The notes below the pieces were generated by a model. That model had not been told where the DNA came from, made no database searches, and saw only the letters and a list, made by a program, of their open reading frames with translations. The position numbers and the translations under genes were made by a program. Of a stretch of DNA of 64,000 bases, positions 1 to 64,000 are shown one piece after another (position 1 is the stretch's first letter; every line of letters begins with the position of its first letter). Source of the DNA: a virus; the IMG/VR virus record IMGVR_UViG_3300045988_175656, one strand, 5' to 3'.

Positions 1-232
1 AACGAACAATCATATCATTAAAAAACATCTCAACATTATTAGTAAAATGCACAGGAATTTTAAAATGATATAAAAATTCTAAATCGTTATTAATATAACG
101 AACATAAGGCTTCATATCCCTAAACTTTATATGTTTAAGAATATCCTTAATACAAGAAACATAACAATCATTAAATTTCTCTAATTCATCACAAATTGGG
201 GCAGAATTGAAATCATAACAAACATAAACCAT
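1..232 (-). CDS. hypothetical protein, 3' end beyond window
   Basis: Own translation from ATG at 232 (MVYVCYDFNSAPICDELEKFNDCYVSC...) stays open to nt 1. TAtaTTTG -7 box lies upstream at 274-281 (minus). Confidence 0.4.
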   Translation of the reverse strand, partial: MVYVCYDFNSAPICDELEKFNDCYVSCIKDILKHIKFRDMKPYVRYINNDLEFLYHFKIPVHFTNNVEMFFNDMIVR

Positions 233-273
233 ATATTTTAAATTAATAAATAAACTACTCTGCTAATAATAAG

Positions 274-281
274 CAAATATA
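274..281 (-). promoter_or_regulatory. -7 box TAtaTTTG (Bacteroidota sigma-A type)
   Basis: caaatata on plus strand = TATATTTG on minus, about 40 nt upstream of ATG at 232. Confidence 0.45.
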
Positions 282-290
282 CAAATTTAT

Positions 291-306
291 GTACTCATTT
301 GAGTAC
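291..306. repeat. palindrome GTACTCAtTTGAGTAC (copy 1 of 3)
   Basis: Inverted repeat read directly. Lies just after the stop of 315..914. Related copies at 8095-8111 and 8601-8616. Confidence 0.6.
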
Positions 307-314
307 ATATTATG

Positions 315-914
315 TTAAATAATGCTATATCTAAACACACAACCATAATTTAAACCATTTTCAATATTATTAAAATCATTTAAGAATTGCTTCTTTATAT
401 CCTCACCATTAGTAATAGGATAAACCAATTCACCAAATGTTTTAATAAATTTATTGAATATTTCACATATATTAATATAAGATTGAGTTATGTTTTCTCT
501 ATACCTTAATGTAGGTATAACCCTATAACCGCAATCTTTACCATTTTCGTAAACTTTATTTACAATGTAAGTGTAATGTTCAAACGTACCATAATACATA
601 CGATAAGGAATATTTACTTTCGTTTCAAGATGAAAATGTAACTCCACATAATCACAAGGAGTTGTAAATACACCTTTTTCATACATAGACGTTATACCCT
701 CATAAGTAATAAGGTCAGAACCTTTTACTCCCTCAAAACTATTATCACAATGCCATAAGTGATAAACATCCCTTACATTATCATAAATCATAAGTTCATT
801 AAACAAATTGCTATCTGCTTTAATTCCACAACCATTAACATTATAATACACAACTTTACCTCTGTTAACAAAGTCCTTGAACTCATTAACAGTATTTAAC
901 TTTTTTAAATTCAT
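315..914 (-). CDS. hypothetical early protein
   Basis: ORF track 315..920 starts on TTG; first ATG is at 914 (MNLKKLNTVNEFKDFVNRGKVVYY). N-terminus resembles that of 999..1241. Confidence 0.6.
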   Translation of the reverse strand: MNLKKLNTVNEFKDFVNRGKVVYYNVNGCGIKADSNLFNELMIYDNVRDVYHLWHCDNSFEGVKGSDLITYEGITSMYEKGVFTTPCDYVELHFHLETKVNIPYRMYYGTFEHYTYIVNKVYENGKDCGYRVIPTLRYRENITQSYINICEIFNKFIKTFGELVYPITNGEDIKKQFLNDFNNIENGLNYGCVFRYSII

Positions 915-998
915 ATACAATAATTTACTGTTCTTAACATAAAATGTTAAGAAATATTAAAATACACCACACCCTATAAAAAGAGTGTAGCGTACATT

Positions 999-1241
999 TT
1001 ATTTAACAAAATATTCATCTAAGTTAAATTCGGGTGAATAGACTATTCTGTTATGATAGTCGTAAATAAGCGTATTTAAACGCAAATTTGTACCCGTACA
1101 ATAAATGTAGTATCTATCACAAAATTTGTCTGTATTGTCAAATTTGACAATGTAATCACTGTCAGACCAATAAACAGTTTTACCATTTTTAACACTTTCA
1201 CAAAATTCTTTTACACTTTTAAACTTACTAATTTTCTCCAT
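999..1241 (-). CDS. hypothetical early protein (N-terminal paralog of 315..914)
   Basis: ORF track. KFKSVKEFCESVKNGKTVYW matches KLNTVNEFKDFVNRGKVVYY of the neighbour. TAccTTTG box at 1268-1275 upstream. Confidence 0.6.
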   Translation of the reverse strand: MEKISKFKSVKEFCESVKNGKTVYWSDSDYIVKFDNTDKFCDRYYIYCTGTNLRLNTLIYDYHNRIVYSPEFNLDEYFVK

Positions 1242-1267
1242 ATAGTTATACTTTTTATTATCTCAAA

Positions 1268-1275
1268 CAAAGGTA
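1268..1275 (-). promoter_or_regulatory. -7 box TAccTTTG
   Basis: caaaggta on plus strand, with TTTG about 20 nt further upstream on the minus strand. Confidence 0.5.
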
Positions 1276-2065
1276 AGAACTTAATTCCATATATACAAAT
1301 TATTTGAGTTAAATTATGTAAAAATTTAGATAAAGTACTGATTATTAAGCAAGTACAGTAATAAATATAAAATACCTCGTTTTAAAGCCTTATTTTGATA
1401 GATAAACCGTTTTAATACAGAGTATTAGATGATAGGGTGAAATGGTCTGAAAACGGCTTAAAATAGCCTTATTTGGCGTGTGAAGTGATTGAGTAGTAAG
1501 GAGTTTAGAAAATGAATGAAAAGTAGTAATATAATATAACTTAAAAACAAATATATTAAGAGAGATTAATTGGGATTAATATAAATTAAGAAGAAAGAGG
1601 GGATAAGGCTTAAATAAACTAAAATATAGCTTAAATTGATAGGAATTAACAAAAACAAGTAAAAACAAACTGTGTGCTGTGTAAATTTTAACAATTTTTT
1701 AGAAAATTTTGAAATTAGTTAAAATATTTTAACATTAATATTAATTAACTAAAATTATTTGCAAATATTAAATTGTCATTTTGTCAGTAAAATATAATAA
1801 AAGTTAATCATTTAGTTATCTTAACTGAAAATATTTGGTAAATAATTATCATCTAATATTTTAAAAATACCCATAGAGAAAATTTAAAATTATGTTAAAA
1901 TTGCTATATAGAGTTAGCAATTTACATATTTTATATCATATATCATATTATTAGTAAAAATGTTAATAATGATTACAAAATGATATTTTTAAATTTATTT
2001 AAGTAAAAAATTTTGGTCATTAATATTTGTTAAATTTAAGTTTATTTAACAAATGGAAAGGTTCA

Positions 2066-2152
2066 TTAACAATTTTAGTTTTTATATATTGGAGACTATA
2101 CTTTAGAATATTACTCCTACCTCTTTATCTCTTTTTGTATAGTACAAAGATA
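2066..2152 (-). repeat. promoter-coupled conserved element, copy A (candidate sRNA unit)
   Basis: Read on minus strand: -7 box (caaagata 2145-2152), core GGAGACTATACTTT 2091-2104, TTAAC 2066-2070 after an exact 20-nt spacer. Confidence 0.75.
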
Positions 2153-2185
2153 GGGAAATTTTCGTTCCCTACCAAATTATTTTAG

Positions 2186-2407
2186 TTAATAAATGTCAAA
2201 TTTATACCCTAATTTATCTGCAAGTTTCTTTATATATTTTGCTGTTGGGTGCGGTGGATAATAGCCATGTACGGGTGTGACTGTTTTATTATGTTCATTT
2301 ACTAAACAAACTGAATAACCGCTATAATCTTCCATGAAATAACAATCTATCACATCATTTCCTTTGTATGAATATTCACTTCCTTTCACTTTTTTCAATG
2401 CTGCCAT
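2186..2407 (-). CDS. hypothetical early protein
   Basis: ORF track; ATG confirmed; TAccTTTG box at 2453-2460 upstream. Confidence 0.6.
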   Translation of the reverse strand: MAALKKVKGSEYSYKGNDVIDCYFMEDYSGYSVCLVNEHNKTVTPVHGYYPPHPTAKYIKKLADKLGYKFDIY

Positions 2408-2452
2408 AATTTATTTAATTTTTAATTGTTAGTATTCTTATTTTGATATATA

Positions 2453-2460
2453 CAAAGGTA
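2453..2460 (-). promoter_or_regulatory. -7 box TAccTTTG with hairpin between -33 and -7
   Basis: Minus strand reads TTTGgtaggtatcgggaaaatacctaccTTTG. The GGTAGGTAT/ATACCTACC stem is embedded in the promoter. Confidence 0.55.
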
Positions 2461-2503
2461 GGTATTTTCCCGATACCTACCAAATATTTTGAGTTAATAA
2501 AAG

Positions 2504-2809
2504 TTAATCTTCTTTGTTAAATTCTTCACTATCGTATATATCACCACATATAGACCACAATACCCAAACGGATAATTCTTCTTTATTCCATTTTTGTAGC
2601 TCTGTTTTCTCATGGCAACCATATTCAAGAATGTGGTTAATTAGTCTTTCTTTTGGTATTTTATCAAATTGCTTTTTGATTTCGGGTATTTCTATCCACC
2701 TTTGACAATCTTCTTCACAATCTCCACTATGGCAGCAATTTTCTACACATTCTCTACTTAGTTCAATTTCAAAGCTGTTATCTACATAGCCATAAAATAA
2801 ATTTTCCAT
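2504..2809 (-). CDS. Cys-rich hypothetical early protein (paralog of 3435..3734)
   Basis: ORF track. Shares the pattern E..EC..(E/N)C...W...(I/V)(K/L)KQF...E.L with the 3435 gene. Confidence 0.65.
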   Translation of the reverse strand: MENLFYGYVDNSFEIELSRECVENCCHSGDCEEDCQRWIEIPEIKKQFDKIPKERLINHILEYGCHEKTELQKWNKEELSVWVLWSICGDIYDSEEFNKED

Positions 2810-2911
2810 ATCTGTTATTTTTAATTGTTAGTACTTTAATTTTGATACAACAAAGGTAAATAAAAAAGGTGAACTATGCAAATAATTCACCTTATATTTT
2901 CTTCCTTTTAA

Positions 2912-3355
2912 CTATTTTTTAATAATCTCGTATCTATCTTTGTCCCACCTACTATTAAACCATTCATCCGCATTTTTATACAGACGTAAAGTATCAACGT
3001 TTAAGTTTCTATTAACGCATAATAGTTGGTGAATTGACTTGATAGATAAAAATTTCTTAATCATATCAACTGTTAGTGTATAATCGTCTCTATCAAGCAA
3101 ACAACACCCCGAACCGTTATTTTTTGTTGGAACATATTCAAAGCTACAACTCCATGAATAAAAGTCGTTTCTACCAATATAAAGTATTGTAGTTCCGTCT
3201 GTTACAAAAAACCACATACGATGATACATAGTATTAACTACACTTTCTTTTTCTTCTTCGGTTAATACCTTATGGAAATAAACAGTTAAACCTTCATCTA
3301 CACATTGATTTAAAAGGTTTACCAATTCTTTTTTAAATTCTTCTTTCATGCTCAT
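2912..3355 (-). CDS. hypothetical early protein
   Basis: ORF track; AGTTATG start context. Confidence 0.65.
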   Translation of the reverse strand: MSMKEEFKKELVNLLNQCVDEGLTVYFHKVLTEEEKESVVNTMYHRMWFFVTDGTTILYIGRNDFYSWSCSFEYVPTKNNGSGCCLLDRDDYTLTVDMIKKFLSIKSIHQLLCVNRNLNVDTLRLYKNADEWFNSRWDKDRYEIIKK

Positions 3356-3434
3356 AACTTATATTCTTTAATTGTTTATGCAAATGTAGGTATTTAATCA
3401 ATATGAACCAAATTATTTTAGTTAATAAATGTTG

Positions 3435-3734
3435 TTATATATCAGCCAATTCATCACTTACTTTAATACAACATTCGTACAATGCCCATTGAATTAATTC
3501 TCTACGTCCTAATTTTTTAACTTCTTCAAAAGATAATTCACATGGCATATCATAAACAAAAGTAGCTAATGTTTCATCTTTAATGAATTGAAATTGTTTC
3601 AATACCTTTTCATTCTTCATCCATTTTTCAACATTATCAGAATTAAATTCAATAGTACCACATTCCTTAATACATTCAAAAGGAAGTTCTACAAATATAC
3701 TATCATCTATACCAACTTTAATTAATACTTTCAT
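3435..3734 (-). CDS. Cys-rich hypothetical early protein (paralog of 2504..2809)
   Basis: ORF track 3435..3788 trimmed. A TAccTTTG box (3766-3773) lies inside the long ORF, so the ATG at 3734 (MKVLIKVG...) is the likely start. This gives 100 aa, similar to its 101-aa paralog. Confidence 0.6.
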   Translation of the reverse strand: MKVLIKVGIDDSIFVELPFECIKECGTIEFNSDNVEKWMKNEKVLKQFQFIKDETLATFVYDMPCELSFEEVKKLGRRELIQWALYECCIKVSDELADI

Positions 3735-3765
3735 ATTGTTTAATTTATTATTAATTTTACTATTG

Positions 3766-3773
3766 CAAAGGTA
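3766..3773 (-). promoter_or_regulatory. -7 box TAccTTTG
   Basis: caaaggta on plus strand, 32 nt upstream of ATG 3734. Confidence 0.5.
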
Positions 3774-3845
3774 TAAATTAGTTTTCATATATGCAAATAT
3801 AACATGAATTATTTATGTTAATAGTTCTTAATTTATTTATATTTT

Positions 3846-3929
3846 TTAACTAAAAATTATTATATCTATTGGAGACTATACTTTATATTGTTACATATAC
3901 CTCTTTGTTTTTCTTATAGTACAAAGATA
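3846..3929 (-). repeat. promoter-coupled conserved element, copy B
   Basis: -7 box caaagata 3922-3929, core GGAGACTATACTTT 3871-3884, TTAAC 3846-3850 (20-nt spacer). Confidence 0.75.
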
Positions 3930-3984
3930 AGAAAAAGGTATGACACTACCAAATAATATCATACCTTTAACATTATATTAACAT

Positions 3985-4209
3985 TTACTTATTTCCCACC
4001 ACTTCAATATATACATTGCATTTAGGATAGCATTTTTGTAACTTCCTTTGTGTTATTTCAGCCCTACTAAATGAATTATAATACTTTGGTGGGCGTGTGT
4101 CTGTATAAAACATGGTAGGTGGATTAAGGATAGGTTTATGTTTCCTATCCCACCTAACAAACACATAAGGAGTATAATTATAATTGACAAAAACCAAATA
4201 TTGTTTCAT
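3985..4209 (-). CDS. hypothetical early protein
   Basis: ORF track; 4-nt ATGA overlap with the upstream gene. Confidence 0.55.
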   Translation of the reverse strand: MKQYLVFVNYNYTPYVFVRWDRKHKPILNPPTMFYTDTRPPKYYNSFSRAEITQRKLQKCYPKCNVYIEVVGNK

Positions 4210-4784
4210 ACTGCATAATATTTACCGTTTTCTAAAAATTCATATAAATTAGCTTCGCAAATTTCGTTTAAATCTTCTTCTGATATTTCATAAAAGAAAG
4301 CATATCCATAATTTTCAAATTCTTTACATTTAGCAAAATACCATGCTTTTACATTTTCTTCAACTTTTTGTAAAATTTGTTCATGTTTAGGATTTTCATA
4401 ATTATCCTCAATTTCTATACTAACTGTATGTGCATGGCAATAATGATAATCAAACTTTGTGAATTTAATTTTTGAAATATCGTCACCTGCAATTTCTTTT
4501 TGTCTCTTTGTCAAACCTTGTGTAAAGATTTTCCAAATACGTTCATCAATACCATAGGTAGGAATTTCACCATACATACAAAAGCCGTCTCCTTGACAAT
4601 AGTCCAAAGAGAAACTTACTTTTAAAGTTTCAATGCCATATTCAGACTTTAATTCTTCTAAACAATCTCTTTCAAATTCAGACGGTTCTAAATTATTAAG
4701 CCACCATTGTTTCACAACTTCTTTTGCTTCACTTGACAGTTCATTAAATTTGTAAACCTTAATTTCTTTAATTTCTGTTCTCAT
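4206..4784 (-). CDS. hypothetical early protein
   Basis: ORF track, 192 aa; AGTTATG start context. Confidence 0.7.
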   Translation of the reverse strand: MRTEIKEIKVYKFNELSSEAKEVVKQWWLNNLEPSEFERDCLEELKSEYGIETLKVSFSLDYCQGDGFCMYGEIPTYGIDERIWKIFTQGLTKRQKEIAGDDISKIKFTKFDYHYCHAHTVSIEIEDNYENPKHEQILQKVEENVKAWYFAKCKEFENYGYAFFYEISEEDLNEICEANLYEFLENGKYYAV

Positions 4785-4908
4785 AACTCATATAATTTTT
4801 AATTGTTACTATCTTTATTTCTCTGTGACAAAGATAAGGCTTTTATTTGAATTGGCAAAATATATTAGAATATTTTTATGTTAATGATTATTAAATTTTT
4901 CACATTAA

Positions 4909-4987
4909 TTAACAAATTAAAATTAAATATATTGGAGACTATACTTTAAGATATTACTCTTACCTTTTTTCTTATACAACAAAGGTA
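4909..4987 (-). repeat. promoter-coupled conserved element, copy C
   Basis: -7 box caaaggta 4980-4987, core 4934-4947, TTAAC 4909-4913 (20-nt spacer). Confidence 0.75.
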
Positions 4988-5030
4988 CGAAATAAATCCG
5001 TACCTTACAAATTATTATGGTTAAAAGATG

Positions 5031-5192
5031 TTACCAAATACAATAATAATAGTTACCACTTCTCACAATCTCACTTGCTTTATCCCAACCGTAAAGTTTT
5101 TTCATACCTTTTAAACTCCCTGTCGTTGAGCAACTTGTATATCTCTTATCACTTAAATAAGATGATATTTTCTTTGTACTAATATATTTCAT
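5031..5192 (-). CDS. small hypothetical protein (53 aa)
   Basis: Own translation MKYISTKKISSYLSDKRYTSCSTTGSLKGMKKLYGWDKASEIVRSGNYYYCIW. AGTTATG context, 4 nt after the stop of 5197..5394. Below the ORF-track cutoff. Confidence 0.35.
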   Translation of the reverse strand: MKYISTKKISSYLSDKRYTSCSTTGSLKGMKKLYGWDKASEIVRSGNYYYCIW

Positions 5193-5196
5193 AACT

Positions 5197-5394
5197 TTAA
5201 TATTTTTCGTTACATATATTTTCTATCTCTTTAATTATGTTTTCTGTACTTATACCCGTTAATACTGTTATATCAGATAACAATTTCATAAGTTTATTGT
5301 AGTTCCTACTACCTTTTACGGACAAGTCACCATTTTTCTTAAACATTTGACTTTTATTATATCCTAAAGTTTTTAAGAGTTTTTCTAAATCCAT
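5197..5394 (-). CDS. hypothetical early protein
   Basis: ORF track; promoter hairpin/TAccTTTG upstream (about 5420-5450). Confidence 0.5.
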   Translation of the reverse strand: MDLEKLLKTLGYNKSQMFKKNGDLSVKGSRNYNKLMKLLSDITVLTGISTENIIKEIENICNEKY

Positions 5395-5471
5395 ATTTTT
5401 AATTGTTATTTCTTATGATACAAAGGTAGGGAAATTTCTATTCCCTACCAAATATTTTATGTTAATAAGAA

Positions 5472-6191
5472 TTAATATTCTTCACTTGCTTTCATAATTC
5501 CTTCAAGAAGTGATATTTCCTTAATATCAAAAAGATAGTATTCGTCCTGTGTATCATACGAATAATCACAATTATTACATATTTGTCCTTTTGCGTTAAG
5601 ATAAATCATTGTATCAACATTAATATAATCTTCAAGTTCTTCAATACTAATTTCTTTGGTGTAGTCTAATGTTTTCCAACCGCCTAATTCATATCCTCTG
5701 CCCTCTGAAATGATATTACGCACATTATATTCATCATTTCTAAGTGAGAAGAAAGAAAGCATGGAAAGAAATTGAATACTTTCTTTTTGTTCTTTTGGGT
5801 ATGTGTGGTAACTATCATTTGATAATTGTATCATTGATAAACATTCATCTTTATAATTTTGATACATATACATTTCAATCAATAAATGTATAAATTCTAA
5901 TGATTGGCAAGATTTTCTACCATTAACAACTATGTAAAAATTACTTACAGATATTTTTAATCTCTTCAATTCCTCTAATATAAAACGTATTGCAGGAATA
6001 TTTAGAGTAGGTTCACCACCTGTAATTGTAAGGCTACCAATTGAACTAATATCTTGTAATGCTTTTGTAATATATGCTTTATGTATATTTCTTTTTTGTG
6101 CTTCACCTCTTAAACAATGCGCACATTTCATATTACATTTGCGTGTTACTTCAATTGCCAATTCATTTAAAATTAATTTCTTCTTTTCCAT
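5472..6191 (-). CDS. radical SAM enzyme (short, twitch/SPASM-like C-terminal Cys motif)
   Basis: CNMKCAHC (CX3CX2C) near the N-terminus, LTITGGEPTL SAM-binding motif, C-terminal GQICNNCDYSY. Confidence 0.85.
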   Translation of the reverse strand: MEKKKLILNELAIEVTRKCNMKCAHCLRGEAQKRNIHKAYITKALQDISSIGSLTITGGEPTLNIPAIRFILEELKRLKISVSNFYIVVNGRKSCQSLEFIHLLIEMYMYQNYKDECLSMIQLSNDSYHTYPKEQKESIQFLSMLSFFSLRNDEYNVRNIISEGRGYELGGWKTLDYTKEISIEELEDYINVDTMIYLNAKGQICNNCDYSYDTQDEYYLFDIKEISLLEGIMKASEEY

Positions 6192-6310
6192 AACTTATTA
6201 TCTTTAATTGTTTGATACAAAGGTATGGTTTTTATTTGAATTATGCAAGCATTTATCATATTATTTTGTGTTAATAAAAGTTAATAGATTATAGTTAAAA
6301 TTATATAAAA

Positions 6311-6395
6311 TTAACAAAAATGCTACTGATATGTTGGAGACTATACTCTAATATTTTACTATTACCTATCATTTATTTCTGATAATACAAAGATA
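6311..6395 (-). repeat. promoter-coupled conserved element, copy D
   Basis: -7 box caaagata 6388-6395, core GGAGACTATACTCT 6336-6349, TTAAC 6311-6315 (20-nt spacer). Confidence 0.75.
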
Positions 6396-6443
6396 AGGAT
6401 AATAAATGGAATTACCAAATTATTATCCTTATTAAATGTTAAT

Positions 6444-6701
6444 TTATTTTTTATATATGTGTTCTTCCATAATTAGGCGACCATTTAAATCGTATGTGCG
6501 TTTAATGACTTCATCACTGTGAAATATTTCAGCAATTGAAATTGCTTTATCATCACTTTTACATTTTATTTGTGTGAAGTTTTCGCATAATACTTGTGTT
6601 CTGCCCCAATTGATTAGCCCAACATATCTATTATTTGGAATAAAACCTTTAGCACGTGTTTTAATTGCATAATAAACACCTTTAAAAACTCTTTTACTCA
6701 T
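6444..6701 (-). CDS. hypothetical early protein
   Basis: ORF track; AGTTATG start context. Confidence 0.6.
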   Translation of the reverse strand: MSKRVFKGVYYAIKTRAKGFIPNNRYVGLINWGRTQVLCENFTQIKCKSDDKAISIAEIFHSDEVIKRTYDLNGRLIMEEHIYKK

Positions 6702-6728
6702 AACTATACATTTTTAATTGTTACAAAT

Positions 6729-6941
6729 TTACCATATTCTTATGTTATAATCATTGAAATAGTTTTCAAGTTCTTTCAAGCCCTCTAAACTATGAATACC
6801 ACCATTTTTATCTTTTACTTCAATATCAATAGTTTCGCCATAGTCATTTGTTAATGCTATTTCAGAAGTAGAGAAAACCTCTTTTACAATGTTTACTACT
6901 TCATCATTATTCTTTTTCCCTTTTACGATATTTAATTTCAT
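6729..6941 (-). CDS. hypothetical early protein
   Basis: ORF track; AGTTATG start context. Confidence 0.55.
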   Translation of the reverse strand: MKLNIVKGKKNNDEVVNIVKEVFSTSEIALTNDYGETIDIEVKDKNGGIHSLEGLKELENYFNDYNIRIW

Positions 6942-7086
6942 AACTTAAAACTTTTAATTGTTAATACTATATGTTCTTTTTCTATATTACAAAGATACAA
7001 TAATCATTTGATATATGAAAGTATTTTGTGTTAATGAATATAAATTAATTCTTAAAAAATGTTAACTACTACTTGCGTTGAGGCTT

Positions 7087-7127
7087 ATAAAAATAGGGCT
7101 ATCTATTCATCACGAACTGATAACCCT
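7087..7127 (-). terminator. rho-independent terminator after 7159..7881
   Basis: Stem AGGGCTATC (7095-7103) / GATAACCCT (7119-7127), followed by a T-run on the minus strand. Confidence 0.5.
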
Positions 7128-7158
7128 TTCTAACAATTAAAAATATTAGTTATGAAAA

Positions 7159-7881
7159 CTAAATTATATTTTCCGTTAAGAATTTTTCCCCTTTTAAGTG
7201 TCTTATGTGCCCCTCATTATAAGTCATTGGTTTGGGATTAATAAAACAACTTTCAAAAGTAAATCTCGTATGTTTTCTATTATCTTGATTTTTATCAATG
7301 TTTTGTGTTTTAATGAATGAAGAGAAATACTGTTGAGTTAAATCATTTATTTTTACATCACCATTAAATTCCATATCAACATTACCATTTTGTGTAATAT
7401 ATTGTGGCATTCCGTTTGGTGCTTTTACCAATACACTATCTTGATTATACTTCTTACATAGATTAATTGCAAGATTTTTTAAAGCGTTAAAATCCTTTTC
7501 ATTTCCATTTCTATCGAAATTTAACACAATGTAAGAAGTTTCATATACTTGTTTTTCATTTTCAGTTCCTTTGTTTTCAATAAAACCACCAAAAACAGGT
7601 ACAAATGAAAATCCAGAATTTTTAATATCATTTAATAATTGTTTAGATAATTTATTATTGGTTTGATTATCATTTTCTCCACGAGAAGCTGATATGATTA
7701 TAAAACCGTTATTATAATGTTTACCTAACAATCTATCAACCGTCATTTCATTTAAAGGCTGTAAAGGAAATGTATTGGTATCACCTACTTCCATATATTC
7801 TTTGATAAGATTATATTGTTTAGCTAAATTAGTATTACATAACTTATCAAATTGTTCATTTATATTTTTTAAAATAGTCAT
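7159..7881 (-). CDS. hypothetical protein
   Basis: ORF track, 240 aa; no motif recognised. Confidence 0.7.
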   Translation of the reverse strand: MTILKNINEQFDKLCNTNLAKQYNLIKEYMEVGDTNTFPLQPLNEMTVDRLLGKHYNNGFIIISASRGENDNQTNNKLSKQLLNDIKNSGFSFVPVFGGFIENKGTENEKQVYETSYIVLNFDRNGNEKDFNALKNLAINLCKKYNQDSVLVKAPNGMPQYITQNGNVDMEFNGDVKINDLTQQYFSSFIKTQNIDKNQDNRKHTRFTFESCFINPKPMTYNEGHIRHLKGEKFLTENII

Positions 7882-7909
7882 AATTTATCTAATTTTATTA
7901 TATAAATAG

Positions 7910-7994
7910 TAGCTCTGATGGGAGTCGAACCCACACGTCTATAAAGACCTCAGTGTTTGAGACTGATGCGTACTACCAATTTCGCCACAGAGCC
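7910..7994 (-). tRNA. tRNA-Leu (anticodon CAA)
   Basis: Reverse complement is GGCTCTGTGGCGAAATTGGTAGTACGCATCAGTCTCAAACACTGAGGTCTTTATAGACGTGTGGGTTCGACTCCCATCAGAGCTA. It has a 7-bp acceptor stem, anticodon loop CTCAAAC, long variable arm (GTCT/AGAC) and T-loop TTCGACT. Confidence 0.9.
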
Positions 7995-8000
7995 ATTTTA

Positions 8001-8086
8001 AATAAGGGAAGAAGCGATGATTGTATTTGCTGATTATCAATCGGATTAGACATTAAAAGTTATTAAAATGCTTATCTTCCCTTATT
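8001..8086 (-). other. long stem-loop immediately upstream (minus sense) of the tRNA
   Basis: AATAAGGGAAGA (8001-8012) pairs perfectly with TCTTCCCTTATT (8075-8086) around a loop of about 62 nt. Confidence 0.5.
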
Positions 8087-8094
8087 ATATTTTA

Positions 8095-8111
8095 GATACT
8101 CAATTGAGTAC
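8095..8111. repeat. palindrome GATACTCAATTGAGTAC (copy 2 of 3)
   Basis: TACTCAATTGAGTA is a perfect palindrome, directly after the stop of 8113..8562. Confidence 0.6.
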
Positions 8112-8112
8112 T

Positions 8113-8562
8113 TTAAATCTTTTTATGCTCATTATACTTGTTAAGTATCTGTTTTGCACGTGAAGTTGTGAAACCTTTTTCATTGTATGTTTCAGCCATA
8201 ATAGCCACACACTGATTAAAGATACTTTCAACATTGGCAGCACAAACATTTACTTTCGGTGTGGAAAGCTGTTCTTTCAACTTTTGAATTTCAAGTTTAA
8301 GCTCTTTATTTTCAAGAGACAATTCCTTGTTTTTCTTTGCCAAAAGTTGTGCATTTTCTCCGTCTGCAATGTGCGACAAGATGTTCATAATACTTTCTTT
8401 CTGTTGGATAAGACGCTTGTTAATTTCGTCTTTATTCCAAATGTTACACATTGGAAGTTTGATAACAAGGTTATCATTGTACTTAACATCTACACTGTTT
8501 CCGTTCTTTTCAACTGTAAAGAATGCGAAACTTGTCTGAAATGGAAATTTTTCTGTTGCCAT
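8113..8562 (-). CDS. hypothetical protein with coiled-coil segment
   Basis: ORF track; heptad-like LSLENKELKLEIQKLKEQL. Confidence 0.65.
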   Translation of the reverse strand: MATEKFPFQTSFAFFTVEKNGNSVDVKYNDNLVIKLPMCNIWNKDEINKRLIQQKESIMNILSHIADGENAQLLAKKNKELSLENKELKLEIQKLKEQLSTPKVNVCAANVESIFNQCVAIMAETYNEKGFTTSRAKQILNKYNEHKKI

Positions 8563-8600
8563 AATCTAATACTTTTAAAATTGTTTTTAATATATTACCT

Positions 8601-8616
8601 AACTCATTTGAGTACG
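8601..8616. repeat. palindrome-like AACTCATTTGAGTACG (copy 3 of 3)
   Basis: Lies in the 5' leader of 8113..8562, downstream of its TAccTTTG box. Confidence 0.5.
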
Positions 8617-8672
8617 TCTATCTCTTATTTTGATATTACAAAGGTAAGAACTTTCTCTGACATATCCAAATT

Positions 8673-8909
8673 TTATTTGTTAATTTTTTCCCAAAGTTCG
8701 TTAAAGGAATTAAACTTTATCATTTGTCCGTCTTTTTCAAAAGCAAGTGCAGTTTCTTTTCTTTCTTGATAGGTATCTCCATACCCTTGAAACGCATCCA
8801 CACATATAGAACAATTGTTATCAATTGTTAAAATGGCTCGTCCTTGTTTACCAATTGATTTCAAACCTTTTCCTTTTACGCCCTCATGTTCTATTAATAA
8901 ATTTGCCAT
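8673..8909 (-). CDS. hypothetical early protein
   Basis: ORF track. Confidence 0.55.
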   Translation of the reverse strand: MANLLIEHEGVKGKGLKSIGKQGRAILTIDNNCSICVDAFQGYGDTYQERKETALAFEKDGQMIKFNSFNELWEKINK

Positions 8910-8918
8910 GATACAGTA

Positions 8919-9095
8919 TTATTTAGATGAAACATCAATTAAGAATGTACCTTTACTAATTGTAGTCGTATTGGTAATGCGGAAATTTCTTTTTTCGCAA
9001 TAGTCCTCTACTTCTTCATAAGAAGAAAAACGCTTACCATTTACAATGTACTTTTCTCTCTGTTTTGAACTTTTCATTTTCTCAAAATTTTTCAT
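8919..9095 (-). CDS. small hypothetical protein (58 aa)
   Basis: Own translation MKNFEKMKSSKQREKYIVNGKRFSSYEEVEDYCEKRNFRITNTTTISKGTFLIDVSSK. Below the ORF-track cutoff. Confidence 0.35.
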   Translation of the reverse strand: MKNFEKMKSSKQREKYIVNGKRFSSYEEVEDYCEKRNFRITNTTTISKGTFLIDVSSK

Positions 9096-9167
9096 ATCAT
9101 ATAATCTTTAATTGTTTAATGCAAAGGTAAGCATTTAAAACTTACCTTGCAAATTTTCAGTGATTAT

Positions 9168-9821
9168 TTAACTTTTTAATGCTTGCTTTAACAGATATTT
9201 GTTAATGTAAGGAAATGTTTTGTTTAATTCCATTTCTTCCATAAAAAGTTTTAAAATATCATAATAAGTTTCATATTGTTTTGCGGCTTCTTTACAAGTG
9301 TCATTTATACCGTTAATAGCGTTTGTTGTGTACACATTTGAGTACATGATAACGCTTTTTACCTTGTTAAAGTTTTCTTCATCAAAATAATACACATCTT
9401 TTTCATTTGTTTGGTGTTTCACCTCAATAAATGAAATATCAAAACATGACATCAATTCAGTTAAAAAATAGCCACATCTTTCAAGTTTGATAGTACGCTT
9501 TTTACTATCAATTTTTTCAATGATGTTATAAAATCTATTTACCATATAAATTTCGGGATTGCAGATAGCAAATAACATCACATCAGGTATATTAATAACT
9601 TTTAACAAAGGCAAAGTCCTTTTCCATGTTGGTTCATTGTACATATAATTTACCACAGGGTGTATTTTTCTTAATTCAGATTGAAAACGGTTGTTAAACT
9701 CTTCATCTAAATTAATAGAATAGCCTAAACTTTTTGCATAGGCTTCAATACATTCTTTATCCATTATCATTTTGTTTGATAACTCTGATAAACTATTAAT
9801 TACTTCTTCTCGATTTTTCAT
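9168..9821 (-). CDS. hypothetical early protein
   Basis: ORF track, 217 aa; TAcaTTTG box and AACAATTAAA leader upstream. Confidence 0.7.
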   Translation of the reverse strand: MKNREEVINSLSELSNKMIMDKECIEAYAKSLGYSINLDEEFNNRFQSELRKIHPVVNYMYNEPTWKRTLPLLKVINIPDVMLFAICNPEIYMVNRFYNIIEKIDSKKRTIKLERCGYFLTELMSCFDISFIEVKHQTNEKDVYYFDEENFNKVKSVIMYSNVYTTNAINGINDTCKEAAKQYETYYDILKLFMEEMELNKTFPYINKYLLKQALKS

Positions 9822-10047
9822 AAACTTATATGTTTTAATTGTTTAGTGCAAATGTAGGGCATTTTTTTGAAACTACCAAATTTTAGACCTTTTTTTAACT
9901 TACTTTCACACATAATTCATTTTTAGTTAAATTCACATAAAGTATGTCTATTGTTAATAAATCTTAACAACAGTCTATCTCTACATAGGTGCGAAGTTAC
10001 AAAATACTTTTCATATAAGCAAGTGTTTTAACATTTTTTAGTGTTTA

Positions 10048-10127
10048 TTAACTATTAATGTTAAAATATATTGGAGACTATACTTTAGTATTTTACTACT
10101 ACCTTTTCTTTTTCTATATCAAAGATA
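10048..10127 (-). repeat. promoter-coupled conserved element, copy E
   Basis: -7 box caaagata 10120-10127, core 10073-10086, TTAAC 10048-10052 (20-nt spacer). Confidence 0.75.
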
Positions 10128-10260
10128 AGGGAAATAATTGATATATACAAGTGTTTAACAGAGATTAACGTAATGTATTTTTATATGGCTTATATCAATG
10201 CTAAAAATGTATTTTAATGTTAATGAATGTAATTTGCTTGCGTATGTCAATTATAAATCT

Positions 10261-10268
10261 TACATTTG
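10261..10268 (+). promoter_or_regulatory. -7 box TAcaTTTG, first plus-strand early promoter
   Basis: Followed by the conserved leader ATCAAAATTAAAGAAGTACTAACAATTAAAGATTTAAAGTTATG. Confidence 0.55.
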
Positions 10269-10312
10269 CATATCAAAATTAAAGAAGTACTAACAATTAA
10301 AGATTTAAAGTT

Positions 10313-10579
10313 ATGGATAGTTATAAAACAATTGAGAGCAGAGTTTTTGAAACGGTTGAAAATGCCATCAAAAATGATATAAGATATAAAGACTATTTTA
10401 TAATAGTTCGTAGTGATAATTCTTATTATGTAGTTGGCAAAGATATAATTACATTAAATCTTATTTTAGATAAGGCTGTTAAAAATATATTTCGTTTTGA
10501 TAATAGCGAGCTTGACTATATTTTATCATCACTTGTTCGTAGTGGTTTTAGAGTAGCAATTATCGAGAGTGAAAAATAA
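10313..10579 (+). CDS. hypothetical early protein (weak MutS domain-I-like pattern)
   Basis: ORF track; AAAGTTATG start. The C-terminal LDYILSSLVRSGFRVAIIES resembles the MutS [20 protein letters not shown] motif. Confidence 0.65.
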   Translation: MDSYKTIESRVFETVENAIKNDIRYKDYFIIVRSDNSYYVVGKDIITLNLILDKAVKNIFRFDNSELDYILSSLVRSGFRVAIIESEK

Positions 10580-10595
10580 TGTTCCACGTGAAACA
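10580..10595. promoter_or_regulatory. parS site TGTTCCACGTGAAACA
   Basis: Exact match to the chromosomal parS consensus TGTTNCACGTGAAACA. Sits in the 24-nt gap between two early genes. Confidence 0.8.
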
Positions 10596-10603
10596 ATTTA
10601 GTT

Positions 10604-10867
10604 ATGGAAAATAGAGAAGTTAAAGATATTGCAATAATCGCAAATTTATTAGACGGAAAAGTTAAATTCCGTAAAATCGAATGGTCTCAAATATTAATGG
10701 GTAAACATGGAGAAAGTTTTAATGATTTGTACTTTATTGGGAAAAAACATGGAGTATATTTTTATACAAGTAGAGCGAGTTTAGATAGATTATGTTATCT
10801 TAACAATAAAGATATGCCTACTTATGTGGTTTGTGAAGAAAGTAAAAATGTTTTTAAAATAGAATAA
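10604..10867 (+). CDS. hypothetical early protein
   Basis: ORF track; TAGTTATG start 8 nt after parS. Confidence 0.6.
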   Translation: MENREVKDIAIIANLLDGKVKFRKIEWSQILMGKHGESFNDLYFIGKKHGVYFYTSRASLDRLCYLNNKDMPTYVVCEESKNVFKIE

Positions 10868-10916
10868 AAAAAAAATTAACTTGTTTTCAATTGCTATTGA
10901 TTTTAAATTAATACAT

Positions 10917-10953
10917 AATAGTTAGGGCTTGTGAAAGTCTTAACTATTTTTTT
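10917..10953 (+). terminator. bidirectional-looking terminator hairpin
   Basis: AATAGTTAGGGCT/AGTCTTAACTATT stem (2 G-U pairs) plus a T-run; an A-run lies on the other side. Confidence 0.6.
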
Positions 10954-10959
10954 AATTTT

Positions 10960-11042
10960 TTAACTAAAAAAGTTAATATCTGTTGGAGACTATACTCTAT
11001 ATTATTACATATACCTTTTTATTTTTTCTTTATACAAATGTA
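10960..11042 (-). repeat. promoter-coupled conserved element, copy F (opposes flanking genes)
   Basis: -7 box caaatgta 11035-11042, core 10985-10998, TTAAC 10960-10964 (20-nt spacer). Confidence 0.75.
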
Positions 11043-11240
11043 AGCATTATATTTGATATATGCAAATTATTATCTAATTATTTTCTCTAAATTAAGTTTT
11101 ATTAATACAAAAATTGTTTTGTGTTAATGAATAATAAAAGAAAGTGCAAATGTATTGTAGTCTCAAATAAAGTTCTTATATTTGCAGTGTTGAAAGACAA
11201 AAGAATAAATTATATAATCAAACATTTAAAAATTATAGTT

Positions 11241-11921
11241 ATGAAAGAAGTAAATTTTGTATTGTATTTTGGAGCAAACAGAGGTAAAAATGCTTTGAAT
11301 AATCCTCAAACTGTGACAACTCATGCTAATTGTGATGCGGTTACACGTGAAAAAGAAAATCTTTTTAAAGCGATTTATGGCTACTTAGTTGAATTGTCTG
11401 ATATGGGTATCAGTTATGCAGATACGTTTTATCATCCTTCGCAAACTTGTTTTACAGTGTATCAAACAACCTTAGTAGAACCTACTGTTTATGTGAAATC
11501 TTTGGAAAATAACCAAGTAGGAATTTTTGTCAAAGGTTTGGAAAGAAAAACCGATATTGAGTTTAACTTTTTGCTTGATATGGAAATACATATCACCACA
11601 TTAAGAAACCTTTCAAAAGCGGTTTATTTTGCTCTTTTACACGCAAAGAAAGATGCTGCAAATAAAGCTCGTGAAGAAGAAGAAAAACGTCAAAAAGAAG
11701 AAAAAGAACTTTTTGAAATGTTTGTAAATAATTCTCCTTACATACAAATGAACTTGAAAAGTCGTGATGAATTGTTATCACAGATTATTCAGTTGGAACA
11801 ACTTTTGAACAAAAGAGACAGAGAGTTTTTAACTAATTTAAGTGAACACATGGAAAAGTTAAGCGGAAAAGAAACAGCGGAACGTTTTGTTAAGTTCATG
11901 CAAGAAAAGCTAAATTCATAA
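11241..11921 (+). CDS. hypothetical early protein with Glu/Lys-rich coiled-coil
   Basis: ORF track 11121..11921 starts on GTG and contains a TAtaTTTG box. The ATG at 11241 has the ATAGTTATG context. Confidence 0.65.
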   Translation: MKEVNFVLYFGANRGKNALNNPQTVTTHANCDAVTREKENLFKAIYGYLVELSDMGISYADTFYHPSQTCFTVYQTTLVEPTVYVKSLENNQVGIFVKGLERKTDIEFNFLLDMEIHITTLRNLSKAVYFALLHAKKDAANKAREEEEKRQKEEKELFEMFVNNSPYIQMNLKSRDELLSQIIQLEQLLNKRDREFLTNLSEHMEKLSGKETAERFVKFMQEKLNS

Positions 11922-11943
11922 CTTTAAATATTGTTAATTAATT

Positions 11944-11987
11944 AAAGAAAGTCTGCTATCTGTTTGGATATGTCAGACTTTCTTTTT
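11944..11987 (+). terminator. rho-independent terminator
   Basis: AAAGAAAGTCTG (11944-11955) / CAGACTTTCTTT (11974-11985) plus T-run. Confidence 0.7.
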
Positions 11988-12067
11988 ATCTTTGTATATC
12001 GAAAATAAAAAAGTAATAGTAAAATATTAGAGTATAGTCTCCAACAGGTAAAATATAAAACTGTTAA
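11987..12067 (+). repeat. promoter-coupled conserved element, copy G
   Basis: -7 box TATCTTTG 11987-11994, core AGAGTATAGTCTCC 12029-12042, GTTAA 12063-12067 (20-nt spacer). Confidence 0.75.
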
Positions 12068-12139
12068 TGAATGTGAATTTTTTAATAATCATTAACACAA
12101 AAATATATCAAAAAATTAGGTTCGTATTGAAATAAGCCT

Positions 12140-12147
12140 TATCTTTG
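12140..12147 (+). promoter_or_regulatory. -7 box TAtcTTTG
   Basis: Followed by leader ATCAAAATTAAAAACAATAAAGTTATG. Confidence 0.55.
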
Positions 12148-12176
12148 CACATATCAAAATTAAAAACAATAAAGTT

Positions 12177-12428
12177 ATGAAAACAATTCAAGAAGTATTA
12201 AATATTATTGCTACATCTGATTTAATAATGTATGCAGTTAATTACATTGATTTGATAGATGAAAATGTACCTAATACGAATGCAAGTATCGTTTTAAATT
12301 TTAGGTATAGTAATATAAGTTTGTTATTAATGAATGAAATTTTGAATATCATTCTTACAAACGGTTTATCTTATAATATGGATATTGATAATAAGATAAT
12401 GTATATATACTATAAAATAGAAAAATAA
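12177..12428 (+). CDS. hypothetical early protein
   Basis: ORF track; AAAGTTATG start. Confidence 0.55.
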   Translation: MKTIQEVLNIIATSDLIMYAVNYIDLIDENVPNTNASIVLNFRYSNISLLLMNEILNIILTNGLSYNMDIDNKIMYIYYKIEK

Positions 12429-12480
12429 ATTAATTAATATTCTTTAACACAAAATATTTGGTGGCTATAAAAAAAGTCCT

Positions 12481-12488
12481 TATCTTTG
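12481..12488 (+). promoter_or_regulatory. -7 box TAtcTTTG
   Basis: TATCTTTGTAACATCAAAATAAGAG... leader to ATG 12555. Confidence 0.55.
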
Positions 12489-12554
12489 TAACATCAAAAT
12501 AAGAGAAACCAAAACAATTAAAAATATAAATTTAACAATTAAAAATTTGAAGTT

Positions 12555-13469
12555 ATGAAAAAGAATGAACTTAAAGTTAGCGTGATTATCGAAAATGGTA
12601 TGGTAAGAAAAGAAATGGTAGAAATCTTTTACAGTGAAGATTATGATTTGTTAAACAATTTCGATGGCAACCGTTTAGGTAGTGACGAACAAAAAGAAAG
12701 CGGAAATTATTCTGCAAACGAAATAAAGGCTTTTGATAGTCGTGTTAATAAACTTGTTGCATCTATGCAAAAACGTATTGCAGACGGAAAAGAGGGTTTT
12801 GACAAAAATTTTCCTATACTTGTTGCAGTCATAGACGGTAAAAAAGTAAACATAGACGGACAAGGTAGAAAAGCTGCTTGTAAAAGGTTAGGTATCGGTT
12901 TTTGGTATCGTATATTAGACCAAAAGTTTGATACAATGAAAGATTTGATTAATTATACTATCTCAATAAATACCACTGCATCAAGCTGGAAAATTACTGA
13001 CAAATATAAGGCTTGGGCGATTGCAAATGACCGCAAAGACTTGTTAGAAATTATGCTTGATTGTACAAAAAAATTTGACATTGCAGAAAATTTAACATTA
13101 ATGGTTCTGTTCAAAAATCAGAATGTTTGCAAAAAGAATAATTTCAACATTGACAATATTAAAATTAAAACATATACAGAACAAGCAAAAATCGACTTGT
13201 ACGAAATTTTGAATTTCAGACAAGAATTGATTAACGCAATAAAAGGTTTGAGAGATAGTGAAGGACACAAAGTAGCTATCAAGAAAGAAGAATGTTTGCA
13301 CGCTATTGTAAATTTTTATTGCCAAAATAGCAAACTTAATCGCACAATTGCGGTAAAATATGTGGCTGAATATTATCAAAAAAGCGATATGAAAATTTTT
13401 ACCGCCAATACTACATTATTTGAAAAATTTTTAAATCGCTGTGCGCTTAATCATGATGAAAAGATTTAA
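12555..13469 (+). CDS. ParB/sulfiredoxin-fold protein (DGQHR/DndB-like variant)
   Basis: ILVAVIDGKKVNIDGQGRKAACKRLG resembles the ParB N-domain GERRxRAAxxAG / DGQHR motif. Confidence 0.7.
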   Translation: MKKNELKVSVIIENGMVRKEMVEIFYSEDYDLLNNFDGNRLGSDEQKESGNYSANEIKAFDSRVNKLVASMQKRIADGKEGFDKNFPILVAVIDGKKVNIDGQGRKAACKRLGIGFWYRILDQKFDTMKDLINYTISINTTASSWKITDKYKAWAIANDRKDLLEIMLDCTKKFDIAENLTLMVLFKNQNVCKKNNFNIDNIKIKTYTEQAKIDLYEILNFRQELINAIKGLRDSEGHKVAIKKEECLHAIVNFYCQNSKLNRTIAVKYVAEYYQKSDMKIFTANTTLFEKFLNRCALNHDEKI

Positions 13470-13576
13470 ACTTCATAACTTTAATTTTTGATTGAAAAAG
13501 GGAGTACTAATAAAAAAAGTACTTCCTTTTTTACATTTATTAACACAAAATATTTGGTTCGTATTGATAAAAGCAT

Positions 13577-13584
13577 TATCTTTG
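13577..13584 (+). promoter_or_regulatory. -7 box TAtcTTTG
   Basis: Preceded by TTATTAACACAAAATATTTGG and followed by the ATCAAAATAAGAG leader. Confidence 0.55.
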
Positions 13585-13633
13585 TCATATCAAAATAAGA
13601 GATAATAAGTTTAACAATTTAAAAACTAAAGTT

Positions 13634-13828
13634 ATGAATAGAATTAAATTTTTTGGTAGTGTTGGTATGGTAATGTTTATCATGTGGTTGTGCTTTTGGA
13701 TGTTTGGCGGTTGGTATGTGAAAGGTAGTTTTGAAACATTCTCCTATATTTGGTTAGGTGTTTGTGTGGCTGTTTTAGTCGCTGTTAATAGCAAATTAAC
13801 TAAGATACATAAAGAGATAAGCAAATAA
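13634..13828 (+). CDS. small membrane protein (2 predicted TM)
   Basis: ORF track; hydrophobic stretches VGMVMFIMWLCFWMFGGWY and IWLGVCVAVLVAV. Confidence 0.6.
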   Translation: MNRIKFFGSVGMVMFIMWLCFWMFGGWYVKGSFETFSYIWLGVCVAVLVAVNSKLTKIHKEISK

Positions 13829-13884
13829 GTAGATAATTCAAGGTAGGGCAAATAAATAAGCCCTACCAATAAAATATAAAAGTT

Positions 13885-14235
13885 ATGAGTAAAAAATTCA
13901 AGTTATATGCAACAATAAAAGAAAATGTAGGCTATCAGTCTAATTTGAATAATAATAGAGACAGTTATAACAATGCGCTTTTCTTACTTCGTGGAAAAGA
14001 AATTGAGATAGAGACAGACTATTTGTTTCTTAATCAGTTAAACACTGCACCAATTAAAGATATTAGTAAGAACGGTTTAAGATTATATTTTAATGATATT
14101 AAGTCTTTAAGAATAGAAAACCGTACTTTTCGCACTATTAAAATGAGAGTGAAAAAGTTTTATAAAAGTGCTTGGGATGTTGATATTAAAGAACAACAAC
14201 TTAAAGGATATAAACTTTTATTAGGAATTAATTAA
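13885..14235 (+). CDS. hypothetical early protein
   Basis: ORF track; AAAGTTATG start. Confidence 0.6.
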   Translation: MSKKFKLYATIKENVGYQSNLNNNRDSYNNALFLLRGKEIEIETDYLFLNQLNTAPIKDISKNGLRLYFNDIKSLRIENRTFRTIKMRVKKFYKSAWDVDIKEQQLKGYKLLLGIN

Positions 14236-14278
14236 TTCTTATTAACACAAAATATTTGGTAGGTATTGAAAAAATACC

Positions 14279-14356
14279 TACCTTTGTTGTGTAAGAAAAA
14301 AGTAGGGGTAATATTCTAAAGTATAGTCTCCAACAGGTAAAATATAAAATTGTTAA
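14279..14356 (+). repeat. promoter-coupled conserved element, copy H
   Basis: -7 box TACCTTTG 14279-14286 (hairpin 14258-14282 embedded), core AAAGTATAGTCTCC 14318-14331, GTTAA 14352-14356 (20-nt spacer). Confidence 0.75.
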
Positions 14357-14428
14357 TAAATGCAAAAATTTTAATATTATTTAACATAAAAAAGTATTGA
14401 AATGTTTTGGTGTATCGAATATTATTCG

Positions 14429-14436
14429 TACATTTG
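14429..14436 (+). promoter_or_regulatory. -7 box TAcaTTTG
   Basis: Upstream of the parS-containing leader of 14504. Confidence 0.5.
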
Positions 14437-14470
14437 CATATCGGAAATACAGAAATAAGTTATTAACCAT

Positions 14471-14486
14471 TGTTTCACGTGGAACA
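14471..14486. promoter_or_regulatory. parS site TGTTTCACGTGGAACA
   Basis: Exact reverse complement of the 10580 site; lies inside the 5' leader of 14504..15034. Confidence 0.8.
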
Positions 14487-14503
14487 ATTAAAAATTTAAA
14501 GTT

Positions 14504-15034
14504 ATGGGTAATGTTTATTACATGGATAAAGAAACATTTGTTTTGAAAAGCAAACAACAAATTTTGGTTTATAATTACATGATTGAAGATTTAAAAAACA
14601 TTCTTCCAATTGTGCAAAAATTTGACCAAAGGTTTTTAACCAAAAGATTAACTACTGCAATAGAAAAAGTTTTGAAACATTGCATAGTTAGTTTACACGC
14701 TGATAAAATAAAAATCAGCATACAAGGAGAGTTAAGATACGTTAAAGGTGGTGGCTATATTGAATGGGACAGTTACGATATAGATTTAGATGTTAATAGA
14801 CTTGGTTGGTTGTTAAATTCTGAAAAAAGTATTGAAAACATTCAATCGACTATTAATTACTTTGAAAAACAGATTAACGAATACCAACTATGTATCACTA
14901 ACTATGATGAATTTGTTAATAAACGTTTAGAAATTGAAAAACAAATTGAAGAATACCAAAAACTTGTGCCTTATTGTATGCGAACAGGTTTTAGTGTATA
15001 TGGTACTAAATATTATATAGATGAAATAAAATAA
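14504..15034 (+). CDS. hypothetical early protein
   Basis: ORF track; AAAGTTATG start. Confidence 0.65.
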   Translation: MGNVYYMDKETFVLKSKQQILVYNYMIEDLKNILPIVQKFDQRFLTKRLTTAIEKVLKHCIVSLHADKIKISIQGELRYVKGGGYIEWDSYDIDLDVNRLGWLLNSEKSIENIQSTINYFEKQINEYQLCITNYDEFVNKRLEIEKQIEEYQKLVPYCMRTGFSVYGTKYYIDEIK

Positions 15035-15069
15035 AAGTTAAAATATTTGCAAAGGTAGATTTTATTTTC

Positions 15070-15077
15070 TACCTTTG
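15070..15077 (+). promoter_or_regulatory. -7 box TAccTTTG with embedded hairpin
   Basis: AAAGGTAGAttttattttCTACCTTTG. Confidence 0.5.
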
Positions 15078-15123
15078 CATAAACAATAAAAAACTAAAGT
15101 TTTATTTTAAAGCGTTTTAAAAC

Positions 15124-15507
15124 ATGAAAAAATTATTATTTAATACATTATCAAGACAAACAAAAGAGCTTGAAAAAACGGCTAAAAATGCTATTTTAGC
15201 CTTATTAAATGAGATACCAAACAAAACATATCAGACTGATAAAATAGACGAAGAAAGAAATATAACAACCTATGATAATGAAAAATTTGCTTTTGTAGGC
15301 TGTTATATTGATAAAACAAAAGGCACATTTACATATAATCTACATGATGGGTTAAAGTTATTAGGCTATAAAATAATAAATGATAATGATATGATAAGCG
15401 AAATATTATACAATAAACTGTATGAAATAGAGCTTTTTAATATTGATAATATTCAACTATTAAACGTTATAAAATACATCAATGAGATAGAATTTTCTGA
15501 GGATTAA
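15124..15507 (+). CDS. hypothetical early protein
   Basis: ORF track. Confidence 0.6.
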   Translation: MKKLLFNTLSRQTKELEKTAKNAILALLNEIPNKTYQTDKIDEERNITTYDNEKFAFVGCYIDKTKGTFTYNLHDGLKLLGYKIINDNDMISEILYNKLYEIELFNIDNIQLLNVIKYINEIEFSED

Positions 15508-15550
15508 GATTTATTAACTCAAATAATTTGCAAGGTACGGATGTTCTTCG

Positions 15551-15558
15551 TACCTTTG
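15551..15558 (+). promoter_or_regulatory. -7 box TAccTTTG with embedded hairpin
   Basis: TTTGcaaGGTACGgatgttcttCGTACCTTTG, then the canonical leader. Confidence 0.55.
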
Positions 15559-15600
15559 TTGTATCAAAATTAAAGTACTAACAATTAAAAAATTAAAGTT

Positions 15601-15765
15601 ATGAAAAAGTTAAAATCTATTGAGCTTTACAGAAATTTTCCAGTTATAGACCAAAAACAAAATTCTAATTTTATTTTAAAATTATTTCCTTTTTTCTTTC
15701 AGAAATTAAAAAAAACAATGTGGATAGAAATACCTTTTGTTGGCGTTAAAATAGTAATTAATTAA
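15601..15765 (+). CDS. small hypothetical protein (54 aa)
   Basis: Own translation MKKLKSIELYRNFPVIDQKQNSNFILKLFPFFFQKLKKTMWIEIPFVGVKIVIN. Full canonical promoter, leader and AAAGTTATG start. Confidence 0.45.
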   Translation: MKKLKSIELYRNFPVIDQKQNSNFILKLFPFFFQKLKKTMWIEIPFVGVKIVIN

Positions 15766-15817
15766 TATTATTAACGAATAATAACATAGAATATTTGGTA
15801 GGGAACGGAAATTTCCC

Positions 15818-15825
15818 TACCTTTG
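15818..15825 (+). promoter_or_regulatory. -7 box TAccTTTG with embedded hairpin
   Basis: TTTGGTAGGGAAcggaaaTTTCCCTACCTTTG. Confidence 0.55.
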
Positions 15826-15868
15826 TATTATAAGAAATAAGAAGTACTAACAATTAAATTTTAAAGTT

Positions 15869-16084
15869 ATGGGATGTTTAAATGTTAAAAAGTATAACGC
15901 TATGCAAGCGGAACGGGAACAAGAATTTTTAAACAAGTTAGACCGTACAGGATTAACAGAAACAGATATTAAAAAAATGTGTGAAAGCTACTTTCCACGT
16001 ATTAACAAAAATTATGGCTTTGTTACGTTTGATAACAGAACTTGTGCAACTGAAATTCATTGGCACAAAAGAAAACCTTATTAA
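15869..16084 (+). CDS. hypothetical early protein
   Basis: ORF track; AAAGTTATG start. Confidence 0.6.
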   Translation: MGCLNVKKYNAMQAEREQEFLNKLDRTGLTETDIKKMCESYFPRINKNYGFVTFDNRTCATEIHWHKRKPY

Positions 16085-16127
16085 CAACAATTAACTCAAA
16101 TAATTTGGTGGGGAAAGAAATTTCCCC

Positions 16128-16212
16128 TATCTTTGTAATACAGAAAAGGAAACAAAGGTATAAGTAACATTATAGAGTATAGTCTCCAACATATTTAATA
16201 TAAAATAGTTAA
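16128..16212 (+). repeat. promoter-coupled conserved element, copy I
   Basis: -7 box TATCTTTG 16128-16135, core AGAGTATAGTCTCC 16174-16187, GTTAA 16208-16212 (20-nt spacer). Confidence 0.75.
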
Positions 16213-16286
16213 AAAATACTAATTAAATTAATAATTTTTAATACAAAATAATTTGTAAAATACTTGCATAATTGAAATATTATCTA

Positions 16287-16294
16287 TATCTTTG
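16287..16294 (+). promoter_or_regulatory. -7 box TAtcTTTG
   Basis: Followed by ATCAAAATTAAGAAGATTACTAACAATTAAATTTTAAAGTTATG. Confidence 0.55.
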
Positions 16295-16339
16295 TATTAT
16301 CAAAATTAAGAAGATTACTAACAATTAAATTTTAAAGTT

Positions 16340-16624
16340 ATGGCAAATTTCATTTTTCTTAAAAACGACTCTTATAATAGTCCCGTAGTTGCAAAATTGG
16401 CTGTTATTGAAATAGAAGGTGACTATGATTGGTGGCACATTAAAACACGCCCTATCAAGGCTACTAAACGAAATATAGAGCTTTTAAAACTCTATGCAAG
16501 AGAGAACACAACAGATTATATGTGTTGTGAATACGATTGCACAGGTAGCACTAAAAGAACATATAAAGTAAAAGTTAAAAAAGGTAAATGTTGGTTAATT
16601 GAATATGGTAGTGTAGATTGCTAA
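16340..16624 (+). CDS. hypothetical early protein
   Basis: ORF track; AAAGTTATG start. Confidence 0.6.
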   Translation: MANFIFLKNDSYNSPVVAKLAVIEIEGDYDWWHIKTRPIKATKRNIELLKLYARENTTDYMCCEYDCTGSTKRTYKVKVKKGKCWLIEYGSVDC

Positions 16625-16667
16625 CATTTATTAACATAAATAATTTGGTAGGTATCAGAGAAATACC

Positions 16668-16675
16668 TACCTTTG
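16668..16675 (+). promoter_or_regulatory. -7 box TAccTTTG with embedded hairpin
   Basis: TTTGGTAGGTATcagagaaATACCTACCTTTG. Confidence 0.55.
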
Positions 16676-16700
16676 TTTCAAACAATTAAAAAGAATAGTT

Positions 16701-16976
16701 ATGGAAGAAAAAATTAAACAATTTGTTAAACAGCTAAATGAAAAATATCCCGAATATGTAACATCATACACACAAGGGAAAAAGTTTTACAAAATATGGA
16801 GAACATTTGGCGTGCAGAAATGTATCTATTGTTTTGTAGATATGGACGGAAATATTTACAAAGCTGCAAGTATTAACGCACCCGCAAAACATATTAGAGG
16901 GCACATTTCAGAACCTTTTAAAGACAATTGTTGCGGACGTTACGGAATTAAGTATTTAAAAGGTCCTAACTTCTAA
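16701..16976 (+). CDS. hypothetical early protein
   Basis: ORF track. Confidence 0.6.
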   Translation: MEEKIKQFVKQLNEKYPEYVTSYTQGKKFYKIWRTFGVQKCIYCFVDMDGNIYKAASINAPAKHIRGHISEPFKDNCCGRYGIKYLKGPNF

Positions 16977-16987
16977 TTAAGTTTATT

Positions 16988-17027
16988 AACATTTGGTGAA
17001 GTGTAGTAGCCAAATGTTAATTTTTTT
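16988..17027 (+). terminator. bidirectional-looking terminator hairpin
   Basis: AACATTTGG (16988-16996) / CCAAATGTT (17010-17018) plus T-run. Confidence 0.65.
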
Positions 17028-17035
17028 AATATTTT

Positions 17036-17114
17036 TTAACTAAAAAAATATAGATGTGTTGGAGACTATACTCTAAGATATTACTCTTACCTTTTTTATT
17101 ACATTACAAAGATA
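17036..17114 (-). repeat. promoter-coupled conserved element, copy J (opposes flanking genes)
   Basis: -7 box caaagata 17107-17114, core 17061-17074, TTAAC 17036-17040 (20-nt spacer). Confidence 0.75.
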
Positions 17115-17273
17115 AGAATAATTTCTTTAAGTACCAAATATTTGATTAATTTTTATTGTTCATTAACACAATATAGTTTTAAAGTTAATTTTGTGTTAAA
17201 GATAGAAAAATACTTGTTTGGTATTGATATAATTCATACTTTTGTGCATATCAAAATTAAAAGCAATAAAGTT

Positions 17274-17546
17274 ATGAAAGCAAAAAATTACATTCCGCAA
17301 ATTTCTGTTTATTACAGTGAGAGAAACTATAATGACTATAATAACGCTATACAACAAGCTATAAAGCGTTTTAAAGAGTTTTATTCCCGTTTTGATAAAA
17401 GACTACTCACAACAAAGAAAAAAGTTAATGTGAACATAAAAGGGCACATTTTAAATGTGAATATTGACTTTAATAAAGTACATTATTCACAATGTTATGA
17501 GATAGTAAACTATAACGAAATAAAAGGGCTACAAATCAATTATTAA
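17274..17546 (+). CDS. hypothetical early protein
   Basis: ORF track 17142..17546 starts on TTG and spans a TActTTTG box (17237-17244). The ATG at 17274 has the AAAGTTATG context. Confidence 0.6.
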   Translation: MKAKNYIPQISVYYSERNYNDYNNAIQQAIKRFKEFYSRFDKRLLTTKKKVNVNIKGHILNVNIDFNKVHYSQCYEIVNYNEIKGLQINY

Positions 17547-17550
17547 AGAT

Positions 17551-17799
17551 ATGGCACGAAATATAAGTCTTTCAACCGTAGAGAAAATTTTTAATAATTT
17601 AGGTGATGTTAAATTAGAACCTAAAGTTTATAAACAAATTGAAAAAGAATTACGATTTGAGGGGAGAGATAAAAGGTTTGATTTATTTGTTGAGGCTGGC
17701 ACAAATAAATCTATGCTCTTTAAGTTTATGAAAAAAAGATACTATGTTTACTATGATTACAGTATTAATAAGTGGAAAGCTGAATATAATATAAGATAA
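17551..17799 (+). CDS. hypothetical early protein
   Basis: ORF track; begins 4 nt after the previous stop. Confidence 0.6.
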   Translation: MARNISLSTVEKIFNNLGDVKLEPKVYKQIEKELRFEGRDKRFDLFVEAGTNKSMLFKFMKKRYYVYYDYSINKWKAEYNIR

Positions 17800-17917
17800 A
17801 ATAATACTATGTTAATTTATAGTTAAATATAGGAAAATATTTGTTTGGTATTAATTTAATTCTTATCTTTGTACTATCAAAATTAAGGAAATTATTAACA
17901 ATTAAAAAATAAAAGTT

Positions 17918-18424
17918 ATGGCAATATTCGGAAATTTCGTAGGTAAAAAAGATTTAGAATTAACAAACGAAGAAAAAGAAATGTTTATGAATTTCTTCAA
18001 AATGAAACTTTTTAACTATCATAATTGCAATTTTGAAAAGGTATTAACAATTCAAAATGTAAAAGAAGAGTGTTATACAACTTTTACAGATTTTAAATCA
18101 TATTACTTTATTTTCAAGCCAAAAGAAAGTTTAAATGGGAGAAACGTTAAAAGAGATAGAGTTATTGATTTTTCGGGTATTTCTTTTATAATTCGCAAAG
18201 AAAGCGGTTTTTTAGAGATAAAAAATAAAGAAGAAAATATAAATACGCCCGAATTTCAATATTCTTTAAATATCCTTATTCAAGGAAAACAAATAAGGTA
18301 TAAATGTAGAAATATAGAAAGTATTTCTTTAAAAAATTCGTTTCAATTTGGTACTGAATTAAGCGATTTCGATTTTTCAGCTACTTTCTATGACTTATAT
18401 AGAACACTTTATGGCTTATATTAA
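17918..18424 (+). CDS. hypothetical early protein
   Basis: ORF track; AAAGTTATG start. Confidence 0.65.
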   Translation: MAIFGNFVGKKDLELTNEEKEMFMNFFKMKLFNYHNCNFEKVLTIQNVKEECYTTFTDFKSYYFIFKPKESLNGRNVKRDRVIDFSGISFIIRKESGFLEIKNKEENINTPEFQYSLNILIQGKQIRYKCRNIESISLKNSFQFGTELSDFDFSATFYDLYRTLYGLY

Positions 18425-18441
18425 TTAAAAATAAAATAGTT

Positions 18442-18636
18442 ATGAAAGAAAAATATTTTATAGTTGTAAACGAAACAAAGAAAGAAATATACTTTGCGTC
18501 TAAAAATCAATTCAGAGCACAACATTTTACAAAATTCATTTACCAAAAATATGATAAACATGTTTCCTGTGTGCCACGTTATTTGACGCAAAAAGAAATT
18601 GAAATGTATAAAGATATAATCAGTAAGAGAGGTTAA
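18442..18636 (+). CDS. hypothetical early protein
   Basis: ORF track. Confidence 0.55.
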   Translation: MKEKYFIVVNETKKEIYFASKNQFRAQHFTKFIYQKYDKHVSCVPRYLTQKEIEMYKDIISKRG

Positions 18637-18648
18637 AATAAATAAAAT

Positions 18649-18679
18649 GTTAAGAATTTGACTGTTCTTAACATTTTTT
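18649..18679 (+). terminator. bidirectional-looking terminator hairpin
   Basis: GTTAAGAA (18649-18656) / TTCTTAAC (18665-18672) plus T-run; A/T-rich on the other side. Confidence 0.65.
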
Positions 18680-18774
18680 AACTTATTTTTATATATAAAA
18701 AATAAAGCATAACGGAGACTATACTTTAGAATATTACTTCTACTTTTTCCCCCTTTTGGAACACTACAAAGATA
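18678..18774 (-). repeat. promoter-coupled conserved element, copy K (opposes flanking genes; 31-nt spacer variant)
   Basis: -7 box caaagata 18767-18774, core 18714-18727. The nearest TTAAC is 18678-18682 (31-nt spacer). CCG replaces CCAA after the core. Confidence 0.7.
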
Positions 18775-18931
18775 AGAAGAATATTTGAAACTAACAAATT
18801 TATTCCAATGATTAACATTTAATTAACTCTTAAAACGTATTGTGTTAATCAATATTAATAAATCACGTTTTATTTGGTAGATATAAAATTAATTCATATA
18901 TTTGCAATATCAAAATTAAAACAAAGAAGTT

Positions 18932-19402
18932 ATGGAAAAGAATTTAGAGTATTACAGAGAACAATGTCAAGAAATTGCAAACATGATTGCAAATGAAGTT
19001 ACGGACGCAAAAAGTGTTAAAGTTGATTGTGGCGGCTTTTGTCCTTACTTGTGCTTTATTAGAATAGACGCACTTGACAAAAAAGATTATATAAATAATA
19101 TATCAAATAATAGTATCTTTATAGATATTAAAATAGACTTTCAAGAAAATAAATTTGAACTGTTTAGAGATGGACACATTTACCTATCACCAAAGGATAA
19201 AAAAACACCACAATTTAAATATTTAGCTATGCGTGGTATGATTAATATTGCAGAAGAAAAAGGAGTTAAAAAAATGCGTAAAACAAAGCATAAAGACAAT
19301 AAAACAACCGCTAATAAAATAGCTCTTTACTTCAATGAAGTTATGAAAGCTGTAAAAGAATATACAGGCGGTTATCCTTACAGACAAGGAATCGAAGAGT
19401 AA
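18932..19402 (+). CDS. hypothetical early protein
   Basis: ORF track. Confidence 0.65.
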   Translation: MEKNLEYYREQCQEIANMIANEVTDAKSVKVDCGGFCPYLCFIRIDALDKKDYINNISNNSIFIDIKIDFQENKFELFRDGHIYLSPKDKKTPQFKYLAMRGMINIAEEKGVKKMRKTKHKDNKTTANKIALYFNEVMKAVKEYTGGYPYRQGIEE

Positions 19403-19483
19403 TTAACATTTATTAATACAAAAAATTTGGTAGGAATGAAATAATTTCCTACCTTTGTATCAAACAATTAAAGATAACAAGTT

Positions 19484-19702
19484 ATGGATAAAGAAAAAAT
19501 TATTAATAGTATTTGTATAGCTTGCAGAGCTACACAAGGCGGTACTTTAAAGTTTGGTACAGGCGGTTTTGTAGATTTTTCTGTAAGTTGGGATTATCAA
19601 TGTAATTTTGACATTTTTAATCTTAAAACAAAAAAACATCACTTTTGTAGCACTTTAGGCACAGCCGTTGAAATTGTTGAAAAATTATTAACAGAAATAT
19701 AA
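19484..19702 (+). CDS. hypothetical early protein
   Basis: ORF track. Confidence 0.55.
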   Translation: MDKEKIINSICIACRATQGGTLKFGTGGFVDFSVSWDYQCNFDIFNLKTKKHHFCSTLGTAVEIVEKLLTEI

Positions 19703-19745
19703 CATTTATTAACTCTAAAAATTTGGTGATATGAGATAAAAGTCG

Positions 19746-19753
19746 TACATTTG
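19746..19753 (+). promoter_or_regulatory. -7 box TAcaTTTG driving an ORF-free unit
   Basis: Preceded by TTATTAACTCTAAAAATTTGG, the usual upstream element. Confidence 0.55.
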
Positions 19754-19759
19754 TAATAA

Positions 19760-20176
19760 AGAAATACAACTAACAGAAAAAGAGATTAAGTATTAATTTT
19801 AATAATGTCTAAAAATGGAAACAAATAAGCCACCGCCCTAAAAAGGTTATTTAAATTTGATAATATAAGATAGAATAATTTAATAGCTACGAAAACTAAC
19901 AAGGTACGCAAGTTTAAAGAGTAAAAAGTTTTAGAACGTACTGCATTAAGCGAAAAAGCTATGCCACCACAGTATTAAGTTTATAACATTATAATATATA
20001 GAGTAATTTAATTTATATTTAATTTTAACTTTCCGCTGTTTGCGGACTAAAAACATAAGTATGCACTTAATTAGAGATAAGACCATATAAAAATTATATG
20101 TAATATAGAATGAATTTATAGATTAAGAAAATAAGGCAAAAGCTCTGATAATACCGTCATTTATCAGAGCTTTTTT
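19760..20176 (+). ncRNA. candidate non-coding RNA of about 420 nt (function unknown)
   Basis: Canonical promoter at 19746-19753 and terminator at 20141-20176. The longest plus-strand ATG ORFs I found encode no more than 9 aa. Nested complementary segments: ATAGCT 19883-19888/AGCTAT 19957-19962, GTACG 19904-19908/CGTAC 19937-19941, TCCGC 20032-20036/GCGGA 20042-20046. Confidence 0.4.
20141..20176 (+). terminator. bidirectional-looking terminator hairpin
   Basis: AGCTCTGATAA (20141-20151) / TTATCAGAGCT (20161-20171), flanked by an A-run and a T-run. Confidence 0.75.
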
Positions 20177-20187
20177 AATTACAGTTT

Positions 20188-20271
20188 TTAACATTTTTTA
20201 TAAGTACGTGACGGAGACTATACTTTAAAGTTTTAACCTTACCTCTTTGTTTTTCTTACACTACAAAGATA
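20188..20271 (-). repeat. promoter-coupled conserved element, copy L (opposes flanking genes)
   Basis: -7 box caaagata 20264-20271, core 20213-20226, TTAAC 20188-20192 (20-nt spacer). Confidence 0.75.
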
Positions 20272-20428
20272 AGGATAATAATTCAATCTACCAAACATTA
20301 TTTCAGTTTTAACATTACTTTAACACAAAATACTTAATATGTTAATATTGTGTTAAAGATATGATATTACTTGCATATATGAAAAATAACATATATATTT
20401 GCAATATCAAAATTAAAGTAATAAAGTT

Positions 20429-20869
20429 ATGATTGGAAAAGATAAAAGTTACATTAAAAGTAACGAGATTACAGAAATAAAACTAAAAGCGTTTAGAAGC
20501 TCTTTTTCAAAGGATATTATTCTTTGTGGGGAAAGTATTACAGATAGACAAAAAGTATCTCAAAAGTGCTTAGATTATCTCTGTGATAAATTTAAAATTG
20601 AAAAGGTGAAACTAACAGTTTTAAATAAGCCACAAAGAAAAAAAGCAAATGGCAAAACTTTAGGTTTTTATACTGTTGGGAGAAATCATATCACAATATA
20701 TAATCTAACAGCCACCACACAAAAAACTGTATCTATAAAAACTTTTTACGATACATTATTACATGAATTTATGCACCACTATGACTATAAAGTTTTAAAA
20801 CTTGAAAACAGTCTGCATACAAGCGGTTTTTATCAAAGAATAAGCGACTTAAAAAATAAATTGCAATAA
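20429..20869 (+). CDS. putative SprT-like zinc metallopeptidase
   Basis: HExxH motif in TLLHEFMHHYDY; AAAGTTATG start. Confidence 0.55.
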   Translation: MIGKDKSYIKSNEITEIKLKAFRSSFSKDIILCGESITDRQKVSQKCLDYLCDKFKIEKVKLTVLNKPQRKKANGKTLGFYTVGRNHITIYNLTATTQKTVSIKTFYDTLLHEFMHHYDYKVLKLENSLHTSGFYQRISDLKNKLQ

Positions 20870-20965
20870 AAACATTTATTAACACAAAAAATTTGATTAT
20901 TAAAGAAAAACACCTTATCTTTGTAACATCAAAATAAGAGAATTAACAATTTAAAAATTAAAGTT

Positions 20966-21091
20966 ATGGAAATAGAATTATTAAAGAAAGCAATTTATAT
21001 CAGAACTAAAAAGTTTTCAATTTGGTTCGGATGGCTATCATTCTCAAAAAATGATTGTTTTATACCAACATTCTATTTTAATAAGTTGTAA
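20966..21091 (+). CDS. small hypothetical protein (41 aa)
   Basis: Own translation MEIELLKKAIYIRTKKFSIWFGWLSFSKNDCFIPTFYFNKL; full canonical promoter, leader and AAAGTTATG start. Confidence 0.4.
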   Translation: MEIELLKKAIYIRTKKFSIWFGWLSFSKNDCFIPTFYFNKL

Positions 21092-21110
21092 CATTTTAAA
21101 TTTTAAAGTT

Positions 21111-21425
21111 ATGTTATATAGTGGTGAAACCGTTTTTTTAAAAAGTACTGATAATGCAAAAGCAAATGTACTCTGCAAGCAAGTTAATAAACTGACAGCA
21201 AAAAAATTATATGATAAGGGAGTTAAAATTTGGTTACATCCTTGCAATTTAACGCTTAATAACGTTTGGCAAGTGCCTTATCATTTCCAAAAAAGCGAAA
21301 CAAATACTGAATGTTTTGATAGCCTTGTTAATTCTTTTAGGTGGTATAATTGTGACAGACAGAGAGGTAAAAGAATTATTTTCTTTGCCGAATGTGATAA
21401 AATGGGAAAATTACTTCATTCTTAA
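21111..21425 (+). CDS. hypothetical early protein
   Basis: ORF track 21051..21425 trimmed to the ATG with the AAAGTTATG context (MLYSGETVFL...). Confidence 0.55.
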   Translation: MLYSGETVFLKSTDNAKANVLCKQVNKLTAKKLYDKGVKIWLHPCNLTLNNVWQVPYHFQKSETNTECFDSLVNSFRWYNCDRQRGKRIIFFAECDKMGKLLHS

Positions 21426-21436
21426 AAACTGACAGT

Positions 21437-21583
21437 ATGACAAACATATTATATATAGGGCTATTTACAGCCCTTTTAATAGCACTTTTTTTCTTTGCAA
21501 TGAAAGTATTATCTAAGCAAAGAAAAGCTAACAGAGAGGAAAAAACTCGCTTTATTTGGGCGAATATAAGATATAAAACATAA
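21437..21583 (+). CDS. small membrane protein (48 aa)
   Basis: Own translation MTNILYIGLFTALLIALFFFAMKVLSKQRKANREEKTRFIWANIRYKT; one TM helix. Confidence 0.35.
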   Translation: MTNILYIGLFTALLIALFFFAMKVLSKQRKANREEKTRFIWANIRYKT

Positions 21584-21742
21584 CTTTAGATTTATAGAAC
21601 TTAATTTTGATGAAAAAATGCACCCGTTTGTGAAAATAGGTGCATTTTGCTTTTATTAACACAAATAATTTGTATATGATAAATAAATCGCTTATCTTTG
21701 TAATATCAAAATAAGAGTACTAATAATTAAAATTTTAAAGTT

Positions 21743-21928
21743 ATGATACATTTTAATTCTCATCCAGAAGTAATAAATATTACAGCAGCCACTAATGCTA
21801 ATCAGATAACAAAAGAATACTATGATTTTTTAGTAGGAGAAATTAATAGAGGTACAATAAAAAAAGCTGTTTGTCGTATTGAGAATGAAGTATTTGGTAC
21901 AGTATCTTATCATTTAATATCATATTAA
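21743..21928 (+). CDS. hypothetical early protein
   Basis: ORF track; AAAGTTATG start. Confidence 0.5.
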   Translation: MIHFNSHPEVINITAATNANQITKEYYDFLVGEINRGTIKKAVCRIENEVFGTVSYHLISY

Positions 21929-21978
21929 CATTCATTAGTGATAATAATTTGTATATTCAAAATTAAAAATTTAAAGTT

Positions 21979-22251
21979 ATGGATAATAATTTACAAGAAT
22001 TTAGATTTAATACAGGTGTAAAAGTATATAGTTTTTGTCCTCCAGTTCCTTGTGTGGGTGAATATCAAATTGTAGACGGAAACGGAGTTAAAATAATTTT
22101 GTTTTATTGTACTGATGTTCCGAAAAATGCTACTTTCTTATTTGCTTGCGATACGCCTAATTTAGACAAAGCAAAAGAAAATAATGTGATAGTAAGGGAA
22201 ATTATAAAAGGTGGCTTATGTTCCAAATATGCTTATTTTAAAACTTATTAA
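21979..22251 (+). CDS. hypothetical early protein
   Basis: ORF track; AAAGTTATG start. Confidence 0.6.
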   Translation: MDNNLQEFRFNTGVKVYSFCPPVPCVGEYQIVDGNGVKIILFYCTDVPKNATFLFACDTPNLDKAKENNVIVREIIKGGLCSKYAYFKTY

Positions 22252-22338
22252 CACAAAATATTTGGAACATATCAAAAAAATACCTATCTTTGTAATATCA
22301 AAATTAAAGAAGTTACTAACAATTAAAAATTTAAAGTT

Positions 22339-22539
22339 ATGAAAAAATTTCAATTAAGTTTTCAAGCAAGAAAGATTAATGCAATCGGAATTGTTTACAA
22401 TAACTCTGCAACTGTGGTTGCAGATAATTTACAAGAAGCAACAAATTATCTTTACACAATCTTTGAGCATATAAAAGATATAAAAATTGTGAAAAAAACT
22501 AAAACAAATATGGAAAAGGGAATTGTTAAACATAGTTAA
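22339..22539 (+). CDS. hypothetical early protein (last gene of plus early arm)
   Basis: ORF track; AAAGTTATG start. Confidence 0.55.
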   Translation: MKKFQLSFQARKINAIGIVYNNSATVVADNLQEATNYLYTIFEHIKDIKIVKKTKTNMEKGIVKHS

Positions 22540-22545
22540 AAAAAT

Positions 22546-22561
22546 TGTTCCACGTGGAACA
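22546..22561. promoter_or_regulatory. parS site TGTTCCACGTGGAACA (perfect palindrome)
   Basis: Matches the parS consensus half-sites on both arms. Lies 7 nt after the stop of 22339..22539 and abuts the GC-rich island. Confidence 0.75.
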
Positions 22562-22639
22562 CCCCCTACATGGGGGCTACCCCCGTAACCCCCCACTCCG
22601 TTCCCCCTACCTTGAAGGGGTGGGTAAAACAGGGAACGG
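22562..22639 (+). other. GC-rich structured island (C-runs on plus / G-runs on minus)
   Basis: Hairpin CCCCC (22562-22566)/GGGGG (22572-22576). An 8-bp stem CCGTTCCC (22598-22605)/GGGAACGG (22632-22639) encloses CCCTACC..GGGTGGG. The minus strand carries four runs of at least 5 G. Confidence 0.6.
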
Positions 22640-22820
22640 TCTGGAAAATGAAATTTTTTTGGTCCAGAAAATTTTTATTTTTCGTAAATGCCTAAAAATC
22701 TAATTTTAAATTTCACATTTTTTAAAATAAAAAATGGCTTTTCAAAAAAATTTTCCAGAAAATTTTTTAGCTTTTTAAAAAAGGTATTATTTTATTTTTG
22801 CTAATTTATAAAAAAAAACG

Positions 22821-22828
22821 TATATTTG
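22821..22828 (+). promoter_or_regulatory. -7 box TAtaTTTG (class II, CGTATATTTGCA type)
   Basis: acgTATATTTGCAaaaa, 24 nt upstream of ATG 22852. Confidence 0.55.
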
Positions 22829-22851
22829 CAAAAAAAAAATGAGATTATATT

Positions 22852-24729
22852 ATGATAAGAATATTTGAGCATATAAAAAGTGATTATACCTATTACATAG
22901 ATGAAAATACATTTAGTATTTTTAAAAAAAGAAAAAATGGGTCATTAAAAGAAATTGGAACTAAAAAAAGTAAATATGGTTTAACTGTACAATTACATAT
23001 TTTTTATGACGAAAAAATAAAAAGATGCCGTAATAGGAATGTTTATCTGCATACTATTGTTGGGGATTATATTTTTAAAGCAAGAAAGAAATATGTTATA
23101 AATTATAAAGATAATGATATATATAACTGCACAAAAGAGAATATATACATTACATATTTGTGTGATTTAAACAGAAAATGGAATAAGTTAAAGAATAAAG
23201 AATCTACTTATTTATCTGATAATGGTGATGTTTATTATGAACCTTATAAATGTTTTCTTTCGCCATCATTTGATATTACTGGTTATGCATATTTCTATAT
23301 TAATGGTGAAAACATAAAACGTTCCCATCTTGTATGGAAATATTTTGGTAATGAACCATTTAAAGATGGCTATGTTGTTGACCATATTGATAATAATCCA
23401 TCTAATGATGACATTAATAATTTGCAGTTAATAACAATTAGGGAAAATATTATTAAGGATTTGCACAAAAAATCAAATTTGCCAACTGGTGTGCGTAAAG
23501 AAGGTAACAAGTATAAATCTTATATTGGCTATACTATGGATGGGGTATATCATGAAAATATATACTTAGGTGTATTTGATACAATCGAGTTAGCAAGTGA
23601 TTGTTATCAAAGGGCATTATCTTTAGTTGAGAATGGTATTAATCCCATAAAAAGTGGTGACAATAAAGATATTAAGTATAAATTTTCTGTTGATAAATGG
23701 TATTATAGATTGCCATCAAATAATGGTAGAGACAAATATTTTGGTGATTTTGATTCTTACGACAAGGCATTAGAAAGTTATAACAGTCACATTGATATAT
23801 TTAAACAATTTTTTAATGAGACAGATGAAGAAAAAGCAATAAGGAAAGGTAATTTTTCTTTCAAATATAATGGTGTATCATATATGATATGCAAACGCAA
23901 ATATGGTGATATTGAATTTATTAATGCACTCAATTATTATAAAAAATGCAAAAAGAATTGTAATGTTCAAGAATTTATAAACAGCATTCCATTGATAAGA
24001 GAGAAAATATATAATGAGCACAATAAAATTTATGAGTCATTAAAGAAGAAAAAGAAAGAAGAAGCAGCCATTAAATATGCTAAACTTTTAAGAGAAAAAA
24101 AGATTGAAAAGTTAAAGAAAGAATCTTTTAAAGATATAAAAGATGAATTAGATTCTATTAATGAGTTTTTAAAAGAGTCGAAAATGATTGAATTTATGAA
24201 TAAACCTAATTATATTCAAAATTCTTATAATGATTGTTATACAATAAATGTCCCATACAAAGATGGTAAATATTACTATTTACACAGTTTCAAAAACAAA
24301 GAAATAGTAGATGAAATAGATAATATAATGAATGAATATAAACAATCAGATAATTTCATAAATTTATTCAATGATTTTAAAAGTAATAAACTTCTATCAT
24401 ATATAGAAAAAGACAATGTTTATAGGCAACAAATTGAATCTCAAAAGAAGAACAAATTAGGTTATTATTATTTGCCAAAAAAAGATTTATATAGAGTTAA
24501 AAAACATTTAAATAACAAAGAATATGTATTAGGTTATTATAAAGATGAAAGATGTTGTAAATATATTTTAGATGAATGTAATAATGCAATAAAATTGGGT
24601 ATATTTTCTACATGGTATAAAGATATAGAAAAACATAAACTTCGTGTTAGAAATATGTTTAATGATTTAACTTTAGTCAGAAGCAGGAACATAGCATCTA
24701 ATAATAAAAAATATTTAGAATTACCTTAA
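22852..24729 (+). CDS. HNH homing endonuclease with AP2-type DNA-binding domain
   Basis: HNH_3-like VVDHIDNNPSNDDINNLQLITIRENI; AP2-like TGVRKEGNKYKSYIGY...IYLGVFDTIELASDCYQRA. Confidence 0.85.
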   Translation: MIRIFEHIKSDYTYYIDENTFSIFKKRKNGSLKEIGTKKSKYGLTVQLHIFYDEKIKRCRNRNVYLHTIVGDYIFKARKKYVINYKDNDIYNCTKENIYITYLCDLNRKWNKLKNKESTYLSDNGDVYYEPYKCFLSPSFDITGYAYFYINGENIKRSHLVWKYFGNEPFKDGYVVDHIDNNPSNDDINNLQLITIRENIIKDLHKKSNLPTGVRKEGNKYKSYIGYTMDGVYHENIYLGVFDTIELASDCYQRALSLVENGINPIKSGDNKDIKYKFSVDKWYYRLPSNNGRDKYFGDFDSYDKALESYNSHIDIFKQFFNETDEEKAIRKGNFSFKYNGVSYMICKRKYGDIEFINALNYYKKCKKNCNVQEFINSIPLIREKIYNEHNKIYESLKKKKKEEAAIKYAKLLREKKIEKLKKESFKDIKDELDSINEFLKESKMIEFMNKPNYIQNSYNDCYTINVPYKDGKYYYLHSFKNKEIVDEIDNIMNEYKQSDNFINLFNDFKSNKLLSYIEKDNVYRQQIESQKKNKLGYYYLPKKDLYRVKKHLNNKEYVLGYYKDERCCKYILDECNNAIKLGIFSTWYKDIEKHKLRVRNMFNDLTLVRSRNIASNNKKYLELP

Positions 24730-24747
24730 AATATTGTTGAGAACTAA

Positions 24748-24775
24748 AAAGACACTACTTAGTGTCTTTTATCTT
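24748..24775 (+). terminator. terminator between convergent genes
   Basis: AAAGACACT (24748-24756) / AGTGTCTTT (24761-24769) plus T-run. Confidence 0.65.
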
Positions 24776-24776
24776 T

Positions 24777-25322
24777 TTATAATATTGGCATTATTTTTTC
24801 ATTTATGAAATTTGTAAAAGTTAGTTTTGATTCTTTATATTGTTTATATAATTGTTTCTTTTGTTTGAGTGTTAACTTTTTGAATATTTTCCATTCATCT
24901 GTGCCATCTTTATGAATTATATTATAATTGTTATCATATTGATGTGCATATGCTTCCAGTTCAAATTCAATAAATTTATATGGCATTTTAATTCCGTTTA
25001 TAATTGGTAAGTTTTTAAGGTATAGCCAAATATAATGAAGATAATATAATATCCATGAATTATGGCATTTAATTGCTTGTTTAACGTGTGTCATTTCATG
25101 ATTTTTATCATCTTCATTTCTTCCTTTTTCTTCATCTTTTACCCATCTATCATACGTTTTCTTTCTAATGTATATATTTCCAAAGAAACACATTAATTTA
25201 CTATTATTAAATGGGATGAAATTATTCACTATTAATTTCATTTCCGTTATTTGACTAGGCTTTTTCATGTTAATTACAATTTTATCATAAATATTTGTGT
25301 TATGATTAATATAAATTAACAT
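24777..25322 (-). CDS. putative zincin-like metallopeptidase (DUF4157-like HExxHVxQ)
   Basis: NHEMTHVKQA motif. Alternative start at 25268 (MKKPSQ...). It is the only minus-strand gene in the 22.8-28.8 kb module. Confidence 0.55.
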   Translation of the reverse strand: MLIYINHNTNIYDKIVINMKKPSQITEMKLIVNNFIPFNNSKLMCFFGNIYIRKKTYDRWVKDEEKGRNEDDKNHEMTHVKQAIKCHNSWILYYLHYIWLYLKNLPIINGIKMPYKFIEFELEAYAHQYDNNYNIIHKDGTDEWKIFKKLTLKQKKQLYKQYKESKLTFTNFINEKIMPIL

Positions 25323-25352
25323 TGATTATTTGTGGCTTTTATTTTTTGTTTA

Positions 25353-25360
25353 TATCTTTG
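25353..25360 (+). promoter_or_regulatory. -7 box TAtcTTTG
   Basis: 27 nt upstream of ATG 25388. Confidence 0.5.
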
Positions 25361-25387
25361 TGTCATAATTAAAAAATATATAATTAT

Positions 25388-25630
25388 ATGGACGAAAAAT
25401 TAAAGAGATGTATTGAGGTGTTAGTACATTATGTATATGACACATATGACGGTAATGAATCTGAAATATACACATTATCTTATTATTACATGTATATTAA
25501 TAAAGTTAATGATATTGAAGGTTTATTGGCTTGTTTTGTACAAGCTATAATAGATGTAACAGATAAAGAGTTTTCTGATGTATATAAGAAAATAGTTAAT
25601 CATCCACAAATTAAAAAAGTATTATTTTAG
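25388..25630 (+). CDS. hypothetical protein
   Basis: ORF track. Confidence 0.55.
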   Translation: MDEKLKRCIEVLVHYVYDTYDGNESEIYTLSYYYMYINKVNDIEGLLACFVQAIIDVTDKEFSDVYKKIVNHPQIKKVLF

Positions 25631-25677
25631 TTAACATTTTTTATAGAAATAAATTTTGTATATTAAAAAAATAGTTT

Positions 25678-25685
25678 TATATTTG
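25678..25685 (+). promoter_or_regulatory. -7 box TAtaTTTG (class II)
   Basis: ttTATATTTGCAcaat upstream of ATG 25712. Confidence 0.5.
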
Positions 25686-25711
25686 CACAATAAATTTAAA
25701 AAAGGTATAAC

Positions 25712-26131
25712 ATGGAAAAAATTTTCATATTGAGTCAGATTGTTTCTGTATCTCTTTACAAGACAGTGAACCGTAGTGATTTATTTAAATGGGTAAAGAA
25801 AGAGAAATACAAAGGTTTTCTTTTTTGGAGAAAAAAGATTGAGTATTATGAATGGAATGATGGTACCAGTAGTGATTTTCTTAGTGAAAGATATGCTACT
25901 GATGAAGAATTATTGAATTATTTTAAAACTTATATCGGAAGGGATGATTTATTCATTAAGGATAAGGTATTATATCAGAAACCTTATGTGAAGTTAATTT
26001 TATCTAATGACACACATTTGAATAAGGTATTTGAAGATGATATTCTTGCAGAGCAGTATTATGTTTCTGTTCAGGCTGAATTAAGTCGTTGTGGTATTCC
26101 TTATAGAGATTTATCAAAAGATTTGTTTTAA
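25712..26131 (+). CDS. hypothetical protein
   Basis: ORF track. Confidence 0.6.
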   Translation: MEKIFILSQIVSVSLYKTVNRSDLFKWVKKEKYKGFLFWRKKIEYYEWNDGTSSDFLSERYATDEELLNYFKTYIGRDDLFIKDKVLYQKPYVKLILSNDTHLNKVFEDDILAEQYYVSVQAELSRCGIPYRDLSKDLF

Positions 26132-26149
26132 AATATAAATAGAAATATT

Positions 26150-26644
26150 ATGATTGATTTGTTATTATTATCTTTATCCATATTCATTGTTTATTTGTCA
26201 TATACGTTGTTTAGTATTAAGATGATGCCAATTAGTTTATCTGATACATATTATCAATTAGAAAAAGTTGGTAAACCGAAATGGTTATTTCAATTATGTA
26301 TGTTTTTGATAAGTGCTTTATTGTTACCTTGTTGGCTTGTCATATCTCCTGAGAATATACAATTTTTAGCATTTTTAGGTTGTGGTGGTTTATTATTTGT
26401 TAGTGTTGCTCCTGCATTTAAATTACCATTAGAAGGTCCTGTTCATTATGTTTCTGCATACATTAGTGGTGGTTGTGCAGTATTATGGGTTTTATGGGTG
26501 GGTTTATGGTATATTCCTGTGTCTTTATTAGTTGTTGCATTATTGCTTACGTTTATAAAGTATAAAAAGCAGGTAGCATTTTTATTGGAATTGGTAGCAA
26601 TTATCAGCGTATTTATTAGTTTATTAATGATGTATTATAAATAA
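26150..26644 (+). CDS. multi-pass membrane protein
   Basis: ORF track; at least five long hydrophobic segments. Confidence 0.7.
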   Translation: MIDLLLLSLSIFIVYLSYTLFSIKMMPISLSDTYYQLEKVGKPKWLFQLCMFLISALLLPCWLVISPENIQFLAFLGCGGLLFVSVAPAFKLPLEGPVHYVSAYISGGCAVLWVLWVGLWYIPVSLLVVALLLTFIKYKKQVAFLLELVAIISVFISLLMMYYK

Positions 26645-26646
26645 TT

Positions 26647-27096
26647 ATGGAAAATATTGAAAATAGCACAGCGACTCTTAGAGATACTAATTGCATTATT
26701 TTAAAGAAGCGTGAATATGATGATTTAGTAGATGCTGCTGACAAGGGTATAATGCTTCACATAGGTGTTTCCAATAGTGATAATTATGATGTTGATATTA
26801 AGGCGCATAAAAGCTGTATTATTGTTGGTACTGATAAGATAGCTATTTCCCCAGGTATAAGTAGTCAAATATATCGTATTGCTAAATATATTAAAGAAGA
26901 ATTTGATACCATTATTAAAAGTAATGATAGTATAATAAGAAAAAATCACATTGATAATTTAGAATCTCTTCAAGATGATTTATTAGATGAATTTAGTCAA
27001 TTATCTTGGTGGGAAAGGTTATTTTTTAACCCTGATAAGATTAAGAAGAATATAAATGATTATAATACGATAGATGAAGATTTATCTAAAGAATAG
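26647..27096 (+). CDS. hypothetical protein
   Basis: ORF track; tightly packed with neighbours. Confidence 0.65.
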   Translation: MENIENSTATLRDTNCIILKKREYDDLVDAADKGIMLHIGVSNSDNYDVDIKAHKSCIIVGTDKIAISPGISSQIYRIAKYIKEEFDTIIKSNDSIIRKNHIDNLESLQDDLLDEFSQLSWWERLFFNPDKIKKNINDYNTIDEDLSKE

Positions 27097-27101
27097 AATT
27101 T

Positions 27102-27539
27102 ATGGCAAGTAGTGTTTCAGAAAGAAATTTATTAAGTGTAATTAAGTCTCATTATTCGGATGCTGTATCACAGAAACGTTTTGATTGGTTAGGCAATCAA
27201 AGTTTAGATATATACATTCCCTCAAAGAATGTTGCTATTGAGTATCAGGGTGAGCAACATTACAAGCCTGTTCACATTTATGGTGGTAAAAAGGGTTTTA
27301 GGCAGCAACAGAGATTTGATAAAAAGAAAATCAATTTATGTAAAAAACATGGGGTAAATTTATATTATTTCACTTTTGTAGAAGATGCTCCTAATAAGTT
27401 ACATGGGAAAGTAATGTATAAGAATACTCGTAAATTATTGCGTAGTATTAAATATCCTTGGTTAAAGTGGACAAAGTTTATTATTGAAGGGATATTTTGG
27501 TTAATTGTTATATTTTATATGATTTTATTTTTCATTTAA
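27102..27539 (+). CDS. PD-(D/E)XK-like (Vsr/DUF559-type) nuclease-fold protein with C-terminal TM
   Basis: LDIYIPSKNVAIEYQGEQHY motif; C-terminal FIIEGIFWLIVIFYMILFFI. Confidence 0.5.
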   Translation: MASSVSERNLLSVIKSHYSDAVSQKRFDWLGNQSLDIYIPSKNVAIEYQGEQHYKPVHIYGGKKGFRQQQRFDKKKINLCKKHGVNLYYFTFVEDAPNKLHGKVMYKNTRKLLRSIKYPWLKWTKFIIEGIFWLIVIFYMILFFI

Positions 27540-27552
27540 TTAAAAAAATATT

Positions 27553-27927
27553 ATGTTAGTAAAAATAGAAAATGAATATTATGAAGCATCTCGTGTTCAA
27601 AAGGTAGAGAAGCCCTATTTGTTTATTAAAGTAACTAAATTATCAGATGGCAGTTATAAACTTATTCAAGTAATAGATGATTTAAGTTTACAAGAGGATT
27701 GTGGTTTGACTGATGTCATAATTCGTTATGATAAAAACTTATGTAAGGTTGATTTAACTAAATATGATTATGTCATATCATATGGTTTTTCAGTTCATGT
27801 TGATGGTAAAGGCTTAAACATGTTTGATAGTAATTACAAAATATTAGTAAGTGGTTTTAAAACCATGCTTGAAGCAGCCGAAAATAGAGAAAAGTTTGTT
27901 AAAGAAGTTAATGAAAAAAAAAAATAA
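27553..27927 (+). CDS. hypothetical protein
   Basis: ORF track. Confidence 0.6.
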   Translation: MLVKIENEYYEASRVQKVEKPYLFIKVTKLSDGSYKLIQVIDDLSLQEDCGLTDVIIRYDKNLCKVDLTKYDYVISYGFSVHVDGKGLNMFDSNYKILVSGFKTMLEAAENREKFVKEVNEKKK

Positions 27928-27935
27928 AAAATAAT

Positions 27936-28130
27936 ATGAATAAGAAAGAAGTTATTGAAATGTCTAAAAAGTATTCTAAGAATAAACAATATCAGGATGC
28001 TTATAAAGCAGGTTTTCAAGCCGCATGTAACATTGTCAGATGTAAGATTAATACTTGTGATAATGGTGAATTTTGTGATGAAATGGAAGAGTTAGCTAAT
28101 GTTTCATTTATGGATTTAGATGATGAATGA
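27936..28130 (+). CDS. hypothetical protein
   Basis: ORF track. Confidence 0.5.
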   Translation: MNKKEVIEMSKKYSKNKQYQDAYKAGFQAACNIVRCKINTCDNGEFCDEMEELANVSFMDLDDE

Positions 28131-28425
28131 AGATAAAATAAAAGGAATAAAAGCTATTGTATCTTATTACAATAAGGTTGAATTATTGAAAGAAGAAATT
28201 AATAAATTAAAAAGTATCAGAGAAAGCAATACATTTATAATGACAATATTTCTTGCAGGTGAAAATTCTGTTGACAATTATACCATGAGCATTACATCAG
28301 ATAATATGATGCAAAACGATTATGGGGTACTTTATCAGGACTTTATTGATAAACTGATTGAAGGGAAAGAGAAAGAATTGGCAAGTTATAATATGGTATT
28401 AGAAAAATTTTCTGAAAAAATCTAA
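28120..28425 (+). CDS. hypothetical protein
   Basis: ORF track; 11-nt overlap with the previous gene. Confidence 0.55.
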   Translation: MMNEDKIKGIKAIVSYYNKVELLKEEINKLKSIRESNTFIMTIFLAGENSVDNYTMSITSDNMMQNDYGVLYQDFIDKLIEGKEKELASYNMVLEKFSEKI

Positions 28426-28471
28426 GTATTTTTTGATTTAGTTTGATAATAATTATCAAACTAAACAAATT

Positions 28472-28828
28472 ATGGCGAGCACATTCAAAATTATACAAGC
28501 AGGAAAAGCTCAAATGGTATTAAGAATAATCTTTGGACAATGTTTAGGGCAAATAAAAGATGAAGTTTTTACCACAGGTACAGCTTATATAGGCAATAAA
28601 ACTTATGATTTTTTTTATCAGAAATTAGCAGGTCAAGAATTACAAGGTAATTATCCTTTAGACGAATCTTATGAAAGTGAGATTGGTAAACCTTTTTCTG
28701 TGCAGATTAATGATGTTTCATTTAATGGTGAGTCTATAATGGATAATCCTAATCTTCATTTCACAGATTATAATACAGTTGTTGAAATGGATAATGTATA
28801 TGGTATAGCATATGATTGTAGAACTTAA
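28472..28828 (+). CDS. hypothetical protein
   Basis: ORF track. Confidence 0.6.
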   Translation: MASTFKIIQAGKAQMVLRIIFGQCLGQIKDEVFTTGTAYIGNKTYDFFYQKLAGQELQGNYPLDESYESEIGKPFSVQINDVSFNGESIMDNPNLHFTDYNTVVEMDNVYGIAYDCRT

Positions 28829-28833
28829 TAAAA

Positions 28834-28862
28834 AAGCCTGATATTATTCAGGCTTTTCTTTT
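28834..28862 (+). terminator. terminator between convergent modules
   Basis: AAGCCTGA (28834-28841) / TCAGGCTT (28848-28855) plus T-run. Confidence 0.7.
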
Positions 28863-28990
28863 TTATCTTTGTCTAATAAATCTAATACATGTCTTTTTAG
28901 ACATTCAGGAGTATTATATATGCTTCTCCAATTATTTTTTACAAGTTCATAGAACATTTGTATAATATCTTTATCAATTTCTGGTATCAT
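28847..28990 (-). CDS. small hypothetical protein (47 aa)
   Basis: Own translation MIPEIDKDIIQMFYELVKNNWRSIYNTPECLKRHVLDLLDKDKKEKPE. Starts 9 nt after the stop of 28999..30489. Its 3' end overlaps the terminator hairpin. Confidence 0.3.
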
Positions 28991-28998
28991 AATTTTAA

Positions 28999-30489
28999 TT
29001 ATTTTAAATAATATTTTCTTATTTGGTTTTTATTGTTGATACTATCTTTTCCATGATAGAAATCTTGACTATTAACAAACTGTGGCAATCTATATGATGC
29101 TGCTTGGAAGAATTTAAGGTTTTCATATTGAAATGAACCAAAATCAAATAATTCTCTTTTTTCTTCATCACCAATTCCCAATTTATTTACAATGTCAAGC
29201 ATTTGTAATACTGAAATATTATTTTTAGCAAGATGCTGTAAATAATAGTAAAAGTGATTATCATCTTTACTTTTATGTTTACCTTCAGCCATGCCATAAA
29301 GATTATTTATAAAACGTTCTCTATCAGGTATAATATCCCAAAATGATGTTTTATTTGGATTAGGTATTATTATTTCATTAAAATTACGTCCTTTATAAGT
29401 TAAGAATTGGATTTGTTTTTCTTTATCTGTTAATTGGTCACTATCATAATCGGAAACAGTTCCTAATTCAGTTTTATATTTTAACGCATCTCTATAACTT
29501 TTTAATCCATGTTTTCTAAAATAGTCAGTTAGCAATTTAACAACTTTTTGTGATTCTTCGTTTGGTTGTCTTGACAATCCACTAATTTCATTAGAAATTT
29601 CATCCATAATTCCACGCATCCCACCATAATATCCGCTATTGATATTACTGATAAGTTGACCATTTAGATATTTTTCAAGACCATATTGTTTAAGTAGGTT
29701 TGCAGCTTCTCTTCCACTATCTTTTTCTGAAACCTCACCTGCAAACATAAACTTTAATATTTTAGCCAATACATTAGCATAAGTTTTTCTATCTGCTTTG
29801 TCGTTAGGTTTTGTATCATAATATCTACTATAATTTTCATAGTCATCATTAATTTGTTTATTCAATGTATTGTCACTTTGTTTGTTAAAATCATTTTCAT
29901 TGTCATAAACAAATATCCACCTATTTAATTTTGACATTAGCATATGATAAACATATTGATATTGGTTTTTATCTTGTGGATTAAAAATTACATCAATTCT
30001 TTTAATATACTTATGCGCATCGTATAGAGTTGGTTCATTAGAAAACATTCTATCTTCAGACTCATTACTTGTATGGTGGGCTTTTGAATCCAAATCAGTA
30101 TCTCTATTACCATTATAATAGCTCATTTTACCCATTGATGAACCCCAGTAGTCAATTGCTTTTCCTTTGAATCTTTGTGAAAGTTTTCTGCCATCAAATT
30201 CAATTCTCACACCTGCTGTTCTAAACTTATATGAATAGCCAAAATTAACATTTCTTTGTCTTGTTAGAGACAAATAATACAATTCTTTTCTGTTTGTATT
30301 ATCAGCACTACCACCTAATGCAGATTGAAGATATATTGTATCAGTATTGGCAATTTTTAAGCCTGTGTTAAGTGATGTATAATGAAACACTTCATCAGAC
30401 AGTGCTTCTGATAACAAAGCTAACTTAGATTCAGGAATAATAATTTTCTTCTTTTCTCTTATATTATTTAAATTTGTATATAGTATCAT
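28999..30489 (-). CDS. hypothetical protein (496 aa)
   Basis: ORF track; no motif recognised. Confidence 0.75.
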   Translation of the reverse strand: MILYTNLNNIREKKKIIIPESKLALLSEALSDEVFHYTSLNTGLKIANTDTIYLQSALGGSADNTNRKELYYLSLTRQRNVNFGYSYKFRTAGVRIEFDGRKLSQRFKGKAIDYWGSSMGKMSYYNGNRDTDLDSKAHHTSNESEDRMFSNEPTLYDAHKYIKRIDVIFNPQDKNQYQYVYHMLMSKLNRWIFVYDNENDFNKQSDNTLNKQINDDYENYSRYYDTKPNDKADRKTYANVLAKILKFMFAGEVSEKDSGREAANLLKQYGLEKYLNGQLISNINSGYYGGMRGIMDEISNEISGLSRQPNEESQKVVKLLTDYFRKHGLKSYRDALKYKTELGTVSDYDSDQLTDKEKQIQFLTYKGRNFNEIIIPNPNKTSFWDIIPDRERFINNLYGMAEGKHKSKDDNHFYYYLQHLAKNNISVLQMLDIVNKLGIGDEEKRELFDFGSFQYENLKFFQAASYRLPQFVNSQDFYHGKDSINNKNQIRKYYLK

Positions 30490-30490
30490 A

Positions 30491-31051
30491 TTACTTTGCT
30501 TGTTTTAAATTTTCTAAAGGTTTTGGTTTAAGAATATTCCATGTTCTTCCATTATCAAGTGAGAACTCCCAGAATGTATCAATCATCCATCCTGATTTTT
30601 TTGCTTTATCAACTGATTTATCTAATGTAATAGTTCTATACATTACATATTTTCCATTTCTTTTAGCCCCACCATTTAAAAGGTCAATTGCGGTTCTAAG
30701 ATTATTTGTACCATAAGCTCCAGAGCCAAATAATGACATTGTTGAAGGAATTGCATCATTACCAAAATTTTTTATCTTATATATTGTAAATTTATTTTGA
30801 TTTACAATTCTTCTATTATCATCTGTTGCTTGAAAAGTTTCACCATTATAATCATAGGTTGAAGGTTGACTTACAACATCATTACTAGCATGACCACCAT
30901 TGTCAACAGCTAATGGGTTATAGCCAAGATTTCTATTGGCTACTGTTCTACTATTATCAGGTGTAATACTATCTTTATATCTATCTTCATTTAAAATTTC
31001 TCGTATTGTAGATTCAATTAAAGAGATAAAATTATTTTTACTTATTTTCAT
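30491..31051 (-). CDS. hypothetical protein
   Basis: ORF track; 1-nt spacing to the downstream gene. Confidence 0.7.
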   Translation of the reverse strand: MKISKNNFISLIESTIREILNEDRYKDSITPDNSRTVANRNLGYNPLAVDNGGHASNDVVSQPSTYDYNGETFQATDDNRRIVNQNKFTIYKIKNFGNDAIPSTMSLFGSGAYGTNNLRTAIDLLNGGAKRNGKYVMYRTITLDKSVDKAKKSGWMIDTFWEFSLDNGRTWNILKPKPLENLKQAK

Positions 31052-31126
31052 ATTGTTATATGTTATTATATATGATAAATATGATTAAAAATTACTATTT
31101 ATTGGTATATAAAATATAAATAAACG

Positions 31127-31417
31127 ATGGATAAAGATAAAGTTATATTTCTAAATTCTAGGTTTATAGATGGAAGTGATGCTCGTGTGCCAAATGCTTC
31201 AGCAATTGATTATGGTGAAATAGCCATCAATTACAAAGCCAAATATGAGACAATATCTTTTAAAAACGACAATGAAGAACTTGTTCGTTTAAAACCTATG
31301 TATTTAGTTGATAATAAATTAAATGAAATCAGAAGAACTATTTTTTATCAAGTAGTCATTCCTGATTCACCTAAGAATGGAGATATGTGGATTGTACCAC
31401 CGCCAACGATTAAATAA
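31127..31417 (+). CDS. fibre-associated protein sharing the N-terminal module of the 32983 fibre
   Basis: VIFLNSRFIDGSDARVPNASAIDYGEIAINYKAKYETISFKNDNEELV aligns with ITLLNDRGIMGDNNPRLPDPSKIDYGQLAINYSKSKETLAIKNDNDEIV. Confidence 0.6.
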   Translation: MDKDKVIFLNSRFIDGSDARVPNASAIDYGEIAINYKAKYETISFKNDNEELVRLKPMYLVDNKLNEIRRTIFYQVVIPDSPKNGDMWIVPPPTIK

Positions 31418-31438
31418 AAAACTATTATAAAAAGAAAG

Positions 31439-31786
31439 ATGAAACAAGAAATTTACAATGATTATGGCTTCATAGAAAGTGATTATTTATACACTCTACC
31501 TGAAGAAAGAAGAGATTGGAGAATAAAGATAGAAAACGAGATTGAAGAAGCCAAAGAAAGTATTAATACAAATGTGGATGAAGCTGAAGATAAATTATCT
31601 ACGGATATTACAGAAGCAAAGGTTGAGATAAATAACAACATTGAATCATCAAAAGATGAAATTATAAATGAATTACATACAACAGTTAATTCATATGTAG
31701 TTAATGCTAAAAATGAAGTAATATCTAATGATAATGCTAATAAGGAAACTATATTAACAACTATTAAAGGTTGGCTTAAAATTTAG
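31439..31786 (+). CDS. acidic repeat protein (fibre-associated?)
   Basis: ORF track; repeated xSK(D/N)E(I/V)I motifs shared with 31834..32616. Confidence 0.6.
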   Translation: MKQEIYNDYGFIESDYLYTLPEERRDWRIKIENEIEEAKESINTNVDEAEDKLSTDITEAKVEINNNIESSKDEIINELHTTVNSYVVNAKNEVISNDNANKETILTTIKGWLKI

Positions 31787-31833
31787 GCTACCTTTCAAAT
31801 AATAAATTAATATTTATAGTAAAACAATATATA

Positions 31834-32616
31834 ATGGAAAATTACGCATATTATATAGATAAATATTGTGATAACCGTCCCTTAGTTGGTTATGGAACTC
31901 AATTTAAACAATACTTAGATGAAGCGTTAAGTGGCAATACAATTAACATCTCTAAGATTAGTGAAGAATTGAAAGAAGTTGATGAACATTTAACAGATGT
32001 AGTTATTAATGTTGAAGGTAATTTAGCAAGTGTTGCTCAACAAGTACAAACTAATTTGGCTGGTGTTATGGTCAATGTTGAATCTAATTTAAGTTGTCAG
32101 ATGTCTAATTCCACTTCTTCTATTAATGCTAATGTTGAAAAAGCCAAAGAAGAAATCATTGAGAAAATTGATGATATTGAATGTAGTGGTGGTTGCAGTG
32201 TTACTAAAGAAGATTTAGAAAATGCTGTTACAGCGATTAATTGGCATAGTGATGAAAATCGAAACGCTATCATAGATAATGCTGAATCTAAAAAAGAAGA
32301 AATTATTACTAGTGTTGTAGCTAACAAAGAAGATGCTGTTGTTAGAATTACTGCAAGTGTTAAGACTGAATCTGAAAAGGCTAAAGAACGTTTGGAACAA
32401 ATTCGTTTAGAATTAATTGAAGCCATTAATAAGACTGGTCAATTAGTTGAACTTGGTTTTGGTAATCTAAATGAACAGATTATTGATAGTAAAGATGAAA
32501 TAATTAGTGAAGTTAAAAATAATAGTGGTTTACCAATAACAGGTGGTGATGTTGAAGATGGTACAATCATTAATGATAATATGTCTTTACCTATTTTTGG
32601 TAATGATATTGAATAA
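31834..32616 (+). CDS. acidic repeat protein (fibre-associated?)
   Basis: ORF track; repeats KAKEEIIEKI, SKKEEIITSV, SKDEIISEV. Confidence 0.65.
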   Translation: MENYAYYIDKYCDNRPLVGYGTQFKQYLDEALSGNTINISKISEELKEVDEHLTDVVINVEGNLASVAQQVQTNLAGVMVNVESNLSCQMSNSTSSINANVEKAKEEIIEKIDDIECSGGCSVTKEDLENAVTAINWHSDENRNAIIDNAESKKEEIITSVVANKEDAVVRITASVKTESEKAKERLEQIRLELIEAINKTGQLVELGFGNLNEQIIDSKDEIISEVKNNSGLPITGGDVEDGTIINDNMSLPIFGNDIE

Positions 32617-32640
32617 TAATAAAATAATATTAAAATAAAA

Positions 32641-32862
32641 ATGAATAGAGTTAATCCGTTTACTTGGGGTTATGATGAATTTGATAGATTTGAATCAATT
32701 CCAAATCAATTTAATGCAACATACAAAGAAGTACCAGACAATGTTTTTGATAAAACTGAAAGAGAAGTATTTTTCAATGAAGATACTATTTTAGTTAGTC
32801 CAAATATAGCTGCTGTGTGCGATATGGACAGTATATGTGATGCAGACCTTGCAATCGTATAA
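32641..32862 (+). CDS. hypothetical protein
   Basis: ORF track. Confidence 0.5.
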   Translation: MNRVNPFTWGYDEFDRFESIPNQFNATYKEVPDNVFDKTEREVFFNEDTILVSPNIAAVCDMDSICDADLAIV

Positions 32863-32888
32863 TTAAGGAATTAAATATTAATAAGATG

Positions 32889-32925
32889 GGCTTTATTGAA
32901 TAAATTTTCAGTAAAGCCTTTTTTT
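32889..32925 (+). terminator. rho-independent terminator
   Basis: GGCTTTA (32889-32895) / TAAAGCC (32912-32918) plus a T7 run. Confidence 0.65.
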
Positions 32926-32982
32926 GTTATAAATGAGCTTTTTAAAAGAATATTTATATCTAAAAGACATATAATATAGATT

Positions 32983-35900
32983 ATGGCAAATAGAACACAA
33001 AAAATAACCCTATTGAATGATAGGGGAATAATGGGAGATAACAATCCAAGATTGCCAGACCCATCAAAGATTGACTATGGTCAGTTAGCCATTAATTATT
33101 CTAAAAGTAAAGAAACTTTAGCTATTAAGAATGATAATGATGAAATTGTTCAATTCAAAGATATTAAATACATTGAAAGTATAATTAACAATACTGTTGG
33201 TTCAATACAAGGTGGAGAAACTGATTCAATAAAGACTGTTATAACTGATAAAGTTATCACATCTGATTTGAAACTTTCATCTACGATTGATAATATGGTT
33301 GTAATCAATCCAGATGGTGTATATGTAACTCTTGATTTAACATATAATCAAGGTGAATTAGTTATTTCAGGTTCAAATGGATTGAAAAAAAGTGTTAATT
33401 TACCTTTAGAATCATTTTTATCTGATGGTCAATATTATGAATCATATACATATAATGGTGTAGTTTATAAACAAGTAATTGTTTTAACTGTTAGAAATGA
33501 AGCAGGTGAAGAACACCCAATCATTATTCCAGCTGGTTCATTGGTTAATGTTTACACATTTTATGGCGATGGTAAAGGTTTGGTAGTTACTGTTACTCCT
33601 TCAGGTAGTGGCGATTCAAACGATTATGATGTACAAATCACATTAAAAATTAACCCTTCTTCAAGTAATATATTAGTAAATGATGTTAATGGTTTATATG
33701 TAGAAGATTTCCGTCCATATATCGCAAAAGCAAAACAGGAAGCAATTGATACTGCTCACCAAGACGCAGTAAATATGGATAACATTGTAATTAAACATTG
33801 TGAAAAATTTGCAACACAAGAAGCCCAAGATGCTTACGATAGAGCAACACAATTTTTCTTAGAATGGTCAAATCAAATATTACATATTACAGGCGGTACA
33901 ATGTTAGGACCAATTGTATTTGTTAATAGTGGTTCAACTGTTGGTGGTACAATTTATCATGATGGTACAATTAACCAATATCTAAGTGGAGCAACTACTG
34001 AATATAACAGTGGTTCAACTCTTCATATTAAAGATGGTACTAATGTTATTTTTGATTGTGGAGTTGAAATAGAATGGTGTGGCGAAATTATTGATAAAGA
34101 TACAATTGACCAATGGAATGATATGATGCCAAAATCAGGTGGCACATTTTATGGACCTGTTATTTATGGAGAAAGAACGATTGATGGTGTTAAACATGTT
34201 TCATCAAATACTTTTGCAAGTGGAACAACTAATACATTTGCAAATGGTTCTGTTGAAAATTATAATAATGGTTCTCAAATAAATCATAATAATAATTCAA
34301 ATGAGAATTATAAATCGGGTGCTACTGTAACATATGAAAGTGGTTCTCAAATTGACCATGCTAATGGTTCAAATGAAAATCACAAAAGTGGTTCTATTGA
34401 CACTTATGAAGCTGGCTCAATCGTTAATTTTAGCGGTTCAACTAATTTTAAAAGTGGTTCTACAACAACATTTGAAAGCGGTTCTATATTAAATCATAAT
34501 AGTGGAGCAACCGAAAATTATGCTTCAGGTTCTACAACAAACCATAATAGTGGTTCAAATGACAACTATAAAAGTGGTTCAACATTAACACATGAAAGTG
34601 GTTCAAATGAAAATCATAATAGTGGTTCTACTGACACTTATTTAAGTGGTTCAAGTTTAGTTCATGCAGGTGGTTCTACTGAAGATTATAATAGTGGTGC
34701 AATTGAAAATTATAATACAGGTTCTCAGATAAATCATAACAGTGGTTCAAATGACAATTATAAAAATGGTTCAACACTAACACACGAAAGTGGCTCTACT
34801 GAAAACTATGGTGCTGGTTCAACAACTAATGTCAGTGGTAGCACAAATTACAAAAGTGGCTCAACACTAACACATGAAAGTGGCTCTACTGAAAATTATA
34901 ATGCTGGTTCTATTACAAATATAAGCGGTTCAACTAATTTTAAAAGTGGTTCTACAACAACATTTGAAAGTGGTTCAACAATAAACCATAATAGTGGAGC
35001 AACTGATACTTTCAAACAAGGTTCTACTGTTAATTTTCAAGGCGCATCAGTTCATAACAATACATCTACTGATGTGTATGGAACTGGTTCTCAATTGACA
35101 CATCAAAATGGTTCTGTTGAAAGTTATGAAAGTGGCTCTCAATTAACGCATAAAGATGGCACTAAAGAGAATCATGAAAGTGGTTCAACTGATACTTATG
35201 AACCTGGCTCAATTGTTAATTTTAGTGGAAATACAATTAATAACAATGACACCTCAATTAATAATGTTGATGTCACCGAGACTTATAATAGTGGTTCTAC
35301 AATAAGCAATAGTGGTGTTACAAATTATCAAAGTGGTTCAACAATAAACCATAATAATGGTTCAACTGAAACATTTAATAGTGGTTCTACATTACATGTT
35401 AAATCAGGAACAACGGTTACATTTGATTGTGGAGTTGATATTAATTGGTGTAGTGAAACTCTTGATGAAAACAAAATTAAGAAATGGGACACAACAACTC
35501 AATCAGCAGGTTTCAATACAACTAATGGTGCTTACATACCATCTTCTGAAAGGTTTACATCTGGTGCGACTACTGTATTAAGTGCGACTACTTTACTTGA
35601 TAAAGCTATTCAAACAGTTATTACATCAGCAGGTTTCAACAATGATGGAACTTATAATAAACCAAATTCTGGTAAAACAGGTTCTTATGTATCTGGTTCA
35701 ACATCTGTTAAAGGAGCATTAGAAGGATTAGATAATCATGCTGTAAATGTAAATAATTCAATTGGATTGAATCAAAATGGCACAATGCCATCATTTACAG
35801 GTAATTACACTTCAGGAGCAACTAACATTATTGATGCTATTAATAAACTTGATACTGAAATAAAACGTTTTGAAACAGAAGCAGGTAATAAATACATGCC

Positions 35901-36420
35901 ATATTCAGGTGGTACATTTGTAGGTGGAGTAACAGCAAGTACAGCAGCCCCATTTGTATTTAGTGGAACAGTGACTACACAAAATACTGTTACAATCAAT
36001 TCAGGTGAAACAGTAAACGGAACAATTACTGCTAATGGCACATTAAACTTCCCAAATACAGGGAATAACATTACAGGTAAAGGTAGTGCACATTTTGAAC
36101 AAGGTGGTTTCCAAGATTATTCTGACATCAGATTAAAGGAAAACATAAAAGATTTGGATATTACATTAGACCAAATTCAATCACTTTCATTAATATATTT
36201 TAATTATATTGGTAAAGAGAAAGAAAACATTGGCGTAATTGCTCAACAAGTAAAAGAAATTTGTCCTCAAATTGTATATGAAGATGAAAACGGTATGTTT
36301 GCTGTTGATTATAAATTCTTATCTGTAATTGCATTAAAAGGTGTTCAGTTGTTAACTTCTAAGTTAATGGAACAAGAAAATGATATTAAACAAATAAAAG
36401 AGTTATTAAAAATAAAATAA
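32983..36420 (+). CDS. tail fibre/spike with octad-repeat beta-helix region and C-terminal intramolecular chaperone
   Basis: Dozens of 8-residue xGSxxxxx repeats (SGSTENYN AGSITNIS GSTNFK SGSTTTFE...), similar to the T4 gp5 VxGxxxxx triple beta-helix. C-terminal SDIRLKENIKDL...GVIAQQVKEI...AVDYKFLSVIALKGVQ matches a peptidase S74-type chaperone. Confidence 0.85.
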   Translation: MANRTQKITLLNDRGIMGDNNPRLPDPSKIDYGQLAINYSKSKETLAIKNDNDEIVQFKDIKYIESIINNTVGSIQGGETDSIKTVITDKVITSDLKLSSTIDNMVVINPDGVYVTLDLTYNQGELVISGSNGLKKSVNLPLESFLSDGQYYESYTYNGVVYKQVIVLTVRNEAGEEHPIIIPAGSLVNVYTFYGDGKGLVVTVTPSGSGDSNDYDVQITLKINPSSSNILVNDVNGLYVEDFRPYIAKAKQEAIDTAHQDAVNMDNIVIKHCEKFATQEAQDAYDRATQFFLEWSNQILHITGGTMLGPIVFVNSGSTVGGTIYHDGTINQYLSGATTEYNSGSTLHIKDGTNVIFDCGVEIEWCGEIIDKDTIDQWNDMMPKSGGTFYGPVIYGERTIDGVKHVSSNTFASGTTNTFANGSVENYNNGSQINHNNNSNENYKSGATVTYESGSQIDHANGSNENHKSGSIDTYEAGSIVNFSGSTNFKSGSTTTFESGSILNHNSGATENYASGSTTNHNSGSNDNYKSGSTLTHESGSNENHNSGSTDTYLSGSSLVHAGGSTEDYNSGAIENYNTGSQINHNSGSNDNYKNGSTLTHESGSTENYGAGSTTNVSGSTNYKSGSTLTHESGSTENYNAGSITNISGSTNFKSGSTTTFESGSTINHNSGATDTFKQGSTVNFQGASVHNNTSTDVYGTGSQLTHQNGSVESYESGSQLTHKDGTKENHESGSTDTYEPGSIVNFSGNTINNNDTSINNVDVTETYNSGSTISNSGVTNYQSGSTINHNNGSTETFNSGSTLHVKSGTTVTFDCGVDINWCSETLDENKIKKWDTTTQSAGFNTTNGAYIPSSERFTSGATTVLSATTLLDKAIQTVITSAGFNNDGTYNKPNSGKTGSYVSGSTSVKGALEGLDNHAVNVNNSIGLNQNGTMPSFTGNYTSGATNIIDAINKLDTEIKRFETEAGNKYMPYSGGTFVGGVTASTAAPFVFSGTVTTQNTVTINSGETVNGTITANGTLNFPNTGNNITGKGSAHFEQGGFQDYSDIRLKENIKDLDITLDQIQSLSLIYFNYIGKEKENIGVIAQQVKEICPQIVYEDENGMFAVDYKFLSVIALKGVQLLTSKLMEQENDIKQIKELLKIK
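36121..36417 (+). other. S74-type auto-cleaving intramolecular chaperone domain of the fibre
   Basis: Begins at Ser1047 (TCT at 36121) in DYS-DIRLKEN, the usual autoproteolysis context. Confidence 0.7.
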
Positions 36421-36421
36421 C

Positions 36422-39400
36422 ATGGCATATATAACACCAACGAATCCCAAATGGGCTACCTGGTATGATGTATCACAAGCCTTACAAGAGCGTACTGGAG
36501 ATTATACACAAGCTAATACTCAGTACGCTACAAAGGCGTATATAATTGCTAATTTTGATAATATTCATTTGGAAAAACTGAATACAACAAATAATTCAAT
36601 TGGTATTTCATACTTGAACACTCAATTTGTAAAATGGGCTGATGTTGAAGCAATCGAATATGTTTTTTATATAGATACAGTTGGTAATACTGCACAAACT
36701 GTAACTAAAGATTATTATGCTTATAGTCAAACATTTGTTATATATTCCTACAAAAATATATACAAAAATGGTACTTTAGTTACGAGTAATATTCCTGTTG
36801 CATGGCATTATAATTCATCTCAAACAGGATGGACTACTAATTCACCAACAGGCGGTACAGCTAGTGCAACAACTATTACACTTGCAATACCTGAGAATAA
36901 GACAACAGCACAAATCAATTATAATTGGAGTGCTATTCAAAATGAAGGTAGAACATCAGGGGCAAAATCTATTTCAATTCAATTTCAACATAAAGCCAAA
37001 TATGGTATAATTGCTTGGAATCCTTCAGGAGATATTTCAGTTGTATCTACTGCAACAACTGTTGATAAAGGAATTGTTGTAACAGGTAATTTCAATGATA
37101 ATATATCAGATAGCCAAGGTACTGATGCAGCAAACATATTAACTGCTGTAACAATTACAACAAGTGAAACATGGGTTACAGGTATTACATTCTCATTAAC
37201 CAATTCAAATTATAAGTTCCCAATGTGGACATCTGAAACGGCTGATAGAGTAACAACAATAACATTAACTGTAAATGACCCACGATTAACATTGAGTGGA
37301 CCGTCAACATTTAAAATAACACAAAAAATGCGTGTTGTTACATTTGATAATTTCAATTTTGAATTTTTACTAAATAATCCTTTATTTGGATGTATGGGTG
37401 GAACTAAAAATTATAAGATTATATCAACAGCTAATATGTATTATGATGGTACATTGCAAAATGTTGTGAATATGAAATATATTTTCCTTAATTATGATTC
37501 TTGGATAACAATTAATGACACACAAGAGTCTGAGAGAAGTGTGTTTAATGGTGCTAATTCTGGTAGTGGTACTGTAACAATTGGTGAAAACCCATATGAA
37601 GGTGTTGATAGATATGGTTATATTAATTTGAGACAAATCAATTCAGAAGGTCAACAGTTGAAGGAAGTAATTGTACAAGATATACCTTGCATGGTATATC
37701 ATTTTGATATATCTCCAACATCAATAACTGTACCTGGTCCAACAAGTGGAACCAGTGGAATAACAGTTACATCATATAAAATTATGAATGGTCATACAGA
37801 AAGCCCTATTCCTGTTGGTTATAAAGTCTCAACAGGTTCAAGTTGGCTAACAGTAACAGGAAATTCTTCACCAAGTGCAAGTGCAACAACTAATACAATT
37901 ACATATGCACAAAATCCAAGTACAGCAAGAAGTGCAATTGTTACATATACACAAGATGAAATAAATGAAGATGACTATGAATACAATAAACAATTAACTG
38001 TAAATCAAGAAGATGGTTTCATATATGTTTATAAATTTAGTATAAATGGCACTGAAGGAGCAACAACAACTCCAAGTCCTACTATTAATTTATCACAATT
38101 TGCATTTGGTGGTGGAAGTCAAACTGTGAGTCTTAAATCATATGCTGAAGTGCATATCGGTTCAGCAACAGGTACAATAGACCATTATGAAGCTATTAAT
38201 TGGAGTGAAACGACTTGTAATTGGCTAACTGTATCACCATCATCAGGTAATGGTACATCAAGTCCTACTGATAACACAACTGTTACAACAACTGCAAGTG
38301 CTCAATCAGATTCAAGTAGTGATAATAGTAGATGTTGTGATATTACATTTACACAAGCAACTAGTGGTAAAAAAGTAATTGTTCATGGATGTCAAGAAAA
38401 GAGTCAAACAGGCTATACTTATACATTTACAATTGATACAAGTAGTTTAAGTTTTGAAGCATGTTCTTCAACTTCAAAATCAGCTAATATTACATCATAT
38501 AGAGAAACTACAAGAAATGGCAGTATAATTTCTGGAAGTAGAGTTAATATTGGTTACAGTGTTAATACAGTATCATGGGCAACAGCTACTTCAAATAGTA
38601 GCCCAAGCGCAAATGTTACAAGTACAACTATTACAGCTAATTCTAACTCAAATAACACTTCATCAAGAAGTGGTACATTTACTTATACACAAAGTGGAAG
38701 TAATAGAACTGTTACTCTTGGGGTAAGTCAAGATGGTGCAACTTGTGCTGTTTATGACAGAGGACCTTTACAAGTGAATATTGGTGGTGGTTTTACAACT
38801 GCTGCAAGTACAAATGTAGCAAGTGGTTCAACTACAATTAATGTTAGTTTTAGTTCGCCACAATATTTAAGTCTTTGTGGTATTAGTACTAATACTAAAT
38901 GTTCTGATGGTATAGAAAGTTATAAAGTAGAGTCTAAACCATCATGGATTACAAGTAATATTGGTGACAATTATTCAACAGGTAATGATGTATTAACTGT
39001 TTCAAGTAGTGATGTTTCTTCAGAAAGAACTGGAACTGTTGTATATACAAATGGATATACAACTGCATCTGTAACAGTAACACAAGCACAAGGTTTAAGT
39101 TATACTTATTATTTCAAAGTAAATAATAAGGAATCAAGTAAAATTAATCCTGACCATGAAACAAGTAGTACATTATCATTTAGTAATACAGGTTCTTCAA
39201 CAACATTTACTGTTGAATCATATAGAGTAAACAGTATATCAGGAGCTAAAGAATATGTTGTTTCTGACACTATTCAAGGTCTTTTACCATCATACATTAG
39301 TTTAGTTGGTAGTGGTCCTGTTAATTACATAATGACTTACACAGTAACATTAACTGAAAATACTGATACAATTGGTCGTAACTATACATTACAATTTGTA

Positions 39401-40027
39401 CAAAACAATTCAGGTTATAGAGTTGATGTTCCATTAACTCAAAATGCTGCAACAATTGATTGTTTTATGGGTGTATGGAGACCTACTGTGGGTAGTATTC
39501 CAACATCAGGTGGTACAATAGAGTTTAAAATTGACTCTTATCAAACAGTTAATGGTAAACAAGGTGCTAATTCATCATGGACTGCAAGTGTATCAGGTTG
39601 TAGTGGAACATTAAATAGAACAAGTGGACCTGGTGGTACTGCTGATAATGATAGCAGTAATATAGTTATATTAACTGTTCCTTCAGGAGCTTCAAGATGT
39701 GATGGTACTGTAACAATAATAAATGCTTGTGGTCAAAGACTTGACTACCCATATTTCAGAATTGCTGGTGATGTTAAGTGGTCTGACCCTGCTGAAAATA
39801 CAACCAAATCAGTTAGTGCAGATGGTATTACATTTACTGCTTATGCTGATACAACAGGATTAACAGCAAGTGATTGTGAAGTAACTAAAAATCCGACATC
39901 TAATATTACTGTTGGTACGCCACAAGGAACTGGTACAGGAGCAAAAGCTGTGTGGGTTGAAATTACAGTTCCAGCTAACACTTCAACAGATAGTAGAAGT
40001 TGGGATATAACAATTGCCCCTAAATAA
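36422..40027 (+). CDS. Ser/Thr-rich adhesin-like protein with multiple BACON-like Ig-fold repeats
   Basis: At least six repeats end in the pattern W(L/A)T(V/A)...N...R(S/T)..(V/F)TYTQ....(V/L)T(V/L).Q, e.g. RSAIVTYTQDE..QLTVNQED and RSGTFTYTQSGSNRTVTLGVSQDG. Start is 1 nt after the fibre stop. Confidence 0.8.
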   Translation: MAYITPTNPKWATWYDVSQALQERTGDYTQANTQYATKAYIIANFDNIHLEKLNTTNNSIGISYLNTQFVKWADVEAIEYVFYIDTVGNTAQTVTKDYYAYSQTFVIYSYKNIYKNGTLVTSNIPVAWHYNSSQTGWTTNSPTGGTASATTITLAIPENKTTAQINYNWSAIQNEGRTSGAKSISIQFQHKAKYGIIAWNPSGDISVVSTATTVDKGIVVTGNFNDNISDSQGTDAANILTAVTITTSETWVTGITFSLTNSNYKFPMWTSETADRVTTITLTVNDPRLTLSGPSTFKITQKMRVVTFDNFNFEFLLNNPLFGCMGGTKNYKIISTANMYYDGTLQNVVNMKYIFLNYDSWITINDTQESERSVFNGANSGSGTVTIGENPYEGVDRYGYINLRQINSEGQQLKEVIVQDIPCMVYHFDISPTSITVPGPTSGTSGITVTSYKIMNGHTESPIPVGYKVSTGSSWLTVTGNSSPSASATTNTITYAQNPSTARSAIVTYTQDEINEDDYEYNKQLTVNQEDGFIYVYKFSINGTEGATTTPSPTINLSQFAFGGGSQTVSLKSYAEVHIGSATGTIDHYEAINWSETTCNWLTVSPSSGNGTSSPTDNTTVTTTASAQSDSSSDNSRCCDITFTQATSGKKVIVHGCQEKSQTGYTYTFTIDTSSLSFEACSSTSKSANITSYRETTRNGSIISGSRVNIGYSVNTVSWATATSNSSPSANVTSTTITANSNSNNTSSRSGTFTYTQSGSNRTVTLGVSQDGATCAVYDRGPLQVNIGGGFTTAASTNVASGSTTINVSFSSPQYLSLCGISTNTKCSDGIESYKVESKPSWITSNIGDNYSTGNDVLTVSSSDVSSERTGTVVYTNGYTTASVTVTQAQGLSYTYYFKVNNKESSKINPDHETSSTLSFSNTGSSTTFTVESYRVNSISGAKEYVVSDTIQGLLPSYISLVGSGPVNYIMTYTVTLTENTDTIGRNYTLQFVQNNSGYRVDVPLTQNAATIDCFMGVWRPTVGSIPTSGGTIEFKIDSYQTVNGKQGANSSWTASVSGCSGTLNRTSGPGGTADNDSSNIVILTVPSGASRCDGTVTIINACGQRLDYPYFRIAGDVKWSDPAENTTKSVSADGITFTAYADTTGLTASDCEVTKNPTSNITVGTPQGTGTGAKAVWVEITVPANTSTDSRSWDITIAPK

Positions 40028-40040
40028 TTTATATAAAAAA

Positions 40041-40062
40041 AGGTGAAGAAAATTCTTCACCT
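40041..40062. terminator. bidirectional terminator between convergent modules
   Basis: AGGTGAAGAA / TTCTTCACCT stem flanked by an A-run and a T-run. Confidence 0.75.
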
Positions 40063-40070
40063 TTTTATTT

Positions 40071-43000
40071 TTATTGTTCAAGAAATTTTTCAAATTTCTC
40101 AATTCCACCTTTTTTCTTAACTAATTCAAGAAGTTTTTTCATTGTTTCGCTATCACTATCTTCATTATTATTTGAAGATATTTCAGCATGATTAGTTTCT
40201 TTTTCTTCAATTATTGTTGCACTTTTCAAATTATATTGCGCAACTTCAGTTGCATCCATTATAACTTGTGGTGTTTTATTTAACAATTTACAAATTTTAT
40301 TTTCAATATAGTTAAGTTCTGTTAACGCTGCTGATGGGTCAATCATACCTGCTGATGGAGAAATTTCAGTTTCAGATACAAATCCTAATTTATATTTTGC
40401 TCGTGTATAAGCAACATACATTAAATTTTGTTCTTGTTCTTTCTCCCAATCTTGGGTTGCAAGTCTGCTTGGCATTAATGTCTTGCATAAAATATAAACA
40501 TTATTTGCTTCAAGTCCTTTTGCTTTATGGATTGTTGATAAACAAACACCATCTGCACTTTCAGCAAACACATTTTCAATTCTATCATGTAAATCTCTTG
40601 CTGATGTTAAACCTTCAGCAAGAATTTCAAGAGCTTTAATTGAATCATATTTGTTCATAATTTGATTAGAAAGGGTTGCATCTTCTAAATCCATTCCTCT
40701 TTTAATCATAAGGCGGTTTCTTTCTTCAAATAAGTCATCATAAAGTCTTGCAAATACGCCATCTTTTTGTAAACTAACATTCAACACTATTTGTTCAGTC
40801 TTATCAACCATTCTTAGCAGATTTAAGCCAATATCTTGTCCTCTGACATAGGATTTAACACCCATGCGAAGATAACGCATATAAAGCTTTATAAGTGGCA
40901 TTTTTGTGCGACATAAGACCATATCTCCATCATGTATATCTTTTATTGATACATTATGAACAATTTCTCCATCAGGTGCTCCTTCTCTACATTCCATTGT
41001 GTCAACAAACTGATTAGCCAAGTTAACAACTTTTTTAGGGCAACGATAGGAAATTGGTAAAGGTAATGTTGTGGTATTAGGTAAATTTTGTAATTTCGCA
41101 AAACTTTCAGCATCCGCTCCAGCGAAAGAATAGATGGATTGCTTTTTGTCGCCGACAGCAATAAACCTAGTGCCACGTCTAAAACATCTTAAAAATAATT
41201 CTCGTTGTGCTGCATTTAAATCTTGGCAATTATGTACAATAAATCCTTCATTATTAGTTTCACACTTTGTATTCCAACTACCACTTGTTATAATAAAATT
41301 ATGATTATCTTCAACTTCAATATCATAAACAATTTCTTTTTTTGATAACATTTTCATTGAGGTAATTGGCATACCACCAAGTTCACTTGAAGTATTATCC
41401 CATTTATAAGTGTTTACTAAATGTTTAAAATCATCATGTATTTTATATTGTAAGCATTTGTTAATATATGGGGCAAACATTTCACTTAATTTATAAGAAT
41501 CTTTGACACCAATACTAATATAAAAATACTCTTTATTTGAAGTGGATGATTTAGATAGATGTTTAGAAACGCATTCAATACCAAAAAATTTAATTCTTTT
41601 TATTAATAAATCAATCAATTCTTCGTTATGTACACATGAGTATAATCTCATAGTACCATTTTTATCATAGCTTCCATTATCTTGGTAATTAATTGCTAAC
41701 TGTTTAATAGTTAAATTATTAATAATTTCTTTTTTATCTAAATCATTGTTAGGAATACAATATCCTAATGTTGAAAATGCATATGCATTTTTTTCACTAA
41801 AGCCATTTTTTTCAATGTGTCTTATTTCACTAATATCCTGATTAAACATATTGCATTTCCATTCAATATATTCTTTTTGTTCTTCTCCATGAATAAATTT
41901 GCATCTAAAAACCCCATTTGACAATTTATTCAGCGAACCATCTCCTATGACTGATGCTTTAAATAAATCCAATTGGTATGGATTCAGAAACCCATGATAA
42001 GGCTGGTGTTTAGTTGATGATAATATATAATCGCCAACTGTTAACTCAGAAATATATTGATAACCATTTAATGTTAAAAAACGTTCATTTGGTGTACATT
42101 TGATTTTTCTTTTTCCACCTACAATAATTTCTATTAAATCACGCTCTCCCTTATTAAAGACGTTTAATATTTTTTTATCTTCAAATTTTTGTGTTTTCTC
42201 ATTAAATGATTTAACTAATGGTAATGGTTTATTATTAATAAATCTATTATATAAATCACCAATTTTTAATTTGCCATAAGTTGTAGAAATCCTTTGTTCA
42301 TATGGAAAGCACTCGTCAATAAAAATATAATCATATTGTAAACCAATTGGATTTAGTGTTAATTCATATGGTAGCCATACCATATCCGTAAAATCAATTG
42401 AGGTTGTATTTTCTCTCCCCCATTTCATTACATTAAGAACTGCATTACACTCATCATCTATAATTGGAATATCATGTCTTGCTGATACTTGTAGTAAATC
42501 TTTTTCACATTGTGCAAGGTTATATCTTCCCAAATCACATAATTGAATCACATTATCAGTATATTGTTGCATCAATTTTGTAGTCATTTTATCAAAATCA
42601 GCAGAAGATAATTGTTTTATATTCTTCTTGATAAAAGTGCGATATTTGTATTCATCAATCTCAATATTAGTACCAAGATTTCTTCGTATCATTAAGAATC
42701 CAAGACTATGTAATGTTTTTACTTGAACATTTTTGACACCTTCAAGTTTCTTTTCCAATTCTTTAACAATTTCTTTATTAAAGGCAATAAACAATGCATT
42801 GCAAGTGGGTGGTATAAGTTTTACTGCATTTACAATTGTAGATGTGTTATGTGTGATTGTGAAATCAGATAGCAAAAAACGTCCATTACCATCCAATGTA
42901 AACCCATAATAATCACCCTCACCAATTTTATCAATTCTAAAACCAACATGGCAAACATTTTTATTTATTAAACGTTTGTCAGCTTTTTTATAATCAGTTA

Positions 43001-44054
43001 CAACTGGTATTTTTTCTATATCACCACTAATTGTTATATTATGATATGATTTAATAACACCATTATTATGACATTTTTTATTTTTTATTTTATCATAAGC
43101 TGAAAAACCTAAACTACGGCACAGAAATAAAATATCTTTGGCTAACATGTCAAATTTAGTTGAAATAAAATAATTTTTCTTTTTATAATAGCCATCAGAA
43201 TCAATTAAGCCAGCTAAAAGTTTTAATCTAACTTCTTCCGTGTTTATTAAATAATTTTTTAAAATGAATTTTTCATTGTTAATTGAACTACTCCTAACAA
43301 ATCGTCTAAACGAATTATATTTATGTTTATTATTAGTTAAAATATTTATTTTTGGGCATTTGTTTCTATATTTTTTAATATCAATATAATTTTCATTTGG
43401 TATTGTTTTTTCAATTTCATTTATAACATTTTCATTAATGTTAGTTATTAATGATTGATTAGTAGTGCCATCTCCAAGCCACATACCATATAACCAAGGG
43501 TCAATATCAATTGCATTCTCCCTAAATTTAACTCCTGTTTTTAGCAGTTTATACATTCTAAAATCACCATCAGTATGATGTGTATTCCCAATAATATTAT
43601 TGTTTTCTAACTCATTAATAGGTATATCAACAGTAATAAATTTACCTTTATTATGTTTATTACCAGAAATATATTTTGATAAAGTTAAAATATGAGCATC
43701 ATTACACACCCAAGCATCTCCTTTTTTTGGTTGTATTTTTCTTAATTGTCCATAACCTTTAGTTACAGACAATACAGTTCTTGGAGTTGAGTCATCACCC
43801 ATCAATTTATCGCCAACAATAATATCTTGTACTTTTTTTATAGAGCCATCATACATTAATATCTCAGTATCTACACCAAGACATTTTCCTGAACCAGCAA
43901 GAGCATTAATAACCGAATTTCCATTTCCATGTTGAATAAAGTCAAAAATATCTTGTTGATATTTACTTGGAATAAATCCAGACATTATTTGTGCAGGTTC
44001 TACTATTTTCGTTTTTCTTCCTCTTTTCTTCTTTGGTAATTCTTCTTCTTTCAT
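40071..44054 (-). CDS. UvrD/PcrA-type SF1 helicase interrupted by two inteins
   Basis: Walker A GSGK|...|TST is split by intein 1 and motif II FIDE|...|CQD by intein 2. Also GDKKQSIYSFAGA, TIHKAKGLE and YVAYTRAK. The spliced product would be 620 aa. Confidence 0.9.
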   Translation of the reverse strand: MKEEELPKKKRGRKTKIVEPAQIMSGFIPSKYQQDIFDFIQHGNGNSVINALAGSGKCLGVDTEILMYDGSIKKVQDIIVGDKLMGDDSTPRTVLSVTKGYGQLRKIQPKKGDAWVCNDAHILTLSKYISGNKHNKGKFITVDIPINELENNNIIGNTHHTDGDFRMYKLLKTGVKFRENAIDIDPWLYGMWLGDGTTNQSLITNINENVINEIEKTIPNENYIDIKKYRNKCPKINILTNNKHKYNSFRRFVRSSSINNEKFILKNYLINTEEVRLKLLAGLIDSDGYYKKKNYFISTKFDMLAKDILFLCRSLGFSAYDKIKNKKCHNNGVIKSYHNITISGDIEKIPVVTDYKKADKRLINKNVCHVGFRIDKIGEGDYYGFTLDGNGRFLLSDFTITHNTSTIVNAVKLIPPTCNALFIAFNKEIVKELEKKLEGVKNVQVKTLHSLGFLMIRRNLGTNIEIDEYKYRTFIKKNIKQLSSADFDKMTTKLMQQYTDNVIQLCDLGRYNLAQCEKDLLQVSARHDIPIIDDECNAVLNVMKWGRENTTSIDFTDMVWLPYELTLNPIGLQYDYIFIDECFPYEQRISTTYGKLKIGDLYNRFINNKPLPLVKSFNEKTQKFEDKKILNVFNKGERDLIEIIVGGKRKIKCTPNERFLTLNGYQYISELTVGDYILSSTKHQPYHGFLNPYQLDLFKASVIGDGSLNKLSNGVFRCKFIHGEEQKEYIEWKCNMFNQDISEIRHIEKNGFSEKNAYAFSTLGYCIPNNDLDKKEIINNLTIKQLAINYQDNGSYDKNGTMRLYSCVHNEELIDLLIKRIKFFGIECVSKHLSKSSTSNKEYFYISIGVKDSYKLSEMFAPYINKCLQYKIHDDFKHLVNTYKWDNTSSELGGMPITSMKMLSKKEIVYDIEVEDNHNFIITSGSWNTKCETNNEGFIVHNCQDLNAAQRELFLRCFRRGTRFIAVGDKKQSIYSFAGADAESFAKLQNLPNTTTLPLPISYRCPKKVVNLANQFVDTMECREGAPDGEIVHNVSIKDIHDGDMVLCRTKMPLIKLYMRYLRMGVKSYVRGQDIGLNLLRMVDKTEQIVLNVSLQKDGVFARLYDDLFEERNRLMIKRGMDLEDATLSNQIMNKYDSIKALEILAEGLTSARDLHDRIENVFAESADGVCLSTIHKAKGLEANNVYILCKTLMPSRLATQDWEKEQEQNLMYVAYTRAKYKLGFVSETEISPSAGMIDPSAALTELNYIENKICKLLNKTPQVIMDATEVAQYNLKSATIIEEKETNHAEISSNNNEDSDSETMKKLLELVKKKGGIEKFEKFLEQ
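41229..42311 (-). mobile_element. intein 2 (361 aa) with LAGLIDADG-type endonuclease, in helicase motif II
   Basis: Starts at Cys582 (CFPYEQ...) after FIDE and ends ...GFIVHN followed by +1 Cys (CQDLN). Internal FKASVIGDGSL and LAINYQDNGSY. Confidence 0.85.
42846..43883 (-). mobile_element. intein 1 (346 aa) with LAGLIDADG homing endonuclease, in helicase P-loop
   Basis: Starts at Cys58 (CLGVDTEIL) after GSGK and ends ...FTITHN followed by +1 Thr. Internal LYGMWLGDGT and LLAGLIDSDGY. Confidence 0.9.
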
Positions 44055-44088
44055 TTTATCAAAATTTAAATTACAAATATATTTTATG

Positions 44089-44096
44089 CAAATATA
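44089..44096 (-). promoter_or_regulatory. -7 box TAtaTTTG (class II, CGTATATTTGCA)
   Basis: Minus strand reads tcgTATATTTGCAtaaaat upstream of the helicase ATG. Confidence 0.55.
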
Positions 44097-44188
44097 CGAT
44101 TTTTTTGTATAATATACAATTAAAAAAGGTTAAGAATTTCACAACCCCTAACCTTTAAGAACCATAGAATTCACAAGAATAATTATTT

Positions 44189-44677
44189 TTAGTTTTTACT
44201 AAAAAGTTTCATAAACGAATCAATTGCTTCAGGGTTAGTGTCAAACATATTGACAAAGATTTCCAAAGCTTCTTTCAATCTTGGATTATCTGAAATAATA
44301 ATTCCGCACCCAAAAGATTCATTATCATTTTCCTCTTTTTCTTGTTTTTCATTTTCAATTTGTCTAGCTTCAGTAAGTAGATTTTCTTCTGATGTACCAG
44401 AACCTAAATGAAGCGGAGAAACACTAGCAGGAATTACTTGTACTGCTAAATCAAGTGCAATAATAATTGCTGACAGTTCATCCATTGTAATCATATCTGA
44501 TTTTCCTGACATAATATCTTCAAGAATATCTTCTTCAATAGGCATAATCTTGCATAATGTTTGGAAACTAATATCATTTTTAGTCATGAAATCTTCCAAA
44601 ATCATAGCAATACTTTCTTTTGCTTTATTAGCCCATTCATGGGCAATAACAGCTAATTCAAAACTATTTTTTACCAT
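44189..44677 (-). CDS. hypothetical acidic protein
   Basis: ORF track. Confidence 0.65.
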   Translation of the reverse strand: MVKNSFELAVIAHEWANKAKESIAMILEDFMTKNDISFQTLCKIMPIEEDILEDIMSGKSDMITMDELSAIIIALDLAVQVIPASVSPLHLGSGTSEENLLTEARQIENEKQEKEENDNESFGCGIIISDNPRLKEALEIFVNMFDTNPEAIDSFMKLFSKN

Positions 44678-44714
44678 TTTATATTTTATTAATTAGTTAA
44701 TACTATTTCTAATG

Positions 44715-44722
44715 CAAATATA
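44715..44722 (-). promoter_or_regulatory. -7 box TAtaTTTG (class II)
   Basis: Minus strand reads ttcgTATATTTGCAttag. Confidence 0.55.
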
Positions 44723-44770
44723 CGAATAATCTAATATATTCGCAAAATATAATCCTTAAAATAACTTAAA

Positions 44771-45442
44771 TTATTCTAATTCTTTCCAGTTATTAGGATA
44801 TTTTTCTTTTAATTTATTTATCCACCAATTAGTTTTCACTTTAACCATTGGCAATCGTTGACCTTTAAGCATAGTAGTTCTTTTACAAACCACACCTTCT
44901 TTTACTGTTGGATATAAACAATCAGGTTTAGTCCAATCATTTTCATTAATAGATTGAATAAATTCTTGGGTGAGAGAACCTTTATAAATTATTTCGGGCA
45001 ATTTAATTCCTGTATTATCAAATAATTCATAAAATGTTTTTGGTTCAAGATAGCCTTTCTTTTTTAAAAATACATCAATTAAGGTTAATGTCATTTCATC
45101 ACCTTCTTGATGGAAGCCACAAAATGAATTTTCTCCACTGTATTCAAAATAGAAATGGATTTCATCAATACTATTAAAGACACCTTTCTTTTTAGAATTT
45201 TCTTTAATAATATTTTTGATTATTTCTTCATATTTTTCTTTAAATATTTTAACGCAATTACCAAACTGTTCATGTGTTTCATCAACAATCATCTTTTTTG
45301 AACCAAATGCAATAAATTCTTTAGTTCTAGCATTATATCTTGCAACAAAATTTTGTCCATCAATTTTATTTTCAGCGATAATCATATCATTATCTAATGT
45401 ATGGTCATACTTCTGATTTTCGAAGCTCGGATAATGTCTCAT
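44771..45442 (-). CDS. ATP-dependent RNA-ligase-family nucleotidyltransferase
   Basis: Motif I ENKIDGQN, motif III FYFEYSGE, motif IV EGVVCK, motif V MVKVKT. Confidence 0.7.
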   Translation of the reverse strand: MRHYPSFENQKYDHTLDNDMIIAENKIDGQNFVARYNARTKEFIAFGSKKMIVDETHEQFGNCVKIFKEKYEEIIKNIIKENSKKKGVFNSIDEIHFYFEYSGENSFCGFHQEGDEMTLTLIDVFLKKKGYLEPKTFYELFDNTGIKLPEIIYKGSLTQEFIQSINENDWTKPDCLYPTVKEGVVCKRTTMLKGQRLPMVKVKTNWWINKLKEKYPNNWKELE

Positions 45443-45707
45443 TATTTTTTTGTTTTATTAAGTTTAAATAATATTCTTTAGCATCGTAATATGTTTTATC
45501 ATATATTTCTTCAAGACCTTTATCACATTTTTTATTAGAGAAATCCATTACATTAAATATTATATAAGCACTTCTCAAAAATTTATCTAACACTTCAATG
45601 TCATCAATAAAAACATGATGTAAACATAAAAGATTTCTAAATGCAAGTAATTCTTGTTTACTATATTTTAATTCTTCCATATTATTCAAAAGTATTATAA
45701 TATTCAC
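45405..45707 (-). CDS. hypothetical protein
   Basis: ORF track; overlaps both neighbours by 26-38 nt. Confidence 0.45.
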   Translation of the reverse strand: MNIIILLNNMEELKYSKQELLAFRNLLCLHHVFIDDIEVLDKFLRSAYIIFNVMDFSNKKCDKGLEEIYDKTYYDAKEYYLNLIKQKNNETLSELRKSEV

Positions 45708-46224
45708 TCATGTCTAAAATATTATATCCTTTAGGAAATAATGACATAGCTTCTTCTTCTTTTATATTTTTAAGAAGTTCTCTTACAATTGTTGAGGATG
45801 CTATAATTGATGGGTCATTCATCAAAAATAATGTTTCAATTTTGCCAAATTTTTTGTTGAAATCTGCAATAGATTTTTCATACTCAAAATCTATTGTATT
45901 TCTAATCCCTCTTAAAATAAAATCAGCTTTTATTTTATTTGCATAGTCATATGTCAAATTATCATAAGTACATATATTAAATTTACACATATTACATATT
46001 TCAGGATGAAATTGTGGAAATAATCGTGCCCATTTTTTCAATGCTTCATATCTTTCTTCTACTGGGAAGTAGCCTTTTTTATTTGGATTTATTGCCACAG
46101 CTATATCAAATTCAATCTTTTCATTGGTAGAAATTGCATTCTTAAAAATATTAATTGTCCTTAAAATTAAATTTTCATGACCAATTGTAAAAGGGTCAAA
46201 TGACCCAGGAAAAAATATCTTCAT
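45682..46224 (-). CDS. coaD: phosphopantetheine adenylyltransferase-like cytidylyltransferase
   Basis: FFPGSFDPFTIGH (TxGH motif), AINPNKKGYFPVEER, ILRGIRNTIDFEYE, ASSTIVRE. These match the CoaD signature blocks as I recall them. Confidence 0.75.
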   Translation of the reverse strand: MKIFFPGSFDPFTIGHENLILRTINIFKNAISTNEKIEFDIAVAINPNKKGYFPVEERYEALKKWARLFPQFHPEICNMCKFNICTYDNLTYDYANKIKADFILRGIRNTIDFEYEKSIADFNKKFGKIETLFLMNDPSIIASSTIVRELLKNIKEEEAMSLFPKGYNILDMSEYYNTFE

Positions 46225-46226
46225 AA

Positions 46227-46574
46227 TTATTCAAAATTTATTGGTCTCCAAGCAACCACTTTATATTCTTCATCATCATTAAGTCCATATACATATAAAC
46301 CACTACGCCATAAAAACACTTCTTCATCTGTATTATAGAAATGGTCTTTGCAATATCTTCCTATTTTTGCTATATGTTTATTAGGTTTTTTAACATTTTC
46401 AAGTACCATAATAACAAATTTATTAAAGAATCCATTTTCTTCTGAAGGAGGTTCATCTTTGACTTCTGTAAAATCATTACAGAAGTCAAAAGTGGCATTC
46501 ATCGCTTCTTCGACATTAGTGTTATTCAAATTATTTTTAATATATTCTTTAATAAAATCTTTTCTATTTTTCAT
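46227..46574 (-). CDS. hypothetical protein
   Basis: ORF track. Confidence 0.6.
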   Translation of the reverse strand: MKNRKDFIKEYIKNNLNNTNVEEAMNATFDFCNDFTEVKDEPPSEENGFFNKFVIMVLENVKKPNKHIAKIGRYCKDHFYNTDEEVFLWRSGLYVYGLNDDEEYKVVAWRPINFE

Positions 46575-47208
46575 CTATTTCCCATGAATAAGGTTGTTTA
46601 ATTCTTAGCTCTCTTAATTTATCCCTCACTGAAAGATAAAACTTACGATTTATTTTAGCTGAATAGCCAATTTTGAAATAAGGTGAACATACATTATAAA
46701 ATCTTGACATAAACGTATTATAATTACCTTTGTCTTTTAATTTGGAAATAAATTCGTTAATGGCACTAACCAATGATGTTGAAATTGATAACTTATATTT
46801 GCTTTTATCTAAAACAGATAAAATCATTGCTTTAGTAATATAATATTGAGTTTCTTCAAAATCATCACCTTCTTTATCATACCAATATTCACAACATGGG
46901 CTTCTTCTACCTTTTTCATCCAAACGTTCATAATAAAAAGAATCAGACATACGTTCTCTTGTACCTAAATCTTCTATTTTAATATCTTCATCTGTTTCCC
47001 ATGCTTTATCATACACTTCTTTTGACCACCAAATAAGATTATTAGTGGTTTTAGGTTCTCCATCAAAACTTAAATCATGTAAATTACATGTACAACCACG
47101 ATTAACACAATCATCGCAATACCATCTTTGACCATCACCAGATGGCATATATGTCCATGTTGCAAGTTTTCCACACTTACAACATTTTCTATATCTTTTT
47201 TTCATCAT
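46564..47208 (-). CDS. Cys-rich (zinc-ribbon-like) hypothetical protein
   Basis: CCKCGK...WYCDDCVNRGCTCN. Confidence 0.65.
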   Translation of the reverse strand: MMKKRYRKCCKCGKLATWTYMPSGDGQRWYCDDCVNRGCTCNLHDLSFDGEPKTTNNLIWWSKEVYDKAWETDEDIKIEDLGTRERMSDSFYYERLDEKGRRSPCCEYWYDKEGDDFEETQYYITKAMILSVLDKSKYKLSISTSLVSAINEFISKLKDKGNYNTFMSRFYNVCSPYFKIGYSAKINRKFYLSVRDKLRELRIKQPYSWEIDEK

Positions 47209-47398
47209 TATTAAAACCTATTGTTGGGGCTTCATTAATTACTTGCCAAGGCATATAAATCATATTTGGCAAAGGTATATCTTCAGCCTTGTTTAACACT
47301 ATAATTTCTTCAGTCACCTCTTCTTCAATCATTGGGTAACTATCAGGGATAAAATATTTTTCTGCATTGTTCATGACATTATATTTTTGGTTATACAT
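47189..47398 (-). CDS. hypothetical protein
   Basis: ORF track; class II promoter at 47412-47419. Confidence 0.5.
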   Translation of the reverse strand: MYNQKYNVMNNAEKYFIPDSYPMIEEEVTEEIIVLNKAEDIPLPNMIYMPWQVINEAPTIGFNNDEKKI

Positions 47399-47411
47399 TA
47401 GTTTTACAATG

Positions 47412-47419
47412 CAAATATA
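47412..47419 (-). promoter_or_regulatory. -7 box TAtaTTTG (class II)
   Basis: Minus strand reads ttcgTATATTTGCAttgt. Confidence 0.55.
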
Positions 47420-47420
47420 C

Positions 47421-47453
47421 GAATAAAAAACGAGAACTCCAAAAGAATTCTCG
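47421..47453 (-). terminator. rho-independent terminator after thyA
   Basis: CGAGAA (47431-47436) / TTCTCG (47448-47453), followed on the minus strand by a T6 run. Confidence 0.65.
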
Positions 47454-47479
47454 TTAATTTATGTTATTTATAAGATATT

Positions 47480-48643
47480 TTATAAACCAGTTGATAATGG
47501 TGCTTTTAAAACGCCTTGTGATACATAATTTTCTATTTTAATATCCTCAAATTCAAATTCATTAATAGTTTTGACTTTAGGATTTAAGTATAATGTTGGT
47601 GAATCAAGTACATCTCTTGAAATTAATTCTTTGGCTTGTTCTAAATGATTTAAATATAAATGAGTGTCACCACCATTAAATATTAAATCACCAACAGACA
47701 TATTACAAACATGGGCAATCATATGTGTTAGTAATGCATATGAAGCGATATTAAATGGTAAGCCTAAAAATGAATCAACACTTCTTTGATACCATGAGCA
47801 TGATAATTCTCTTGTTGGTATATTTTCCTCTTCTAAAAGATAGTCATATTCACCATTATAAGTATGTTGATTTGTTTGACCATAAACATCAAGATGTGGG
47901 TAAGAGAAATTATCATTATCAATTTCTTCATCTTTAAATTTATTATAGTATAACTCCCAACGTTCAGTATTTGACAATTCTCTTGTATAGAATTGGAAAA
48001 GTATATGACAAGGTGGTAATGCCACTTCATTTAATACATCAGGATTATACGCAATACATAACATTCTTCTATCATCAGGATTGGTTTTTAATGTATCAAT
48101 AATGTTTTGAATTTGGTCAGTATTACTACTGCCAAATCGTCTCCATTGTTTACCATATACATCTCCTAAATCTCCATATTCATAAAATTTTATTAAAGAA
48201 TCATTCTCTATATATTTAAATTTATGCCCATTTTTACATCTTGATAAAAAAACATTCTTATTCGCTTTTTCCATATAATTATAAAAATGTTCAACACCAT
48301 TATAATCCACAACTGTTAAAATACCACTTGTACCAATAATAGAATTATGTTTATCTATTAATTCACAATACCATCTATAAGCATCATCATTCCAAATATT
48401 AACTTCATTATCAACAAGATATTTAATATTTGTATCTCCACTCAGAAACCAAAGCAATTCGTGTATAATTCCTTTAGTGAACATTTTTTTTGTTGTTAAG
48501 AGTGGAAATCCTTTTCGTAAATCAATTTTCATATGTGTTCCAAAAATTGATTTAGTTCCTGTTCCTGTACGGTCTTTTTTTACATTTCCGTTTTCAAGAA
48601 TGTTTTTCAACAAATCTTGATATTGTTTATCTACACTATTCAT
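47480..48643 (-). CDS. thyA: thymidylate synthase (ThyA family) with two large insertions
   Basis: DRTGTGT, ALPPCH, WYQRSVDSFLGLPFNIASY (Asn, so dUMP-type) and GDTHLY. It is 387 aa, versus the E. coli enzyme, which I recall as 264 aa. Confidence 0.9.
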   Translation of the reverse strand: MNSVDKQYQDLLKNILENGNVKKDRTGTGTKSIFGTHMKIDLRKGFPLLTTKKMFTKGIIHELLWFLSGDTNIKYLVDNEVNIWNDDAYRWYCELIDKHNSIIGTSGILTVVDYNGVEHFYNYMEKANKNVFLSRCKNGHKFKYIENDSLIKFYEYGDLGDVYGKQWRRFGSSNTDQIQNIIDTLKTNPDDRRMLCIAYNPDVLNEVALPPCHILFQFYTRELSNTERWELYYNKFKDEEIDNDNFSYPHLDVYGQTNQHTYNGEYDYLLEEENIPTRELSCSWYQRSVDSFLGLPFNIASYALLTHMIAHVCNMSVGDLIFNGGDTHLYLNHLEQAKELISRDVLDSPTLYLNPKVKTINEFEFEDIKIENYVSQGVLKAPLSTGL

Positions 48644-48936
48644 TATTCAGCTTTGATATAAGTTTTATTAAAAATATCACTTCGGCATGGATAAAATTCT
48701 CCTTCAACACCTTTTATAATATAATCACCAAATGATGCTTTCATATTCCCTTCTAATGTAGGAATTTCAAAACCACCTTTAGCTTTAACATCGTTAATGG
48801 TTGCCATCTGTCCAAACATAGAGGTTTCCATTCCAATATTAAAAACAAATTCAATACATTCTTTAATTGAATCATCATTATCTAATAACTGTACAGCTTC
48901 AATTGTTACTGGTCTTTTTGTATATTTTTCAATCAT
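48643..48936 (-). CDS. PGDYG-like domain protein
   Basis: GDYIIKGVEGEFYPCRSDIFNKTY. Confidence 0.55.
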   Translation of the reverse strand: MIEKYTKRPVTIEAVQLLDNDDSIKECIEFVFNIGMETSMFGQMATINDVKAKGGFEIPTLEGNMKASFGDYIIKGVEGEFYPCRSDIFNKTYIKAE

Positions 48937-49403
48937 TTTATTTTAAAATTAAGTTTAAGTAATGTTTCAAAATTGGCATCATTCATAATAAAATCATTTT
49001 CATTTTCAAGAATAATTTTATTATATTCAGTTTCTTCATTTATATCATTAATAAAACGTTCAAAACTATTATTAACAAATTCAATAAATTTATCTGAGTT
49101 ACCTCTATCTTTGTATATTTTAAGAAATTCTTTTTTCCTTTTTTTAGATGGATAATATAAAGTAAAATGGATTTTATTTTCAACTAACGCATTTCTAACA
49201 CTTTGTTGTGATGATACGAATATAATATCAGCTTTATCCATGTTTTCTTTTATATATTCAATATAATTAGAAGGAAAATCAGCTTTATCAAAACTAGAAC
49301 AATCTAAATCCAGAATTGTCAATTTTTTGTTAAGTAATGTATAAGTAGTGGATTTCCCTACACCTGGGAAACCACTAATTATAATAGCTTTTTTCTTATC
49401 CAT
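48933..49403 (-). CDS. P-loop kinase-like protein
   Basis: Walker A ISGFPGVGKST at the N-terminus; size is typical of nucleotide kinases. Confidence 0.7.
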   Translation of the reverse strand: MDKKKAIIISGFPGVGKSTTYTLLNKKLTILDLDCSSFDKADFPSNYIEYIKENMDKADIIFVSSQQSVRNALVENKIHFTLYYPSKKRKKEFLKIYKDRGNSDKFIEFVNNSFERFINDINEETEYNKIILENENDFIMNDANFETLLKLNFKIK

Positions 49404-49414
49404 CTTGTTTTTAT

Positions 49415-49879
49415 TTAAAAGTTAATTTTAGATAAAATTGATTCAATTAATATTTGGTCTTTTTTATCTTGTGAATATAATGGCTCTAATGTTTTCTTAT
49501 ATTCAGTAAGTTCTTTAACTCTTTGTGTATAAAGAATTTTTCTTATAAAATACATAAGGTCATCCTGCCAATCACTTATTGAAAACCCATTCCATGTAAA
49601 TGGAACAATCTTAAAGTCTGGAATTGAAGCAGCAACGATTTTTGTTGCATTTTCATAATCTTCAGATTTACGATTAACAAATGCAATCATTTTTACAAGC
49701 TCACTAATATCATTAATGATTCGTATGTTAATACCTTCACCTGTTGAAGTTCTATCTTGATAACTGAATCTACAATTTGTCTTAGGAGTATAAGCAGATG
49801 GTTTTAACTCTTTTTCAATTCGTGCTAATTCTTTTTCAATTTTATCTGTTGCAGTTGAAATTATTAAATCTTTTTCCAT
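49415..49879 (-). CDS. hypothetical protein
   Basis: ORF track. Confidence 0.65.
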   Translation of the reverse strand: MEKDLIISTATDKIEKELARIEKELKPSAYTPKTNCRFSYQDRTSTGEGINIRIINDISELVKMIAFVNRKSEDYENATKIVAASIPDFKIVPFTWNGFSISDWQDDLMYFIRKILYTQRVKELTEYKKTLEPLYSQDKKDQILIESILSKINF

Positions 49880-49898
49880 ATTTTATTATATTATTTTA

Positions 49899-51167
49899 TT
49901 ATTTAAAATTTTCGATTAATGAAAAATTTCTATAATCATATTGCATTGGAAATTCATCACCATTTTTCATTTTAACCCATATACTATATTGATATTTCAT
50001 TCTTTCAATTATTAAATTTGTTTTTTCTTCAGGAAAAACAAATTCTTGAAAACCATCATTATAATTACCCCATGTTGATTTTCTTTGTGAGTATTTATAT
50101 TGGTATTCAAATTCTTTATTATTATTTGTTAGCCGATTTACTTTAGTTATATAAAATTTATATTTTTTGGTCGCTTTTTCTTGAAATTCATCATATGTCA
50201 TATTTACTTTTTCAACATATGATAATTGACTCCACGTTTTATTGTTCAATAGTCTTTCTATATCAACTCGTACATCAATAATTTCGCCATTTTCGGTCTC
50301 ATATAAAATATTACATTGCCCATAAACATCCCAATAACGATTTTTTTCACCTTTTACTATGAATAATTTATCTATTTGGTCTGCTTCACCATGAAATGTA
50401 TGTAAAAATTTTTCTTTATAATCTTCCACTTCAGATAGTGATAAAATATTTTCATCTACTAAATGATATAAAGATGTTAAAGATGAATAACCATAAAAAT
50501 GTTTTTTATTAATATCAACAAAAGTTGGTACTACTTTACTAACAAGTTTATAGTTGTAATTATTACCTTTACAATCAATTGCCATACCAGCAAAACCATG
50601 CCATGTCATTTTTCCAATATATACTAAATTGTCTGAAATATCTTTACTATTTGGCACTTTGCCTTTGTATGAAGCTCCAATTTTTAAGGATTTCATAGTT
50701 ATTTTTTCAGTACTATCAATTAATTGTTTTGACATTTTATAATCAAGTGAATCAACAGGAAGCAATACTAAATCTTTGCCTGACCATGCATATACAAATT
50801 TACCTTCTAATCCTTTACCTTTACTTGATGTACATTCTTGAAGAATATATAAAAGATTTTCAATATTGATTTCAAATTCAAAATCTCGTGGGTCATAAAC
50901 ACGACAATATGTTTGTCTATGATTCCAACCAGTTGAATATCCACCAGCTTTTTTGTTGAGAACAAATCCTTCAGTTGGTACATTATCAAGTTCAAGTGGA
51001 GTGATTTTTTTATCTCTCCACCCTTCCCATGATGTTTCTTTAGCTAATTGTCCTTTTTTATTAATATATGTAACATATGATAATTTACCTGTGTAAGTAT
51101 CACCTCTTTTTTGAAACCCAACTTTAATTTTATCGGGTATATTTAATTTTTGATTTATTTCTGCCAT
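49899..51167 (-). CDS. hypothetical protein (422 aa)
   Basis: ORF track. Confidence 0.75.
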   Translation of the reverse strand: MAEINQKLNIPDKIKVGFQKRGDTYTGKLSYVTYINKKGQLAKETSWEGWRDKKITPLELDNVPTEGFVLNKKAGGYSTGWNHRQTYCRVYDPRDFEFEINIENLLYILQECTSSKGKGLEGKFVYAWSGKDLVLLPVDSLDYKMSKQLIDSTEKITMKSLKIGASYKGKVPNSKDISDNLVYIGKMTWHGFAGMAIDCKGNNYNYKLVSKVVPTFVDINKKHFYGYSSLTSLYHLVDENILSLSEVEDYKEKFLHTFHGEADQIDKLFIVKGEKNRYWDVYGQCNILYETENGEIIDVRVDIERLLNNKTWSQLSYVEKVNMTYDEFQEKATKKYKFYITKVNRLTNNNKEFEYQYKYSQRKSTWGNYNDGFQEFVFPEEKTNLIIERMKYQYSIWVKMKNGDEFPMQYDYRNFSLIENFK

Positions 51168-51172
51168 AAAAT

Positions 51173-51937
51173 TTATACTACTGTTTTAATAATTAAATTA
51201 TCTCTTTCATCTTTAGTTTTAGTTCCACCCCAAAAAGCTTCACCTGATGAAATTATATAACTATCATTATATTCATCTTTGAAACATAATGTATCTTCAT
51301 AGAGAAATAATCCATGTGGATATTCCCCAAGATACATCTCCTTACCATTCTTAAAATTTAATTTAATTTCATCATGCCAACAATCTTCTTTTTTAAGTTC
51401 TTCAACAGCATCTTTTATTTTTTTGAAAATTGAAAAAATATCTAAATCACTAGTATTAACAACTACAAAACTAAATGCTCTTTGAGTAAAAGAATCATAT
51501 CCAAGAAGTTTATCCCATTTTTTACGTCTATTATTCCATTCCCTATTTGAAATATTATCAGGTTTATCACATTGATTTTGGTAATGATAATCTTCAACAA
51601 ATGGTTCTATCATTTCAAAATATTCTTTCTGATGGTCAGCAAAATAATAGCCATAAACATAACCATTTTTCTCTGGTATTAGCGAAATTGTAAAATTGAA
51701 ATTAATACTTAATAATGTTCTACAATCAGAGTTTAAATCAGTTACTAACGCTTTGTATATCTTATGACAATCAGCACCAATAAGATTATTTAGAATAATA
51801 AATGATTTTATTTCTTCAATAGTTAAAAGCTCATTAGCTATTTTAACAGCATCTTTTCTAATTGAAATTAATTGTTGTAATATGTCGCCCATATTACGGG
51901 ATTTAAAACGAATCCCATTATATAATTTTGTACTCAT
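51173..51937 (-). CDS. hypothetical protein
   Basis: ORF track. Confidence 0.7.
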   Translation of the reverse strand: MSTKLYNGIRFKSRNMGDILQQLISIRKDAVKIANELLTIEEIKSFIILNNLIGADCHKIYKALVTDLNSDCRTLLSINFNFTISLIPEKNGYVYGYYFADHQKEYFEMIEPFVEDYHYQNQCDKPDNISNREWNNRRKKWDKLLGYDSFTQRAFSFVVVNTSDLDIFSIFKKIKDAVEELKKEDCWHDEIKLNFKNGKEMYLGEYPHGLFLYEDTLCFKDEYNDSYIISSGEAFWGGTKTKDERDNLIIKTVV

Positions 51938-51939
51938 AT

Positions 51940-53910
51940 CTAATTAAAATAATCATAAGTTACTATTTGTTTGTTTAACTTTTTGGCTGTTGTTGTCTTA
52001 GATGATTTGCTTTCAATATCATCAGTAACCAAATAATCACAATCTTTTACTGATACTTCATCAACAACATATTCTTTATTTTCCAAGAATTTAATAAATT
52101 CCCCCTTAGATGAAAAATTGAATTTTTTTGGTGAACCAGTTAAACATAATTTAATTATATTACCTTCTCTTTTTTTAACAAATTCAATAGGAAGTCCATG
52201 CATTACAATATCTTCACATAAATTGTTAAATGTTGTTAATTTAGAGTGGTCATTATCATTTTTATCCCATCCATACACAACTTTCTTTTCCAACCCAGTA
52301 AAAGAATAATCAACTCCTGATAACTTCTTGGCGATTTCTTTAACAGTTTTCCCACCAATAGACATACCATCTAAAGACATGAAACTAATCACTTGTTCAA
52401 CAGTTAATTTTTTAAGATTATTTAATTGTTTAACAAAGTTTTCAAGTATTTTTCCTTCTTTCATTCCACAATCAATTAAATAATCAGTTGTAACATCGCC
52501 ATCATCATGATTTGTTATATAAAATGAAGCAGGTTCTTTAACTTTATTAAATAATTCTTCTAAAAAAGCATCTCCAACCCCATCCAATTCAAGAACATTC
52601 ATTGAGTTAATGAATTTAAATAATTTTTTACCTTCACAATCATCATTAGGACAATGTAAATGAGTATTATTAACAATTTCTAATTGAGAACCACAATGAG
52701 GGCATACAGTTGGCATCTCAAACGTTTCAATTGCTGGGACATCAACTGATGTAATCTGTGGAATAATATCACCTGATTTAACTAATGTTACAATTGCGCC
52801 TACACCAATTTTATTATCAATAATATATTTGTAATTATAACCACTAGTTTTTGATACTATTGACCCATCAAGTTCTACTGGTTTAAGCAAAACAACAGGT
52901 GTAAAATTTCCTGTTTTCCCCATTTTAATTTCAAAGCCTTCAACAGATGTTGAAGCATTTTCAGGTTTAAACTTAATTGCTAACGCCCATTTAGGGTGAT
53001 GTGCAGTTTCTCCAACATAATCACGTTGTGAAGAATTTATTTTAGCCACCATACCATCTAAACGATATGGACTTTCATTATGTTTAAAATCTTCATATTC
53101 TTTAAAGACTCTTTCAAACTTTTCTTTACTCATACTAAGATGTTCATAATTTAAACATAAATCTTTGTAATGAGCAAATCCCCAGTTTCTAATATCATTA
53201 ATATCCCAATAAATTATTTTACCATTTGATAACACTTCATGCATTTCAACAGGTATCAAATGAATTTCTGATATTTGTTCTAAAGTTGCGTCATCATTAT
53301 TTAACAATCCAGCAACATAGTTTCTTTCATTAGAAAATCTTTTAGCATTTTCTTCTTCAGTCAATTCAGGCAAACGGGCATATTTTTCAGCAAATATTCT
53401 TTTTTCAATAACAGCTTCACATCTTACTTCTACAATATTATCAGTAATAGGTATTGATAAAGGAATTTGTGTTTTATCTATTCTTGATAAATAATCTCTA
53501 CCAAGAATACCATCACCTCGTGATAACGCCTTTGTTAAAATACCATTTTCATATACTAAATTAACAGCATTTCCATCAAGTTTTTGAGACCATTCAATTG
53601 TCACTAAATCTTTACCAATAACAGATTTGATATTATCATACCAAGCTTTAAATAATTCCCAAGGTGCTTCACCTGTTGATTTGTCAGCCTGTATTTTTTC
53701 CAATGAACCCATTTTAGATGGATGTGGAAACTTAGCTTTTCTATCCCAAGAACCAACTTTCTTGACAACTTCTGAACCATTATCTTTTAACCATTGTTCA
53801 AGTTCATCAAATGCACTATCTTCCATTATTGGTTCTTCATTATAATACATCTCCTTCGCTTTAATATATAAAGCTTCTCTTTCTGCTAATTTATCAATAT
53901 TCATCATCAC
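51940..53910 (-). CDS. ligA: NAD-dependent DNA ligase
   Basis: Adenylation motif SQKLDGNAV, Cys4 zinc finger CPHCGSQLE...HCPNDDC, C-terminal BRCT-like segment. Confidence 0.9.
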   Translation of the reverse strand: MMMNIDKLAEREALYIKAKEMYYNEEPIMEDSAFDELEQWLKDNGSEVVKKVGSWDRKAKFPHPSKMGSLEKIQADKSTGEAPWELFKAWYDNIKSVIGKDLVTIEWSQKLDGNAVNLVYENGILTKALSRGDGILGRDYLSRIDKTQIPLSIPITDNIVEVRCEAVIEKRIFAEKYARLPELTEEENAKRFSNERNYVAGLLNNDDATLEQISEIHLIPVEMHEVLSNGKIIYWDINDIRNWGFAHYKDLCLNYEHLSMSKEKFERVFKEYEDFKHNESPYRLDGMVAKINSSQRDYVGETAHHPKWALAIKFKPENASTSVEGFEIKMGKTGNFTPVVLLKPVELDGSIVSKTSGYNYKYIIDNKIGVGAIVTLVKSGDIIPQITSVDVPAIETFEMPTVCPHCGSQLEIVNNTHLHCPNDDCEGKKLFKFINSMNVLELDGVGDAFLEELFNKVKEPASFYITNHDDGDVTTDYLIDCGMKEGKILENFVKQLNNLKKLTVEQVISFMSLDGMSIGGKTVKEIAKKLSGVDYSFTGLEKKVVYGWDKNDNDHSKLTTFNNLCEDIVMHGLPIEFVKKREGNIIKLCLTGSPKKFNFSSKGEFIKFLENKEYVVDEVSVKDCDYLVTDDIESKSSKTTTAKKLNKQIVTYDYFN

Positions 53911-54430
53911 TATTTAAATTTGGTATTTCTATTTTAGTAATATCGGCTCTTATGTTCAAAGCTTTTAATAATTGGAAGATTGAAATCTTATTTTCAACAC
54001 CTTCAAATACAACTTTATCTTCAAACAACAATTTAACATTACCATTTGATTCATCTAATTCAACATGATAAATGGTATTGTTGGTTTCTTCAACAGGTTT
54101 ATTTCTTTCTTCTATAATCATCAAACGACTATTCTCCAATTCATTCAAATCAGTATCAGGTAAACGAACTACATTGTGTTTAGGATTACCATTTACATCT
54201 TTAACAATAATATATTTGTTTAATGCTTTACCTTGTGACAAATCACTCCTAAACATCAAATAATCATTTACATCTATTTTTTCATAAAGATAGCTTCTTC
54301 CACCTTTGAATACTATTTTCAAATCCTTCAAATCATTATCTTTATCATAACACTCTGAATATAAGACATTTGAACTATCATACCATGTATAATCTACATT
54401 ATCTTTATATATGTTTAAAATTGCACTCAT
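53894..54430 (-). CDS. KTSC-domain-like protein
   Basis: LKIVFKGGRSYLYEKIDVNDYLMFRSDLSQGKALNKYI resembles the KTSC signature. Confidence 0.55.
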   Translation of the reverse strand: MSAILNIYKDNVDYTWYDSSNVLYSECYDKDNDLKDLKIVFKGGRSYLYEKIDVNDYLMFRSDLSQGKALNKYIIVKDVNGNPKHNVVRLPDTDLNELENSRLMIIEERNKPVEETNNTIYHVELDESNGNVKLLFEDKVVFEGVENKISIFQLLKALNIRADITKIEIPNLNSDDEY

Positions 54431-54450
54431 ATTTTATTCTTTAGTCAATG

Positions 54451-54458
54451 CAAATATA
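54451..54458 (-). promoter_or_regulatory. -7 box TAtaTTTG (class II)
   Basis: Minus strand reads gtcgTATATTTGCAttgac. Confidence 0.55.
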
Positions 54459-54555
54459 CGACTTATTTTTTATATTTCCCACATAATTCAATATTTTAGG
54501 TCATTATCTTTACTTTTTAACCATTTTTATGTATATTGTAATAAAAAATTAGAAT

Positions 54556-57027
54556 ATGAATCCAATAAACAAATCTTTCTCAGATGATTTGACTAATATT
54601 TTAAAATATATAGAAACCACATTAATCAATGAGTTTCCCTCAAAAAACATAGTATCTGAATATTTCATTGTAGGAGTATTAGAAAATAAAAATTGTCTTG
54701 CTTATGCTGCATTAGAAGAATGCTTAATGACAGAAATCATCAAAAGTATTGTTGATGAATATAGTTACTATTTAAGCCAAAATCCGACTCCATTAAACCA
54801 GTTTGATATACCAAGATTTAGTGAAAATTTTAATGAATATATAATTCAGGCTAATGTTGAAAGAGTAAAACACAATCATGAAAAGGTCAATACATTACAT
54901 ATGATATTATCTATGTTATTTATTGATGGAAAAATAAAAGAAATGTTTAGTAAAGTTGGCTTAACATATGATATGTTTGAAAATTATATTATGAACAATA
55001 ACCTTGTTGAAGAAGTTGAAACAAAGCCAAAACAACTACCAGCAAAGGTTAAAAGTATAAGTTCATCTCAAATATTGAAAGCGAGAAAAGCACAAAAAAC
55101 CACATTAATTGATACATATTCACAAAATCTTAATGATTTGGCTTCAAAAGGCAAAATTGATAAAATTGTTGGAAGAGAAAAAGAAATTGGACAAATGTTT
55201 AATATTCTTGGTCGAAGAAATAAAAACAACTTAATATTAGTTGGAAATGGCGGTGTTGGTAAAACAGCTATTTGTCGCCATTTGGCTAATTTGATTGTTG
55301 AGAAAAAAGCTCCTGTGGCTTATCATAAGAAAAAAATTGTTCAAATGGATATTTCAGCAATGATTGCAGGTGCTAATTTCAGAGGAATGTTTGAAGAACG
55401 CTTGAAAGGGTTTTTAGAAGAAGTAAAAAATGATAAAAATTACATAATTTTTATTGATGATATTCATAATGCTTTAAGTGAAAAAAACCAAGCAGGAGAT
55501 GTAAATGTCGCATCTATGTTAAACAATGTATTAATTGATGGTGATATTCAAGTAATTGGAACGACTAATTTTAAAGATTATAAAAACACAATAGAAAATA
55601 ACAGTTCATTATCAAGACGTTTTCAGAAAATTGTTATTGAGCCATCATCTATTAACGAATCTATAACTATTCTTAATGGTTGTAAAGAGTATTATGAAAC
55701 ATATCATAATGTAAAATATACCAATGAAGCTATTAAATCATGTGTATTATTAGCAAACAGATATATTTCAGATAGAAACCTTCCTGATTCTGCAATAGAT
55801 TTACTTGATGAATCAGCATCTAGGGTTGTTCTGAAAATTAAAGACACACCTGAAATAACTAATATTAAAGAAGAATTATTAAGAATTAAAGATGAAAAAA
55901 GAAAAATTCTTAGTAATGAAACTTATGAAGGTATTTCTGATTTAAATGCTAAAGAAAACACACTAAAAATTAAATTGTCATTATTAGAAAAAAATAATCG
56001 TTATAATACAGAACAAAGAACTGTATATGATAATGATGTTTGTGAATTAGTATCAGAAAAAACATCAATACCTATCACTAAATTAAGCACAACAGAAAAA
56101 TCATCATTGAAAAATATTAATGAAATATTAAAAAGTAGCATTATTGGACAAGATGATGCTATTGATAAAATTTGTCAAGTTGTTAAAAGAAATAGAGTTG
56201 GATTGTCAAATAAAAATAAGCCTATTGTAATGTTTTTAGGTGGTCCTACTGGTGTTGGAAAAACATTAATAGCTAAAAAACTATCTAAAGAAGTTTTTGG
56301 TGATGAAAAATATTTGGTTAGACTTGATATGTCTGAATATGCTGAAAAAAGTTCTATTACTAAATTGATTGGTTCTGCACCTGGATATGTTGGTTATGAT
56401 AACGGTGGTCAACTGACTGAAATCATTAAAAATAAAAAATATTGTGTGCTATTATTAGATGAAATTGAAAAAGCAAATCAAGAAATCTATAATGTATTTT
56501 TACAATTGTTTGATGAAGGTTGTTTAACAGATAATACAGGGGCTAAAATTGATTTTAAAAATGTAATAATTCTATTAACATCAAATACAGGAGCAAAACA
56601 AGTATCAGATTTTGGTGGTGGCTTAGGGTTAGTAAGAAATGAACAAATTAATACAAAAACAATCATTCAAAAAGAATTAAAAAAGAAATTCCCACCTGAA
56701 TTTATTAATCGTATTGACGATATTATTTATTTCAATAAATTAACAGATGATAATATTAAAGACATTATTCGTTTGGAATTACATAATCTTGATAATAGAT
56801 TAATTGAAATCGGATTTTCATTAGAAAATGAATTTTATAACGAAACATTTGTGAATTTTTTGTTTGATAAAATAAAAGACCAATCAGAATATGGTGCTAG
56901 ACCTGTATTAAGAATTATTCAAGAGTTTCTTGAAAATCCTATTACTGATTTAATGTTAGACATGGATGATGATGAAGTTAATGGCGATAATGTAATAATA
57001 TTAAAAACTGAAAATTTTATTAAATAA
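54556..57027 (+). CDS. ClpA/ClpC-like two-ring AAA+ unfoldase
   Basis: NBD1 GNGGVGKTA with Walker B IIFIDDIH. NBD2 GGPTGVGKT with Walker B VLLLDEIEKA. Short coiled-coil linker. GGGLGLVRN loop sits where ClpA has its IGL ClpP-docking loop. PEFINRID also present. Confidence 0.9.
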   Translation: MNPINKSFSDDLTNILKYIETTLINEFPSKNIVSEYFIVGVLENKNCLAYAALEECLMTEIIKSIVDEYSYYLSQNPTPLNQFDIPRFSENFNEYIIQANVERVKHNHEKVNTLHMILSMLFIDGKIKEMFSKVGLTYDMFENYIMNNNLVEEVETKPKQLPAKVKSISSSQILKARKAQKTTLIDTYSQNLNDLASKGKIDKIVGREKEIGQMFNILGRRNKNNLILVGNGGVGKTAICRHLANLIVEKKAPVAYHKKKIVQMDISAMIAGANFRGMFEERLKGFLEEVKNDKNYIIFIDDIHNALSEKNQAGDVNVASMLNNVLIDGDIQVIGTTNFKDYKNTIENNSSLSRRFQKIVIEPSSINESITILNGCKEYYETYHNVKYTNEAIKSCVLLANRYISDRNLPDSAIDLLDESASRVVLKIKDTPEITNIKEELLRIKDEKRKILSNETYEGISDLNAKENTLKIKLSLLEKNNRYNTEQRTVYDNDVCELVSEKTSIPITKLSTTEKSSLKNINEILKSSIIGQDDAIDKICQVVKRNRVGLSNKNKPIVMFLGGPTGVGKTLIAKKLSKEVFGDEKYLVRLDMSEYAEKSSITKLIGSAPGYVGYDNGGQLTEIIKNKKYCVLLLDEIEKANQEIYNVFLQLFDEGCLTDNTGAKIDFKNVIILLTSNTGAKQVSDFGGGLGLVRNEQINTKTIIQKELKKKFPPEFINRIDDIIYFNKLTDDNIKDIIRLELHNLDNRLIEIGFSLENEFYNETFVNFLFDKIKDQSEYGARPVLRIIQEFLENPITDLMLDMDDDEVNGDNVIILKTENFIK

Positions 57028-57033
57028 TAATGA

Positions 57034-57066
57034 AAAACGAGAAATAGTTGGCATTTCTCGTTTTTT
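57034..57066 (+). terminator. rho-independent terminator
   Basis: CGAGAAAT (57038-57045) / ATTTCTCG (57053-57060) plus a T6 run. Confidence 0.75.
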
Positions 57067-57071
57067 AATTG

Positions 57072-57079
57072 TATATTTG
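57072..57079 (+). promoter_or_regulatory. -7 box TAtaTTTG (class II)
   Basis: ttgTATATTTGCAagg. Confidence 0.5.
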
Positions 57080-57150
57080 CAAGGTTTTAAAAGTAAAATG
57101 GCACAAAGAGTCATTAAATAATATTTATATTTAATAGAAAATATATAATA

Positions 57151-57528
57151 ATGGGTAAAAAAATAATAATTTCTGAAAATATTGAGAACTTATTCATTCA
57201 ATTAGCTTTGAATGAAGCGTTTTATCCAGAAGCTAATAAAGTGCTTATAATTAAAAATTATTTAGATAAAAACTTTATTAAATCCACTATTGATGATATA
57301 GATAACAATGGTTATCCAATCAAGACAAGAGTAGTTAGTATGAAAAATAGTAATGGAGATGCATTAAATACAATGACAACATCTCAGTTATTTTATTTGA
57401 TACAAGATAAATTTAAAAATATTTATCACAACAAAGAACAAAGAGATAAGTTAATCAAACAAGTTATCAAAGATTGGTGTGATGGGAAAATAAGTCGAGA
57501 AGGTATGCTATCAGTAAATTCTTATTAA
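57151..57528 (+). CDS. hypothetical protein
   Basis: ORF track. Confidence 0.65.
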   Translation: MGKKIIISENIENLFIQLALNEAFYPEANKVLIIKNYLDKNFIKSTIDDIDNNGYPIKTRVVSMKNSNGDALNTMTTSQLFYLIQDKFKNIYHNKEQRDKLIKQVIKDWCDGKISREGMLSVNSY

Positions 57529-57613
57529 TAATAAGGAAGTTTTGGCTGCTCTCCCAAAGAAAGCAGCCATTGTTATGTTTACACATGACATCTTCCACAC
57601 TAAATATAAATTA

Positions 57614-58048
57614 ATGCAAAAACTAAAACACATTTTATTAATTACTTTAATTGTTACTTGTTGTTCTTTAAAAGGACAATGTATTGAAAAAAATTTCGAT
57701 TGGAATAATGTAATATCAGCAATCGCTTATACAGAAAGTCGTTATGACCCTAATGCGGTATCAAAAACAGGAAATCATGTTGGATATTTACAAATATCAA
57801 AAATAATGATACGAGATTGCAATCGAATACTTGGTTATAACAAATATACTTATAAAGACAGATATAGTATTGAAAAATCCAAAGAAATTTTCCACTTAAT
57901 ACAAAAAACTTATAATCCGACAAATAATGTTGAAAAAGCTATAAGAATGTGGAATGGGGGTACTGGTTTTACCAAAGATGGTACTGAAGCGTATTATCAA
58001 AGAGTAAAAAGAAAATTAAATGCGTTAGAAAAGAGCAGGGATGAATAA
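57614..58048 (+). CDS. lytic transglycosylase (SLT-domain) with N-terminal signal/anchor
   Basis: AYTESRYDPNAVSKTGNHVGYLQIS. ORF track start 57542 is a TTG inside a hairpin (GGCTGCT/AGCAGCC), so the ATG at 57614 (MQKLKHILLITLIVTCCSL) is preferred. Confidence 0.75.
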   Translation: MQKLKHILLITLIVTCCSLKGQCIEKNFDWNNVISAIAYTESRYDPNAVSKTGNHVGYLQISKIMIRDCNRILGYNKYTYKDRYSIEKSKEIFHLIQKTYNPTNNVEKAIRMWNGGTGFTKDGTEAYYQRVKRKLNALEKSRDE

Positions 58049-58107
58049 TCCTTGCTTTTTTTTATTTATTTGCACCATTTTTTTGATATTTATAATAAAC
58101 AGAAATC

Positions 58108-58272
58108 ATGGAAAAAACTTTTAATGAAATTGAACAAATTGCAGAAGAAAAAGGTATCTTATTGGATGGGTGTGGTACAGATGTAAGATATTATACTTTT
58201 GGTGTATTTGTTGATTTGTGTGATTTAGATTATAAGGAACCAGAAATCCCTGATGATATGTTTACTAATTAA
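58108..58272 (+). CDS. small hypothetical protein (54 aa)
   Basis: Own translation MEKTFNEIEQIAEEKGILLDGCGTDVRYYTFGVFVDLCDLDYKEPEIPDDMFTN. Confidence 0.35.
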   Translation: MEKTFNEIEQIAEEKGILLDGCGTDVRYYTFGVFVDLCDLDYKEPEIPDDMFTN

Positions 58273-58295
58273 TAAATATTAAAAAATAATATACA

Positions 58296-61262
58296 ATGAT
58301 TGAAACAACTGAAAAACTTGTCGGTATAAAACAAGTATTACTACCTGAGTTTAAAGCAGCCGAAGAAGCTGGCACAACCAAAGGTTATATGTGGTTTGTT
58401 AGAGATAACAATATTACATTACATAACTATATCTATTTAGGCTCTCGTTTATATGGAGAAGCTGAAATTGAAGTTCCATTTGATAGTGTAATAACAAACA
58501 TTTTATCAGACAATTCAATAGTTGTAACAAAAACTTCTTCAGAAGAAGGAACAACAGTCGAATTGAAAATTAATTTAGACCCTAATGGTGGATTAACTCT
58601 TACTGAAAATGGTTTGCAAGTAGATATGTCTAAATTTATTTCTCAATCTGAATTAGACAAAGTAAAAGACGATATTAAAACTGTTAATGACAATTTAGTA
58701 ACTTCAATAAATACAATCAACCAAAATGTAGCTGATGGTTTCAACACTATTAATGGTGGTATTGAAAATGAAATTAAACCTGCAATAGCAGAAGCTAAGA
58801 AATTAACAGTTGATGAAACTGAAAGAGCACTTACTGCTGAAACTAATTTACAAACTAACATCAATGTTGAAACTACTGAAAGAAAAATTGATGTAGCAAA
58901 TTTACAAGGAAATATCAATATTGAGACTGAAAGGGCACTTGCTGCTGAAGCTGCATTAGCTGAAAAAGTAAAAGAAGTTGATGTTGATGAAATTAAAGCT
59001 GATATTAAAACAGTTAATGATAATTTAGTGACTGCTGTTAATACAATTAATCAAAATATGGCTGATGGTTTCAATACTATTAATGGTGGTATTGATAATG
59101 AAATAAGACCTGAATTAGCAAAAGCTGTTAAATATCAAGAATTTGATACTAATAGAAAAACTATTCAATTAGCTAACTTTGATACACTTTCAGGTATCAT
59201 GACTGATGGTGAGGGTGTGAATTTAGCAATGGTATCTAAATGGGATAAAGCTGACTTTGGTTCTACCAAACTTCCATTTAATATGAATGGTTCAGAAGAA
59301 AGACCAACATATAATGATACAAAAGAAGTTGCATTAATGGATGATATTAATAGTGAAATAACAAATGAATCTGACCGTGTTAATGCAATGATTGATGTTA
59401 TCAATGAAAGTATTAAAACAGTTAACGATAATTTGGTAGATGCTGTTAATACTATCAATGGCGGTATTGATAATGAAATAAGACCTGCTATTGAAGATTT
59501 AAAAGAAAACAAAGTTTCTTATGTAGAAGCCGAAAAAGAAGGTAAAAAATATAAAGTTATTCAATTGGATAATTATGCTAATTTAGTTGGTGAAGGTACT
59601 GATGAATTATCTGGTCAAACATTCAACATTGGTATGGTTTCTAAATGGAATAAAATTGATTTAGGTAGTGCATCATTAGAAATTAATTTAAATGGTAAAG
59701 CTAATAGACCAACATATAATGATACAAAAGAAATTGCATTAATAGAAGATGTTAATGGAAAAATTTCTTCTGTTGAATTAGTTCAAGATGTTGATAATCA
59801 ATTACATTATGAATTAATGGTTGATGGAGTTGTAAAAGGAGATATTAACATTCCTAAAGACCAATTCTTAAAAAATGTTGAATATGATGATACAACTAAA
59901 GAATTAGTATTTACATTTGATACAACTGATGGCGAAAAAGTGACAAAAGTTAATATTGGAGAATTAGTTGATACATACGAAGCAGGAAATGGTTTAGAAT
60001 TAAATGGAAACATATTTTCAATAAAATTAGACCCATCATCTCAATCATATATACAAGTAACTTCAGATGGTATTAAAATTATCGCTATTGATGAAGCAAT
60101 TTCAGAAATAAATGGAAAAATTACTGCTGAAGAAACACGTGCAAGTGGTGTTGAAGCTAAGTTAAGAACTGATGTTGATTATGAACATGAGAGAGCATTA
60201 GAAGCTGAAGCAAATATTAATAATGCTTTGGAAACAAAAGTAACTTGGGATGAAAGTAAATCTAAAATTGTATTACCTTCAGGTGGTCAAATAGTTGGTA
60301 CTAAATATGGCACAGATGGTAGTAATCCTGCTGATGGTGCAACTATTGCTCAATTAAGTCAATATGATATAATGGATTTTGGTTCTTCAAAATATCCATT
60401 AAACTTAAATGTACCAGCTGGTGTTAGAGTAACAGTTCAAGAACAAGGTCAATCAGGTGAAAATGCTAACAAAGTAGCTTATTTAAGTGATGTTGAGATT
60501 AAAGTTGATAAAGTAGATGGTAAAGGTTTATCAGAAGAAGATTTTACAACTGCATTAAAAACAAAACTTGAAGGTTTAAGTAATTATGATGATACAGATA
60601 TTAAAAATGATATAACATCATTAGATACTGCATATAAAACGGCTGATACAGCATTAGAAGAGAAAATCACTGCTAATGAACAAGCAATTGCAACTAAAGT
60701 TGATAAAGTAGATGGTATGGGTCTTTCGCAAGAAAGCTTCACAACTGTTGAAAAAACTAAACTTGAAGGGTTAAGTAATTATGATGATACTGCAATTAAA
60801 GCAAGTGTTGAAGAAAATAAAACTAACATTGCAGGCGTTAGAAGTGATTTAACTGCTGAAACAACTTTACAAGCCCAAAATTATGCAACTTTAACCAGAG
60901 ATTTAGGTTCTGAAATAACAAGAGCAACAAATAGAGAAAATACTATTGAAACAGCCGTTAATAACATAATAAACAATGGTTTAGCTTTACAAAATGGTAA
61001 ATCTATTACTGCATATCCAAATCCATCAGGTTCTAGCTCTCCTGTTGAAATATTAACAATTACATCTGGAAATGTTGTTAATGTTGGTTCTAATATTGGA
61101 ATTTTAGAGTTGGAAAGTAAAGGTGATATTGTAGCTATTTTAGATGGCGAAAGAAAAACAGTTGCAATTAAAGAAGATGTAGATAATTTAATTACTACCT
61201 TACAAACTACTATTGCTGCATTAACTACAAGAGTAGAAGCTTTAGAAGCTAAAAATCCTTAA
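58296..61262 (+). CDS. tail fibre with internally repeated modules
   Basis: Three copies of IKTVNDNLV..(I/V)NTIN...GGI(E/D)NEI(K/R)P, two copies of KVDKVDG(K/M)GLS.E.FTT..KTKLEGLSNYDDT.IK, and ERAL(T/A)AE coiled-coil repeats. Confidence 0.8.
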   Translation: MIETTEKLVGIKQVLLPEFKAAEEAGTTKGYMWFVRDNNITLHNYIYLGSRLYGEAEIEVPFDSVITNILSDNSIVVTKTSSEEGTTVELKINLDPNGGLTLTENGLQVDMSKFISQSELDKVKDDIKTVNDNLVTSINTINQNVADGFNTINGGIENEIKPAIAEAKKLTVDETERALTAETNLQTNINVETTERKIDVANLQGNINIETERALAAEAALAEKVKEVDVDEIKADIKTVNDNLVTAVNTINQNMADGFNTINGGIDNEIRPELAKAVKYQEFDTNRKTIQLANFDTLSGIMTDGEGVNLAMVSKWDKADFGSTKLPFNMNGSEERPTYNDTKEVALMDDINSEITNESDRVNAMIDVINESIKTVNDNLVDAVNTINGGIDNEIRPAIEDLKENKVSYVEAEKEGKKYKVIQLDNYANLVGEGTDELSGQTFNIGMVSKWNKIDLGSASLEINLNGKANRPTYNDTKEIALIEDVNGKISSVELVQDVDNQLHYELMVDGVVKGDINIPKDQFLKNVEYDDTTKELVFTFDTTDGEKVTKVNIGELVDTYEAGNGLELNGNIFSIKLDPSSQSYIQVTSDGIKIIAIDEAISEINGKITAEETRASGVEAKLRTDVDYEHERALEAEANINNALETKVTWDESKSKIVLPSGGQIVGTKYGTDGSNPADGATIAQLSQYDIMDFGSSKYPLNLNVPAGVRVTVQEQGQSGENANKVAYLSDVEIKVDKVDGKGLSEEDFTTALKTKLEGLSNYDDTDIKNDITSLDTAYKTADTALEEKITANEQAIATKVDKVDGMGLSQESFTTVEKTKLEGLSNYDDTAIKASVEENKTNIAGVRSDLTAETTLQAQNYATLTRDLGSEITRATNRENTIETAVNNIINNGLALQNGKSITAYPNPSGSSSPVEILTITSGNVVNVGSNIGILELESKGDIVAILDGERKTVAIKEDVDNLITTLQTTIAALTTRVEALEAKNP

Positions 61263-61462
61263 TTAAGATTATATAAATAATAAAGAGGGTAATCGAAACT
61301 AATTCTTTTACCCTCTTTTCTATTATACGCCTTTTTATTTTTATGGGGACGGTCTTTTGCTACCCACCGTCCACCATTTCTTTCTAGTTCTTCTTCTCTT
61401 GAAGCTTTTCTGTTAGCTTTAACATAATCTTCAATAGTTCCAATTTTAGTTTTTGCTTTCAT
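61259..61462 (-). CDS. small basic protein
   Basis: ORF track; Lys/Arg-rich. Confidence 0.5.
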   Translation of the reverse strand: MKAKTKIGTIEDYVKANRKASREEELERNGGRWVAKDRPHKNKKAYNRKEGKRISFDYPLYYLYNLN

Positions 61463-61489
61463 ATTAATAGTTTTATATCATATAAATAA

Positions 61490-62098
61490 TTATATTTTTA
61501 CTTTATAAAACTTTGAAAGATAATCATCAAGTCTTAAATGATGACTAAATGCCCATTTATGCGAATAAAACCAATCAAAATCAGATGTTAATGTTTTACG
61601 TTTATCTTTTTTAAAGATTTTTTCCCACCATTTTAGACCTGTAATTTTTCCAATATACATCCAATTAACAAGTTCAATTTCATCTTTTTCGCCACCAATA
61701 GCTTTCTCCAAAGAAAAATCTTCTTTGTCATCTGCAAAATAACCAAAATGTGCACTAACATTTTGTCTATTTTCTGCTGGGTCAGAATTAACTTTCAACA
61801 ATATAAGTTTTTTCTTATCACCAATAAAGCCTGTTTCTTCTTTTAATTCTCTAAGAACAGCATCTTCCAAAGTTTCATTAAAATCAAGATAGCCACATGG
61901 TACACAGAAATGACCAACATAATCTGCTGCGCCTTTTCCACGTTTTTCAGTTAACACAAATAGTTTGCCATCAACCTCTTTAAACACATACCCAACTACC
62001 GCCATTGCACGAGAAATCCAATAAATTTTACCTTCAACTTTAACTGGAAAATTTTGGTTTTCTGACAATGTTTTTTCAATTCTTGTTCCTTCTTTCAT
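61490..62098 (-). CDS. Nudix hydrolase
   Basis: Nudix box GYLDFNETLEDAVLRELKEETGF (GX5EX7REUXEEXGU). Confidence 0.85.
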   Translation of the reverse strand: MKEGTRIEKTLSENQNFPVKVEGKIYWISRAMAVVGYVFKEVDGKLFVLTEKRGKGAADYVGHFCVPCGYLDFNETLEDAVLRELKEETGFIGDKKKLILLKVNSDPAENRQNVSAHFGYFADDKEDFSLEKAIGGEKDEIELVNWMYIGKITGLKWWEKIFKKDKRKTLTSDFDWFYSHKWAFSHHLRLDDYLSKFYKVKI

Positions 62099-62099
62099 G

Positions 62100-62222
62100 T
62101 TAATATTTATTAATTAATGTTTCTAATATTTCAAACCAATAGCATTTATTAGTTTTTTCATCCATTATCAGAAATGGCATCATTCCAATAACAGTTATTA
62201 CCATAATAATTGTGATAAGCAT
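62100..62222 (-). CDS. small membrane protein (40 aa)
   Basis: Own translation MLITIIMVITVIGMMPFLIMDEKTNKCYWFEILETLINKY. Fills the gap between the channel and Nudix genes. Confidence 0.3.
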   Translation of the reverse strand: MLITIIMVITVIGMMPFLIMDEKTNKCYWFEILETLINKY

Positions 62223-62235
62223 CCATAAAGCAATA

Positions 62236-63039
62236 CTAATCGTTATTCCCAAACTTCTCATTTTGCTTTTTAATCATTTCTTTTAATTCTTGTAATTCTT
62301 TCATTACATTGTCATTATTATCAACAGCTAATTCATCTGTAAATGACGATGTAACAAAACTCATGCCAAACATGCCACCAATCAACACTATCAAACAAAA
62401 TGCAATTTTACTAATTGTTCCTATTAGTGGCGATGTGTTGTCAGCAATTGCGTTAGGTATATCATACCACCCTTCAATTGTAAACATTCTAAATACAGTA
62501 TATATGGATTCAATTGGATTACCAAAATATTCAGGAGCAATTTTAGAATATAAACTTGATAATATAATTGATATAATAAATATTAGTATGAATATTCCAA
62601 CAATTACACCAATACTAGCTCTAAACGCAATTTTAAGATTCAATAATAATCTTTCATAATTCGGTATTGCTCTGAATAATCTTGTACATTTAAAAATCCT
62701 AACTGTTCTTAATACCAAGAGATAATCCATTCTTTCTAAATAAGAACCAAAAAACAATGGTAATAAACTAATAACAACCAATATAAAATCAAATGTGTTT
62801 ATATGTTTTTTAAAAAACCGTTTTCCATATATTTTTACTTTAATAGCAATTTCGATTCCAAATATTATTGTTAAAATCAAATCAATAGTAACCATTCTAT
62901 CGTGTAACCACAATGGAATACTACTGAATGCCAATAAAAATGTAACAAAACAGTTAATAACTATTAACCATGTTATATTATTATCATTCAGAAAAAACGA
63001 ATATATATTCTTTATTATTTTTAGTTTCATATTTGTCAT
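62236..63039 (-). CDS. voltage-gated cation channel, NaChBac/BacNav family
   Basis: S4 LRTVRIFKCTRLFR (basic residue every third position). Pore APEYFGNPIESIYTVFRMFTIEGWYD compares with NaChBac SPEYFGNLQLSLLTLFQVVTLESWAS. IDLILTIIFGIEIAIKV and NTFDFILVV also match. C-terminal coiled coil. Confidence 0.85.
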   Translation of the reverse strand: MTNMKLKIIKNIYSFFLNDNNITWLIVINCFVTFLLAFSSIPLWLHDRMVTIDLILTIIFGIEIAIKVKIYGKRFFKKHINTFDFILVVISLLPLFFGSYLERMDYLLVLRTVRIFKCTRLFRAIPNYERLLLNLKIAFRASIGVIVGIFILIFIISIILSSLYSKIAPEYFGNPIESIYTVFRMFTIEGWYDIPNAIADNTSPLIGTISKIAFCLIVLIGGMFGMSFVTSSFTDELAVDNNDNVMKELQELKEMIKKQNEKFGNND

Positions 63040-63052
63040 TATTAAAACAATG

Positions 63053-63060
63053 CAAATATA
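63053..63060 (-). promoter_or_regulatory. -7 box TAtaTTTG (class II)
   Basis: Minus strand reads TATATTTGCAttg, 14 nt upstream of the channel ATG. Confidence 0.5.
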
Positions 63061-63103
63061 ATACTAATTTCTATAAAACCAAAAAATTAATATCTAATAA
63101 ATG

Positions 63104-64000
63104 TTAATCCATAAACATTTTAAGATTTTCAACAATATATGGATTATATAATTCAATATCAGGCATTTCTTCTTTTGTTCTTGTCACGCCATATAATGTA
63201 GTGTGTATAATATCATATAAATGTTGATTATTACTATGATAATGAATGAAACCATTTGTCTTATCAATAGCTCCATATTCCAAAAGAATACCTGCTGCCA
63301 TAGCAGTCTTACACTTTTCCGTAGTAAAAGCATAATTAAAACCCATAAATATACGACTATCCCCCATAATTGGGTTTTCAATCGCATCAAGACATGGAGA
63401 TAAACCTAAAACCTTGACCATTTCAATTCTCCAATATTCTCTTAACTTATTTATTTCCATATCATTGATTATAATTCTATTATAATCAAAATCATACCAT
63501 TTTAATCCTGTTTCAGAATCATGGTTTGAAATATTCATATTAGTTGGTCTTAGTATGAAATAAACATCCGCACCAAGTTCTTCCAATGCTTTCTTTTCGT
63601 TTGGAAAACGGCAATCATCAACAATTATTATTTTATCAGTTGATTGGTATTCTTTAATTTCGTTAACTAATGTATCAACATGCCAATTAGGTTCAAATTT
63701 TCTAATAAGATTAGTTCCAATTATTTGAAGCATCATTCTAACTGATGTAAAAGTTGTACCATTAATTATTTCTCTTATTGATTTTTCATCAATATTTGTT
63801 CTTTTATTGATTATTCTAATCCACCTTATATCAGGAACTATTGAAAACTTATTAGGAATATTCTTTATTTCATTTAATTCATCATATGTTATGTTTAACA
63901 GTTCAGCACATAAGTTCTTCAACGCATTACCAAAACTAAAAACACTTACATTTTCAAAATTTTCTATACATACAGAAGCTAACTCTGATTTTCCAGACTG
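63104..64000 (-). CDS. P-loop protein (possibly dNMP-kinase-like), 5' end beyond window
   Basis: The ORF track start at 63922 is a TTG. The frame stays open to nt 64000 and reads QSGKSELASVCIENF..., the tail of a Walker A motif. Confidence 0.6.
   Translation of the reverse strand, partial: QSGKSELASVCIENFENVSVFSFGNALKNLCAELLNITYDELNEIKNIPNKFSIVPDIRWIRIINKRTNIDEKSIREIINGTTFTSVRMMLQIIGTNLIRKFEPNWHVDTLVNEIKEYQSTDKIIIVDDCRFPNEKKALEELGADVYFILRPTNMNISNHDSETGLKWYDFDYNRIIINDMEINKLREYWRIEMVKVLGLSPCLDAIENPIMGDSRIFMGFNYAFTTEKCKTAMAAGILLEYGAIDKTNGFIHYHSNNQHLYDIIHTTLYGVTRTKEEMPDIELYNPYIVENLKMFMD

Follow-up and report, generated by a model that had tools for sequence, protein, structure and literature searches.

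A 64-kb stretch of viral DNA (hereafter the window, meaning the whole stretch at its full length) carries, at 62236..63039 on the minus strand, a gene for a 267-aa, single-domain, six-transmembrane (6TM) voltage-gated cation channel, as supported by ORF analysis, Pfam, comparison with the PDB, AlphaFold2 (AF2) modeling, Foldseek and dN/dS estimates. The surrounding DNA is phage, belonging to an uncultured phage of roughly 220 kb, and its sequence features make a member of the Bacteroidota the most likely host. We consider it probable that the gene product works as a homotetrameric, depolarization-activated cation channel of the one-domain Nav/Cav superfamily. No phage-encoded voltage-gated channel had been described before in the literature and databases that we searched.

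Identification of the channel gene

The ORF was found precisely as originally predicted, with a second in-frame ATG at 63030 giving a 264-aa form, which is the one that gene callers take in relatives. The segments on which that prediction was built were located in the protein, i.e., an S2-like IDLILTIIFGIEIAIKV (residues 52–68), an S3-like NTFDFILVV (residues 80–88), an S4 with regularly spaced basic residues, LRTVRIFKCTRLFR (residues 110–123), a pore segment APEYFGNPIESIYTVFRMFTIEGWYD (residues 168–193) and a C-terminal segment MKELQELKEMIKKQNEK (residues 246–262), and the NaChBac pore quoted for comparison (SPEYFGNLQLSLLTLFQVVTLESWAS) matches the published NaChBac sequence. A profile search, put forward at the outset as a way to expose membership of a non-channel family, instead returned the Pfam Ion_trans profile (PF00520; 73.4 bits vs. 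a cut-off of 25, E 2e-20), with residues 23–229 covering profile positions 9–225 of 241, above the gathering threshold. Against the PDB, phmmer placed NavMs first (E 4e-22), followed by 130 channel chains. NavMs was the best sequence match of the channel (33% identity over residues 19–191, E 1e-26), and most phmmer alignments to solved BacNav chains stopped around residue 192. This similarity to BacNavs is far above chance.

The AF2 model of the protein (pLDDT 80.8) contained S1–S6 as well as the P1 and P2 helices, and a Foldseek search with this model returned exclusively BacNav and CatSper chains as top matches, with TM scores of 0.6–0.75 vs. NavAb, NavMs, NaChBac and CatSper. Sequence, profile and fold together thus bear out the assignment to the BacNav superfamily of voltage-gated cation channels. 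Two antisense ORFs (62309..62659 and 62795..63061, both on the plus strand) were judged spurious, given the high AT content here and the strong coding constraint acting on the other strand.

Domain architecture and conserved residues

Hydropathy segments and AF2 helices agree on one 6TM domain, in which a voltage-sensor domain (S1–S4) precedes the pore (S5-P1-filter-P2-S6). The voltage sensor, delimited from the AF2 model and alignment, spans residues 19–124 (62668..62985, minus strand), with modeled helices at 19–36, 43–77, 79–97 and 104–124. Its S4 shows the BacNav pattern of four basic residues at every third position (R111, R114, K117 and R120, plus R123) and aligns with the NavMs S4. Of 79 cellular homologs, 77 have an S4 of the RxxRxxRxxR type. 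The charge-transfer center comprises F60, E63, K67 and D84. Across an alignment of 32 sequences, F60, E63, K67, R111 and R114 were invariant, and D84 and R120 were at least 90% conserved.

In the AF2 model the pore domain (62344..62658, minus strand) consists of the S4–S5 linker and S5 (residues 128–164), P1 (175–186), the filter, P2 (193–200) and S6 (204–232). The BacNav pore signature FxxxTxExW is present as F183-R-M-F-T187-I-E189-G-W191, and the pore-domain positions invariant in the same 32-sequence alignment were P169, P175, Y180, F183, F186, E189, W191, P195, G222 and G225. The cytoplasmic tail (62239..62343, minus strand; AF2 and alignment) opens with an acidic stretch (D235...D240-N-N-D243), in which D235 was invariant and D240, N241 and N242 at least 90% conserved in these 32 sequences. 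It continues as a helical, short coiled-coil-like segment (residues 244–264), in which the heptad-like stretch is limited to about 2–3 heptads (L249, L252, I256, F263). AF2 drew residues 204–264 as a single unbroken helix, in a monomer model that cannot show a bundle. Since S6 is glycine-rich (it contains GGMFGMSF), unlike that of characterized BacNavs, and most alignments end at about residue 192, the sequence suggests that gating may differ from that of characterized BacNavs.

Many of these features are shared with NavMs (from Magnetococcus marinus, a strong fold match besides being the best sequence match) and NavAb, namely the single-domain 6TM layout, four S4 charges, the charge-transfer center formed by an S2 F/E pair and an S3 D, the FxxxTxExW signature and a helical C-terminal tail. 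The phage channel differs from both in its filter (TIEGWYD instead of TLESWSM), its glycine-rich S6 that aligns poorly after residue 192, the DNND that follows S6, its placement in a separate clade (500/500 bootstraps) and its being encoded by a phage.

Phylogenetic placement

Neighbor-joining trees (500 bootstraps) were built with the reference sequences of Shimomura et al. (2020). The channel family fell outside the Bacillus, NavAb-like and AnclNav groups and stood apart from every reference in 500 of 500 bootstraps. The original label “NaChBac-type” is therefore right as to the BacNav superfamily and wrong as to the NaChBac (Bacillus) group, as the channel instead forms, together with many Bacteroidota homologs, a separate clade (500/500) with the motif FT[IV]EGWY[DE]IP. 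The closest cellular homologs are overwhelmingly from Bacteroidota and at most 44% identical to the phage channel. The phage copies, spanning 48–99% identity, are monophyletic (500/500). Bacteroidota proteins annotated as “ion transporter” or “voltage-gated sodium channel” (e.g., P0032, from a Bacteroidales MAG, and one from Prevotella sp. P6B1) belong to the same clade and have in common with the phage protein the FT[IV]EGWY[DE]IP motif, the DNND and a length of ~260 aa, but they share no more than 44% identity with it, and the phage copies form a clade of their own. As these homologs are uncharacterized, they provide no functional information. NCBIfam gave no match for the channel.

Selectivity filter

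The filter, read directly from the sequence, is T187-I-E189-G190-W191-Y-D193 (62461..62481, minus strand) and aligns with NavMs TLESWSM and CavMr TLEGWVD. The observation that it reads TIEGW rather than TLESW with the key Glu and Trp retained holds, and E189 and W191 are invariant in the 32-sequence alignment. The suggestion attached to it, that selectivity may differ, can now be sharpened: the filter does differ, and it does so through Gly4 and Asp7, a pair also present in CavMr and located at the two positions that experiments link to the sorting of Ca2+ from Na+. G190 is nearly invariant, with at least 90% conservation in the channel family. The channel thus departs from the canonical Na+-selective BacNav filter (TLESW, with Ser4 and no acidic residue at position 7), and its G190 and D193 instead correspond to the AnclNav or CavMr-type filter, in whose definition position 4 is Gly and position 7 is acidic or polar (PMC7041947).

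Among prokaryotic voltage-gated Ca2+ channels, CavMr from Meiothermus ruber is the one native example described (PMC7041947). In that channel, G4S and G4D abolish Ca2+ selectivity and V6T lowered it, while D4G confers Ca2+ selectivity on NavPp (PMC7041947). Asp7 is common to CavMr, CaChBac and CavAb, and every prokaryotic channel selective for Ca2+ has Asp there; position 7 sorts monovalent from divalent ions in NavAb, and Asp7 is the substitution that makes Ca2+ channels of NaChBac and NavAb. NavAb with Gly4 alone (and Met at position 7) is selective for Na+ and Li+ and excludes Ca2+, and NavAb carrying the full CavMr filter gave no current. Five of the seven filter positions, including Glu3, Gly4 and Asp7, are identical between the phage channel and CavMr, with position 6 being Tyr in the former and Val in the latter. 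Because Gly4 and Asp7 go with Ca2+ selectivity in CavMr, our analysis favors a channel permeable to Ca2+ over one selective for Na+. Transferring the CavMr rules is nonetheless risky, since the two proteins share only ~25% identity (E 4e-7) and the phage channel lies outside the AnclNav clade; it also lacks the long P2–S6 loop of CavMr and NavPp.

Genomic context and promoter

PHROG families identify tail-fibre, ligase, ThyA and dNMP-kinase genes in the window; the channel itself only weakly matches phrog_7872 (function unknown). Copies of the channel with 97–99% identity lie on IMG/VR contigs of 215–380 kb. The neighborhood includes a terminase in a syntenic relative, and the nearest cultured terminase is that of a Flavobacterium phage. 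The order dNMP kinase–channel–Nudix is kept down to 48% identity, with synteny conserved on more than 15 contigs of 100–400 kb, and the channel subfamily is present in other large viral contigs as well (47–400 kb). Evolutionarily, the channel showed dN/dS ratios of 0.017–0.087 against close phage copies, which corresponds to strong purifying selection. A related contig (L128) harbors a decayed copy, so that at least some lineages can dispense with the channel. In a separate viral clade (L030/L031/L033), the filter has Asn6 and Thr/Ser7. Several short “viral” contigs of 4–6 kb (L024–27, L029, L032) cluster with cellular sequences and may be misclassified as viral.

Upstream, the conserved neighbor is a dNMP kinase gene (63104..64000, minus strand; Pfam DNMK, E 4e-17) that runs past the end of the window and is found in full (308 aa) in L004; in relatives of ~50% identity it stops 14 nt before the channel ATG. 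Downstream, a Nudix hydrolase was found as originally predicted (61490..62098, minus strand; Pfam NUDIX, E 1e-11), as a conserved neighbor in the channel’s transcription unit; throughout the relatives in the window lineage, it comes directly after the channel. The single-TM ORF described between the two as 40 aa (62100..62222) is real but better read as 53 aa (62100..62261, minus strand), as called in relatives (L004, L005 and L006). This longer ORF shares 26 nt with the channel 3′ end and stops 1 nt ahead of the Nudix ATG. Six of seven close relatives, with amino-acid identities as low as 60%, keep its frame and length; L010 has a truncated version, and relatives at ~50% identity have none. 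Its dN/dS (0.3–0.7) was estimated from few sites. Judging by its sequence, it is a possible small membrane protein. The channel sits with an ABC importer rather than lysis genes in other phage lineages, and this linkage was sought for the window’s phage and not found in the window, the flanks of its relatives or their IMG/VR contigs.

The “class II promoter” assigned to 63053–63060 corresponds to a real TATATTTG element but of another kind, namely the −7 box of a host-type sigma-ABfr promoter, TTTG-N19-TATATTTG. This Bacteroidota-type promoter, identified by motif scan, occupies 63053..63083 (minus strand), with the −33 TTTG at 63080–63083, a 19-nt spacer and the −7 box 13 nt upstream of the channel ATG. 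The Bacteroidota consensus used in the scan was taken from PMC7366714, and TTTG-N18-21-TAnnTTTG matched 44 times in the window vs. 5.2 expected (0 of 100 shuffles), with matches tracking gene orientation. The −7 box TTATATTTGC was invariant in seven relatives, whereas the spacer was variable. A sigma-70 scan found no enrichment (30 promoters vs. 23 expected), which led us to reject sigma-70 logic in favor of the Bacteroidota consensus, and the same scan found no terminator downstream of the channel operon. The host-type sigma-ABfr promoter points to a Bacteroidota host, and so do the mainly Bacteroidota origin of the closest cellular homologs and the Flavobacterium phage terminase, although this assignment is indirect.

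Relation to known viral channels

Chlorovirus Kcv and putative K+ channels of vibriophages and mycobacteriophages offer a precedent for viruses, including phages, having genes for cation channels that work on the membranes of their hosts (PMC6163359). These viral K+ channels consist of a 2TM pore alone; their K+ filter is of the T(I/V)GFGD type and they lack a voltage sensor, whereas the phage channel has 6TM and a TxEGW filter; the word “voltage” is absent from the survey describing them (PMC6163359). No match was found to the channel among BFVD viral structures at E ≤ 1e-3, nor to 61000–64000 by megablast against GenBank phages. A tblastn search of GenBank phages with three divergent phage-channel variants likewise gave no match other than one doubtful scaffold ORF, and the literature searched yielded no report of a phage voltage-gated channel. 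The statement that no characterized phage counterpart was known therefore holds across the GenBank phages, BFVD and literature searched, and the proposed survey of phage databases for BacNav homologs located related copies on IMG/VR contigs and, the doubtful ORF aside, none in GenBank phages or BFVD. The lone tblastn match is a filter-less, BacNav-like ORF of 234 aa on an “UNVERIFIED” 17-kb faecal scaffold that may be bacterial.

Proposed role during infection

Voltage-gated channels are best known from eukaryotic excitable cells, and their roles in bacteria are poorly understood. In the mechanism that we propose, the RNA polymerase of the host, carrying the primary sigma factor, would transcribe the channel gene from the host-type promoter, on a transcription unit that would also carry the 53-aa membrane ORF, the Nudix hydrolase and a small basic protein. 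In relatives at greater distance, the dNMP-kinase, channel and Nudix genes are translationally packed, with the channel in the middle. Given this packing with nucleotide-metabolism genes and the host-type promoter of its own, the channel would belong to the early or middle (replication-phase) class, its operon setting speaking for replication and not for lysis. The protein would insert in the host cytoplasmic membrane, where an S4 with four conserved gating charges would sense the membrane potential, and the open pore would let cations flow inward down their electrochemical gradient. In a tetramer, the filter would present eight carboxylates (four E189, four D193) with Gly at position 4 as in CavMr, so that the permeant ion would most likely be Ca2+ or other divalents, with Na+ as the alternative. 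Opening would be driven by depolarization and itself be depolarizing, making the response regenerative, and the net effect would be a shift, under phage control, in the membrane potential of the infected host and the cation level of its cytoplasm. That the gene is kept under strong purifying selection suggests that gated entry of cations bears directly on fitness in infection.

It is tempting to speculate further that this Bacteroidota jumbo-phage lineage carries the first voltage-gated Ca2+ channel of a prokaryotic virus, a member of a fourth, uncharacterized one-domain Nav/Cav clade that would be natively Ca2+-selective via Gly4/Asp7. Regenerative Ca2+ entry might then act as a switch that reprograms or shuts down host membrane energetics in replication, and the channel might travel with the ABC importer as a “membrane takeover” module in sister lineages. 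We offer this extended reading tentatively. A rather unlikely competitor is a Na+-selective BacNav of the NaChBac/NavAb kind, through which Na+ entry would dissipate the sodium-motive force and membrane potential on which Bacteroidota draw for transport and for respiration (Na+-NQR). Na+ channels (NavMs above all) are indeed the best matches in sequence and structure, the core TxExW motif is retained, and the Na+/Li+ selectivity of Gly4 NavAb argues the same way. However, Gly stands in place of the Ser4 of TLESW and Asp at position 7, a combination found in 76 of 79 cellular relatives and all extracted phage-clade copies (the separate L030/L031/L033 viral clade differs), Asp7 is the very change that turned NaChBac and NavAb into Ca2+ channels, and the family lies outside both canonical Nav groups. 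That the gene is a passenger without a role, recently captured from a host, or no phage gene at all but bacterial DNA joined to a viral contig by mis-assembly, is very improbable and largely refuted. The 4–6 kb contigs among cellular sequences and the decayed copy in one lineage count in favor of this reading, but a dN/dS of 0.02–0.09, a monophyletic phage clade with cellular relatives no closer than 44%, synteny on more than 15 large contigs and an upstream promoter common to other phage genes speak against it.

The roles first proposed for the channel (lysis timing, exclusion and manipulation of motility) are speculative. Holin triggering and SAR-endolysin release respond to depolarization, and the channel could serve as a lysis-timing device that amplifies a late drop in membrane potential into an all-or-none collapse, releasing or activating a membrane-tethered endolysin. 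A candidate SLT-domain muramidase lies ~4 kb away (57542..58048), with an N-terminal hydrophobic segment (residues 30–48) that could be a signal-anchor or lipoprotein signal. Yet the channel is not next to this gene and is on the opposite strand, is packed with the dNMP kinase and Nudix genes behind a host-type promoter like that of early-region genes, and has an ABC importer rather than lysis genes beside it in other phage lineages, which makes such timing improbable. Slightly less probable again is a part in superinfection exclusion or counter-defence, whereby the channel would answer depolarization caused by the DNA entry of a second phage or by an abortive-infection pore, and either lock the membrane against entry or buffer the signal. 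An early host-type promoter is consistent with this, and in 22 of 80 cellular loci the gene after the homolog encodes an HSDR_N nuclease-like domain, which hints at conflict-related modules. PADLOC gave no match for either the channel or this HSDR_N neighbor, however, and the linkage may just reflect kinship of the sampled genomes.

A replication-phase, probably Ca2+-permeable phage channel would offer a natural handle on electrical and Ca2+ signaling in bacteria, as well as a second, independent natural test of the Gly4/Asp7 Ca2+ rule on a backbone very unlike that of CavMr, and small, robust phage channels (~264 aa) could serve as compact, genetically encoded Ca2+-entry tools. On the cellular side, the finding points to a large uncharacterized Bacteroidota channel clade, with homologs in at least 538 species of the genome collection, many of them Bacteroidales and Prevotella MAGs associated with the rumen or other gut habitats.

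A voltage-gated channel gene in an uncultured phage lineage

The open reading frame (ORF) at 62236..63039 (minus strand) is present as predicted and encodes 267 aa, with a second in-frame ATG 9 bases downstream that gives the 264-aa form used by gene callers in relatives. All peptides quoted in the original prediction occur in its translation, and the NaChBac pore sequence quoted there agrees with the published one. The resemblance to channels goes well beyond the marginal: a profile search matched Pfam Ion_trans across residues 23-229 (73.4 bits, where the gathering cut-off is 25 bits; E 2e-20), placing the protein in a channel family rather than a non-channel one, and the best match among all PDB chains was NavMs (phmmer, E 4e-22), followed by NaChBac, NavAb, CavAb, Nav1.7 chimeras and T-type Ca2+ channels. 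The AlphaFold2 model (monomer; 32 homologues as input; mean pLDDT 80.8) comprises voltage-sensor helices S1 (19-36), S2 (43-77), S3 (79-97) and S4 (104-124), the S4-S5 linker with S5 (128-164), pore helices P1 (175-186) and P2 (193-200), and S6 and the tail as a single long helix (204-264). With this model as query, the top Foldseek matches in the PDB were exclusively chains of BacNavs (one-domain prokaryotic Nav/Cav channels) and CatSper, with TM-scores of 0.6-0.75.

The DNA around the channel gene is phage. The window (26% G+C) encodes tail-fibre proteins, an NAD-dependent ligase, thymidylate synthase, a dNMP kinase, a ClpB-like ATPase, an HNH endonuclease and one tRNA, and IMG/VR viral contigs of 215, 220, 221 and 380 kb carry channel copies at 97-99% identity. 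No nucleotide match to the region was found in GenBank phages, and the lineage is therefore uncultured. Separately, the thymidylate synthase gene (47480-48643, minus strand) encodes 387 aa and its PHROG match spans only profile positions 29-309, suggesting that ~100 residues are inserted midway through the enzyme.

JGI automatic annotation labels several relatives, including P0012 of the phage clade, “voltage-gated sodium channel,” and PHROGs holds one weakly matching family to which it assigns no function, so the sequence family is visible to annotation pipelines. As originally proposed, no characterized phage voltage-gated channel emerged from the literature searched. Deposited GenBank phage genomes yielded no such gene, one doubtful record aside, and BFVD no viral structure match; a 2018 survey of viral transport proteins covers phage K+ channels and several transporters and never mentions voltage gating (PMC6163359). 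By its sequence, the phage gene accordingly belongs to the one-domain Nav/Cav superfamily, within an uncharacterized clade with a Ca2+-type filter; the superfamily is known and the biological setting is new. The doubtful record, MT835812.1 (L114 2839-3543; “UNVERIFIED Bacteriophage sp.,” human faeces), carries a 234-aa NavAb-like ORF with FSPDSG in place of the TLESW filter, adjoining a prepilin-peptidase-like gene, and may be bacterial DNA.

Clade, voltage sensor and selectivity filter

Broadly, the “NaChBac-type” assignment holds at the level of the BacNav superfamily (Ion_trans, PDB matches and fold) and not at that of the NaChBac group. Pairwise identity is 33% to NavMs, 31% to both NaChBac and NavAb and 25% to CavMr (the Meiothermus ruber channel). 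In neighbor-joining trees (~240 columns, limited sampling; references as published with CavMr, PMC7041947), the phage protein splits, together with its relatives from Bacteroidota, from all references in 500/500 bootstraps, outside the Bacillus/NaChBac, NavAb-like and ancestor-like AnclNav groups, and the phage copies form one clade apart from cellular family members (500/500 with the sampled sequences). A more distant version is found in a second viral clade (L030, L031 and L033; 47-189 kb contigs). The family shares the signature FT[IV]EGWY[DE]IP, with [TS][IV]EGWY[ED] in 76 of 79 cellular loci, and a glycine-rich S6 (GGxFGxS) followed directly by a conserved acidic DNND motif; characterized BacNavs lack both of the latter.

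Voltage sensor and pore are both intact. In the sensor, S4 charges fall at every third position (R111, R114, K117, R120), and across the homologue alignment F60, E63 and K67 of S2 are invariant and D84 of S3 nearly so (≥90%).

The filter reads T-I-E-G-W-Y-D, against T-L-E-G-W-V-D in CavMr, the sole voltage-gated Ca2+ channel described as native to a prokaryote (PMC7041947). In CavMr, G4S and G4D lower PCa/PNa from >200 to ~10; conversely, NavPp becomes selective for divalent cations with D4G and reaches a PCa/PNa of 215 with the CavMr filter (PMC7041947). A 2026 study found that NavAb with Gly4 alone (TLEGWSM) still excludes Ca2+ and that filter position 7, which is Asp in CavMr, CaChBac and CavAb, sets mono- vs. 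divalent sorting. Since the phage channel, like CavMr, has both Gly4 and Asp7, Ca2+ (divalent) permeability seems more likely than Na+ selectivity. Our confidence is only moderate, because the backbone belongs to a different clade, position 6 is Tyr rather than Val (V6T affected selectivity in CavMr), and current is sometimes lost when filters are exchanged between clades (PMC7041947).

Operon structure and promoters

As judged by dN/dS against close phage copies (0.017-0.087; e.g., 7 non-synonymous vs. 71 synonymous differences from L011), phages keep the channel gene under strong purifying selection. The order dNMP kinase, channel, Nudix hydrolase, small basic ORF is kept in four sublineages (99, 87, 50, and 48% identity), and this block faces a large convergent gene and a ClpB-like gene. 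In the ~50%-identity relatives, 14 nt separate the dNMP-kinase gene from the channel start, and the channel and Nudix genes overlap; the channel thus lies in a nucleotide-metabolism operon there. In the window, the tightly packed unit comprises the channel, a 53-aa ORF, Nudix and, last, a highly basic 67-aa ORF that relatives also conserve (61259-61462, minus strand). The end of this ORF overlaps by 4 nt that of a convergent gene (58296-61262, plus strand) for a repeat-rich 988-aa protein, probably a fibre, and no intrinsic terminator turned up between the two. In the syntenic block of the ~50%-identity relatives, IS605-family OrfB/TnpB (Cas12f-like) genes (L002 6368-7687, L007 11464-13092) occupy differing sites, one of them separating Nudix from the small basic ORF.

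A small ORF and a Nudix gene do follow the channel as proposed; the ORF, which has one predicted TM helix, reads better as 53 aa (62100..62261, minus strand) than as 40. It overlaps the channel stop region by 26 nt, and its end lies 1 base short of the Nudix ATG. Of 7 close relatives, 6 retain its frame and length, down to 60% identity (truncated in L010, absent at ~50%), and dN/dS is 0.3-0.7 on few sites. It probably encodes a real small membrane protein; that it partners the channel is conceivable, though unsupported.

The octamer TATATTTG, predicted as the gene's own class II promoter (63053-63060), does precede it, as part of a host-type Bacteroidota two-box promoter (63053-63083, minus strand) 13 nt upstream of the channel ATG, with a -7 box invariant in seven relatives and a variable spacer. 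The Bacteroides primary sigma factor consensus (TTTG at -33, TAnnTTTG at -7; PMC7366714) occurs 44 times in the window vs. 5.2 expected (reached in 0/100 shuffles), oriented as the genes are. Most matches (41/44) lie on both strands of 1-25700 in a dense array ahead of small ORFs (e.g., 2145-2176, 5421-5452, 14255-14286, 15794-15825); many contain a near-palindromic core, TTTGGTAGG-N-CCTACCTTTG, which points to a further site for regulator binding within the early region.

Together with this consensus, two further lines of evidence indicate that the host is probably a member of the Bacteroidota. The large terminase encoded ~9 kb upstream in a syntenic relative (~50% identity) has its nearest cultured counterpart in Flavobacterium phage immuto (27% identity), and the closest cellular channel homologues, found in at least 538 species at 34-44% identity, are overwhelmingly from Bacteroidota, including Prevotella, Bacteroidales and Flavobacteriaceae.

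Possible roles during infection

From genomic context, the host-type promoter would drive the packed unit during the replication phase (early or middle), not alongside the late genes. As in its family, the channel would assemble as a tetramer in the cytoplasmic membrane of the host and open on depolarization, and cations entering down their gradient would depolarize the membrane further.

Of three candidate benefits to the phage, we favor general remodeling of host ion fluxes and energetics, because the channel subfamily neighbors an ABC importer in three other phage lineages, either abutting it or only a few genes away (L016 4315-9940, L028 1016-6756, L031 126-6783; IMG/VR contigs of 100-400 kb). 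This importer, an NMT1-type substrate-binding protein fused to an OmpA domain with permease and ATPase, is accompanied by two conserved genes without assigned role, and the linkage persists despite shuffled gene order; the importer is absent from all available sequence of the window's lineage. Superinfection exclusion or counter-defence is also a candidate, as is help with lysis, for which an SLT-domain lytic transglycosylase (muramidase) candidate (57542-58048, plus strand) speaks: its hydrophobic N-terminal segment (residues 30-48, ILLITLIVTCCSLKG) could be a signal-anchor or lipoprotein signal, and no obvious holin adjoins it.

On other importer-bearing contigs, the channel gene is decayed beside intact importer genes (the related viral contig L128, 5460-5983; internal deletion of about S4-S5, frame shifts) or lacking (L127, L130). 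In 22 of 80 cellular genomes (L036 3803-4879 and 21 other loci among L034-L113), a ~358-aa HSDR_N protein (type I restriction R, N-terminal nuclease-like) without a PADLOC match is encoded directly 3′ of the channel homologue on the same strand, and the pair may constitute a two-gene module.
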